A stretch of 64,000 nt of DNA, taken from assembly GCA_964106645.2 (NCBI GenBank), contig OZ067049.1. The stretch is one strand, 5' to 3'. Source of the DNA: Podarcis pityusensis. Lineage: Eukaryota. Made by a program: the position numbers and the translations under genes. Below are positions 1 through 64,000 of this stretch, in pieces; the stretch's first letter is position 1, and the number at the start of each line of letters is the position of its first letter. Under the pieces are notes generated by a model that worked only from the letters and a program-made list of their open reading frames with translations, was not told the DNA's origin and did not search any database.

Positions 1-2699
1 ATGGTTAATCATTTTGCTGCTTGTTTGAGCTAAAATCTCTACTGCAAAATTGGTAGAAGTGTAAAATCCAAGGTGTAATTATGCTCTGACCCATGTATCA
101 GTCCAGAACAGGGCTGGTGACCCTCAGGTTCAAGGACCAACATACAGTCATTCAAGCTTATCTGGTCCTTGGGCATAGCTCTCCCTGCCCCTGCTTCACA
201 TTCTTCTTGAGTGTTTTTGCCTGGCTGAAATGTGTCCTTGACCTGTGATGATGCATCTTCTTCCCTGGATGGAGGGGGATCTTTCAATAAGTGTAGAAAC
301 TAGGCAACTGTACAAATTCCCTCTGGGAATTTCTGAAACTGCCTGTTGTCTTCCCCAAACACACCTGGGATTAAGAGAGAGTCTTAAGAGGTGTGTAGTG
401 ACTACACAATTTGCCTTGCACTGGTATCAGTAGCATTTGGAAGCATCTCAATCTGTTCTGGATCTGCTCTGTATTTGAATTTGATTTGTTATTCAAGTCC
501 AAACCTGGTACGTTACATCTGAAACTCTGTTTTGCCCTCATCAATCTAATTGGGAATCTAAAAAATGGCTGCACCTTTTCTTTCTTTTCACATACATGGG
601 CGAAACTTGCATGCTAAGGATTTCCCTCCAGAGTGGATTAAGCCTACCGAATTTCAGGCAGTTACATCCAGGTAGAGAACATTTAAGGATTGCGATTATA
701 ATCATGTTGATGACAATTACCCATCTTGCATCGTATGGTCCGAGGGCAGCTTAGAACAATTTAAAAGACATGATTCAAACAGAATTAAAACAAACGGCAG
801 TCACAAGAAAAGAGCGAGTCCTAAATACATACACCTGAGGGGTCAAAGGTGAGGGTAAAGAGAGGTGTCTTCACATGCCACAACTGAGGGGCTGCCACCC
901 CATAACTTCTGAGAATGGTGGAACTACCAAGGGGCCCCCCTATGCTGAGCTTAACATCCAAGCATCTAAATTTCTTCTTTTCTGCCATAACTGCTGGCAA
1001 ATTGTAAGTGTAGCTTCCCCTTCTGAAGGAATGGAGCATGCTAAAAGAAAGGTGTACACATTCTCTCAGACTTTACCATTTGGGGAAGGGAAAATAGAAA
1101 TAACTTTCATTCCCTCAGTTTTATTTTTTTCTGGGGGTGAGTGAAATTAGCATAAGAACTGGCAAACTAAGGAAGAAACAGCAGGGTAAGAATCCTGCCA
1201 AAGCTCACATACATAGAATGAAGGACTATCATGCTAGATGAATTTACCTTAGCTATAGTGAACAAAAGAAAACTCTCAGGTTTTTTCCTTGCTGCTCTCC
1301 CTTCCTGGAGATACCCTCTGCGAATAATAAGAAAAAGAGAGTGCTATTATTTAAAATATTTTCTGAGGGGAAAAAAGAATGAATGGGAAAGAAGGAGACC
1401 GCCCTAATTATTTAATTCCCCTGCTTACTCCCTGGTCTCACAGCCTAACTTTGGAGGGAAATGAGAACTCGTGTTTACAACACCCCTTTCCCAAATCACT
1501 GTGACTGGAGCGCCCTGGGAAAAGAATTCACTGTGATTAAAAGCTAGTCCTGTCCATAAAAACAAACTATTCCCTCCAACTTCTCTACCTTTGCCGTCTC
1601 TAGGTTTTTCACCCCAGACAGCTTGGTTTTTTGTTTCTCAGATGAAAGAAGGAAGGGGATGGTGCAGAACAACCAAGTCTGGCCATAGAGTTTGCAGCAA
1701 ACAATGAGAAGCTGGACTTACTATTAAATGAAGTGTGCATTTGAACCTCCAAAGAAGCTGATCTTAAGGCCTCACATAGCTTCACAGCAATCAATGATCA
1801 TTAAGTATTTTTTTGTACATCTTTGTCTGCAGAGCTGTGGTTGTGACACTGACACATAGGACATTTAATATTTTGAGCTGAAGTAGAATGTTCGGGGACA
1901 GTGCTGCTTGATTTGTAATACAGCTCTATGTTACACACGGGATACATTTGTATTCTGTAACATGAACACCACAAATTCACAGCATCTAAATATTTATCAG
2001 TGAAAGCATGGAAGTGCTCCTCTCTACAGGTACGCTCATCACAGAAATGCCCCATAATCTCTTCCTTTATTTGTTTAAACAGCAAGAGAGCCAAAAAGCA
2101 CTCAGAAATAACAAAAGCAATGTTTTATGTTTCCTAGGGAAAACAATTGTTCCAGTGTAAACCAGATCCATTTATATCTGTGCACAGGAGATTGATACAC
2201 AGCATTGGATATTAAGAATTAAGCTTGTGTGTGAGACAGAATGAAATATATTGCTTATATATCAGCCAGTGGATTGGGGTGTTTAGAGGAGCTGAAAACA
2301 AGGCAGCTTTTAGTATGATCAGTCACAGTATGTGCCACTCACAATTAAGGTTCACACAATATTCCCTCTAAGCCCATCCATGTGCATGTCCATGTCGTAA
2401 TGAATGGAAATTGAACTGGATGAGACCCATTAGGTTCATTTTTGGAGCACACACACAAGGCAATATTATTTAAACGATCAAAATTTACAGATACAAAATG
2501 AAAGTCGTGAGCAATGAATGAGTGTGAATGGAGTCGCCTTCGTTAACCACTCAGTATTTTTAAATATTTGCAAAGTGATGACTGCATGGCTGTTGCATCA
2601 TTTATTGCAAATCATTTTGAAAGAAGTCAGTAGGCGCCTATCACACACTGGTAACCATTTTCCACACCGTAATCACAACAGCATGAATTTCTGGGGAAT

Positions 2700-3460
2700 C
2701 ATTATTCTTATTCTTATTGCCTTCCACACAAGGTGCTCATAAAAACAGCGAAAAGCAGTTAAAAAATGCAAAAAATCAATAAATATGTTTGAAAAACAAA
2801 ACAATAACAATACAGTCTAGAAGAGACACCCATGGCAGAGACCCAGTCATCCAGTTAAGAAAACCTGTCAGATCAAAAATGTCTTCAATTTGTTTCAGAA
2901 AGTGCAGGTAGTGGGAACTTGTCAAGTTATGATATAGGGTTTATTATTGTTTATATTATTGATTATATTTTCAATTAGATATATATGGAGGCACCAAAAT
3001 CTTTTAAATGCTTAGAGCCTATAAAGGTCTTAATATGGTCCTGGTTCCACAGAGCAAGGGCAGCCACACTGAAATCTCTGCTCTGAGTTCCTGCGGAGTG
3101 GGCTTCTGATATTTTTGGAGCTTGCAGAAGAAACTGTCCCACAGTGTTCTATAAGCATATAAGGGACAAGGTGGTCTCACAAGTAACTTGGTCCTGAGCG
3201 GTATATGGCCTCATATGTTAGCATCAAGATCTTGAACTTGATCTGGTAGCAGATTGGTGGACAGAGCAGATTCTGCAAGGAAGGTGCCTGTAGTTTGCTG
3301 CCTGCAAGCATGGTGCACCAGTTGCAGTCTCCATACCAACCTCAAAGGCAGCCCCACATAGAGCACATTGCAGTAATATGAACATCAGGTTACCAATGCA
3401 TGGGCAACTGTGGTCAAGCTATCTTGATCCAGGAATAACCATAGTTGTCCTATCAGGAGG
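2700..3460 (-). mobile_element. L2 LINE 3' fragment (degenerate)
   Basis: Minus strand near 3330-3455 reads DQDSLTTVAHALVT*CSYYCNVLYVGLPLRLVWRLQL, the L2 'HALVTSRLDYCN.LY.GLP' motif. Confidence 0.8.
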
Positions 3461-4720
3461 AGTCAGGGGCAAGATCAACAGGTGCAATTCATTTTCCCCC
3501 TATGGGTGTCCAGACGAATGTCTGAACACTTCAACAACATGTCAGGAAAATGCACATGCTGACAAGAACCAGGATTGGCTAGGCTCCTTGCCTCAGGTAA
3601 AAAAACAACATCAGCAGCAACAACACATGGTGGGGAAAAATCCACTTCAACTACAAGAACACATGATAGAATTAAGCAGGACCTGTGTTGAGTCTCTTAT
3701 TTGTTAAATGACTCACATATTCTCACAGAAAAGTTAGCTTTTTGAAATCACAAGAGACTCACAAAAAGGTTGGAACAACCTCTTGGGATTTCTGTAAAAG
3801 TGCCACTATTCTAGTAAGTGATTGGATGCACATTAGAATGACAGAATGCTTATATTTTGGAACTTTTTAATAAACTTGGTGGGCTGGGGGTTGATGGGAG
3901 AGAATTTTTGTATTTTGTATTGCAAACGTTTGTAACTTTTGTATCCTCTCCTTTGAGAAAGGATCATGAGAGCAACTTTCGAAATATTCTAATGTAGCAA
4001 TAGAGCCACATAGTTGTTCTCACATCTCCTGTTTCCAGAAACACTGTCCTATGAATACAATGACACTGGCAACATGGGGCTATAGCTTCGGGCTGGCTGT
4101 CATGCCATCCTCTCCCATTGTGATAAATGGTGTGCCCGTTAGTTTTCTAAATGAACAGTTGTTGTCCCACAGATTATTTCAGCAACATGCATGCCCAGAT
4201 ACTGTGGGTGAACCCTGAAACAAACAATGCTACAGAAGTACATGAAATTATGGAAATCAAATACTATGAAAGCATGTGACTAAACAGGTTTTGGGAACAG
4301 TGGTTTTTCTTCCCTTCTTTCTTCTGCAGAAGATGATGGCAGGAAGAAATAAGAGAAGATAAGTGAGGTCGACAAGTTGAGGGAGAGAAAGTATATAGAT
4401 CAACCCATTAAAATTCAAAGCCTAAGCATACACATCAGTTACCAATTAAAATCAAAGTTCTGATGTTGATGAGAAATATCTGCTAGTCTTTCAACTGTCT
4501 TATATCCTGTCCAAGTGGCAAAGGAAATAAAAGCCTCAGAGAAGACTAATGGGGCCTCCCATCTTCCATCTTCCAAATGAATAAATTAGTGAATTTTGCA
4601 TTGGGTACACAACCCCAATGTGGAAAGTTCATTTAGGGGAACAAGATTTGCTGGACCATCAAACACAGTGCCCTGCAGTTGCAGGCACAATTTGTTATTA
4701 CAGAAACAAGTTGACTAGAC

Positions 4721-4912
4721 GGGTTGTAGTACAATGATAAAATGCACAATTTGAATGCAGAAGGGCCTAAGTTCAATCCCTGGCCCCTCCACATAGCGCT
4801 GGGAATGTTCCCTGTCTGAAACCCTCATGAGCCACTCATAGTCAATATGGACAACACTGAGCTAGTTGGACTAAGGGTCTGATGTGTTATAACACAGCTT
4901 CCTATATTCCTA
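4721..4912 (+). mobile_element. Squam3-like tRNA-derived SINE
   Basis: Degenerate A/B boxes (GTTCAATCCC), CTGAGCTAGTTGGAC...CAGCTTCCTATATTCCTA tail. Confidence 0.7.
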
Positions 4913-5510
4913 GGGTTCTGAATATTCACAAAGCCTTTGTAATCCACACAATTTGTGACCCACCATGTTCAATGTTAGCCCATCAGGTGGCCTTTGTGGT
5001 TTCATAACTCCTCATTTTTATGCAGCTCAAGGTAGGCTGAAAAATCAGAATACTGAACACTGCTGGTTGGCTTGTGAGTTGCTTTGAACCTGACAGATCA
5101 TAAGCTAGGCTTCTCGTTTTGTCCAAAAGTATGCTGCTGGCTCCATGGCTCCTATGAGCTGGGAAAACCCATTTTCATACCTGCAAGAGTGGTGCAATAA
5201 ACACTGCATGGTACATATGAGTGGTATGCAGGGATTGGGAGAAAGCGTATCACTCAAAGTTGCTGCTGCTGCTTTTTAATCAGATTAATGGTCTGATCTT
5301 TGGCCAAAGCTGATGATCCCCTCACCCCACATATTCACATTTACAGCCTGCCTTTCTAATGAAAACATTACCTAAGGGGCTCAAAATCACTAAATGTTAA
5401 TGCAACAAAATTAATGCATAAAATAAAGAACTATTTATCAATGAAGCAGTAAAATCACGATGAGGCACTAAACAGAAGAAGCCTTCAAGCCACCTAAATA
5501 GCAAAGGTGA

Positions 5511-5630
5511 GAGAGTCAATGTGGCATAATGGTGAAAGTGTCAGATTGAACTGGAAAGTTCCCATTTTAAATCCCCACTCAGCCATGAGGCTCACATGGT
5601 GACTTTGGACCAGTCACTATTTCAGCCTAA
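5511..5630 (+). mobile_element. MIR-like SINE 5' part
   Basis: Degenerate tRNA head followed by GGTGACTTTGGACCAGTCAC core. Confidence 0.55.
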
Positions 5631-7100
5631 CAAAGTGTAAACATGGTACGTTCAGAAATTCAGCCGTGGTCTTGAATAAACAGAGGCAGAAGCAGCGAAA
5701 ACAATTTTTAAGAGAAATGAGAAATCGGAGGGGGGAATTACATAAAAAGCCACCCCCCTGTTTATATGGGTGAGAAGCAGACTGGAGCGTCACTCCAAGG
5801 TCTGCTCCCTAAATCCCACCCACCAGACCGCCATGGATAGGCCAAGGATTCAAGCTGGGTCTGCTTTGGACTCAAGATGCTTCACAGCAGCCGGGGGGAG
5901 GAACAAGGGCCGCAGAGGAAATGGCGATGCTCTGTGGGGCGAGGGAGCCGTCGTGCCGGGGTGCAACCGCTGCCCACCCTTGACCCAGGTAAGGGGCCAT
6001 TTTTAAGAGAAGTGAGAAATCGGAGGGAGAAATCACATTTTAAAAAAAAATAATCCCACAGTATTACAAATAATATTTATTGCTGGAATAAAGCATGATG
6101 TGCCTGGGGTCATGATACAGGCATAAAACCAAGCTATTCTGAAGCCGGGTATAAACTCTGAGGAAGCTGCAACCCTAAAGGAGCAGTTTGGTCCAAGAGG
6201 AGGGGATGGGATGGGATGAGATGGGCATGTTGGTTTGTACTAACCAGCCACCTCTTGGGCTGGAGGTTTCAGGGTTTAACAAGAAATGAGATCAAAGCCT
6301 TCACACTGATATGGTTGTTTATAAGAGAGCAAGCTGGCTTCTTCTATGTGTAATGCACCAAATTGATTCCATGATTCAATACAGTTTGCATATTGATCAC
6401 CATCCTAGAAGGATGTTCTCATTAACTAAATGCTTCAGGCCATGCCGTCATTGCCTTCCTGTGTGATGGAGAATGCTGGAAAGTGTACAGTTATGCCACA
6501 AATACCTGCACCCCTACCACTGGCAAAAGAAGCACGTCAACCTAGCTTTCATTTATCAAGGTGAGCATCTGCCTTCATTATCCTCAATGCAAAGGCCTAG
6601 GCTGCTGCCCAACTTTGCTAATAAATCTGCATCTAGTGCTAGTTAATGAGGATTTTTCAATAAAGAAAGGTTTTAGATAACATGACAAATTCCCTATGCT
6701 TTATCCTTTTGGGGGTGTTGGGTGATGGCTTTTGATGCATCTTGTATATGATATAGAGGATATATAGACCGTTCTAGTTCTGCAGAACCAAAGAGCTAGT
6801 GTGAGAGCTTTCAAGTTCTGCAGAACTCAAGATTGTGCTGGATGGTAAACAAAGTGAGTTGAGTCAGGTGGGATTGGCTGGTGATGAAACTGTACTTGCA
6901 TCTCTTAGGAGTATTAAGATAGAGTGTAAGAGGAGATACTAGGCATTCAACTGAAACTCTGTTAGCTGCTGTGCAGGATGCATCCATGTGTCCTGGGGAA
7001 AGAGAAGCATACAATCGCCGAGTCCTATTTTTTTGTGTTTCCAAGCCAGGTGCCATTTTTAGAAGAATGCCTACTGAAGATTCATGACCGTCCATCCACC

Positions 7101-7301
7101 CAAGGCTGGCTCAACCAAGAGGCAAGATGAAATGACTGCTTCAGGCAGCAGGATCCACCGGGGCACAAGAACCCAATGTCAACCTTTCTTTCTCCCCTTG
7201 TTCCTGGTGTAGCTCTTTTCTCACCCCTTCTTCCCTGGTGGGTAGGAGTACACCAATTTGGGGGTCTGCCTCAGGCAGCAAAATGTCTTGGGCCAGTCCT
7301 G
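7101..7301. mobile_element. hAT-like MITE (old)
   Basis: CAAGGCTGGCTCAA / TTGGGCCAGTCCTG termini, imperfect TSD CATCCACC / CATCTACT. Confidence 0.6.
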
Positions 7302-7494
7302 CATCTACTCACAATCCCGGACCTGCTTCTTGGAGGGAGCAAATGGGGCAACTCCATCAAGAACAGATGAAATTCCAGTTTCTGGGTCAGCTACACTCCC
7401 CACAGTGACTTGGTCTTCAGTTTTATTTTGTACTTCATGAGATGCAAGAATGGAAACATTGTCTTGGTTAATTAGACAGAAGAACACAATGGAA

Positions 7495-7678
7495 TGCAGG
7501 AAGCTGCCTTATTCTGAGTCAGACCATTGATCCATCTAGCTCAGTATTGTCCACACTAATTGGCTGTGACTTTCCATGAATTCAGGCAGGGTACAGCCCT
7601 GTAGATGCCAGAGTTTGAACCTCGGACCTTCTGCACACAAAGCAGATTCTCTGCCTCTAAGTTATGGCTTCTTCCCCT
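7495..7678 (-). mobile_element. Squam3-like SINE
   Basis: Reverse-complement match to 4721-4912. Confidence 0.7.
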
Positions 7679-9061
7679 ATTGGACCCAGAGTTGCTGAAC
7701 AGGGTGTTTGGAGAGAAAATAGATTGACTTTATTGTTGACACAAGCTATTTCACAGTTGGCTTACGTAAGCAAAGCTCTAAAGGGGATGGCAATGTTTTC
7801 CTCTTTGAAAGACTTCCATAACCTTTAAGACAGCAGAATGTCTTCTTCCTAAACCACACTTATCTTCCCAGCTATGCACTTTTAAGTACGGCGTGCAGCC
7901 TTTTCATCATCATTTAAGAAGAAGCAAAACATATTATTTAATAATTCTACCCCACTTCTCTCTAAAGTCTTAAATGATGGTTATGGGCATAAATACTTCA
8001 TAATGGGAAGTTATGACTAAAGCCATAAATGAATACCTCCTGCTTTGCCCTGAGAAAGAAAGACAATAAAATGGCTTTTAGAAGTCTAAACTTTTAATGG
8101 CATTTTACTTGTGAAACAAAAGAAACCCTGGTTATATATTCCAGAGAGAGTCTCATTCTAATGACTTCTAATCTCTTTATAAAGCCTTTTTCTATAGCGG
8201 TGTAATTTGCATAATTGTTACCCTATGTAGAATAAAAGATTGTGCTACCTGCTGAGTTCTTTGCTCTCCAATGAGTGCAAGCAATGAGCTACCATGCACA
8301 TTCAGAACAGTTGAGAGGTACAGCCCTGTTGGGGATGCCACCACTGCTTGGTGAGATGGTGAGGAGTTGAATGCAGAAATCAGGGACACACCACCAAAAT
8401 TTCTTTGACCATGACTCCCACCAGGCCCAGGTAGCAGGGCTAAATGCCATGAATGACGGGAGTTGTTGCAATCCAACAACATCTGGAGACCACCATATGA
8501 GCTACCCCTAGAATAAATTATCTCATGAAGGGAGGTTTCATGAGATGTATTCACCACACAATCCTTCGTATGAATGAGCATTGTAGCTCATGATTACTCT
8601 GAACATGTAGATCAGGGCTGGATCTAGACACATCAAAAAAGCGTTTCAGGAAAATGCATTGTAAACTTCATAATGGGAAATCACATTAGCGAAAGACGGG
8701 GCTCCACAGCACCATCTGGTGCCAGTGTCATAACGCATATAAAACACTTTTTCTTTTCTAATACAGCCGAGTCCCAGGTCTTAATCCTTACTCAGGGCTA
8801 GATTGTCAGCTATAACTTTTTGGTCCTTGTTGAGTTGGATTTTTCCAGGTTTGAGCCTGGGTGCGATGCCACCTTTGTAGGCCATAATTTTGAAGCTCGA
8901 TTTGTAAGAACCCCAGTTTTTAACAGTTGTCTCGGGGTTAGTTTAAAGGCCTTTTCAGATCCTCCTCACATTAGTGCTTAAGTAGCACCAAAGAAAACTA
9001 ACCCAGCTGCAGTAGTGCAATATTTTGATGGTAGCAATGGATTCACATTGAACTCAGAGCT

Positions 9062-9243
9062 TTAGGAACCTAGGAAGCTGTCTTATTCCAAATCGGACAT
9101 GACCCATCTAGTTGAAGGTTGTTGACACTGCCTTTCCATGGTTTCAGACAGGAATCTTTACCAGCCTGACTTGGAGATATGGGGAATTGAAGCTGGAAAC
9201 TTCGACATGCAAAATGTGTGCTGTATCATGAGACTGTGGGCCA
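9062..9243 (-). mobile_element. Squam3-like SINE (degenerate)
   Basis: Similar to 7495-7678. Confidence 0.6.
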
Positions 9244-10516
9244 GCCATGAAAAAGATTGGAGTGATGGTGATACAAAGGACTCTAGTAATTTAGGTTGCA
9301 ATCCTATACTCACACTTGCCGGGGGCTTACTTCTGAGTAGACCAAAACAGGATCATGCTGCAACATAAAAAACCATCCAAAACCCTCTCCCACATCGCTT
9401 CTTACCCCACTGTTCTCCAGACCAGTCTTGTACAAACAAAACAAAATAAAGATCTGCTATTTTACTACCAAAGGAGTAAAATCTGTTCCAATTCAATTAT
9501 AGCACTTACATCAATGATTGCCAATACAGGAAACTGTAGTCTTAGACTAAATAAATGTCATGCTATTTGACTTATTCAATTACACAAATACAGCTACCAA
9601 GTTCAAATTGACAGTTACCTTGTATGGTTTACAGTTTTAATGAAATAACAGTTTGGTAAAAATTTCAGGACATATGAAATGTGAAATATATGTGTTCACA
9701 GCAGGCACCTGACTGGTTCTTCCTGTATAAGGCTCATTAAAAAAACATTGAAAGCAAAGCAAATCTAGAAGAGGCAGCTTTCAGGAGAAGCATCAGGTAG
9801 TATTGTGCTGGCCATATATTTTCCAAGAACTGCACAAATGACTCCCCATGCTTTTGAGAAGGATTCAACATCCTTTTGTTTTATATCTGTGTACCATGAA
9901 GCAGATGTTCAGGCAAGCCATAAATTTCAAGGCAAGAGTATGCCAGGATAGGCTGGATGACTGGCTCATTGGGATCCACAGCATCCTTTCAAAATTAAAT
10001 ATTTCCACATCACCCAGCAAGCTAAATCAGAAACTTCCAGTTCACAATGTTAGCCACAACAGCACATTATACCAGCTCTAAAATTTCATTTTTGTTAGGA
10101 GATACCAGAAAATGTTCCAATTATGTATTGGCTATTCAGGAGCGCTAGTTCTAGATCATTTGTTTCCAAACTCCTCGCCCCTGCCCAAGAACCACTGGAA
10201 ATTCCTGCAGGTCTTGGCCAATCACTTGATTTCTCTACCTGCTGTAGCAACTGCGCTGTGCTGGATGCTGTAATTATTATTAAATTGTATTTTTATGGCT
10301 TCTTTTATTTCTTATATATTGTCTTATTTTTTACTGTATTATAATTTGAATTCCATTGATTTAGACAGTCAGTTAGGAAAGTGTTGTGCGGCCCAGGTTT
10401 TTGAGGAATACTGCCATTTGCTTATGTTAACTGGGTTGCTTTGGTTGCTGTTATAATTAAAAGAAAAAGAAGTTAGTTGCCTTGTGGCTCCATTGTATTG
10501 GCTGGCAGGCTAAATA

Positions 10517-10579
10517 CCATATTGGCCTGAATATAAGCCGCACCCAAATATAAGCCGCACCTTTAAAATTCAAGGGGGG

Positions 10580-10619
<40 letters not shown>

Positions 10620-10808
10620 ATATCTGAATATAAGGCGGTCCCTTAAAATTCCTCAGGCACTCACACCCGTTCTGTTTTACCATATGTCAGTTTCAGCAGC
10701 GATATCGTAAAAGCCAATTTTTGTAAGGTCACGAATTTAAGCCGCACTTTAACTTCTCATGTTCGGAATTTGGGGAGGAAAAAGTGAGGCATATTCAGGC
10801 CAATACGG
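10517..10808. mobile_element. Tc2/pogo-like MITE containing (GA)n
   Basis: TIR CCATATTGGCCTGAATAT / ATATTCAGGCCAATACGG, TA TSD. Confidence 0.85.
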
Positions 10809-11685
10809 TATATAAATATTCATGTTCACTGTTTATACAGCCATGCATGCACCTATGAGAAGTATACATGCAGGTCCTACATAATCAACTAACTGTTACT
10901 GTTTAAAAGAATGCCACTCTCCTTATAGCCAACTTTCAGTTTCATTCATTCTCCTGGAAAACATTGCTCAAAGTCCAAACGTTTTGCATTCAGATGCATT
11001 ACAATGCCATTTCAATGGGACAGATTAACTGTCCCCCCCCTCTTTTTTTACTAATTTCCTGCCTCTTTATGGAGAGCCTCTATCTATGGAAAGGAAATAC
11101 GTTTTGGTTGTCCACTAGTAAATAAAGGTTAAAATGGCTGATAATACAAACTCAGATGATTCAATTGAGCGCACAAATGAATGCAACATTAAGGCCGCTC
11201 ATTTCCGTACCAGATGTGGTCTGCCAACAAACTTATCTACAAGGGCAAATTTGCTTGTCACCAGCCAGAAAACAGAGTCCACTAATGTTTCTGCTTATCA
11301 CTAATCAGAAGACAAACTCTGTTAGGGCTCCACATATTAGTCTTATTATATGACTGTATATTTAGGTGGCTATATACACTCTACATGGGACAGCGCTTTG
11401 TGTGATGACATCCTCTGTCTGAAGGACTCTCCAGCCTGAAGACAGTTTAAGGTTAACGAACAAGTAGAAGCAGGTGGGGACTTGAAGTTGTCCACTAACA
11501 CACAGGTGACCTGATCATAGTCTTCCCCACTAAGGCGAGGCCTGTTGCACTTTTATTTACGCTATAGCAATTGTTTCTTAATTTGCATGTATATGTATAA
11601 ATTAGCACATGCAAATTTTGTGCACTTGTATACCCACTTTGGTCTTATTTTGGCGATGTGTTAAATGAGCACCCTACTGTGCATT

Positions 11686-11688
<3 letters not shown>

Positions 11689-11724
<36 letters not shown>
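11689..11724. repeat. (AC)n microsatellite
   Basis: Direct reading. Confidence 0.95.
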
Positions 11725-11727
<3 letters not shown>

Positions 11728-11951
11728 GGACCCTTGGGTTACATTATCTTTAGGTAATGTAACTTTCAGGTTGTATACTTCTAGGTTTCGCTGCATGCGC
11801 ATGCACAGAAGCGTTCTGTGCTCTTCAGTCATGCGCAGAAGCACTCTATCGCGCCACGCACATGCAGAGAAGCAGCGCCTCATGTTGCAGACTTTTCGCG
11901 GTACGTACGGATCCCCGGAACGAATTAAGTTTTTATCCAGAGGGTCCACTG
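11724..11951. mobile_element. Tigger-like MITE variant
   Basis: TIR CAGTGGACCCT / AGGGTCCACTG followed by TA. Confidence 0.8.
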
Positions 11952-11954
11952 TAC

Positions 11955-13075
11955 CTTTATTGCAAAACAATTTACATAAAAAAACAACACAAACAGACCA
12001 TTACCATACCCACATAACAACTAGACACTAACTAACAACATATCATTTAACATCACACACACTTTTGACTTCCGATGCACCTCATTGTACTTTTTACACA
12101 TTATTGGTCTATATGCACTTCTTTGGTTTTCCCCCCTGTTACATATCAAGAGAGATTTTTGCTTTTATAATTTCCTTGATATTCAAAATTCAGTCTAGAT
12201 CTGTCAGGAGATTTGCGTTGTCTCAGTACTTTTTTAGATATTATTTAAATATTGTCCAATCTTTACTCACTTTCTGATTTGAGTTTCCTCTTATTCTCCC
12301 AGTCATTTTTGCAAGTTCTAAATATTCTATCATCTTCATTTGCCAGTCATTTTTTGTGGGGTCGAGTCACCTTTCCAGTTTTTTGCTGTTAAAATGCTAG
12401 CCACTGTGGTTGTGTACATAAAGGTTCTAAAGGTTTTTTTGTATTTTGATGGACATAATGCCTAACAGAAAGGCTTCTGGGTTGTTTTTTGAAAGATCTT
12501 TTTGAGATTTTAAAGATCTTTTTGAGTTTGTTATATATTATGTCCCAGAATTCTCGTATCTTCACATAGTCTCACCACATGTGCATGAAAGTACCTACCC
12601 CTTTTTTTGCATCTCCAGCAAATGTTTGGGTGTGTGTTTTTTTTACATCTTGGCCAGTTTGGCCGGGGTCAGATACAATCAGTAAAACATTTTCATCACA
12701 TTTTCTTTCAAGTTATAACATGCGGTGAACTTTATATCTTCTCTCCAGAGCCTTTCCCATTCATTTATATAGATATTATGTCCAAAATCCTGGGCCCAAT
12801 GGACCATAATCGATTTTACCTCTACTTCCTTGACTTCCCGGTCAAGGAGGAGATAATACATCTTATAGATATTTCCCCTTCGGCTGGATTAAATTTTCCT
12901 CTAGTTTTGATATTTCTCCGGTGGACTCTTTTTGTTCGTCTTTACTTAATCTTTCATTAAGTTGGACATATTGGAGCCAATCCGACAGACATATACGAAT
13001 ATCCTCAAAATCCTTTAATCTCAATTTGTTATTTTTTCCCTTTAATAACATTTTATATGTTACTGTGCATTCTTC
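11955..13075 (-). mobile_element. L1-clade LINE ORF2 C-terminal/3' fragment, frameshifted
   Basis: Broken minus-strand ORFs (WAQDFGHNIYINEWERLW...ACYNLKENVMKMFY), a CWRC...HMW zinc-knuckle region near 12575-12625, A-rich coding strand. Confidence 0.8.
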
Positions 13076-13449
13076 ACATCCAACTCAACAAGCAATCCAC
13101 ACCCAGGACAAAATTATAGCTGTTTCCTTTCTGAAGGGAGATGAGTAATAATAGTTGAAACAAAAAGGTCATACCATCGTTACATCCCAGATGTGGAAGT
13201 TCAGGTTCAGGAGCTGACAATGCAAGCTCAAAACATGGTATCAAATGTGGCTCCCTCGATGAATGCACAGAAGCTAGGTATAAACTCGCAGCACATGAAC
13301 AAGTTGTGTACAAATGTAGACAAATTGAATGATATTTGGAATTCGTTTTTACAAACACTGTACAGTATTGGGTTAAGTTTAGGTCGTCTACAATAACAAT
13401 CATATAATGTGTGTGCGTATTGTCTGTTTGCATTTCTTAGTGCAGAAAT

Positions 13450-13651
13450 TATTGATCTGATGTGTAGAGATCTTTCCTATTCTAATTAATTCAAGAGGGT
13501 TCTGTGTGAAAGAAGCAAGCAAAAGGTTTGTGATGTTTGGGTTATTCCTTCAGAGAAGCCGAGTACAGCTGGCTTAAACTGGTTCTGTTTTGTCTTCTGC
13601 CAAGGTCATGCTGACTATAATAAGAGGCCAGAAGGAGCCTGGGTTTCCCTT

Positions 13652-13682
<31 letters not shown>

Positions 13683-13976
13683 CCATCTGGTGTGGTGTTC
13701 TGTCCATAGTATTAAGGTTTAGTCTTATAATAAGTTACTGTAAATTTAGGTTAAGTGTGCTGCAACTGGATTTCTTATGTATTGTGCCAATCCTGAATGT
13801 ATTGGATTTGTGACCATTATGCTCATTTGCCTTCAGTAGCAGTAAAGCTCTGCTGGGTGAAATATAATTGCCTCTGGTCTATTTGGGGGGAATCCTGCAC
13901 CGCGTTTAAGTTGTTGCTCTGCTAACTATACATCGGAGTTCTGCTCTGGATCAATATTGAGTAGAATTTCATGACA
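13450..13976 (+). mobile_element. Degenerate LTR-like fragment
   Basis: TATAA-like box, AGTAAA signal, ends CATGACA; 5' boundary unclear. Confidence 0.35.
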
Positions 13977-14096
13977 TGTATATGTACGTGTAAATATATT
14001 ATATGGCCATTATTTCTTCTCTCTTTTCATGTCTTATTTTACCTTGTGCACTGATGATTTCATACTTTCATACATACATACATACATACATACATA

Positions 14097-14342
14097 CAGT
14101 GGTATCTCAGGTTAAGTACTTAATTCGTTCCGGAGATCCGTAATTAACCTGAAACTGTTCTTAACCTGAAGCACCATTTTAGCTAATGGGGCCTTCCGCT
14201 GCTGCTGCGCCACCAGAGCAGGATTTCTGTTCCCATCCTGAAGCAAAGTTCTTAACCTGAAGCACTATTTCTGGGTTAGCAGAGTCTTTAACCTGAAGCG
14301 TATGTAACCTGAAGCATATGAAGCATATGTAACCTGAGGTAC
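14097..14342. mobile_element. Tigger-like MITE, same family, one TIR clipped, within (TACA)n
   Basis: Similarity to 45775-46032. Confidence 0.85.
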
Positions 14343-14360
14343 ATACATACACATACATAA

Positions 14361-14370
<10 letters not shown>

Positions 14371-14418
<48 letters not shown>
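14371..14418. repeat. (AG)n microsatellite
   Basis: Direct reading. Confidence 0.95.
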
Positions 14419-14421
<3 letters not shown>

Positions 14422-16311
14422 CAACAGTTGAAATTGATTGACTAAATGCATGGAATCCCTACAGGGATCTGTCTGGCCCCTGAGAGAAGAAGAGGTTGGA
14501 TTAGATTGGCCATTGGCTTAATCCAGCAGGAGTTTCTTAGGTTCTTATTACAGCTTCAAACTCTCTCTGGCATTCCAAGGATATTGAGGGTGGGAGGGAA
14601 ATGCCACAGGGCCGGGTAGAATAATATAAAAGGAAGATTAAAAACAATGAGAAGAAAGCAAATAAAATCCCCAGCAAGCAAAAATGCTCCTGCTGCTGCA
14701 GAGCTGCAACTATTCCCAGCATGTTCTTATGGTAGCAATATTAGAGCTAACAAATATCCTTCTGCTTATCAGCTGTCAAAACAAATCAGAAACAAAAAAC
14801 TAATCAAGCAACAACTTCTGCGCATTCCTACATGCATTTCCTTTCATTCTTGAAAGCAGTAAATTCATGCGCTGAAGCATACACATCAGAGAAGGGGGAA
14901 ATCTCGCTATCTTTGCCATCTGAAGAACAGGGGCCCTGGCGCAGGACCAGTTGAGCTTGCGAAAGTCATTGTATTTTTATTTACTTATTTATTAAATGAT
15001 ACTTATATATTGCTGTTTCATTAAAAGCATCCAAGTGATTTACAAGAAAAATGCATAAAATTGCACAGTACAAACTATCTATTTATTTATTTATTTATCT
15101 ATCGATGTATCTCGGTTATCTTATTTTATGGATTGGGTTTTCAGCAGTTTGCTTGCTTTGCGGCATTAACCTTGAAGAATTCTCGTAAAGGCATTAATTA
15201 AAATGGCATACATTTGCAATCATTTAGATGAATTCCCATGCAGAGGTGAAGAGATCAATTATGGGGAACTGCTGGGTTCGTTCTTTATTGGAGCATTCTT
15301 TTGTATTTTCTCACTACAGAACCATAATCTTCAAAAAATTGTTATTGATTGTGCCAGAAAAGAAGTCATTGTTATTCAAACAGAGCTTCCTTCAGGTCTC
15401 TAAATCAAATACCTCTTTGCTGTGTCTTCATATCAAGAACGGCTATCTAAGACATGATACTTTCAAGTTGCAATAGAAAAGTGAGTTTGACTTGATTTGT
15501 ATTGGGTTTCTAATATTCCCAACACAGAGAGGAGGCAGGGCTCAGTTGTAGAAGTTACAGACGGGAATTTCCTCCCCTGCATATTATAGAGTAAACACAG
15601 GCACCAAAACTCTAAATCATCCTTTGTTTCATCAGTGATAAAAATGGTGGATGTTTTAAAGGCCAGAGGCACAAGTACCGCATGATTAGAGGCCTTAAAA
15701 TCAATGACATATTTGCCAAGAATGCCAATAGATGTTTTTTATTCATGTGGCATTAAGGCAATATATCAGTGTTACTTCATTTAAGTTAGTTCTTTTACTT
15801 GCTGGATCTAAAGAGCTGTTTGGGAGCTCACACAAAAATTTTGTCCTAGAACAGTGGAACTCTGCTGTTAGTTCACTGTGGAGGAAGAAAGAAATGTCTA
15901 AGAGAGGGGAACTGGAAGGAGTAGCCAAAGTCTTTGTTTAATTCAAAAATATTAAATTATTATATTATTACATACATACCAGCCCATCAATTTTATGGAA
16001 AAGTTGGTATTTTTTGTAGCGTTTTGGAACAACAAGTTCAATGATAATGCCCAGTCTTATACTGCTTTCAACTTTCTGTAACAGTATTTCTTTATGTTCT
16101 TTATCTTTGGTATATTTTGTTTACTGATAAAATAAAATAAAACTATATTAAAATAACATAATGTGTTTTCCTTTTCATCCTTCCTCTTCTCCTCACCATT
16201 TCCCCCTTCCTTGATTATGTGAGTGTTGTTAAAAGTGGGCTCATGATTATATTTGTTGGGTTGATCGTTTCATTGGGTTGATTATAGAATAAATCTTCAT
16301 GGATGTGCATT

Positions 16312-16618
16312 ATTGTTGTTGTTGAGTCGTTTAGTCGTGTCCGACTCTTCGTGACCCCATGGACCAGAGCACGCCAGGCACTTCTGTCTTCCACTGCCTC
16401 CTGCAGTTTGGTCAAATTCATGCTGGTAGCTTCAAGAACACTATCCAACCATCTCGTCCTCTGTCGTCCCCTTCTTCTTGTGCCCTCCATCTTTCCCAAC
16501 ATCAGGGTCTTTTCTCTTCTCATGAGGTGGCCAAAGTATTGGAGCCTCAGCTTCACGATCTGTCCTTCCAGTGAGCACTCAGGGCTGATTTCCTTAAGAA
16601 TGGAGAGGTTTGATCTCC
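16312..16618 (-). mobile_element. BovB (RTE clade LINE) 3' fragment, 5'-truncated
   Basis: ORF 16215-16637(-) contains RSNLSILKEISPECSLEG...YFGHLMRR...EGTRRRGRQRTRWLD...WRALVHGVTKSRTRLND; (CAA)n tail; TSD GATGTGCATT (16302-16311 / 16629-16638). Confidence 0.93.
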
Positions 16619-17924
16619 ATTGTGCATTGATGTGCATTGGGGAGGTATAAAAAGATATGCTTTTATTTATGTTGTGATTTGAAGAAATTTAATTTCAATT
16701 TTACTAACAATAGATCCACAGTTGCGCTTAAATTTCTTCAACATATTTTTGGACAGGGAAGTTAGACAAGCTATTTTGCTAAATATTCTCTAGGATGGGG
16801 AAACTGAAAAACACAAGGAAGGAAGGAAATGGTAAAAAATGTTAACAGAACATTTTCTGAGAAATTTCAGTTCAGCTCTGGAATATTCACCCCTTGGACA
16901 CAATGAAGGAAAGTCAGCCGACAGCACTTTTCTTATATTGACTTGAGGTTCAAGTCTTATATAACAGAAACTACATTATTTGGACTTCTCCATTTTCCAG
17001 TCTGTAAGCCAGTCATTTCTAGCTGAGGACACATGAAAGCATCAGCGTGGTTGTCTCACACACTCAAAGCTCCATCTTCCTGCTAAAAGCTCTGGCATAT
17101 TTAATTTTTACGTGTTGATCCAGGCCAAAAAAACGACTTCCATAATAGCTTGTTGTGGTGAATGAAATAATTTATGCTTGTCTTGTTCTTTAAATTCACA
17201 CCCAGCGTTAAGTGATTGTAAGTGCTGCGCTTTCTCAGTGTCACACTGACTTTCAGGACGGATGCCTGTGTGTTATGAGCAGCCAAGAAAATGAGCTGGA
17301 ATAGCTGGTGTTCATCCTTCACAGTTCCCTAGAGGCCTGCTGAACACTACCTCATCGGCTAGGGCTAATGGTTGAATTACCTAACCCCTATTCAAATGTC
17401 CAGTGCTAAATGCATTTGAGGGAGAATGGGGGCCATGGCTGCTTGCTTCATCCCTTCTGTTGCAGTCCCAGCGTTCAACTCCATTACCCACACCAAAGAT
17501 ATGTGGGGGGAAGACTTCTCTACATGCATAGGCTTCCATAGGCAATCTAGAACTCCTGATCATGCAGGGTTCTAAACCAGGCGGTAAATTTATTTGAGTA
17601 CATCAGGCTCCCTAGTGCAGTCCTCCTCCTCCAGAGCATGGAGGGTTACAGGACCAAGCAATGGGAAGGATGTAATTTCGGAGAGCACATTCTCACACCC
17701 TCTTCCCTCCAACAATGGTAATTGCAGGGAAGGCTAATGCCTGTGGAGGGCTTCAGGGAAATCAGCACACAGTCAAGGGGTGGAAGAGTTTTAGGAACCC
17801 TCCAGATGATGTATTTATTGAGCATTCAAATCTGATTTGCTTGCACAAAGCTTCCATGGAAGTTAGAATATGGCTGCATTCACACAGCAGTTTATTCCAT
17901 TTTCCTGACGTTTCCCTAGCTGTT

Positions 17925-18755
17925 AATTTCTTTATTTTTGACATATTTTATTTATGATTTTCAGTTTTATACATTTCAATAATTTTACAGCCATTTTAAC
18001 ATTTCAAAACTTGACTTCCTTCCCCTTCTTTCTGCCGTTCCTTAAATTTTTAATATTTTCTGCATATTCAAATTAACTTAATTTGTTCATTTATTCATCT
18101 ACAGTGGTGCCTCGCAAGACGAAAAGAATCGGTTCCGAGAGTCTCTTCGTCTTGCGGGTTTTTTCGTCTTGCGAAGCAAGCCCATTAGAGGTTTAGCAGC
18201 TTAGCGCTACAGTATTAGCGGCTTAGCCGGCTTAAAGATCAGCTGATAAGCGGCTTAGCATCAGCTGTTAAGCGGCTTAAAGATCAGCTGATAAGCGGCT
18301 TAGCATCAGCTGTTAAGCGGCTTAAAGATCAGTTGATAAGCGGCTTAGCCATCAGCTGATAAGCGGTTTAGCGGCTTGGGAAAAAGGGGGGGGGGGAGGA
18401 AAAAAACCCTGCAGGAACTCGCAAGACATTTTCGTCTTGTGAAGCAAGCACATAGGAAATTCATTTTGCGAAGCACCTCCAAAACGGAAAACCCTTTCGT
18501 CTAGCGGGTTTTCCGTCTTGCGAGGCATTCGTCTTGCGGGGCACCACTGTACTTCAACACAACTGCAGGTTATTACAATAATCCTGCCAATGTTCTTATC
18601 TGTTTACAGTTTGTTTGTAAATATTCAATAAACCATTTCCATTCTTTTATAAAAAGTTTGTTATCTTGCTTTCTTATTTTTCCGGTAAGTTTTGCCATTT
18701 CTGCATATTCCATAAGTTTTTGCATACATTCTTCTTTTGCTGGGACTTCTTCTAG
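17925..18755 (-). mobile_element. L1-clade LINE 3' end interrupted by a MITE
   Basis: Minus strand reads EEVPAKEECMQKLMEYAEMAKLTGKIRKQDNKLFIKEWKWFIEYLQ...GLL*, followed by a 3' UTR and A-rich tail. Confidence 0.75.
18102..18549. mobile_element. Tigger-like MITE with internal minisatellite, nested in L1
   Basis: TIR CAGTGGTGCCTCGCAAGACGAA / TTCGTCTTGCGGGGCACCACTG, TA TSD. Confidence 0.9.
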
Positions 18756-19777
18756 CTGTTAGTTTCCAGCAACCTTCTACTAGCTTTGCCTCCACTCCAG
18801 CCTTGCCTCCAGCATGGCCTCCAACATCTGACCAGAACACAACAGTTCCATATATATTATATAAAGCTGCTTCTCACACACAGCTTCCCAAGTGCTCATC
18901 ACAAATCCTACCCATGCAAGTGAATTTCCCATTCAGGAGACTATTTCAGCAAATCACAGACTCTAATTGAGTAACGCTTTAGAAGATAGCGATAGCATAA
19001 CCTATTCACAGTTGTCAGACAGCAACAGTCCAGTTAGTGGTTAATCATCTGTATGGATTCCTCAGAATACAAATACGAAGAAAACTAAACAAAAATAATA
19101 AATCTTGAATTGGAGTAAAACAAAAACATTCACAACAGGGACACTACTCATCTCTCTATATGTTCCCCATGTTCATCTCTAGCAGAAAAAATTATCTGAA
19201 AATATAGCTCTAACAATTTACTGAAGAAGTAAAAGATAATGAGTTTGATACTGTTCTTTAAACGGATATTGATGGATGACTATAGCAGACTAAATTAAGA
19301 ACAGCTGCTCTGAGCCTAGGTGAAATAAAGTAGATTTAGGCTACAATGAGATAAGCAAACACTAGATGTGATTCTTAGATGAGCAAAGCACAAAGCTGGC
19401 AGTCTCTAATAAACTACTTAATGGTTTCCATATTAGTACACTTAGTTTGTAGTTTGCTTCTGGATAGCTTCAATTGTGTTTTAATGCATGTTTAATCACC
19501 CCGTCTACTTTCATCCATGAGTTCTTCTCAGTAGCCTCTTGAAAGAAGAGTTGGTGTTTGGAAGTATATATAGCTAAGCAGCAAAGCCCAAACATATGAG
19601 TGTGGAGTGTCAAGTTCAGAAATGCACCAACTTCCATGAAAACTATTGCATTCCCCCCCACCCTCCAGTTTTTTTTGAAGAATATAATCTATTTTTAAGT
19701 TTGGAAAACTACACCAGAAGCATTTGGACACCGGCCCTATAGAAAAAGGAGGATCTTTTAATATAGCTCAAGGTTCC

Positions 19778-20045
19778 ATAGAATCATAGATTTGTAGAGT
19801 GGGGAGGGACCGCATGGATCACCTATTGCAACCTGCTGCAATGCAGAAATCACAATTAAAGAATCCCCATCAGATCCAACCTCTGTTAAAAACCACCAGT
19901 GAAGGAGAGCCTTCTGAGTCCATTCCACTGCCAAATAGCTCTTGCCATCATAAAGTTCTTCCTCATGTTTAGTTGGAAATTTTCTTTCTTGTAATTTTAA
20001 TCCGTTGGTTTGAGTCATATCCTCTGGAGCAGCAGAACACAAGCG
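19778..20045 (-). mobile_element. CR1 LINE 3' fragment
   Basis: CATAGAATCATAG tail; minus strand TQTNGLKLQERKF resembles the CR1 ORF2 end. Confidence 0.8.
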
Positions 20046-21659
20046 TGCGACTTTCAGCACCCAACTTATGATCATGAAGATAGCAACCACATTTTGATGC
20101 ACACTTAACTCCAACTGAAATCAGTGGGACTTTCACGTTCCTGCTCTATTGGATTGTGGGGTTAGTTACTTTTTACACTAATCACACCTCCCCACCACCA
20201 CCACCAACCCCAGAAGTTTAAGATGGTGTACATGGTCCTTCCCTCCATTTTATCCATTTATTTACAATTCTGTGAGGTTGGTTGGGTCAAGAGAGCAATT
20301 GGCATGAATTAGCCCAATATGATACTATGTAGCTGAGGGAGGATTGGAACACAGGCCTCCTTGGTCCTGTTGTGGCCACACTACATAACACACATATACC
20401 ACACTCACTCTTGCATGACATACGGGAGTTCATTCGTACTGTAAAGCTGTTTCACTCACATTGGCTTTTAGCATCTCCCCAGATCCAGGAGAAGGAGGGA
20501 GGCTGGAGAAGAAAAGCACTACTTGCTTCAAGGTATATTCTAAATATTTCATGCTCACAAATGCATTCCACTAGCGAGTGAACGGCTGACATCCTTTACG
20601 ATTCACTGTGGCATTTCAGCTCTCAGGAGCCAGCGTGTTACATCCATGTTATGTTACATCCACAGTTCAGCAGCTAGAATCACATAAGGTGCTTGTTTCA
20701 TTGGTGTGCACACTTCTTTGCATGTTCAGGCCTGCTTTCATGTATGGTCTAGTAAAGTGTTTGCTTCAGGATCAATGTGACATCTTATCCATGACAAAAC
20801 AGCAAATGTAATAAAATCAGAAAAGGATTAATGATGCTATAAAACCATCGATTCAGAGTTCCCCCAATCATCACCACCATCATTAATAAAGGCATAATAA
20901 CAGCAGAGCCTCTGACAAATATTTGCAGCCAGTCTCCCATATACGTGTATGAGTGATATTGACAAAACTAATGAAAACAATTAGGAAAGTAATAAATTGG
21001 CTGCAATTACTTATTCCTGGTCATCTACTTTTGTTTTTGTCTTCCATTAGTTGTGTTCCCTCTGCAAACACGACAAGTATAAATTTCACACTATACCATA
21101 CTAAATTTCTAACACATGCTTGGGGTGGCATTGCGATGATCTTTCAACACTTTTTCTGCTAAATGAATTAACCGGGATCCTTATATTGTATTTCTAGCTA
21201 TCAGTCTTCCTTTGTGAACAGCAAGTCATGCTATTAATAGTCTCAGTTTCCTTGACAATTAATGTTGTCTTCAGAATATTATCATTTTTTTTCATATCTT
21301 GTGTACCTGATAAGCAGGCTGATAATTAGTGGGAAATGTTCTCCAAAGTGCGGCCAATGCAGAAAAGCGAGGAGGCGGCGAATATGGGCATATTGGAAGG
21401 GTGAAGAACCCTAACATGAGGGCAGAGGTCATTAGAGAAATGCCCTGCCGTGGTGACAGTCCATTGCTTGGAGGAATAGGATGATCAGATGCAAAGAAGA
21501 CAGGACTTCTGAATCGTTAGCTGAATCAGTGTGCTGCAGTTTTTAGATCAGGGGTAGGCAACCTCCAGGCCTCTCCATTTGGCCCTCAGAGTTCTCCTCT
21601 TACTGGTCTTGCTTCACAACCCAAAGTGTTTTTGCCCTCAAACTCTGATAATGCCTCTT

Positions 21660-22017
21660 GTCTTTAAAGCCCTAAATGGCTTTGGCCCTTTACGCCTGAA
21701 AGAATGTCTCCACCCCCATCGTTCAGCCCAGACACTGAGGTCCAGTGTTGAGGGCCTTCTGGCAGTTCCCTCACTGCGAGAAGTGAGGTTGCAGGGAACA
21801 GGCAGAGGGCCTTCTTGGTAGTGGCGCCCAGGCCGGGGAATGCCCTCCCAACAGATGTCAAGGAAATAACAATCTGATGTTTAGAAGGCATCTGAAGGCA
21901 GCCCTGTTTAGGGAAGTTTTAAATGTTTGATGTTTTATCGTGTTTTTAATATTTCTGTTGGGAGCCACCCAGAGCGGCTGGGGAAACTTAGCCAGATGGG
22001 TGAGGTATAAATAATAA

Positions 22018-22062
<45 letters not shown>
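21660..22062 (+). mobile_element. L2 LINE 3' end with (TTA)n tail
   Basis: FKALNGFGPLRLKECL...TLRSSVEGLLAVP; typical L2 3' terminus and simple-repeat tail. Confidence 0.85.
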
Positions 22063-23931
22063 GAATGGGGGCCCCTGTTGTAGTCTCATTGCTAAACAAC
22101 TGGCAGAGCTCAGTGGAGTGGGAGCCCAGCCAACCAGAAGAGTCTATGAAGTGTACTTGCCTAGAGGCAGAGGCAGCATCTGAAGTCAGGTCCAGTCCTA
22201 GGGTTGGGTGAACAGCAATCTGCTTGGTCGGATGATCCAGGGGTCTGGGAATCTGATGCTCATGGGGTCAAGATGAGCAGGAAGCAGCAAGATAGGACCA
22301 GGAACTACAAGCATTGCTACTGACTGCTGCTGGAAGCTCTGCTTAAGAAGGCTGAAGCCAGCTGGTTCTCATCAGCGCCTTTTCCTCTGAGTCCTTGAAG
22401 ACTGATCAGCTGCAGGTGGAGTCACTCCGTCTTCTCTGCCTTCAGGGTGCTGTTCAGCAGGCAAAGCTGACTCCTGGCCCATGACACCCTCAAGCTGAAG
22501 AAGGCTCCCCACCTCTGGGTTAGAGGAGGACTGGGGAGTCCTCAAATCCCCATTCAGCCTCATTGGATGATCTTGAGTTTCTTTCTGTGTCTCTTGGGCC
22601 AACCCACCCATCTTGTGAGGAGAAAATGTAGGAAAGATGCAGATATACCACCTTGAGATCTCTGAAGGAAAGGCAGATATTAATGTAGCAAAATACATGC
22701 GTAATATGCATGAAGAAGAGAGAACTTGTACAAGCTTAGCACATCATGAGGGGCTGAAAATGCTCCACCTGCAGATATCCCTTAGTCTACACAAAAGGGG
22801 AGATACAGAAGCCCCTTTCCCTCTTGCATCTGGTTGGCCCACCAGAGGACATGCATAGGACCACCCTGGTCCATTCTCCACTTCCATCCCCTTGACTTGT
22901 CCCTCAACTGTCTGCACTGGCATTTGTGTGTAATAACTTTCCAGGATGTCTGTGAACTTGGCAGAACATCCAGCTCAGTACGCTGGGGCAGCCCATCAAA
23001 TAAATCAGATGCCTATTTGGCTAGGATTTCTTAATCAGCTTTCTATCAATCACTCTATTAGGCTATGATCCAAAGTGGTACACTCATGCTTATTGTGGAT
23101 GCAGCCAGAATTATTCTGAGAATTTCCATCTCAGCACTTGCCCCGCAAGGAACTTTCAACATGCCTTTTGTAGCTCCCTATTAGGAAGGGTTGGCACCAG
23201 TCTTAAATCATGTGTACTCCAGGACAATGATTGCATTGGTGACGTTGCTGAACTACCATGTTCAGGGCCAGCCAAGCATGTGGGACATCAACATTCCAGT
23301 CATTAGTCTAGCAGAGGGTTCCCCACCTTCTCTGCTCCCCCAGCTTTCACTCATTAAATCCACACTCCACTAATAATAACCTTTCCTACACCTTTGCTCC
23401 CTCAATCTAGTTCTTCCAAAACCACCCCTTGAAGGAATGTGAGCTATTTAACCACAAATATATTTACTTTTCATTAACTGAATTCTGTTCTGTTGTGTTT
23501 CTCTTCTGCTGATTAAGGTCACTGTATGTCAACCACTGGAATTGTATTCCTTCATCTGTGGAAACTATTCTACTATTGGACAGTTTTTTGGTTGTTGTTT
23601 TTTTTAAAATCCACTTAAGATAGTTCTTCTTTTTCTTTATACTTTGCAAGGGAACCCACAAGTAGCTTAACAACATGCATACATACATAGGGTGTATCTT
23701 ATATTGTGACCCAGAAGATGGACATAAGTACTCCTGACATAAATGAAACTGACAGTTGGGATGGCTGTCTGGCTGAGGACCACAGAAGAGGTTTGCAGTG
23801 GCCTATAAAAATAGCAGGTTTTACTTATGGCATGTGAGTCAGTTGGCCCATTCTCTATAGTCATGTAATGGCATGGGCAAGGATCACTGTAATCTGTGCA
23901 TGTAGAAATGAACCTGCATTATACTGAATTA

Positions 23932-24448
23932 CCGTATTTTTCGCTCCATAAGAAGCACCTGACCATAAGACGCACATAGTTTTTAGAGGAGGAAAACAAG
24001 AAAAAATATTCTGAACAAAACATTGGATGTAGGATTTTTTGGGTGCAGGCTGTAGCCATGGAGATGCTATGTGATCTGATGGTGAATTTGGGGTGACCCA
24101 ATGCAAAAATCCTGAGGATCCATGGGCTTTTACCTCCCCTCTCCCCGGCAACCTCCCCTAGCGTCCCTTATCTCTCTCCCGATCCCACCAATCAGCTGCT
24201 TCCTTTCAACACTCCCTTCCCTATTGTTTGCCTTGGTGTCTTTTCCTTAGCTGGAGCAGTTTTTTGCTCCTCCTTTTCTTCTAATTTCTCTCCTCACTTC
24301 CCTCTTTTTTTAAAAAAAAAGCATGATCTGCTTTTTGCCCCTGGGCAATTCGGCTCCAGGGACCACACATTCGCTCCATAGGACGCACAGACATTTCCCC
24401 TCACTTTTTAGGAAGAAAAAAGTGTGTCTTATGGAGCGAAAAATACGG
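23932..24448. mobile_element. Tc2/pogo-like MITE
   Basis: TIR CCGTATTTTTCGCTCCATAAGA / TCTTATGGAGCGAAAAATACGG, TA TSD. Confidence 0.9.
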
Positions 24449-26860
24449 TATGTCACTGGTGCATCTTCTCCCAGCACAGTGTGTGCTTTGAGGTAGGACC
24501 GAAATGAGATGTGGCAGGAACGGGGGGGGGGGGGGGAGGAATTGCAAGTAGCATTTTACCCTCTCCCTTTTCCTCTTCAGTCCACTGAGTATACAAATCC
24601 ACAAGGTGAGATTATGAGAAACTGTGGCCCAGATCCCAAGAAACTTAGTCATTTTAAAGTCCCGCTGAAACAAGCAAGACAAGTTTGTTATGAAATTCAT
24701 TAATTTTGATGGGATTTTTAACACATGAGCTTCCATTGGATCTAAGCCATGGTATTTTGGTGTCATCTCTGTGCTGATTCATTGGCAGGAGATTCAGGAG
24801 CAAAACAGCTCCGACAAAGAAGCTGCTGTGTGGATATTCCCACCGGCACTGTTCATTGCATTAAGGGACACAATCAGAGAAAGGGAAGGAGAGGTAATTT
24901 GCATTCATCTGCAATTACTGCAGCTTCTGGCAGTTTTGCAATATGAAAGCAGTTCACATATCATAGCATCCAAAGGAGTTCTTAAGCACAGGAGTAAGGC
25001 TGTGAATCGTGCAATTTTCTTCTGCTTTATTTGTCCCACCGGGCATTAAATTTGTCGCGAGATGCAGTGCGTGGTCTATCGTAGCAAAATGCGGAAGTTT
25101 CTTCCAACGGAAGCCTCATTTGGAACTGCCTAACAACATGGGATTCTTTACAGAAAATAAAAGGGGCATTTCCCCTATGTGGTGGCTTGTAATTTTCTCG
25201 TGGAAAATTGCCAGCCATTTTCATGTGAAAAGCCCCTAGGTGTAATGAACTGAAACTTAAACAAGGGAAAATGTGCCGTTGACTAAAGACTGTATCGGCG
25301 AAGAAAAAGCAAAATGTTAGGTGGCAGCACAGCTTCCAGCGGGAGTTGACAGAGTCCTCATTAAAGGTGTCATTAAAAAATTTAGAAATTAGAAGTGGGA
25401 ACCAAGAAGAATGTGTGGGTGGCGAGGGGGGAAGCAGGATAAAGATGCATCCCCATCTTTTTGTCTCCTTCCCTTGTCTCCTTCTCTGTCTCTCCGGTTG
25501 CCTCCAGACAGTCAATATTTTGCAGGAGGGAATTCAAGCACGTACTGGAAATGTAGGTTTGTGCAGTTACAATGGATTAAAGAGCTCTGCTGGCCTAGCA
25601 CAACAAACCCACTTCCCTTAAAAAAGAAAAAAAAATGGACTTTTTGCTGTTAGGAAAGTGGTAGGGAAATCTAGTGAAAAGTGTGGGGTGAACAAATGAT
25701 TAATGGAAAGACATATAACCACCGTTGTTAAGTCTCAGGATGGAATAACCATGCAAACAAGTCAAGATTAAATCTGGATCAGTGCTCATTGTGGTATAAC
25801 CTTCCTGGAACCCTGAATGAATGCTCAGCAAAGACAGCACATCATTTGACTTCTGTGTAAGCTTTGCACAAGTGACTCAGGATGAATGTTCACTAAATGG
25901 GTCATCAGAAGCAGTCCTCACAAACATGCACGTTTCCTCTCACACACCTGTACATCCACACTGGCTTTCCTGCTCCTGTCCCCTGCACAGGTGGATGTGC
26001 AATTTCTTCCCGTTTATCTCAGTTTTTTAAAATCTTAAATTCACATTTCCACTCTGGTTTGCAATTTTTAAAAAAGAGTCATTGTAAAAATTCATCAGCA
26101 TTATAGGGTGAATTTCTCCCAATATACACATTTTGTATGCAGTTTTGTATAGTATACGTATATATGTGATTGCAAAGCAACTTCCCCATATGTAATGCAT
26201 TTTTGTATGTTATTTTCCATAATATATGTATTTTTATATGCACTTCCCCCTAGCACATGCATTTCAGAACATATTACTGGGTTATAGAAATGCATGCATC
26301 CAATTCTCTTTTAAAGCCATCAAAGTTGGTGGCCATAAGCCTACAGCTGAATATTGAGTCTGAGGGACTTTGAATATTCACTTGTGTCAATCTCAGTTCT
26401 TGGAATCAGTCCTGTATTGTTGAGCGGTTTAGAGGCTGACTTTCAATTGTATACCTGCTTGAAGTGTTCTGTTTCCTTCCTCCTCTCTTTCCCCCTCCCT
26501 GTTTATTAAATATTAACTCCTGGTTTGACAGTTCTGTTAAGTTATCCACCAACTATTTGCTTTGCCTCCTGACAGGGGACATAGGACTGTCAGCACCAGA
26601 CACTATTTTGTTGGCCCTAGTATTCCACTGCCATCCACCCACTACTGTTTGAACCCAGAACTCATAGGTCTCTCTGTAAAAAGGGAAGGAAAGTAGGATT
26701 GTGCACGTGCGCGCGCGCGCACACACACACACACACCAGTCTCCCCTGTTACCTGGGGCCTTAACTGTTGGAGTCACAAGTGTGACTCACAGAATCTCTC
26801 TCCTGCTCAAAATAATGTAGGAGAAGTGATCCTAAGTGGGCTATCAATTTGGGTCTCCTT

Positions 26861-27519
26861 TAGGACTGGGCGATATCAGCTTTTCAACAACGCGATATAT
26901 CACCAGCCAAACATGGCGATCTGGCGATATACCGTGATGTTGAAAAAACAAGCTGCATTGGCATCAGCCTGCATTGCTGGGTGAAATTGCACCAGCTTGC
27001 ACCATGGGAGCTGAGGAAGTTTCACCCCAGCACCTAGCAGGCTGGGAAAACACAGCTTGTTTGTACAGCTCAGCTGGGGCACGGGAGAGCTCCCCATCCC
27101 AGGCAGACCCATCCCCAATGCTCTCCCTGCTTGGGTGGGAGCCAGCGCCGGGCTGGGGGGATCCTTTAACTGCTCGGCTGAGGGCAGCGGCAACTGCACG
27201 CTCCTCAGCCAAGCAGTTTAAAGATGCAGAGGGAGGAACAAGCTGCATCAGTACCTCGCCGATGTAGCTTTTTTCTTCCTCTGTGCAGTTTGAGGGCAGA
27301 GTGGGATGGAGGTTTCACTCAGTGATGTATCGCTGGTGAAACCGCTCCCGCTCCTGAGTCCCTCTGCTAGCAACGGTCGCTGGAGGAAGTCACTAGCTGA
27401 GGGACTCAGGAGCAGTGGTGGCTTCACCAGCGATATATTGCTGAGTGAAGCTAACATCACAGTCTGCTCCTCAAACCAGTCCTGGGAAATATATTGATAT
27501 ACAGTATCGCCCAGGCCTA
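26861..27519. mobile_element. Non-autonomous hAT element
   Basis: TIR TAGGACTGGGCGATA / TATCGCCCAGGCCTA, perfect 8-bp TSD GTCTCCTT. Confidence 0.9.
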
Positions 27520-28089
27520 GTCTCCTTCTGTAAAGTACATATCTGAGAATGCCTCTTTCCCATCTACAGTTCTTGCTTTGTTTAAAAAGTTACTGCTGTT
27601 CAGAACATTTACTTGCCATAGAGTGGGATAAGGTGGTCATGTTCCCAGTAATAGTAAAAATAATAATAATGAGTCATTGGCACAGCTTGTACAGCAAGGA
27701 GGTTAGAAGTGGTACACTTTGCTGTGGCAGATTTTCAGTTAGTGGTAGATTAGATAAGAGAAGCAGGCTTGGTTCTCACTATATGCCACATCTGTGATTT
27801 ATTATTGAAGGTCATTCTTCAGAACTCTCAGATAAGGTCAGGTGTCACCTGGGATATTGTCCTTCCTTAGCCCAGCTTCAATTCCCCTGTACTCTGACTA
27901 GTGGACCTTTCCTATGATTTAATAATCTGAGGGCCACATTTCCTCACAGGCAATCTTCCAGAGGCCTCATGTTAGTGTTGGGGGGCATGAGGGGGCAGAA
28001 GAAAAACTGGATGAAACACTGAATGTAATTATTATTATTGTACATTATTCTACATTCCACAAATGTCAGAGGTTGCTGTACACCCCCAC

Positions 28090-28092
<3 letters not shown>

Positions 28093-28129
<37 letters not shown>
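28093..28129. repeat. (AC)n microsatellite
   Basis: Direct reading. Confidence 0.95.
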
Positions 28130-28130
<1 letters not shown>

Positions 28131-28255
28131 CCAAGCAAGCATTGTTGGAGTAACTAGACATGAAATGGGGTTAATTTCCTTCAGGAGTGTAAATCACCCC
28201 ATGGATGAGCTATTCACAGGAGCAAAGTGATCAAAGTCAGTTGCTATTGTAATAG

Positions 28256-28508
28256 AAGAAGAAGAGAAGAGTTTGGATTTGATATCCCACTTTATCACTA
28301 CCCGAAGGAGTCTCAAAGCGGCCAACATTCTCCTTTCCCTTCCTCCCCCACAACAAACACTCTGTGAGGTGAGTAGGGCTGAGAGACTTCAAAGAAGTGT
28401 GACTGGCCCAAGGTCACCCAGCAGCTGCATGTGGAGGAGCGGAGACGCGCACCCGGTTCACCAGATTATGAGTCTACCGCTCTTAACCACTACACCACAC
28501 TGGCTCTC
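28256..28508 (-). mobile_element. Squam2-like tRNA-derived SINE
   Basis: Minus-strand head GAGAGCCAGTGTGGTGTAGTGGTTAAGAGC, MIR/CORE-like middle, (CTT)n tail, short flanking repeat TAATAG. Confidence 0.8.
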
Positions 28509-28677
28509 ATAATAGCCCAGTTCCCTGACTATATCTGTGATTAATGCATGCCAGTAGTCTGTCTATTAGTCTGTCTGTCTGTTAATCAGTCAGTATTACT
28601 TGTCCGGTGTTATGAAAGAATTACTGAACTTATTAAGAGCAATAGGCATACTTTGTACTTGTATGTATCTGTATATA

Positions 28678-28918
28678 CAGTGGTACCTCAGTTTAGGAAC
28701 TTAATCTCCTCCGGAAGTCTGTTCTTAAACTGAAACCATTCTTAAACCGAGGTGCGCTTTCCCTAATGAGGCCTCCTGCTGCCGGTGCCCTTCCACCATT
28801 CGGCTTCCATTCTTAGACTGAGGTGAAGTTTGCAAACCAGGACACTACTTCCGGTTTTACAGAGTTCATAAACCGAATAGTTCGTAAACAGGGCTGTTCT
28901 TAAACCGAAGTACCACTT
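28678..28918. mobile_element. Tigger-like MITE, related subfamily
   Basis: CAGTGGTACCTCAG...CGAAGTACCACTT, TA flanks. Confidence 0.8.
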
Positions 28919-29216
28919 TATCTGTATCTGCAAAAGCCTACAAGCTGTATCTATCTACATCCAGAATGGTTTTACTGAGCCTTATCTTCTGCAACAGTAA
29001 ACTAGCTGAAACCTTCTCTACTTCTGTGTGGTGACTGGTACTAGGAGCAATTTTCACTGCATGGGTATCTCGCCTGAGATTCCCAACAAGCTTGAGGCAT
29101 TATCAGAACTCAGGTACATATTCTAGCCAAGCCTATGCATGGGGGAGGTGGTGCAGAACAGGACTAGTGAGTGGGGGTGGCCAGAGGACTGTGCATGACT
29201 TAGGAAGAATCTCAAG

Positions 29217-29511
29217 TGTTATGTACTGAAGTTCTCACCCTGGGCCAACAGGGGGGATACTGTGGATAGTTATGCAAATGAAGGATCGAAAGTGACGTTC
29301 AGTGATTGGATAGTTTGTATGCAAATGAAGGATCGAAAGTGACGTTCAGTGATTGGATAGTTTTAGAAAGTTGTTACAGTAACGAGGTACTGGAGCTCTA
29401 TATAAGCAGGCTGACTGAGCCCTTCAGTTCAGTTCTGTTCTGGCTTCTGAATAAACAAGAGCTGTTTGAAGAATCGCTGTGTCGTCTGCTATGTTCGCCC
29501 ACAACTTAACA
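29217..29511 (+). mobile_element. Solo LTR with duplicated U3 enhancer block
   Basis: TGTTA...TAACA termini, TSD TCAAG (29212-29216 / 29512-29516), TATATAA near 29399, AATAAA near 29450, 47-bp tandem duplication. Confidence 0.85.
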
Positions 29512-29871
29512 TCAAGCACCCAATGGGGAAGACCTGAGGACTGTATTTGATACCAGTGGTCAATGTTGCTACTCCCCCACCCTTTCTGTGCATCCTTGCT
29601 TCTGCTCCCCCATGATTCACCCATGAAAATGACAGGAAATAACTGTATGTCAGTAGAGCACCACAAATTTAATCACTTTACTCCTGTACTTTTCTGGGTT
29701 AATAGGGTTGCAAAAACATTTTTTTTCTGGGAGCAGTTAGGATGGAAATGAGTGCTAAACTGACTACTTTTGTTATGTTGTAGTTATATATATATTCATA
29801 TTGTAAGCCGCCTGGAACATGGTTTGAACTGCGGAAAGGCAGGATACAAATAAAATTATGTCTGTATGTAT

Positions 29872-30050
29872 AGGTAAAGGTAAAGGTACCCCTGCCCGTA
29901 CGGGCCAGTCTTGCCAGACTCTAGGGTTGTGCGCTCATCTCATTCTATAGGCCAGGAGCCAGCGCTGTCCGCAGACACTTCCGGGTCACGTGGCCAGCGT
30001 GACAAGCTGCATCTGGCGAGCCAGTGCAGCACACGGAACACCGTTTACCT
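29872..30050 (-). mobile_element. 5'-truncated Sauria SINE
   Basis: (AAAGGT)n tail and CTTCCGGGTCACGTGGCCAGC core shared with the other copies. Confidence 0.85.
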
Positions 30051-30732
30051 GTATATATACTCACTCTATTTCTGGAAGTGGCTTTTACATTGTGTAAAAG
30101 GCTAAAAAATAATGCAGAAATTAACAGTCAGGGGAACATATGAGAGCAGAATAAACTGCTATGTGAATGTAGCTTCTCAGGAATAGCTGGTGCTCCATTG
30201 CTGTCTATTTCTGAATAAGATTGGCCTTAATAAGAAAATAATACCTATTTTTTGGTACTACAAAACAAATGAATTATAGAAATGGAATGTGCTGTCTGCT
30301 TACTTTTTATGTACAGTTTCCTTTGTCAGATAACACTTACTCAATGTCTTCTGCCTTGGGGATTGTTTTACTCTCAGTCTTTTCTTGTTGCAGGGAATAA
30401 CATAAGGGCTCCCAGCGATCTGCCAGCTAATAATAAAGCAATAACTTTAATCAGTCTGCTGGGGGACACAGTTTAATATCTTGTTTTCTAGCAAGAAATA
30501 AATTATTCTTGTACAATGTAATTCTATATATACACAGGATGTAGTCCTGAACACTCTAACAAGGAAATAAGCCCCACTGAACATAATGAAAATTCCTTCC
30601 TTCCATGCAGAGTTAGCATGCCTTATTTCACCGACTCATTTGCATGGGGCAAGACACAGGGCAAGACACTTCCAGGGGGAGAAACACATTTTGAGGGGAG
30701 GGATATAAAACACACCAGTGCTCCTCCTAGAA

Positions 30733-30868
30733 CAGGCATAGGCAAACTCGGCCCTCCAGATGTTTTGGGACTGCAACTCCCACCATCCCTAGCTAACAGG
30801 ACTAGTGGTCAGGAATGATGGGAGTTGTAGTCCCAAAACATCTGGAGGGCCGAGTTTGCCTATGCCTA
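30733..30868. mobile_element. Palindromic hAT MITE
   Basis: ~55-bp near-perfect arms, 8-bp TSD TCCTAGAA. Degenerate relatives lie near 8350-8495, 43455-43545, 48968-49118, 53040-53165, 55000-55085, 59170-59298 and 60915-61020. Confidence 0.9.
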
Positions 30869-32295
30869 TCCTAGAACCTTACCACTGTTGGCCACCATCT
30901 TTAATTTCCCATCAACACAGAGAAGTTGATGAAGCCAGGAAAGGGGATATGGGAAAGGTAGTGGACCAATGAGATTGCTTCCCCTTCCCTTCTCATCGTG
31001 TGATTTTTGAACACCTCAAGTGGACTTGCGAGATGGTGAGTGGTCCAAGGTCAACCCATTAACCTAATGGAGATTGCAACATGGGTCTTAAAAATGTTAG
31101 ATGGAGATGATAACCACTCTGATTTCAGAAAAGCTGCTGCAAAAGTGGACAAAAATCTGTAGTTAGGGGGAAGAAACCTGCCTATATGTACAGAAATTTG
31201 TGATGCACAGCATTTTAAAGAGATCCACAGCCTTTTGTCAGCTTGTAAATAGGCTATAGCCTATGTGTATCTCCATGGAACTGCAGCCTTTTAAAATGTG
31301 AAAACTATCCCTAAGTGGAAATTAACATAACCAAGTGACCTAAGAGCAATGTTTTTAAGGGGGGGGGGGAATCAGTTTTCTTTTGATATTTTCATTTCTT
31401 TGGTCATTAATGTCCTGCACAAGATGTCTTCTCCTAGAATGCATTTGGACAGTCTCCTCCGTTAAAAGTAATTCACTATTTTACAGCTTCTATTGCTCAG
31501 TCTTTAAATGCCATTCATTAATGGGCAATGGCAGAGACAATAACCTATTGGAGTCCATAACAACACAGCTTTTAGTATGGCAAAACCTACAGTGTTACCC
31601 TTAAGAACATTCTGCCCCCTACAACACTCTTTCCTACATCTAGGATAAAGTATGATGGCATAAACTTCATGACTCCACTGTTGTTCCAGAAAAGCAAGTG
31701 AAATAAAACAGTAAAAAAGTTGTAAAGTGAATCATTTTATTAATCCTCCAGGGAATTTTCTCTCCTCTGTTTATGAGACCAAGCACACAAGGTACTCACA
31801 AGGCAATCTGGAAGCTTTTAGTGAAATGCCTGGGCATCTCCTCCCCAAACTTCAAGCCCCATTTTAGCCAGTGGCTAAATGGTAAGGTAGGGAGGGAAAG
31901 AGAAAATGTGTGGGGGGGGGGGGTTGTCAGGGAAACAGCAACTAACATTTGGCCAGAGTACTGCTAGACCTAATAGAAAATAATAACTTGGTAAACTATA
32001 TCATCTGTTTCTTGTCCATGGGCTGTAGTGACCAATTTTGAACAACAAAGAATCCTTGTTATCAGATGATTTTCTAAAGGGTTCTGTTCCCTGACATCCC
32101 TGTACGTTCTGAAAGTCTAGCTTTAGCAGAGATGGCAGAAGCTGAGTGCTTTTAAACATTTGCTTCTTGCTTTCAGACACATAAGAAGCCCTGAACCAGG
32201 CACTTATTTATAGTTCGGAGCTTGTGAAATATGTTGAGGTTTGTTGAATATGTGACCTAGCAACATAGGGAAGGCTTTGTTCTTTGGTTACATTG

Positions 32296-32338
32296 GAAGG
32301 AAGGAAGGAAGGAAGGAAGGAAGGAAGGAAGGAAGGAA
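32296..32338. repeat. (GGAA)n microsatellite
   Basis: Direct reading. Confidence 0.95.
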
Positions 32339-32934
32339 ACATAGGGAGGATGCTATTTCAAGCAATGATTCCTATGCACTGGTGTAAAGTACCGGTAAAT
32401 AAACATAGTTATATGGCTTTAAGTGAGAGAAAGGGAATGAAAGGAAGGGGAAATGTTAAGAACGAGGTAGATAGTGTTAAATGAGACCACATCAAAACCA
32501 GGCCATTGAAATGATAGCAAAGGATCTGGAGACCAAATTCTAATAGTTTGAAGAGGCTGATTAAGAGTCAATATGATATCCATGTTCAATTATCCGTTGG
32601 GCTGTGACATTTGGGAGGGATTCAAGCATATATTGCAAAATTCAAGTGGATTAAAGTGCTCTGTTGCCCTGGTGTGACAAACCCACTTATTTTAACGGAC
32701 TGTTTGCTGTTAGGAAAGTGACAGTGAAATGCACTGATAAGCATGGGATTAATGAGAAGATGTATAAACACCCCACAAACAAGTCAAGATGACTGTCCAT
32801 TGCTGAATAACCTCCCCACAAACAGAATGAATGCTCAGTGAAGACAGACATCGTCTAAACTCCACATAAGCTTCGCACAAGCAAATTGGGATAAATGCTC
32901 AATAAACAAGTCATCTGGAGCACACACAGTTGAT

Positions 32935-33195
32935 GGAGCAAATGTGCCTTGTGTTGCTCCAGAGGGAGCACCAAAACCATTGGGTTGGAATTATAAGAAA
33001 GGGGATATAAACTAAACATTAATAAGAACTTCTTGGTGGAACAAGAGTGGGACAAGCTGTCACAGAAGGCTCACCATCATTAGAGGTCTTTAAGCAGAAG
33101 CTGGATCCTCAACTATCATAGATGTTGTAGTTGCAGGTTTTCTGCAGTGGAAGTAGGGTGGAATAGATGAACTTTGAGCTCCTTCCAACTCTGTG
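32935..33195 (+). mobile_element. CR1 LINE 3' fragment (degenerate)
   Basis: GCTCCAGAGGG...CTAAACATTAATAAGAACTTC...CCTTCCAACTCT, same pattern as 19778-20045. Confidence 0.65.
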
Positions 33196-34734
33196 TTGCT
33201 GAGAAATGACAATGCAGCAAGCAATGTTAGGCACAGACATAAAAGCCGAAGAATTGAGTAGGGATAGAAGGCAGTGGCCTAATAGAGAAATCCAAAGGCG
33301 AATCAATATGAATCTGAAAGTTATCTGAAAGTTTCCAGGAACAAGAGAACGAAAGGCAAGTAGTCTGATCTGGAATAAAGCAGCTTCATCCGATACATAA
33401 GTTTGTGTTAATGCGAGTAAAAAAAAAAAGGTTATGAATAAGGAGATTTGATAATAACAGGTCAATAGTTCATTAGACATGTCCTGCAGAATTGTAAACT
33501 GGTTCTGTTCAGAAGGATTTCACAGCACCCATCTTCTGTTTGAGATGGGGGTGAGAATTAACAAACACACACAGGAGCATCAGGCAGACAGGTTGCAGAA
33601 GAAACATCAACTATACCCCAATAGTTGATCTCTGCATGGAAATTTCGCTTCCATGCTTAATTTGCAGCTGTTGGATCAGAGTGCCTCTGTCTAATTAACT
33701 ACTTCTCCTTCTTCGTATGTTTGGAAGCAATGCCTTGGAAGGCAGAAGCTTTATAACCAGCAAAAGCAAAGAAAAAGGACGGTGAACAAATGCCACTATT
33801 TGATCTGGAGGAAGTTCCTTTCCGGTTTCACATCTGGCAATCAGTGATGGCCTGATCAGGAAAGCAAAGTTCATCCAGTGAAGCGAGGAAACGCTGAGAT
33901 CACATTACCCCCAACTTACCTCTTCTGTTAGTCTGTTTGCATTTGTGGCCACCTCTTAAGGAGGGAAAGAAAAGAATCCAAACATCTCAGAGAATGAAAT
34001 CAAGGCTCCCAAAAACTTCCTCGGAGATTTATCTCGCAGAAGTTTCTTGACCTCAAATAACCCACTTTCCCACTTAGGTTCGTGGGTGGATTATGAATTT
34101 TTTATCAGTGCCAGAGTGAAATATCACTGCATCTCTTGAATCCCTAGGTCTAGTCCTGTCTTGTTCACTTCATTTCTACTTGTTACATTAGTGGGACATC
34201 ACTGGCTTCAACATACCTCCTCTGGATTTACTCTGATTCAAGCTAGGTGAAGGCCATTTCCAGCCCTACAGCTTTTTGCGATTCTCACTCGGCATAGCCA
34301 ATGCACCTTAGGAACTTACTTCCATTTCTTCATATTGTAAAACAGAGAGTGATGAAATGATTAACCGGCATCATTTGCTCTGTTTGTATGTTTAAATGCA
34401 TTTCTTACATCTGCGGCCTCTCTGTGCAATTTAGAGGGCAGCCTATGTGTATACAGCAGACTCACCCACTTCAGACTCCCTGCTAAACACATGTCAGATG
34501 CTGTGGCAGAGATGCAGCTGATGGGGCTGGGCCAGTAAGGGCAGGCTAGGAAATGGGGAGAAATTAGATTCAGACTGCATTGAAAGGGGAACCTATGCAT
34601 GTTATTCAAAAGCATACACAAGCCAAAACACAACCATGCTTCAAAATTTTCACTTCTCCAAATTGTGCAGTGCAGATCTCCAGCCAAGTAATGTGTACAA
34701 AGATGCATATACTAGGGTAAAATATGCATAAATA

Positions 34735-34910
34735 CAGTGATTTTCTTGGGAGGGTGCACAGGGGTATGCATACCCCTAAACATTTTGTGAATCTTTGTAC
34801 TTTTCTCCATTTATTGTATTTATTTTTCCTGATTTGAACTATAAAATGGTGGTTTTCTTGAGTCAAAATGAGAGTACCCCTAAACATTTTTTTAGAAAAA
34901 AAGAGCACTG
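34735..34910. mobile_element. hAT MITE nested in an older hAT-like element (about 34545-35123)
   Basis: CAGTG...CACTG termini, 8-bp TSD CATAAATA; relative at 52814-52930. Confidence 0.85.
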
Positions 34911-35950
34911 CATAAATATACTATTGAACATAACATACAAAAATGCATTGTTTTAGGGGAAACGGCTTTGTGAAAATGTATATAATAGGCAGAGATTTGC
35001 TGGTGAATTTTCAAGAGGATGTTTTTCTGGAAAAAAATCACAAACTGACGTAGAAATTTGGAGAACTGTACTGAAGAGTGTAAAGACTGAGAGAAACCAA
35101 AACTGACAGATTTGGCCATCCCTTGTGTAGCTCATCTCTTCCCCCACCACACAACTGGAATTACATGAATATAGACACCTGTTTCAGGATTACAGCCACA
35201 ATGAACCTCTGGTACCTGTGTTCTCTAGTAGCCAAGAAACAAAGGGACTGTGATGGCTAACTTAGCTAGAATTTCTGTGCCAGGAGAGATGACCGATTTA
35301 CAAAACAAATCCGGAAATCCCAGGAATCCAGTCCCTGGAGCTGATGGCATTGCCTGAAGAAGCACAAATACACACCTACTTTTCCCCACAGTGGGAGCTG
35401 ACCTGCCTTTGTTCTGTGTTTATTTCTCCTCCAGGGCTTCCCACCTGGTGTGCTGACTGCCTCAAGCCCAGGCGAAGGAACCTGTGTGGATCCCACCTCT
35501 GCTTTTATTGGCCTGGTACTGGGGGATCTGGTTCAGTAGCCTCATGCCTACCAGTCTCAGGGGCCCATGAGCAAGGCTCAAAGTCAGGAACCTAGTCCGG
35601 CTCCTCAGCCAATGGCTCTGTAGCGTCTGTGTTCTGGTCACTGCTGAACTCCAGGGTTATGATATTTCCTCACTTCCCCCAAAGGCGGGTGTTTCAGAAT
35701 GTGAGGAACTTGGCTCCTCTGAGCAGAGGCATTGCTACGTACTTGAAAGATCCAAGGTCTAGATCCAGAGACACAGATTTTTATGTGCTAATTTATGTGC
35801 ACACATGCAAATTTAGTGTCAGGCTTCATGGAATCTGATGCCTCCCCTGCTGGCAGCCAGTAAGTAGACAAACAAGGAGTTCTTACCAAGCAATTTATTC
35901 CATAGATCACAGAGAGAGACGAAGGAATGCAGCCTCCCTGAAATAATGGT

Positions 35951-36159
35951 TCCAGTTACAGATAGGTAGCCGTGTTGGTCTGCCATAGTCAAAATAAAAA
36001 AAAATCCTTCCAGTAGCACCTTTAAGACCAACTAAGTTAGTTCTTGGTATGAGCTTTCGTGTGCAAGGTATCTGAAGAAGTGTGCTTGCACACGAAAGCT
36101 CATACCAAGAACTAACTTAGTTGGTCTTAAAGGTGCTACTGGAAGGATTTTTTTTATTT
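35951..36159. mobile_element. Penelope-like element terminal fragment with inverted-repeat structure
   Basis: ~78-bp near-perfect inverted repeat (35989-36067 / 36085-36162), hammerhead motif, 12-bp flanking direct repeat TGAAATAATGGT (35939-35950 / 36160-36171). Confidence 0.8.
36067..36106 (+). ncRNA. Minimal type I hammerhead ribozyme motif (Penelope-type)
   Basis: GGTAT-CTGAAGA-A-GTGTG(CTTG)CACAC-GAAAGCTC-ATACC. Stem I is GGTAT/ATACC, with the CUGANGA and GAAA core boxes, a 5-bp stem II and palindromic AGCT in place of helix III. Predicted cleavage after C36101. Confidence 0.8.
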
Positions 36160-37680
36160 TGAAATAATGGTGTTGATCTGAATGAAGTGCAATCCCCTCC
36201 ATCCCTCCTATTCTACATCACCATTATGATGGCTTATCTGAGCTTTCTGCCTCTGAGCCTTCTGTTCTCCCACCTTTAATGCTCGCCTGGTCTTGGGGAG
36301 TGGGTGCAGAATGCTCTCCAAAGACACTGAGCACTGAGTCTGTTAGTTGTCTCTCTCTTGGTGTTTCTTCTTCCTGCTGCTCCTCTCCTAATATTTCTCA
36401 GCTTCTCCCCTCTTCAGCCTCTGAACTACAACCTTCTGCAAACCACTGTTCTAAATCTGTACTGTCCTTATGTTCTCGGGAAGGTTCAGGAGAAGGGGGG
36501 GCAGCCCCCACCATTCCTCCTCAGTCCAGCTCCTGACATTTAGAAATGATGACCAGGATTTGCATTTCACAGAAGGTAAACCAACTTTCTTCCCCAACCG
36601 CCCCCCTCATAAACATTTCAATTCATTTTCACTCCAGTACAGATTACCCAAAATCAGTTCAATTCATTTACCTACCCAGAAACATTTCATCTTCAGTAAC
36701 CCCATCCATCCATCATCACCCACCCTAAATTTAATTAAAGTGGATTGAAAAATAACAAGGGTGCACATTGCGCTTGAATTTAACTAGTTCTTGTCCTCAT
36801 CTCCCCCATTCAGACATTCGCATCAAGATGCAGAGGTTAGCCTTGGCATCCTTTTAATAGGTGCTAATTGCCACCATCAGAGCTGCTGAAAAACACTTGT
36901 ACAAAAAGAAATTAGAGTGTTGTCAGTTTGGAGAGATTAATGGAGATATATTTTCCATTCACCCCAGCTATTACTATGGCAGCAACGCAGGCAAAGCACT
37001 CAAGAGAAGCTTAGAGGTTTTCATGTAACAGCACAGATTTCTTTGCTTCTAGCAGCCTGAACACTTATTTTTGTGGCAGTTGTTCTGTAAGCAAAGAGAA
37101 ACAGCTTTCAGAGCCTTTTACCACCTGACCTCCACGGAGCTCCCAACAAGACAAAACAAAAACAGAGATACTGTATATGTCCTAACACTACCTGTATGGA
37201 ATCTTCCCATTGCAGGGGTGAGGAACTTTTTTCAGCCTGACGGACCACAAGCCCGTGGAAGACGGGGCCAGAGGCAAAAGTCAGTGGCATCAATAATGTT
37301 ACCTTTCTACAATAGGCTGGTTTCTACACAAACCAACACACACTTCTCCATCCAATATTCAAGTTAGCAAAAGGCATGATCCGAGTTCAAGGCAAATTCC
37401 AGCCAGGCGAAAACACTCAAGGAAGTTGCGAATCAGAACTGATGAAGGATTTGGTCTGGGGAGTGTGTAACAAGCCAGGCAGAGAGGCTTGGAAGGCATT
37501 TCATCCATGTATTAAAGGCAGTAAACAAACAAAAAAGAGTCTGGTGGTTAACATTGAGATTGGTTTATTTGTTGCTTCATTGGTCTGCAACTTCATGAAT
37601 GAGGAGCAAAACTAATACAAAAGTCAAGAACCCTTGGCTCACAGCTTCCTGCACCCTGATAGTGGGGGCATCCATACATT

Positions 37681-38066
37681 AAAAAGGTAAAGGTAAAGGA
37701 CCCCTGGACGGTCAAGTCCAGCCAAAGTTGACTATGGGGTTGCGGCACACATCTCGCTTTCAGGCCAACGGAGCCGGCGTTTGTCCACAGTCAGCTTTCC
37801 GGGTCATGTGGCCAGCATGACTAAACTGCTTCTGGCACAATGGAACACCATGACGGAAACCAGAGCGCATGGAAACTCTGTTTAGCTTCCCACCACAGCA
37901 GTACCTATTTATCTACTTGCACTGGCATGCTTTCAAACTGCTAGGTTGGCAGGAGCTGGGACAGAGCAACGGGAGCTCACCCCATCGCGGGGATTCGAAC
38001 TGCCGATCTTCTGATTGGCAAGCCCAAGAGGCTCAGTGGTTTAGACCACAGCGCCACCTATGTCCC
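37681..38066 (-). mobile_element. Full-length Sauria SINE
   Basis: (AAAGGT)n tail, GGATTCGAAC B box on the minus strand, imperfect TSD CATCC(A/C)TACAT. Confidence 0.9.
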
Positions 38067-38251
38067 TACATCCCTACATGAATCTCAGTGATGGAGGCAC
38101 AGCCATTGGGTCTCAGCCTTCCACACCTGAAAGGCATTTCACCTGAGATTATAGACTTGATTGTACTAGCGGCCACCAAAAGGTGAGTTCTTCATTCACA
38201 GGCACTATTGCCAACTCCTAATGAGAGACACTCAGGGGACATCCTTTGGAA

Positions 38252-38700
38252 AATGTAAGAGTCTGCTGGATCAGGCCAATGGCCCACCTAGTTTAGCATC
38301 CTGTTCTCACAGTGGCTAACCAGATGCCTGTGGGAAACCTGCAAGCAGGACCTGAGTGCAAGAACACTCTGTCCACCTGAGGTTACCAGCAACTGGTATT
38401 CAGAGACCAGAGCACACAGAAACGCCATTTACCTTCCCACTGCAGCAGTACCTATTTATCTACTTGCACTGGTATGCATTCAAACTGCTAGGTTGGCACA
38501 CCCCATGTTGCCTCTGACTGGACTTAACTGTCCAGGGGTCCTTTTCCTTTTCCTTTATTCAGAGACATGATGCCTCTGACAGTGGAGGCAGAACATAGCC
38601 ATCATGGCTAGTAGCCATTGACAGGTTTGTCCTCCGTAGATTTGTCTACAAGTTGCTGGCTATCACTTTCCCCTAGGAGAGCAGGTTTTATAGCTTAACT
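38252..38700 (-). mobile_element. CR1-type 3' fragment hosting an inverted Sauria SINE
   Basis: GTAAGAGTCTGCTGGATCAGGCCAATGGCCC...AGCATCCTGTTCTCACAGTGGC; the sequence resumes after the TSD at 38566. Confidence 0.65.
38408..38555. mobile_element. Sauria SINE fragment with 5' inversion and internal deletion
   Basis: 11-bp TSD TATTCAGAGAC; the first ~90 nt are antisense SINE body and the last ~57 nt are the sense 3' end plus tail. Confidence 0.85.
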
Positions 38701-38844
38701 GTGCTCTCTGAACACAGAGAAAGAAATGCATTCCTTCCTCTTAGGAGGTGATTGTTTTCATCCATCCATCCCAGGTGGAAAAGAACCAAAACTAAGTAAT
38801 GCAGTTGTGCATTTTATCCTATTTTCATCCTGTATGCTCTGAGA

Positions 38845-38883
<39 letters not shown>

Positions 38884-39700
38884 TGTTTTATTCAACGATA
38901 GCAGTATCGAGTTTACATCTATCGCTGTGTGCTCTTCTCACAGGAAGGCAAGTGTATTCAAGAATGCTTCTGAGTTTCAGCTCAGAGCTATATGGAATCT
39001 TGAATTCCAGTGTTATCAACAATTGCAGCATTACACCAATGGGGGAAAACTAGGCGTAATGAGGAGAACTGGCAGGTCAGGAACAGGAACAAAAACACAT
39101 TGCCTCATCTTTATAATAGTGTCACTCATAACAGCAAGCAGCCACATCTACGAAACAAGCTGAGGGCACTCTTTTCTGACCTGCCATACTTAGCGAAACA
39201 GGCAGCTTTTCATATTTCTTAAAAGCATGCAGGATTAACATTGCAGTGGTTCTGTAAATGGCTTCTGGGGCCTTTGTCTCCTTTTGCTGGGGGAATAAGA
39301 AACAAAAACAAACTTTGAGAATGGTAATGCCTTTGTTTACTGAGTATACAAAGTGTTCCTTGGCTAATGTGCCTCGAAAAATGATGATGATGATTTTATT
39401 ATTTATACCCCACCCATCTAGCTGGGTTTCCCCAGCCACTCTGAGTGGCTTACAGCATATCTAAAAACATAAAGGTGTGCCACAATTACATGGCAAGGGT
39501 TCTGGGGTGGAGGGGGAAGCACCTATTTTGGAAAGTGAGCCCTAAAGCAATAAAACGGAGGAGGAGAAAGTAGATACAAAGAAGTGATGGAAAGTAATAG
39601 CAAGCATGTACACAAGGAACCATATTTCCAGACTGACCCCAAGCTCCTCGCATTGCGTGGCTTGGAGTGTAGGCATTGTTTGGTCAACGAAAGGCACATA

Positions 39701-39990
39701 CCGTATTTTTCCATGTGTAAGACGATATATTTTCCTTAGAAATGATTGGCAGAAATCATGGGTCGTCTTATACACGGATAGCCGTGGGGGAACGGGCGAT
39801 TGATGTCAGCAGCCAGCAGGAGATTTGCAGTGGTGATTGGGCGTGTGATTGGTTGCTGCAGCAAGGCCTGCTGCTGATTGGCTGTGGCTGCAGCAATTGG
39901 GTGGGCTATTTACGGCAGCGGCGATGCATGAGTGCAATTGGCTGTGGTTGCATTGAGTGTTCCAGGTTGGGTTTCTGTGTTAGTATGACT
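39701..39990. mobile_element. Tc2/pogo-like element, single end
   Basis: TA-CCGTATTTTTCCATGTGTAAGACG terminus; second TIR not found. Confidence 0.6.
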
Positions 39991-40028
39991 ATTTGTGAGA
40001 CAATTAGAGACAGGAACATAGCTACTCC

Positions 40029-40218
40029 AAAGGGCGCCAACTTGAATAAAATATTGAGGGGAGGGCAGGTAAGCCCCACCCCACATAATTGATCACATGA
40101 CATGGCACATGCACACCATTTGAATGACATTTCCCATCAACTTTGGGGGGGCCTGGGCCCCTCAAATATTTTATTGGGGGGCTGAAGGGATCTCGGCCCA
40201 CAGGAGTTGGCATTTATG
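40029..40218. mobile_element. hAT MITE
   Basis: 8-bp TSD GCTACTCC (40021-40028 / 40219-40226); subterminal GCCAACT / AGTTGGC. Confidence 0.75.
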
Positions 40219-40370
40219 GCTACTCCTAGGATCCACCACTGACTTTCCTTAATGTGGAAGATACACTTTTGGAGCCTGGGCACAAGGCAAAAACAATGGC
40301 CCATTCTCACAGTGTTCTAACAGATGCCTGCGGAAAACTGGCACAAAGGACCCAAGCACAAGAGCTCTCC

Positions 40371-40883
40371 TATCAGGGACCATGCTGAGAAGGGCTGCAC
40401 TGAGGAGGAATGGTGGGAGCCTCCTCCTTGCTCCTGATCAGGATCCTGAATCTTTCCAGGAGCAGGAGGACAGTATAGATTTGGAACAGTGGTTTGCAGA
40501 GGGACATAGTTCAGAAGACAGAAGCTGGGAAGTACTGGGTGGGGAACAGCTAGGAGAAGAATAACTGGGAGAGAGTGAGTTAACAGACTCCCTTTTGCTG
40601 GAAAGTGTCCATCCGCTCAGTCCAAGGTCAAGGAGAGCAGATAAGGTGGCTGCACAGAAAGCACAATGGTTGCGAGATCAGGTTGCAAAACGCGGAAGTG
40701 ACAGGGGAGACTAGGGGGGGAGTGAGTGGAAACCTTAATTAGGAGCACCTTCATTCCTAGAAATGGATTCTTTGTTCTCTCACTGTAACCATTAAAGTTC
40801 TAACTGGTAAGAGACCCCTTTCGTTTTGTTCTGCTTATCTACAGCCAATTGGGGGGAGGACGCCAAGTCCCAGAAGCCTGACA
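40371..40883 (+). mobile_element. Solo LTR (Gypsy-like) inserted in a CR1 3' fragment
   Basis: TATCAGG...CCTGACA termini, TSD TCTCC (40366-40370 / 40884-40888), ATTAAA near 40791; CR1-like sequence continues on both sides. Confidence 0.75.
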
Positions 40884-41651
40884 TCTCCTCCCTTGGGACT
40901 TCTAGCAACTGCTATTCAGATATCTTCTGGCCTTTGACCATGGAGGCAGAGGAAAAGCTAACATGCATCATTATATCACTTTGCCAATGCCAATTTCACC
41001 CATGCATGTATCCCTCAATTTATTCTCATGCCTTCTGCATACAAAGCTCCATCCCCAAGCTCCATCTACTCCTCACATAGGAAATGCATTGAGAGCACAT
41101 GTCAGGTGAACCCTGTAGCATCTCCCTATCGTCATTCTTTGATAATGCATGAGCAATTCCATAAGCATTTGGACTCGTCACATACTGGGATCGCCATGGG
41201 ACTGTAGACACCATCAAGCTTATTAAATCTCCTTGCCCTTGAGCTCTGAAGAATGACAGGAGGCAACCCTGTTTGAAGGCACAGGAAATCAATATAAGTA
41301 GTTGACAATCAAATTTGTCCCAACTTCATTCAAATAATGGAGAGAAAGCAGAAAGTTACACTCATTGGCTTTCTCCCCCAGGGGGAGGGGGGTTAATCAT
41401 GAACAGGGAAATGTGGAGGTGGAACTAAGCTGACTGGGTGAGAACGTAGCAACGTCGTCATTACTTTAAAAGTAAATACAGGAAATTAAACTGACTGATG
41501 AAAGGTAAGGGCATGAAAAAACGAAGCATCAGGAGAAGAGCAATTAAGGCATCATAAGAAAACAAATAGGGAATAAAAGGGAGGGGGACAGAGAGTAATG
41601 CATAAAGCAGATCTCTAGTTTCATTACATTCTCATAAGTATTTGTGACTAA

Positions 41652-41990
41652 GTAATAATAATAATAATAATAAGCAACTTTTATTTGTATCCCACCCTCT
41701 GTGGCCAAGACCGGGCTCCGGGCAGCTAACATCAAATATAAACATTGATATAAAAATCAAACAATAATTAAATCATAATTAAATCACATCTTAAAAACAA
41801 GTCAGGAAAAAAATTAAAATCTGAATTAGAAGGCTTTCCTCAGGATTTGGGTTGGGAACAGTAAACGCTCATCAGGCCCAACTGTGTATGTTGATCTTAT
41901 ATGGGCCTGTGAAAATGCTGGGAGGCCTCTTTCGTACTAGTTCTTATACTAAAAGGGAAGGGGAGTCAGGCTGAGCCCTGACCAAACCCT
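41652..41990 (-). mobile_element. L2-type LINE 3' end
   Basis: (AAT)n followed by TTTATTTGTATCCCACCCTC...CTCCGGGCAGCTAACA; related to 50803-51163. Confidence 0.6.
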
Positions 41991-42354
41991 CCATAAGTTA
42001 TTTATTTATTGCATTTATTTCCCCCACATTCTTTTTCAAAGAACACAAGGTGGCATACTAAGTCACTGGCGCTAATGCTATTTTTCCTAGAAAAAAGAGG
42101 TGCCGGAAATCACCACGAACATCTTCTCTTAGAATGGCAATGGCACCCACCTGAGAGGTACCGCTCCTCATTTAATTCCCACAACAGCCCTGTAAGGTAG
42201 ATTAGCCTGAGAGGCAGTGTCTGGCCCAAAGTCACCCAGTGAGCCTAATGGCTGAATGGGGATTATGAACTCTGGTCTCTCAGGTCCTAGTCCAACATTC
42301 TAACTACGACACCACAGTGGCCCTCAGTTGACAGTAGCATGGAATAAGTAGGCA

Positions 42355-42615
42355 AAAAGAAGAAGGAGGAGGAGGAGGAGGAGGGGAGTTTGGACTTGAT
42401 GTCCTGCTTTATCACTACCCTAAGGAGCCTCAAAGCAGCTAACAATCTCCTTTTCCCTTCCTCCCCCACAACAAACACCCTGTGAGGTGAGTGGGGCTGA
42501 GAGACTTCAGAGAAGTGTGACTAGCCCAAGGTCACCCAGCATGTGGAGGAGTGGGGAAGCGAACCCGGTTCACCAGATTACAAGTCCACCACCCCTAACC
42601 AGTACACCACACTGG
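42355..42615 (-). mobile_element. Squam2-like SINE; an older MIR-like SINE is adjacent at about 42165-42320
   Basis: High similarity to 28256-28508. Confidence 0.8.
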
Positions 42616-43179
42616 GGAACCCAAAAACAGGACTTTCCAGAATCCAAGCAGATGCTGGGCTTGGCTTCTTTGTTCTGGTATGCCACACTTAAAATGGGGC
42701 ACTTGTGGAGTACAATATAACGAGTTGGCTGTGGTTCTGATTTTCATCAGAAAATCAGATTTTAACAGTATTCAAATTTGTTTTCATGCAGGTCAGTCCT
42801 TTGGATAGCTTATAATGATATAAGAAAATGGACAGCACCATGCAGAAGTCAGTCATGAAATCAGTAAATTCTTCCTGAAATAAGGAAGAAATAATGCTAC
42901 AGTTAACAAAACAAACCCATGCATATCTACTCAGATGGAAATCTAACTGAATTCAATGGTATTTATTCCCAATGGAGTGAAAATAAGATTATAGCCTAAG
43001 TAAAAGAAACAGCTGGTCATTTATAGGGAAAATTACCATATAGTTGGCTGACTAATATACTGTAGATAGCGGTGAAATTAAATTTTTATATAGCCTAACA
43101 AAATTTAAGACAGGTTCAGGTAGGGATACATGAGGTCTCAGGATATGGTCTGATGGCACAGACGAGGCCACAGCCTTGC

Positions 43180-43265
43180 TAATTCTAAGCAGGTCTGGGT
43201 CTGGTCAGTGCTTGGAGACCACAGGGTTGCTGCCTTTGGTTTTCATGATGGAAGAAAAGCAGGAT
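43180..43265 (+). mobile_element. 5S rRNA-derived SINE-like fragment
   Basis: CTAAGCAGGTCTGGGTCTGGTCAGTGCTTGGAGACC resembles the 5S internal control region CTAAGCAGGGTCGGGCCTGGTTAGTACTTGGATGGGAGACC. Confidence 0.6.
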
Positions 43266-44956
43266 GTGGGTTTTCGAAAATAAATAAGAAAGATTTATAT
43301 GATCTGAAGAGAAACCAGAGTAATAAATAAGGGGTTGTCTCAAAGCAAGTTATGCTAACAGCAGATCCATCAAAATCAATGAACTTAACTCCATTGATTT
43401 CAATAGGTTTGCCTGGAGTAGGACGAAATAAATGAGCATCCCTTGGTTTGATCTCCCATCAGCCCCATCTCCTATCAGCCAACAGCTGGGGAAGATGGGA
43501 GTTGTGGTCCTTCAACGTCTGGTGGGGTGTCACAGGTTCCCCATCTCTGGAGTAGACAAAGTTGAGCCAGGTGGACAAAAGGTTTGACAGTGTGGGGTAA
43601 TTTCATATGCTCAAACCATGTACACTTCCCAGAGTGCTTGAGCAAGAAGGAGATAAAAGTGAAATTAGTAATATTTCTCTTCTTCTGCACACATCCATTG
43701 AATTATTTCCCCTTCTTCAGAGGTAATATTTGTTTTAAACACATATTTATGGGGGATAGTGTACAAAAACCACTCAAATAACATACAGCTATCAATGAAA
43801 ACAGAAAAAGAAAATAATAAAAACAGATAGATCTGTATCATGATTGCTTCATTTCCCCATTTTCTGACATTTCCATCTTTCTTCCTTAAACATTTTGCTG
43901 CCTATCTGATCCAATGAAATCATTATTCAACTGTTATATTTAAAGAGGTGTTACCTAGCTAAAGTCATTAATATTAATCCATTGGAAATTTTGTACTTTG
44001 CAATTATTTCCTTTCTTCCAACCCATCTTGCCCTCCTTCCCTTTTACTTTACTAAATATGTTTTGTTGGTTTTAACTTTATAGTATAAGATTACACTGAC
44101 AGTGCAGAGGGAAAGTTATTTTGCTGTTGCTGTTCAGCACTAAGCAATTTTCGGTGCTTTGCTTTGACAACTCTATTGAGGTTATTAATACTGCACATAT
44201 GGAAGCAAATTGGATGAATAAAAGCTGACTTTTAAAAATTGTTTAGCACAAAAATATGGTTCAAAAGCGTTAGTACAGAACTTTACTCCAAAACAACTTG
44301 AAACAAATAAAGTTACTTTCAGATAGATGCATAATATCTTACGCTGATCCCAGCACAGGTAAAATATCTTAGATTATTGATATCTTACACCCAGAGCTAA
44401 AAAATCAAAGCTCTGCCTATCTTCCAGCTTTGAAACAACCTCTGGTGAGGATTTTGATTTGTCTCTTCAGCAGTGGCTGAAAAGTAAACTTTTCAAAGCT
44501 ACTGATCCCGGAAGGAAATGTTACACTTCCCTGCTCTGTGTTACATAAGACAACTCACCATTAGAGTAACTATATGTCAAAATCGTAAAGAACCCTTCTT
44601 ATTTTTAGATCTGTTGCTCATACTTCAATGAGAATATTCACTGCCTGGAGCAGTTCCTGTATGTATGTATGAATGAATGAATGAATGAATGATGGTATCT
44701 TAACAGCATAACAGAATGCAGGATGATTCAGAAATCGGAACTCAGTGTAGTTTGATTCGAAATAATCCAAGAGACGCTGGAGGTGGGGGGGGGAGAAGAC
44801 TTCATATTTTTAGCTAAACATCGCTTTGTTTCAAACACACATTCAAGATATTTTCAAATGTCAAAAGATTAATATTTCACAAAGAACTTAGTATTTAATA
44901 TACCCACTTCATATTTCTAATAAATTGAGTGTTAAATGGCTTCCTAAGGTTAGGGT

Positions 44957-45313
44957 GGGACGCGGGTGGTGCTGTGGGTTAAACCACAGAGCCTAGGACT
45001 TGCCGATCAGAAGGTCGGCGGTTCGAATCCCCGTGATGGGGTGAGCTCCCATTGCTTGGTCCCTGCTCCTGCCAACCTAGCAGTTCGAAAGCACATCAAA
45101 GTGCAAGTAGATAAATAGGTACTGCTCCAGCGGGAAGGTAAACGGCGTTTCCATGCGCTGCTCTGGTTCACCAGAAGCGGCTTAGTCATGCTGGCCGCAT
45201 GACCCGGAAGCTGTACGCCGGCTCCCTCGGCCAGTAAAGCGAGATGAGCGCCGCAACCCCAGAGTCGGCCACGACTAGACCTAATGGTCAGGGGTCCCTT
45301 TACCTTTACCTTT
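44957..45313 (+). mobile_element. Full-length Sauria SINE
   Basis: tRNA-like head with B box GGTTCGAATCC, (ACCTTT)n tail, perfect 12-bp TSD TAAGGTTAGGGT (44945-44956 / 45314-45325). Confidence 0.93.
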
Positions 45314-45774
45314 TAAGGTTAGGGTTGCCCAGTGGTGGAGCTTCCTGGTGTTCCAGGTTCTAGCCCCACTCTGGCTCTCCTAGAAGCCATATACTTCTTG
45401 GAAACCTTGTTTAGTTGGACTGCAGTCATTCTGTATGTGGCAAAGATGAGCACTTTGAAGTGGAAACAGTATACATTGCAAAGGAATAATAAAAAATCCA
45501 AGCCATTTTATGTAAATATGTACATTTTCTACAATTAATGCAATACATGGCATGATTGAAAATGAACAAAACAGTGTCATCCACTTTGCACTTAAACTTT
45601 GCACAATCTGCTTGAAACTTCTACTGTGAAACTCCTTAAAATCACACTGGAGCTATGCAAAGGAGGAGGTTGTTTTCATTATAAACTGAATGCCTGATGC
45701 TGAATATGATGATTTGCCACTAAAAGCATAAAACTTCTTGGTGGTGTGTGATTTTCTGCCTATGTTTCAAGCTA

Positions 45775-46032
45775 CAGTGGTACCTCGGGTTAAGTACTTA
45801 ATTTGTTCTGGAGGTTTGTTCTTAACCTGAAACTGTTCTTAACCTGAAGCACCACTTTAGCTAATGGGGCCTCCTCCTGCCGCCACATCACCACTGCACG
45901 ATTTCTGTTCTCATCCTGAAGCAAAGTTCTTAACCCGAGGTACTATTTCTTGGTTAGCGGAGTCTGTAACCTGAAGCGTATGTAACCTGAAGCGTATGTA
46001 ACCTGAAGCGTATGTAACCTGAGGTACCACTG
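45775..46032. mobile_element. Tc1/mariner (Tigger-like) MITE
   Basis: TIR CAGTGGTACCTC / GAGGTACCACTG, TA TSD, internal 17-bp repeats TAACCTGAAGCGTATG. Confidence 0.9.
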
Positions 46033-46183
46033 TATATGCAATGGAAAACGTCTTTTGAAACCATGATTTGCCCAACACTGCATTGTTAAAACAAGTGATA
46101 CTTGATTCAGATCTCTGTTGACTGTGTATGGAATGATTCTAGGTAATGCAAAACAAACTTGCCAGAAATATTCCCATCAATGC

Positions 46184-46186
<3 letters not shown>

Positions 46187-46224
<38 letters not shown>
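46187..46224. repeat. (TA)n microsatellite
   Basis: Direct reading. Confidence 0.95.
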
Positions 46225-46225
<1 letters not shown>

Positions 46226-46560
46226 CAGAGTAGCTTGGAGGCACAAGGGCATACATTGTCATTTAACATTGAACCAGAAAGAAGATCAGATAGAATATTT
46301 GCACAAAAGCCATAGCCAAAGGAATACAGGCTAAAACTCACAATCATTCCTCTCTTTCAAAGCCTGGGAAGAGTTTGTGGTCATTACTAACCTTTTGCAT
46401 TTCTCAAGTTTGAAAAATTAATTGATTCACCCACATGCTCTTATGGCTAGTTGGCAAAGAGGTGAACTATTTTTTCCCATAGTCAACAGTGTCAAGCTGT
46501 GAAGTTATTCATGTTGACATTACTCTTTTCTTTTTCGAAAAAAGAAAGAAAAGATAATGC

Positions 46561-46654
46561 CCTGGCAGGTCAAATTTGAAAAAAAGGTTGTCATAGATGC
46601 TGTGGAGCCTGGCAGGTCAAATTTGAAAAAAAGGTTGTCATAGATGCTGTGGAG
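46561..46654. repeat. Perfect 47-bp tandem duplication
   Basis: CCTGGCAGGTCAAATTTGAAAAAAAGGTTGTCATAGATGCTGTGGAG x2. Confidence 0.95.
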
Positions 46655-48309
46655 AAGAGCCTTTTTAAATTCCAGCCTGCATCCAGTGTACAGAATGATA
46701 GACAGGAAGCTCAAAAGGAAATTGCATCTTATGAACACCATTCTTATTCATTACAGTCAATGAAACTTTTGCCCCTGACTTTCCTGCATTTGGTTGAAAG
46801 CTTCTCTGTACACAATGTGTACCACATTGCTTGTTGTGGCTGTATCCTCCTCTCAGCAGCCTCAAACCTACCTCTAGGCAGCATATTCATTTAAGGCAAA
46901 TTAGCATCTATACTGGGCAGGTGTTGACACCCTGGGGGCAAAAAGATGGTTCGTGAACTAGTCTTGAATTTGCAGGTGATGATTTCCTTGTATCCTGGAT
47001 GACAGCACAGCAGATTAGCATTTAACCGAGGCACCTTGAGAGAACGGCAAACTAAAAGTTGTAGTAATAGCTGTATCCTCCAGAGTCCATTCTTCCTCCG
47101 GCTATAAAGAAGGAAGCTACATCTATTTGTGGTCTATTTAAGGGATGCTGTCTCCCATATGCATGCCACCACAGGTGGTGCTTCCCTCAGCAAAGTCTGG
47201 TAGAGGAAACAGCTTTCTTACCTTGGTTCCTCGTGGTAGAAGTACAATCTGTAGGAGTTATTGGGACCAGGGGAACTATAGGGGTGCTATAATAAATTTG
47301 GTGTTGCTGTTGATATATAGAAACCACACTGCAATGTTTAAACAAGGAAGGAAACGGACATCAGTTCTGTAAAAGAATTAGCAGTTGCCATTTGTGGTTG
47401 TGCGTTATTTGTTAAAGATGCCACACTCATAGATTCCATCCAAAGGAAGTCCATTGCACTGCTCAGAGTGTCCCTGCCTTCTGAAGTTAAGTTAGGCAGC
47501 TGCAGGGAATAGGGGATGAGCCGAAGGGAGACGCTTTTCAAACATTTCCAAGAGCATCAAAAGGGGCCTCTTTTTAAGCATTTATTATTATTATTATTAT
47601 TATTGTGTGAAACGAATGTGAAGATGTTCACCTATCAAGAGTGACGGCTTTGTTTGCCTTCAGTGACAGCAGCCCATACTGAAATATGATTGGTTGCACG
47701 ATAGCTTTGTCACAACATTCCATGATCCATGATTGGCTAGCATAATCTATCTAGTGGACCCCGGAAGCATGGCCCTATCTCTCCACTGGCCTTTTGCCCT
47801 CGATAATGTGATAGTATAGTAAACTGGCAGTGCAGCATCAGATGTTATTCCCTTCACTGCATGAACCCTAGTTGGCTGGGATTACTCATGTGGCTAATCA
47901 AGGAAGACAAAAATGCAGTGATGAGAAGATGGAATATGAGGCCAAAAAATTAATAATTGTGGAGATAGGAACAATGGGAGCAAACAGGATAGGGGAACAA
48001 GGAATGTTTTTGCACGTACTCTAGTATTGGGGAAAACACTACATCAAAATAAGAGAACATTTGGGGCACCACTTCAGTAGTTGCTCCCTCAATATGGAAC
48101 CTGCTTCTCAAAAAATTCTAATATTTATTTTTTTCACTAAGCACTCATAAGCCAGCCAACATGTGGTGTTTTTGCTCAGCTTTTCCTGATTATATATAGT
48201 CTAAGATATATAGATATTGCTTTTTAATTGGGCTGTGCTATTTTATCCTTACAGTCTGTGTCATTCTAATATGTCTAATGTTAAGCATGTAGGATTCTTA
48301 AGCAAGGGA

Positions 48310-48340
<31 letters not shown>

Positions 48341-50802
48341 TTCTGTAAATGAATCATCCATGTTCAGGTACAGTATATCTCTGAAGAAGAGATCCTGGGA
48401 ACACAGAATTGCAATCTTCTTGCTACCTGCTGAATTGCATGGACTTTGATCTGACCTACCAATACAATTGTTGGGTTATTATGACCAAATGGCTATATTG
48501 AAAGTAATCACACCATAATCATACATTCTAAAATTGCTCATTTTTTGTGGCACAGATGATGAAAGAAGACCATCTGCCACTATAAAAACCTATAAGAACG
48601 CACAATTATTTATTATCTGAGATGCAGGAAGGATTTTTCTCTTCTAAGGAAAAGGTTTGGAAGGTGAATGAGAAAAATGTTCTAGTTTTAATGAAGTAGA
48701 ACAAGAGAAAAACAGGCTGCATTATAGATCCTTGGTTTGTAGACCTAAATTCTAGGAATACCCTTTTTCTCCTTTGATGTGGTTCGACATGAAGTGTATA
48801 GATCATTTAGTATGCTTGTTTGGTGCATAAATTCCTCCGCTCATGAAAGGAATATCTCCTTCCCTTTAGCATCTAAATTATATATGAGGACATTGATAAA
48901 GGAAGATCTAATTCCTTCATTAAACAGTCAAGACCTTTGGCTGGCAATGAAAGAAGGGTCATCCATAGCAGGGCTGGGGAAGCTGCAGCTTTCTAGATGT
49001 TGTTAAACTCCAACTCCCATCAGCCCCTGGTAGCATGGCCAATGGTCTGGGGGTGATAGGAATTGTAGTGCAGCAACAACGGGGGGGGGGGATGGACACA
49101 GACTTCTCATCTCTGATCTATATATATAGTTCATTGGTATTAGCATTGACAATATACTCTATGAACACTTCCCCGGTGGAGAGTATATTTCAAAAACCAC
49201 ACTTGTAGCTAAAGCAGTAGAAGACAAGATGTTAATATCATTGTCTGACCTCCCAGTGGGTGAGTCATTGCTGCTTACCTGGAGGGAGAAGGGCAGGGTT
49301 AAGATGGTGTGGAGGGAGGTGCGGTGCAAACACACCAGCAGAGGCAGCAGATTAGCGCCACTGGTGTATTTGCACTGCACCAGCCACTCTACCACCTTGT
49401 CCCTCCCCGTCTCAGTAAGTAGGAGGGACTCACCTGCCAGGAGAACAGGTAAGCACCTCCAGCCCACCACATTGTTTGCTACTAGCCTGAAGTTATTAGC
49501 TCATGAAGTTACATATCTCCAGAAACCTCTCTCACTACTTTTGCCATTTTTCTGGACATTTATTGTTGGCTTGCAGATAGTTGCCTTTGTGATATTATCT
49601 TGTGTCGATTGCAGAAGTCATTGTATCACTGCCTTGTTTTATTGCTTATAGCACTGAGCAAGTCACCTTTTAAACAAGAAAAAAAACAACCACTTCTAGG
49701 ATGAGATTTTAGCTATATCACTGCAAGTCACAGTTTCATCACTGCAGCTGGAACACAACCATGGGATCAGAGCAAGCCTTTTTTGCAACAGGGAGACCTA
49801 ATTGCTTCCTCCTGAATCCTTCAAAAGCACCATCAAGCCTTTCATCCGTAACATCAAAATGAATTCTAGAAGATGCAAATGAAGAAAAAAAAAATCAAAT
49901 GTAAATTTCCCAATATTCTCTGATGTATATCATATATAGGCATGTGGGAAGGGGAGAATTGGTGCCAAATAGTTCATCATTCATTTCAGTGGTCCAAAGA
50001 ATACCAAGTCAGTTCCCAATGCATTGCCCTTCTCTGATGTACATTTCCCAGTCTACTTGAAACAAGCGCAGAGCTAGCAGCTGGCATCTGTCGTTTTTCA
50101 AAAGCTGCTCTGTTGTCATCAGCAGGAAAGAACCAATCATTTTAATAAGCCTATCAATGCAATTCTTTCTGCTGTGATTGCTATTGTTTCTTGCAGGTAT
50201 CGGATATTCTGAATCAAGCATGTCCATATCACTACTCATGCCTAATAAGAAGTAAGATCCACTGTGTTTAGTGGGGCTTCCTTCCAAGATCATAGCATTG
50301 CTTAAGTTAACAGAGTGTTGCGTAGGAATCCAATGCATTTTTGCTCAGAAGTGAGTTCATTGAGGTTCAGTGAGGATTACTTCCAGGTTCATAGGATTAG
50401 AGCTCTAAACTGGTGCTTTTACTTCTTGTGGGTGGGGTGGCAATGATCAAATCTGAGAATCCTGGGATTGTTTTGAATGCATGTCTGAATGCTTTAACTG
50501 GTCCATCAAAGCCATTCCTGGGGTGTGGCCGCTGTCGCATGCTGACAACTTCTATGAACCACAGGTGAGAGCTGAGTTCAGGTAGGGGGCCAAAGGTGGA
50601 CAAACTACCCCAGAAGGAGCATGATGTGTCCCCACCCGTGGTACTACCCCTGCCCTAATACCCCACACATTCCATGATATATTCTTCTGAATACTGTGGC
50701 TGGAATAATTCTGTGGCTGGAAACCACAGAAGAGGAGAGTGGCTTTTCTGCTTGGGACTTGCTTGTGGGCTTCCCTTAGGCAACAGGTTGGCAAAGACTT
50801 GG

Positions 50803-51163
50803 TTAATAATAATAATAAGTTTTATTTATACCCTGCCCTTCCCAGCCAAGACCAGGCTCAGGGAGGCTAACACCAGGTATAAAAACAATTGATTAAAATA
50901 CAACTTAAAAATAAGATTAAAATACAACATTAAAATGCAGCCTCATTTTAGTAGAAACTCAAATCAAAAACTTTTTGGGGATGAAAACGTCAAATCTTCA
51001 CCAAGGCCAACTATCGAGACTGGTCCTACGTGGGCCAGAAAAAAGCCAGGGAAGTCCCCAAATAGGAGTTCCATCACAGAAGGAGAAAGGAAAAAGGAAA
51101 GAGGGGAAGGGGATCAAGTTGATTCCAAGCCAAAGGCCAGGTGGAACAACTCTGTCTTACAGG
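50803..51163 (-). mobile_element. L2-type LINE 3' end
   Basis: (AAT)n followed by TTTATTTATACCCTGCCCTTCCC...CTCAGGGAGGCTAACA; related to 41652-41990. Confidence 0.65.
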
Positions 51164-51181
51164 AAAGCCTCTCCTCTTCAA

Positions 51182-52135
51182 GTTGTGAGCGGGAGCCGTT
51201 TCCCGCGTTGGCAGGGGGTGTTCCGCCCCCTGCCCAGCTGCTCCGGCTGCTGTGCCACCCCCCCAGGTGGCCAGCCAATCGGCTGGAGGCTTGGGGGCAG
51301 TGTTTAGCTGCTCAAACGCGGCCGCGGAAGTGTTTCCCAGCCATTGTGCTGCTGCTTCTCGTCGGATCAAGACGTCGGTTTACGACCTCCAGGAAGGACC
51401 TCCTCGACCACGTGCAGGCTGAGCAAGTGTTGAGGATTTTTAGCAGCTAGTTTGCTTTAGGCTAACTGGTCTGCAGAAGATCGCCCCGTCAGCGCCGGTT
51501 GAGCCAGCAGGCTCCCGCTGCCTTGCACTGCCAACTCTGAACACCAGCTCTGAACGCAGCAACTGTTACTGAGAGCCTGAGGCAACAGCGGTGTGCAAAG
51601 CAGTGTGTGAGGTTCAGAGGCGGGGGTGTGGGTTTGGCTGGCTGTATCCCCCCCCCTTTTCTAGTTTTTTCGGGCTATGATACCCCCCCCCCCGGTCCTT
51701 TTAAAGTTTTAAAGGATCTCCCCCCCCCCCCCCGGTCCTAGGCATTGGAATATGGTTGTGTGTTGGAGGGCAGGGTGTGGCCATCGCCTACCCCTCCATT
51801 TTATGGGTATTCTGGTAAAGGAATCCGGCGGTTGTGGATCCTGTCCAACACCCTTGCTGGTGGCTAGGGCCATGGCACGACCCCCGGTGACATCAGGGGG
51901 AGCTTTCAGTTGTATTTGCATCAACAGGCTCCTCCCACTGGTGATTAACCCTTGATAGACTCACCCCTCCCTGCGGGTGTGGAGTCACACTCTGTTGTTT
52001 TATCCAATGCCTAAGCCAATACCTCTCACATGCTGTAATCAATAAAGTTGTGGCCTTTTTTAGCCCATTAACCTAATATACCGTGTCCCTGTGTCTTTCT
52101 TATCCTCAAGCGGGTGGTGGGTCGTCGAATCACAA
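51182..52135 (+). mobile_element. GC-rich LTR-like element of uncertain class
   Basis: Abrupt CpG-rich block with TTGTGA...TCACAA ends; AATAAA 52041-52046 followed by a GT-rich U5-like segment; no TSD seen. Confidence 0.5.
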
Positions 52136-52749
52136 TACTATTTTCTCTTACAAGCCTTTTCTTTTTAAAAATGGTTAGCAGCTAGTGCCAAACTTTGAAT
52201 GAAATGGCTTGTCTAGAGGAGAATATTCAACATCCTGACAATGCGCTTACTGGGAAAGAGCCAAGGTTAAATGAGCACAATCATGCCTAAGTAACCTTGA
52301 ATCTAATAAAACAGAACAGCTCCAAGATCTGTTAACGGAACTTAAGTTGTTATTCAAATGGAATGCCATAACTCACGTGGGGCTGTCATCCTGGGGAGGG
52401 AATGTAGATCACAAGCAACCTTCTCTGTCACAACGAATGTTCGCTTTACATTCACACACAGAATGAGATCCACCGCGCCAAAAAAGCTGTTGTCCCTGAG
52501 AGTGAATTCACACGTGGACACATTCATCACCGTGTGAGATGGCCACCGCTGATTAAACAAGGCAGAGGGAAAGTTCAGGTGCCCTGACACCACTTTGGAC
52601 TATGCTTTCCATTGGCGGCAATTCATGTATTCAGCTGCAAATCACTGAGTAATGTATGTGAATGTGTACATCAGCCTTGAGCTACATTTTACTTTATATG
52701 CTCTTCTTATTTTACATTTATTTAACATCAACAGTGTGCGAGTGCTCTC

Positions 52750-52750
<1 letters not shown>

Positions 52751-52799
<49 letters not shown>
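52751..52799. repeat. (AAT)n microsatellite
   Basis: Direct reading. Confidence 0.95.
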
Positions 52800-53609
52800 T
52801 TATTAATTGTACACAGTGCTTTTTTCTGGGGGTACTGGCACCTTTCCCCCACAAATGTTAAAAGTGTGGCATTTATTAGAATGACTTCATGGTGAGTACC
52901 GGCACCTTTTTTTCTTAAAAAAAAGCACTGTTTGTACCCCACCCATCTGACTGGGTTGCCCTAGCCACTCTGGGCGGCTTCCAACACAGGATACACCAGA
53001 CATTTGCTTGAAAAAGGTCAGTGAGATATAGGGGTTAGAGCAGCCTTAGTCCCCAGATGTTATTGAACTACAACTCCCATCACCCTAGCTAGCAAGAACT
53101 GAGCTCAGAGCTGATGGGAGTTGTAGTCCAACAACATCTGGGGACCCACAGGTTGAGAACCGCTGGGTTAGTGTCAAATTATGTTCTGACTGAGCTTTCA
53201 AAGGTATGATGCTTCTGACTGTCAGCTGCTGGGAATCCAAAATGGCGAGAGTGCCCTTGGTCACCTGGTTGGCTGGACTTTGATGAGCCTCCCATCCGAT
53301 CCAACAGGGCTCTTTTTATGCTCTTCTGTCCCTAAGAGAGGACCCTGGTGGAAAAAAGGACCATCATGGAAGGAGGCTGGAGATGATTCAGGCATATTGT
53401 TATGCACAAATAAATGTTCATTAGCAGACTGAATGTAATTTTCTATGATAAATCCAGCCACAGGGAACATGGCACAGGAGTGCCTTTTGAGATGCAAACC
53501 ACAGGAATATAATATGAGAGGTTTTATAGACAACAGGGCAAAACTGTTCCAGACTGAACCACTTTAGCTGGGGTTGGGGGTTGCATGCCTGAACGCATAT
53601 TTATTGTTG

Positions 53610-54290
53610 CATGCCACTCCTATCTCCGAGTGGGGTTCCAGGTGCCTGCCGAGGGTTCATGATTCCTCTGGGAAATGAGGCATAGTGGAGACTGTAGTGT
53701 CTTTCTAATATATGGTTTATTTCCACCTATATACAACCTGAGCCTACAATGGACGGGCTCACAGCGTAAACACCCCAAAAGGGCCTTGTTTCTCCCATAG
53801 CTGCAACCTTGGATTCAAACAGAAATCAAACATTGCTCTCAAATATTGCTCTTCCTCTCTCCAGATTGCTGCTTTCCTTGCTAGGTCACATCACTGCTCC
53901 TATTAAAACTAAACTCTGGTTTTATCTGTTGAGGGAGGGGCCCCCACATATTTGCTGTTTCACACCACGCCCTTAATGTCTCATCGTCCACCCAGGCTAT
54001 CACCTGACAGTGAGAGCTGTTTGACAGCAGAAGTTGGGGACTCTCTTTCCTTTGAGGTTTTAAGCAGGGGTAGGATGGCCATCTGTCATCTATGCTTTAG
54101 CTGAGATTTCTGCATTGCAGGGGTTGGACTAGATGACCCTTGGGGTTCCTTCCAACTCTATGATTCTATGAGCTCACCAGGAGGCTAGCCTGGCTGTTCC
54201 AAGAGTTAGGAATTTTGATTAAATTCTAACACCTGCTGGATCCAGCAATTAGAGGGGTCTAGCACCCAGGTTAAGACCCCAAACTCATAA
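53610..54290 (-). mobile_element. LTR-like remnant with nested CR1 3' end (about 54015-54170, +)
   Basis: The CR1 tail GGTTGGACTAGATGACCC...CTATGATTCTATG is clear; the flanks are only LTR-like in character. Confidence 0.4.
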
Positions 54291-55130
54291 CTATATTTTA
54301 AAGCTCCCTGAGCACACAAATTAGAGAAGGACGCTAATATATATTTCTCCCGAGCAGCAAATCAGCAAACGTCTCTAAAGCCTGTGCAAAACTATTCAAG
54401 GATCAAAATAGGTGCTTCTGAATACAGAGTGAGCAGGAACTTTCTGTCCAGTATATATTTTTTCTTCCCACATAAGAGTAAAGATTTCTCCTAATTGGAC
54501 TGTTTTGTTCAAATAATCCTCTCTTGCCACTAATCACACCCTGAGCCATTAAGTGGAAATTACTGTCAAGACAACTTTCTTTCTAGCTGCAAAGAGAATA
54601 AAAAGGTAAAGGGGGGAATCTACAGGTAAAGGCAAGTAGACCAGTTCAGTTTCCATCACACTGCTACCACCTGCCAGAAAACCTTTTGGATGAGTACCTG
54701 ATATCATATCTGACTCATAGGCTGAATCAGATGAGGGTTATTTTCTGTCCATCATCAATCAGCAGGGTAAAAACACAAAAGAATAAAATACATGGGTTAT
54801 TTTTTAAAAACAACCATAACAACAAAGTACACAAAGCTAACATCTTATGATGAGTTTTGTAAACTGGCCAAGAAAGTTCATCAAACTGAAATGGATTGAT
54901 CATTCCCTCTAATAGCCAACTCCAGTGGCTGAGTGCCTGTCAGTCTGGAAGCATATGGTTCCCCTTGAAAATAAGGTTGCTTTTAGAGACATGTGTATAG
55001 CAGGGGTGGCTCACCTGTGATCTTCCAGATATTGTTGGATTCTCATTATCCCTGACTATTGGTCTGACTGAGGCTGATGGGAGTTAATCTAAGCAGCTGT
55101 ACTTCATTTTCATTTATTTTATTTCATTTA

Positions 55131-55372
55131 TAGTGGTACCTCGGGTTTCAGACACTTCAGGTTACAGACGCTTCAGGGTACAGACTCCGCTAACCCAGAA
55201 ATAGTACCTCAGGTTAAGAACTTTGCTTCAGGATGAGAACAGAAATCGTGCAGTGGCAGCACGGTGGCAGCAGGAGGCCCCATTAGCTAAAGTGGTGCTT
55301 CAGGTTAAGAACAGTTTCAAGTTAAGAATGGACCTCCAGAACGAATTAAGTTCTTAACCCGAGGTACCACTG
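55131..55372. mobile_element. Tigger-like MITE, same family
   Basis: TIRs and TA TSD; opposite orientation to the 45775 copy. Confidence 0.9.
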
Positions 55373-56221
55373 TATTAAATTTCTTCATCTGAGGATCCCC
55401 CCCCCGGGGGGGAGGGTTACAATATAAAAAGGGGGGAAAGTACATAACATAGTCACAAACAGAAACGATAGCGCCCACAGCATTTCATTAGCAGTACCTG
55501 GGAATTGCAATGGTTGTTTTGTGTGAGCCACCCTCAAACATAGAGCTGCAATCTTAGGTCTTGGATTGCACTGTTGCACAAGCAGAATTTAAAAGATATT
55601 GCGCACTGAATTCACCTTTCTGGGTCAGCAGAAACAGAGGAAAGCCTTGCTCCTTCAGACAAGATTGTCTCTTTGTTCCTGAGGAAGCCGTTACTGATTA
55701 CAGTAGAGGAACCTAACCTTGGATCCTGCCCTAGCACCAAGATCCTAACATGCGATCTTGAAATGACACTAGATGGATTCATTCTGCTGCTCCACTCCCC
55801 TGGCTTCTAACCAAGTAGGTCAAAGTTTTCTACATTCCTCATAGCCCATATAACATGAGTGAGAGCCATTCATATCCTTCAAAGTGCCAAAATATATGAA
55901 ATCTAAGTACCACAATGCAATTGGGTTGTACCTTGATGTACAACTGGGCAGGAGACAGAGCAGACTTCCTTCTCATTGCAGTTCAAGTTCTGAAGCAGAG
56001 GTGGGGGGGGTGTTGAAACAGGGGCATTAGCAATCCTACTGCCTAGCAAATGAATGTCCTTGTCCATCTCTGTGGCATTTAGCAACTGAGCCTGGAAATT
56101 GTACATGATGGAGAAAGCAAGGAAAAAGTTTGCAGACCAGCAACCCAAGATTGATTTCTCTGCATCTGCATTATCAATGGCATAAGCATTTCGTGCAGCC
56201 AAGTCACACAGCTTGTGCAAT

Positions 56222-56361
56222 NNNNNNNNNNNNNNNNNNNNNNNNNNNNNNNNNNNNNNNNNNNNNNNNNNNNNNNNNNNNNNNNNNNNNNNNNNNNNNN
56301 NNNNNNNNNNNNNNNNNNNNNNNNNNNNNNNNNNNNNNNNNNNNNNNNNNNNNNNNNNNNN
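56222..56361. other. Assembly gap (140 N)
   Basis: Run of N. Confidence 1.
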
Positions 56362-56439
56362 NGTTTATTTAGGGCTTTGTAAAGAAGAAGTCATCCTTCC
56401 ACTCCTTGAAGCAAGGCCTTGAGGCCCCTCATCTTCAAA

Positions 56440-56890
56440 CCAAGCAGGGCCTGACATCCAAAAACGTCTTCACAAAGTCACCCCGGATGAGTCACTAAGA
56501 TCTGCTTTGATGATTCATCGGGGGCCTCCTGGGACGATGGCACAAGAGGCATCTTGGAGAGGCCTGGAAGGAGAGGGCTCCTTCCTACGTAGATACAAAC
56601 CCCAGATTGCATCATCTGGAAAAACCACACGGAATACGGCTCTCTGCGTGCAGACTCTCAAGTAGGGGGCCACCACCCCCCAAAAGAAGGAAGGAAGGAA
56701 GCAAGCGAGCCCTGAGGTGACTGGATGCTGATCCGTCTCCATCACGCCTTGGGGCGGCCTGTGCGGGTGGGGTCTTCTCATGTGACTCACATGATAAATA
56801 CCAGGGAGCAATTAGGCTGAGGCAGAGGAAGCTCTCTGGCCCTCCCCACCGCCAGGAATATAAAGTGGAGAGAGTTGGCTTGGTGTGCAT
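56440..56890 (+). promoter_or_regulatory. TAC1 proximal promoter (AP-1 sites, E-box/AP-1 palindrome, TATA box)
   Basis: TGAGTCA 56488-56494; TCATGTGACTCACATGA 56778-56794; TATAAA 56859-56864. Confidence 0.75.
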
Positions 56891-56933
56891 TCACTGAGCC
56901 CCACACCCAGGGAAGCAGCAGCGTCCTCTCACA
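56889..56933 (+). other. TAC1: Probable non-coding exon 1 of TAC1
   Basis: TATAAA at 56859-56864, initiator-like TGCATT about 30 nt downstream, donor ACA|GTAAGT at 56934. Mammalian TAC1 has a non-coding exon 1. Confidence 0.65.
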
Positions 56934-57155
56934 GTAAGTGCCCTCTCCGTGCTTCAGCGTTGGCTCCTTGCCTTAGGCATCACTTGCATCCAGGTTCCTG
57001 CATCTCTCCGCAGCATCCAGCGGGAGGACCAGCCGCCTTTGCCTTCTTTTCATCTCGTCTAGGCTGAGATGCGCTGGCAAGGAGGGGAAAGCCTGTATTC
57101 AACACACGCCCACCCCTCACATTTCTCTCTCTCTGTCTCTGTCTCTTTGCTACAG

Positions 57156-57303
57156 CTTCTCAGAACTTTTCAGCAGCCGTAGGGCGAGAGGAGGGGACGA
57201 CGGTCCGGGCTTTTCCTCGACGGCATCCTCTCCACCTCCTGCCGTCCCGCCAAGGGTTCCTCGGGCTGCTCCTCGACGTGGAGGAAAGCGGGCGGCGGCG
57301 ACG
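57156..57303 (+). other. TAC1: Probable 5' UTR part of TAC1 exon 2
   Basis: Long pyrimidine tract 57122-57151 ending TACAG at 57155; no ATG between this acceptor and 57304. Confidence 0.55.
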
Positions 57304-57426
57304 ATGAAATTCCTGGCGGTTTTGACCGTGCTGTTCCTAGTCTCGGCTCAAGCATTTGCGGAAGAGCTGGGAGACAACGAGGAGCTGAATTACTGGTCGG
57401 ACTGGTCCGATGGCGACCAAAACAAG
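57304..57426 (+). CDS. TAC1: Preprotachykinin-1, first coding exon (signal peptide + acidic N-terminal propeptide); partial CDS, later exons not found in window
   Basis: Manual translation [41 protein letters not shown] (41 aa) is colinear with human TAC1 [41 protein letters not shown]. Kozak context gcgacgATGa; phase-0 donor AAG|GTGAGC at 57427. Confidence 0.95.
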
Positions 57427-57621
57427 GTGAGCGAAAGATGCTTTTCAAGCCCCGACGGCTAAGTCCGGTGGTGGCTTTTTTTCGACGGTGGCGCACGGGC
57501 GGTGGGGTGTTACTGGGGTCGTGCTGATTTTTGCTGTTGAGTTTGAACTGGTTCTAAAACCAGAGATCACGTCTGGGGAAAGTCCTGGGCTTCACCGGTG
57601 CACAGCGATTTTCTCCGGGGC

Positions 57622-57649
57622 GTGTGTGTGTGTGTGTGTGTGTGTGTGT
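57622..57649. repeat. (GT)n microsatellite in TAC1 intron
   Basis: Direct reading. Confidence 0.95.
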
Positions 57650-58495
57650 TTATTAGACAGGGAGAGGAAGGCAAATCCACAGGGTTGGTTTTTTCTCAAA
57701 ACCCTCGTCTGTCCATGCAACTTGCCAACATGTTTCTCCCCAGCAAAGGAATTCACAGCGTCGTCGGAGAAACTGCGGACGGTTCTGTGGATGCCCCGTT
57801 AAAGATTAGAAGCAAAGGAGACCGAGAAAGAAAGATATATTTTTTTCATCGCTAGCTATACTCAGAGCAGATCCCTTAAAAGTAACGGGCATGGCTCCCG
57901 TATGTACATTAATTTCAACGTATCTACTCTGAGTAGGGCTTAGTTGGACGCCACCCAATGCACTTTCTTTTTATTTCTTCGTTCATATTAAGGCTGCCGT
58001 CCTTTCCTTGCGAACGGCCAAGCCCCGATGAACGCAGGTGGGGTTTATGCATCGGACAGCGCCGCAAAACTGCAATCCGATGCACGCTTAATCTGAGAGT
58101 AAATCCGAGCCAAGAGGGTGGGAGTTTACTTCGGAGTTAAGCGTGTTTTAGATTCGGCTGGCTGCGCAGCCAGAGCTGAGAAAATGGGAAAATTTTATTC
58201 GTTTCGGACACCGAAGATGCAGTGTGTTTTATAAGAACTCCTATACCATCCTAATGAAACAACTTCTGAGCGGATTGCACTGGGAAGCGGGGCGCAGGGG
58301 TCGTTTGGAGTTCGATCCTTAAAAATTCCCATTTCTTCCCCTGCCAGACCCCACCAGAGATAATAGATAACAAAGTTGAGAGGCTACTTCTTTGAGATTT
58401 CAACTTCCTTCCTCACCCTCCCAAGACTGGTTACATTAGCTCATGGGGCAAAAGTGTCACACAGGTTCCAGGTATAGGATAGAGGGATAGAAATA

Positions 58496-58734
58496 CAGTG
58501 GCACCTGAAGTTACAGATGCTTCAGGTTACAGGCACTTCAGGTTACAGACTCTGCTAACCCAGAAATAGTACCTCTGGTTAAGAACTTTACCACAGGATG
58601 AGAACAGAAATCATGTGGCAGTGGCAGCGGGAGGCCCCATTAGCTAAAGTGGTACCTCAGGTTAAGAACAGTTTCAGGTTAAGAACGGACCTCCAGAACG
58701 AATTAAGTTCTTAACCCGAGGTACGGTACCACTG
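58496..58734. mobile_element. Tigger-like MITE, same family, TAC1 intron
   Basis: TIRs and TA TSD. Confidence 0.9.
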
Positions 58735-59785
58735 TAGAGAAAAGTCAGCTCTAAAGTGCTCCTGTCCTGTGGAATAACATTTCTGTCAAGCTCCACAGGT
58801 GCCCACTATCTTTACCTTCTAGAAAGACACATTTGCTCCAACAGCCTTTCCCAGCCAGATAGGTGGGTCTTTGTCCTTAGTGTCTATTTTGTATTGCATT
58901 ACTTTTGTACTAAATGTATTGGTTGGTTGGTTGTGCATTTGTGTTTTGCTGTTTTTCACTGCTTTTATTGTGCATCACTTTGGGGTGATTGCTTGGAAGG
59001 CAAATAATAAATTATTATTGAGAATAATAACAACAGCCAGGTAGTGCCTGAATATAGGGATAAGAATCTGTGGGTCTCCCAGGTGCTATTCAGGTTGCTT
59101 ATCTGCAAGCCACCTGCATGCCAAGGTTAGAGTGCATTCCCCACATTCAGGGTTGCCTGCAACATATCTAGACCAGGGTAGACAGAGGTTGCTGGACTCC
59201 AAATCCCACCATCCTCAATCATTGGTTTTCTGGCTGGGGCTGATGGGAGTTGTAGTCCCAACAGGATCTGTAGGGCACCACATTGACTATTATTGATCTA
59301 GACTATGCCGGTAGCACAGTGCCCATAAAATGGAAAGATGCTTCGGAGCCTATGAAACATGTGTCCTCCTGCAACAGTTCCTGGTCTTGCTTCCAACTTT
59401 GCACCAGAAAATTTGAAGCAGGAGGCTTCTGGGCAGACATGCATCCAAATTATTTAAAGACTCCAATGTCCTTTCCATCCTTTCAGGTCAATGCCATCCA
59501 TGCCCTGCTCTGTTTCAGATTGGAGTGGTGGCAGTGGCGGTTTTCTCTTGCTGTCATTTCCCCCTTCTTTTTTCCAGTACTGGATACAGTCTTTGGGGCA
59601 TCTTTAAGGGTGATGGAAGACAATGACAAGGATTCTTCTCTATCACTAACACACAAACACAAACAACAGCAAAGCGCTCCTGAACTGTAATGCAAATTAT
59701 AATGGGATGAGAAATAGGGAGTGATTACCAGTGGGCACAGGATAAAACAGGAAAATCTCAAGGGCAAGCTATATATTTCTTAATA

Positions 59786-60013
59786 CAGTGGTACCTCGGG
59801 TTACATACGCTTCAGGTTACATAGACTCCGCTAACCCAAAAATAATGCTTCAGGTTAAGAACTTTGCTTCAGGATGAGAACAGAAATCGTGCTCCGGCGG
59901 CACAGCAGCAGCGGGAGGCCCCATTAGCTAAAGTGGTGCTTCAGGTTAAGAACAGTTTCAGGTTAAGAACGGACCTCCGGAACGAATTAAGTACTTAACC
60001 CGGGGTACCACTG
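59786..60013. mobile_element. Tigger-like MITE, same family, TAC1 intron
   Basis: TIRs and TA TSD; CpGs retained. Confidence 0.9.
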
Positions 60014-60149
60014 TAAATACAATATGTAGGCTGAGCTGCAGCTGTCAGTTTCTCTGAACTATGTTGTTTTACCTTGTCATACTGGGGTTCTGGGAAAACT
60101 TCCATAGCACTGGAATTTTCTTACCTTTATTGGCATGTATATACAGGAT

Positions 60150-60520
60150 TGCAGTAGGGTTCAATACCATAAAATCACTCATCAAAAACCTGTATCTAAT
60201 ACTTAAGTTAAAGTTGGATAACATCCACAAATTCTCACTGCGTGTTGCAGAAACCTGGCTACTAACTCTGTCTTATCCCCATTCTGAGTAAACACAAGGA
60301 AGGCTACCTTACATTCATCTGCATGCCATTCCCTACTAACAACCAACTGATTAATAAACTTAGATCGAATTGTCTGATAGCAGGGGCAGTGCAAAAGAAC
60401 ATGCACAACTGATTCTATTTGTCTCTGCCCACAGTAACAATGGATATAGGCAATAGGGGAATTGCAATGGGGTCCTAAGTTTGCTCTGCAGCGCTGCTCT
60501 CCAAAGGCATGTTTCTTAAG
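60150..60520 (-). mobile_element. Non-LTR retrotransposon ORF2 C-terminal zinc-knuckle remnant
   Basis: ORF 60203-60625(-) contains CYCGQRQIESVVHVLLHCPCYQTIRSKFI (CCHC-type); clade not determined. Confidence 0.7.
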
Positions 60521-60778
60521 CAAATAATGTGAGATTGTGTGAGATTTTGTCAGTTTCAAGACCTCCTCTGCAGTTTGCTCAAATAATACAGTTTTGGAAT
60601 GTGAAATTGAGTGCATCTGTAGCACATATCACTCCAGGGTTCCTCACCCTGCAAAACGCAGTGAGGTGGAATCTGGACTGAACACCAGGGTTTGCTTGCT
60701 ATTTGTTCTCCAGTGGTTTAGAACAGGGAAATTGAATCTCTTTTACCTCTCTACAATGGGGGAGGGAAGGGTTAGAAA

Positions 60779-60909
60779 CCTAGCTCAGTTGGTAGAGCAC
60801 GGGTTGTGGGTTCAAACCCCACATTGGGCAAAAGATTCCTGTGTTGCAGGAGGTTGGACTAGATGACTCTCGTGGTCCCTTCCAACTCTACAATTCTATG
60901 ATTCTATGT
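60779..60909 (+). mobile_element. tRNA-derived SINE with CR1-type tail
   Basis: TAGCTCAGTTGGTAGAGCA (A box), GGTTCAAACCC (B box), (ATTCTATG)n tail. Confidence 0.8.
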
Positions 60910-63289
60910 GACTTTCCAGGCATTGTTGTACTACAACGCCCATCATCTCTGACCATTGGCCCTGCTGGCTGGAGTTGGAGTCCAGCAACATCTGGAGAGC
61001 CACAGCTTCCTCGCCCATGGAATAAGACCATCTTCTGCCAGTTGGTTGGGTTGCTTGGGCTTGACAGGGAAGATGGCACCAACACAGAATTTAAGACTCA
61101 GAATCATACTTCAGTTTAGTGTCATACATGCTGGTCTTTAATTTTTGTTAGACTCTGACCTCTTAGTGATGGGGTTTTTTTTAGTGCTGATGAGGAAATG
61201 CTAGGGATTCTGCTACACCTTGAGTAAATGCCTGCTAATTTCAGGGCAGCAAAAGTACATCATTATTACATAGTCATCAAAAATAAAGAGGACTATAGAT
61301 AATGATAAAAAGTTGCTGGCAGGGGAGAAGTAAAAGGTCATCTCCCAAAGATTTGGAGAGATGGAGCTCCTAGAGAAACATGGCATCCATTGTCCATTTT
61401 CACAGGATCCTTAATCCTCAGTTATCTTTTTCCTAAACTAGCCAACACACATTCAAATGTTATCATATTTAAAGTGAGCTTACACACCAAGTGATTGCTG
61501 AAAGAACCGCCACAGACCAGACACAACAGCTTTCATATCATACCCCACAAAACCTTAAGTATGGGGCTCAATAGAATCAGCTGATAGACATCAAGTGACA
61601 GTTGACTGAGGGATGAGAAATCAAGCAATGTGCATGTATGGATCCGGCTTCATCCTGACCAAAAGCCACCTGGGTTGATTAGAAATGGTTGGGCAGCACA
61701 ACTGAGCAGAAATAGATTGTTGTTAGGTCTTGCTCTGAACCACTAACAACACCTTGTGATGTCTGAAGGCTTAAAGAAGATGTTTTGAGTTAATTTGAAG
61801 TAATTCAGTAAGCAAGGGACATTCTACCTATTCCTGTCTCAACATCCACTTTTAAAATTTGGTGGATGATCAAAACTGAGTCACACATGGAATTTGATAC
61901 TAGCTGCAGCATTCAACTTTCTGAGAATCTTGAATTTTAAGAAATTCTCTGTCTGGTCTGGTTTGTTTGTTTGTTTGTTTGTTTGTTTGTTTGTTTGTTT
62001 ATATCCCACCATTTCTCCCAAAGGACCACAGTCTACACTGACAGACAGGCAGGTTTTCAATATAACCTCAGCAGTTAGTGGGTGCCTAAGGGTTTGACAC
62101 ATTACCAGTGGCTGGAGGAAGAAAGTCTTTGTTGCTGTGCCCCTCTCCATAAAAGAATTAGCAAGTGTGACTTGCCACGAAGTGCTGCAGTGTGCTGTGT
62201 GTCAGGGCTGGCCCCCATCACCAGGCAGAGTGAGCTGGTTGCCTGAAAAGCGGAAAGCAGTGGCAAGATGTTGGAAAACAGAGCTGCGCATCCTGCACAG
62301 CTTGCCGAGTTGCCCCTCACCTGTCCTGCTCAGGTGCTGTTAGAAGGTGCTGTTCCATTGTCAGTGCTGAATAAGCTTCAGTCGCCAATACGTTTGCCTT
62401 TGGTACATGGAAAGGGAAGGGATGCTATTGTCTCATTTGCCTCGGGTAGCAAAACACCATGTGGATGAGCCCTGTGCTCACAGTTCTGGTCAGCCAGCCA
62501 TACCATTTCCCCTTGCTATTCCATTCCATTCCCTCCCCTCTCCAAGATTTGTTTGTTTTTCTGTTTGTTTTTCTCCCAGATCAGTCAGCATACCAAGATG
62601 CTAATACTCAATCCACACTGGACTACTTTTGGAGTTTCTCATCATCTTGGGGTTCCCCAGAGCCTGCTGTTACCTCCCTCTTGTGCACGGGTGGTACTAT
62701 TTTGGCCACATGAACAGTGGCACTCTCCTCTGAACTTTGGGAATAGAGGGAGTCGTGCTAAAATAAGCAAATTGTTTTTAATAAATTTAAAAATAGCGAC
62801 ATTGGGATCATGGCGGCACAGAATGCTGTGCTGGTGTTGATTTTATTTATTTCTTTTTTAAAGTGTTTAATACATGCCTAACCACTGCATATGAGAAGTA
62901 ATGCAAATCTAAATTGTGGGTTGAGTGCCGCATGTGAGTCACACCCTCGTTCCAGCACTTGCTTTGAATTGATTGATTTGGGGAACATCTGGATTAGTTA
63001 TGAAAAAAGCTCCTCTGTGCATGTCTAGAGTGCCTCTCCCAAAACCCTGAGCAGCAATATATTTTGGTTTCAGGCTAGAAAACACGCTCCGTCCAGCACG
63101 CTCCTACTTTTTAAAAACCAAAGACCCAGCAGAGGTGGTTTTGTGTCTATTTGGTGTGCAGTGGTGAGCCTTGTTGCATGTGAGCTCACACAGAAGAACA
63201 TAGGAAGCTGCCTAGACTAGAGCATTTCAAGGGGGGCGGGACTGTGCTTCAGTGTTTCCACTCCTATCTCCAGAGCCATTTCCAGAAAG

Positions 63290-64000
63290 TAGTCATGGGA
63301 GACTTTGAATCAGTGCCATGGGAGTTGTTATGTAGTCTCCCCCATGCTGTTTAACATCTATATGAAGCCTTTGGAAGCTGCCATCAGGACATCTGGAGTG
63401 CATTGCCATCAATATACAGGTGACACCCAGCATTATCTCTCTGCTCCAACTGAATGAAGAGAGGCAGTCGAGGTGTTAGACCAATGCTTGCAGGCAGTAA
63501 TAGGTCAGATATGGGTCAATAAACTGAAGCTGAATCCTGAAAAGACAGAGGTGTTATGTGTTATGAGTTCTGAGTCCTTACATCTGGGAGGTGGCCAGCC
63601 CTGGAAGGGGCAAGTTTGCAGTTTGGGTTTTTTTTCTGGATTCAACAGTGTCACTGAAGCCTCAGGTGGCCTCAGTGCCTTTTTCCAGCTCTGGTTGGTT
63701 CGCCAGCTACAGCCCCCTTTGGATAGAAATGACTAGACCGCTGGACTCCATGGTTTGGTAACTTCCAAACTGGATCATTGTAATGTGCTCTATGGGGGGC
63801 TGCTCTTGAAAGATGACTTGGAAACTTCAATGGGTCCAAAATTCAGCAGCTGGATTACTGGCTGGCATATCCTTCAGATTTCATATAACCCTATTTTAAA
63901 AACAGTTGCTCTGGTTGCCAGTTCGTTTTCAGGCCCAGTTCAAGGAGTCCACATCAACTGAGACGACTCAGGTCTCAAATGCCTGAAAAATGGCCTCCTT
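63290..64000 (+). mobile_element. L2 LINE reverse transcriptase remnant
   Basis: SPMLFNIYMKPL...HQYTGDTQ (degenerate YADD), NKLKLNPEKTEVL, VTSKLDHCNVLYGGL. Confidence 0.88.

Follow-up and report, generated by a model that had tools for sequence, protein, structure and literature searches.

Related elements

Inverted pLTRs, tails, target-site duplications (TSDs) and solitary minimal hammerheads have already been described, in the available parts of the reports concerned (PMC4209133; PMC3846280; PMC8557442; PMC8969392; PMC6765202; bioRxiv 10.64898/2026.07.22.740005). In the examples of EN+ Penelope-like elements (PLEs) accessible in two of these sources (PMC3846280; PMC8557442), the parent encodes an RT with a C-terminal GIY-YIG and lies in tandems, the pLTR has a TATA box and an Inr-like motif, and insertions take the form of a head-to-head inverted 5'-truncated copy with a tail of 30-40 bp at one end and a TSD. 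The same is found here, with three differences: both arms of the unit described below are shorter than 125 bp and have no ORF, the modal TSD is 12 bp rather than the 8-10 bp of the rotifer PLE examples, and the occurrence of one tail per insertion, which the accessible text only notes, is counted here.

Metazoan PLEs carry minimal hammerheads, with reports from turtles and snakes among others; the available part of PMC4209133 characterizes them as type I, with a helix I of 4-5 bp, one additional base lying between 9 and 10.1 and a palindromic 15.2-16.2 region, and as mostly solitary copies from truncated PLEs. The present copy shares these traits and differs in having a helix II of 5 bp and in being overlapped by its own antisense arm. 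A further relative is the Poseidon element PAc of Anolis carolinensis, which, as far as the accessible part of PMC11167929 goes, also has two internal 3' end points bounding the tail inside the start of the ORF, and an uncleaved RNA template; the family described here, by contrast, has a Neptune-type CxxxxCxxC linker, a hammerhead upstream of the ORF start and a tail end that shows short matches to the target.

A hairpin insertion made of two PLE fragments

Within the window (the whole stretch of 64,000 nt that was analysed), an insert of 221 bases is identified by its sequence as two 5'-end (pLTR) fragments, placed head-to-head, of an active Neptune-type PLE. The element is numbered from the A of TCAGT (+1), the putative start site, 30 nt past the start of TATATAG. 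The tailed arm (35946..36067, minus strand) covers element positions +21..+141, is without the 5' half of the hammerhead and contains the element's tail at about 35946-35988; the tail-less arm (36068..36162, plus strand) covers +4..+98. The unit begins 3 nt downstream of the putative transcript start, and the parent's TATA box is absent. As an earlier note on this DNA had reported, the arms form a near-perfect inverted repeat (35989-36067 and 36085-36162, with a 17-nt spacer and 78/79 bp paired), whose halves differ by a single extra A in an A-run. The plus arm is identical to the pLTR of an intact copy of the parent (L055), and the minus arm is off by one base in a T-run. Folding of the whole unit gave -146 kcal/mol (z -21.5), with 0/200 shuffles equally good.

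The unit was also said to be bracketed by a 12-bp TSD; the direct repeat is indeed there (35939..35950 on the left, 36160..36171 on the right) and is single at the empty site, with the correction that 35951-35988 is the element's tail. The final 5 nt of the left repeat match the element tail too, as the initial 3 nt of the right repeat match the element. An inverted 5'-truncated copy, a tail at one end and a TSD characterize EN+ PLEs, and the unit has all of these.

In our judgement the unit is probably an insertion of recent date, likely polymorphic and likely inert, in which two PLE 5'-end fragments stand head-to-head and which was likely primed from two ends on uncleaved RNA. The parent element, arm coordinates, TSD, empty site and copy numbers are observed, and the mechanism is read back from end products only.

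The parent element

Outward extension of the unit sequence yielded 85 exact matches together with intact tandem copies carrying 910-aa ORFs, so that the link to a PLE suggested in the earlier note is borne out; in two loci (L051 and L055) the tandem units are spaced 3,010 bp and have the same hammerhead-bearing pLTR. Domain searches with the 910-aa ORF found RVT_1 above the cut-off (E 1.8e-12) and, at the C-terminus, GIY-YIG just under it (E 2.2e-4; 21.9 bits against a cut-off of 22.6), and the motifs VYGI..YIGQT (GIY-YIG) and DKG are present. The linker between RT and endonuclease reads CNKPKCQLC at residue 770 (CX4CxxC). A CX2-5CxxC motif at this place is shared by Neptune and Nematis in the accessible part of PMC8557442; we would class the parent as Neptune-type by this linker motif, which Nematis also has. 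Among named organisms, the closest matches to the protein are turtle proteins (60-69% identity), and a PDB sequence search with it returned 0 matches. Together with the types of repeat present, these turtle relatives point to a lizard as the likely host. Several intact 910-aa ORFs were found (L051, G000:C9:17784000-17793999; L055, G000:C19:29099000-29108999; and L052), two of them arranged as a perfect tandem, and in all likelihood the family remains active.

In another locus (L053) an open frame of 849 codons runs antisense to the PLE ORF at 1520-4069 and again at 7263-9812; codon bias may be what produced it.

Abundance and age

Exact matches to the hammerhead number 7,537 in the genome, and matches with the native upstream context 3,399. 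The short head-to-head junction has 1,616 matches, a figure in which symmetric junctions are counted twice; given that, by hand count, 22 loci are doubly listed among the first 100 rows, we estimate about 1,250 junction loci. At least 40 places match the whole unit over its full length (40 of 1,334 candidates scored). The locus is ordinary, one of more than 1,000 similar insertions in the genome. At least two subfamilies can be told apart among the hammerhead and junction matches listed, with a stem II loop of CTTG or CATG and a cleavage base of C or T; by established rules the T variant is expected to be a poor cleavage site. One insertion is identical, flanks included, on a small contig (L003/L105, C334) and a chromosome (L004/L100, C5), which is likely an assembly duplicate.

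The earlier note had proposed a recent insertion from the near-identity of the arms, which equal the intact parent pLTR bar one base, and the comparison of samples agrees with this. The site is empty in 3/3 DNA runs, one from a further sample under the same species label and the others from two other species labels: contigs join 35938 to 36160 with the 12-mer present once, and the depth at the joint is similar to that of unique flanks. The contig across the empty site in one run (X10) has 96% identity over 253 bases, well above paralogues; the joint in another (X7) has just 29 letters on its short side and is the weaker case. The insertion is therefore recent and likely polymorphic. An RNA run (X23), of which about 12% was read, carries another species label whose DNA run shows the site empty; its 1,056 reads come from other copies, with no pile-up of read starts or ends, and do not inform on a locus from which the insertion is absent there.

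End pattern across copies

The analysis covered the 44 foremost clusters of hammerheads on contig 1. In a set of 40, 24 show one arm and 16 are two-armed; the remaining four are short, have two arms and bear a single tail apiece. The end pattern was analysed in 28 two-armed copies (9 young loci and 19 close minus/plus neighbour pairs, with seven older or fragmented two-armed loci left out). Each of the 28 combines an arm whose end falls at +124..149 with one whose end falls at +87..108, and so has a single tail; an old two-armed locus outside this set (L113, 80-85% identity) has a tail on neither arm. A TSD of 12-15 bp flanks 26/28, with 12 bp as the mode (exactly 12 in 12 copies). As for 5' reach, the tailed arm extends further in 7 copies and the tail-less arm in 8, with both within 20 nt of each other in 13; two of the long two-armed cases have internal rearrangements. 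The arms of one insertion are mostly closer to each other than arms of different insertions are, and their 5' ends are correlated (rho 0.71; 6/21 long pairs within 20 nt against 1.05 when permuted, P 0.0004), a correlation that may be inflated by 19/28 pairs having been chosen as close minus/plus neighbours.

Overlap of the tail end with the TSD by at least 2 nt was seen in 29/42 copies, against 18% in a rough simulation; at the tail-less end the overlap (16/42 against 26% simulated, P 0.06) is not clearly above the null, 3 loci having been skipped in this comparison for want of an anchor. Arm starts, counted by a procedure that detects only purine-preceded junctions and includes point mutants, fall at +4 after a purine in 1,490 cases and at the hammerhead cleavage site in 16, the latter being no commoner than neighbouring control positions (19 and 26). 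The base before +4 is G in 73/100 first rows (hand count) against 43% expected, an excess that copying of the cap would produce.

Proposed mechanism and alternatives

A short transcript would start about 30 nt past the pLTR TATA box, and a 12-nt staggered cut in the target would leave two DNA ends, both of which could prime reverse transcription on the uncleaved element RNA. Of the two internal start sites, the RT/endonuclease protein would use the far one to prime a tailed cDNA, here with a 5-nt match to the target end, and the near one to prime a second cDNA, without a tail and here with a 3-nt match. Both cDNAs would extend toward the RNA 5' end and their 3' ends would be joined head-to-head, in this copy after the tailed cDNA had stopped or been trimmed at +21. 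A copied cap is the likely origin of the additional G at the junction. Two target 3' ends that each prime a cDNA are also the basis of twin priming in L1, which gives an inversion within the TSD. In L1, however, the two cDNAs come from different parts of the RNA, whereas here they would come from the same part, leaving an inverted repeat.

Two cDNAs, one per target end and each from one of two start sites, would account for both orientations, the single tail and the co-terminal arms. On balance we lean toward reading the whole family as an in vivo record of PLE insertion, in which a protein dimer and a 12-nt stagger would always produce one tailed and one tail-less cDNA off the same capped, uncleaved RNA, joined head-to-head. 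In the available part of PMC11167929, the protein of the Anolis PLE introduces nicks in both strands and extends them, with two internal start sites that bound the tail; against the model, the same text reports that initiation proceeds without target homology and that the start sites do not differ between strands. The 24/40 sampled loci with a single arm and the old locus without any tail (L113) also count against it. Part of the end pattern may already be shown in Fig. S2 of that paper. An explicit two-primer PLE model was not found in the open-access literature searched.

The alternative that fares best, although we think it unlikely, accepts the same PLE debris and derives the inverted arm from fold-back self-priming of one nucleic acid, possibly on an antisense template, with endonuclease trimming of one end creating the tail. 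Antisense self-priming is preferred for the inverted arm in the accessible part of PMC3846280, the tail is ascribed to endonuclease-mediated resolution in that of PMC8557442, and near-identical, often co-terminal arms would suit such a process, as would the junction of the present unit, which falls in the near-palindromic stem II. A target-attached fold-back, however, cannot place the tail on the shorter-headed arm, which is where it is found in this copy and in 8/28 pairs, and the two end points fit the pattern of two RT start sites shown in vitro (PMC11167929, available part).

We give very little credence to the idea that the hairpin itself is a MITE-like, non-autonomous unit with a master copy as its source: the exact junction does recur at 8 places (two with common flanks, seemingly one locus assembled twice), but these are 8/1,616, with different outer ends and their own TSDs, the junctions vary continuously, up to those with arms of kilobase length, and no promoter lies inside the unit. 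A fixed non-autonomous unit was rejected on the variation of ends and junctions across copies.

If true, the two-cDNA model removes the need for antisense self-priming in explaining inverted pLTRs and a tail on one side only, and the short hairpins, in their thousands, would be abortive products of PLE insertion. The locus itself is of little import. For retroelement specialists the family is of interest, since its intact ORFs and its very young copies allow rules to be counted: a single tail in each insertion, a 12-bp TSD, co-terminal arms, and starts at the promoter rather than at the ribozyme cut. These rules bear on the later steps of PLE retrotransposition and are testable in an existing in vitro system. 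The more than 1,000 near-perfect hairpins are also a potential genome-wide source of dsRNA.

The hammerhead motif

The earlier note had recognized a minimal hammerhead at 36067-36106 on the plus strand, and every core residue is in place. GGTAT (36067-71), CTGAAGA (36072-78) and A 36079 form the 5' part, followed by stem II, GTGTG-CTTG-CACAC (36080-93), then GAAA (36094-97), GC, T 36100 and C 36101, after which the cut is predicted (element +37), and finally ATACC (36102-06). Compared with minimal type I hammerheads as set out in the accessible part of PMC4209133, it has the core residues, helices I and II, a palindromic helix III stub and the base between 9 and 10.1. Both stems have the 5 bp attributed to them, with the correction that in stem I the fifth pair was created by the junction: the parent has T where this copy has G36067, and the native stem I has 4 bp. 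On the minus strand the hammerhead core is missing, the sense arm there beginning at +21. The earlier note had called for a hammerhead search; in an Rfam scan none of the 9 matches at E<=5 was to a hammerhead family, and its miRNA matches, scoring below the gathering threshold, reflect the hairpin.

The 40-mer alone folds correctly (probability 0.96 for stem I and 0.99 for stem II). The addition of 7 upstream bases lowers the stem probabilities to about 0.2; with at least 17 nt of the upstream arm present that of stem II is 1.8e-12, and imposing the hammerhead fold in the presence of this arm costs 20-36 kcal/mol. When two hammerhead copies were co-folded, the MFE structure was not the helix III dimer.

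That the locus works as a masked ribozyme or dsRNA switch, perhaps acting on TAC1, seems to us highly improbable. The core is intact, the isolated 40-mer folds as it should and read-through RNA would form a 78-bp duplex, a plausible dsRNA substrate. The two-state behaviour proposed in the earlier note is nevertheless unsupported by the folding just described, the upstream arm being transcribed first and winning; moreover, there is no TATA box in the unit, and the AATAAA of the host LTR is on the minus strand, whose sense arm is without CUGAAGA. The insertion is absent from other samples, and more than 1,000 similar arrangements exist in the genome. This is the sole hammerhead copy in the window, and in the available part of PMC4209133 a single minimal hammerhead showed no cleavage and dimers had low activity; for the Anolis PLE, cleavage was seen only with protein and was dispensable for insertion (PMC11167929, available part). 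Folding predicts that the hammerhead, just a part of the pLTR, is sequestered by the upstream arm in read-through RNA, and the hairpin insertion is likely inert.

Non-LTR retrozymes are defined, in the accessible part of bioRxiv 10.64898/2026.07.22.740005, by head-to-tail tandem units with a hammerhead in each, and the unit was rejected as one of these, having a single hammerhead and head-to-head arms. Head-to-tail arrays of short hammerhead-bearing units do occur elsewhere in the genome (L054 2874-5400, L020 1596-2100 and L059, with units of about 557, 183 and 74 bp); they resemble non-LTR retrozymes derived from this PLE, and neighbouring hammerheads in them could dimerise.

Host repeat and neighbouring sequences

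The insertion lies in an older solo-LTR-like repeat (35817..36538), about 500 bp long without the insert, to which we assign the minus strand on account of AATAAA at 35899. The solo LTR named as host in the earlier note is upheld as a solo-LTR-like repeat: it has TG..CA ends, a 5-bp TTTAG duplication on either side (35812..35816 and 36539..36543) and a dispersed family of relatives of about 500 bp, 82-84% identical and uninterrupted across the insertion point. The exact 5-bp duplication is seen in the window copy and in 3/10 complete relatives, with near-matches in most others. A parent LTR element was not found by PBS pattern among the 30/58 matches examined, whose downstream sequence is unshared.

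At 37683-38556 a different dispersed repeat, resembling a squamate SINE, is present in the window as two inverted or direct-repeated pieces, with a direct match of 96 nt and an inverted one of 45 nt.

The first coding exon of TAC1 (57304..57426, plus strand; MKFLAVL...) is given for context; its ATG at 57304 is 21.1 kb from the insertion, in line with the roughly 21 kb first stated, and no relation between the two was found except distance. Pfam gave no informative family for the exon frame. Beyond it, just past the window end, lie exons with RPRPQQFYGLMGKR and HKTDSFVGLMGKR, which we take to be substance P and neurokinin A. Minus-strand frames at 50893-51450 (...VVWSKHFRGRV-like) resemble an asparagine synthetase exon, which suggests that about 6 kb ahead of TAC1, and nearer to the insertion than TAC1 is, there is a neighbouring gene in divergent orientation.
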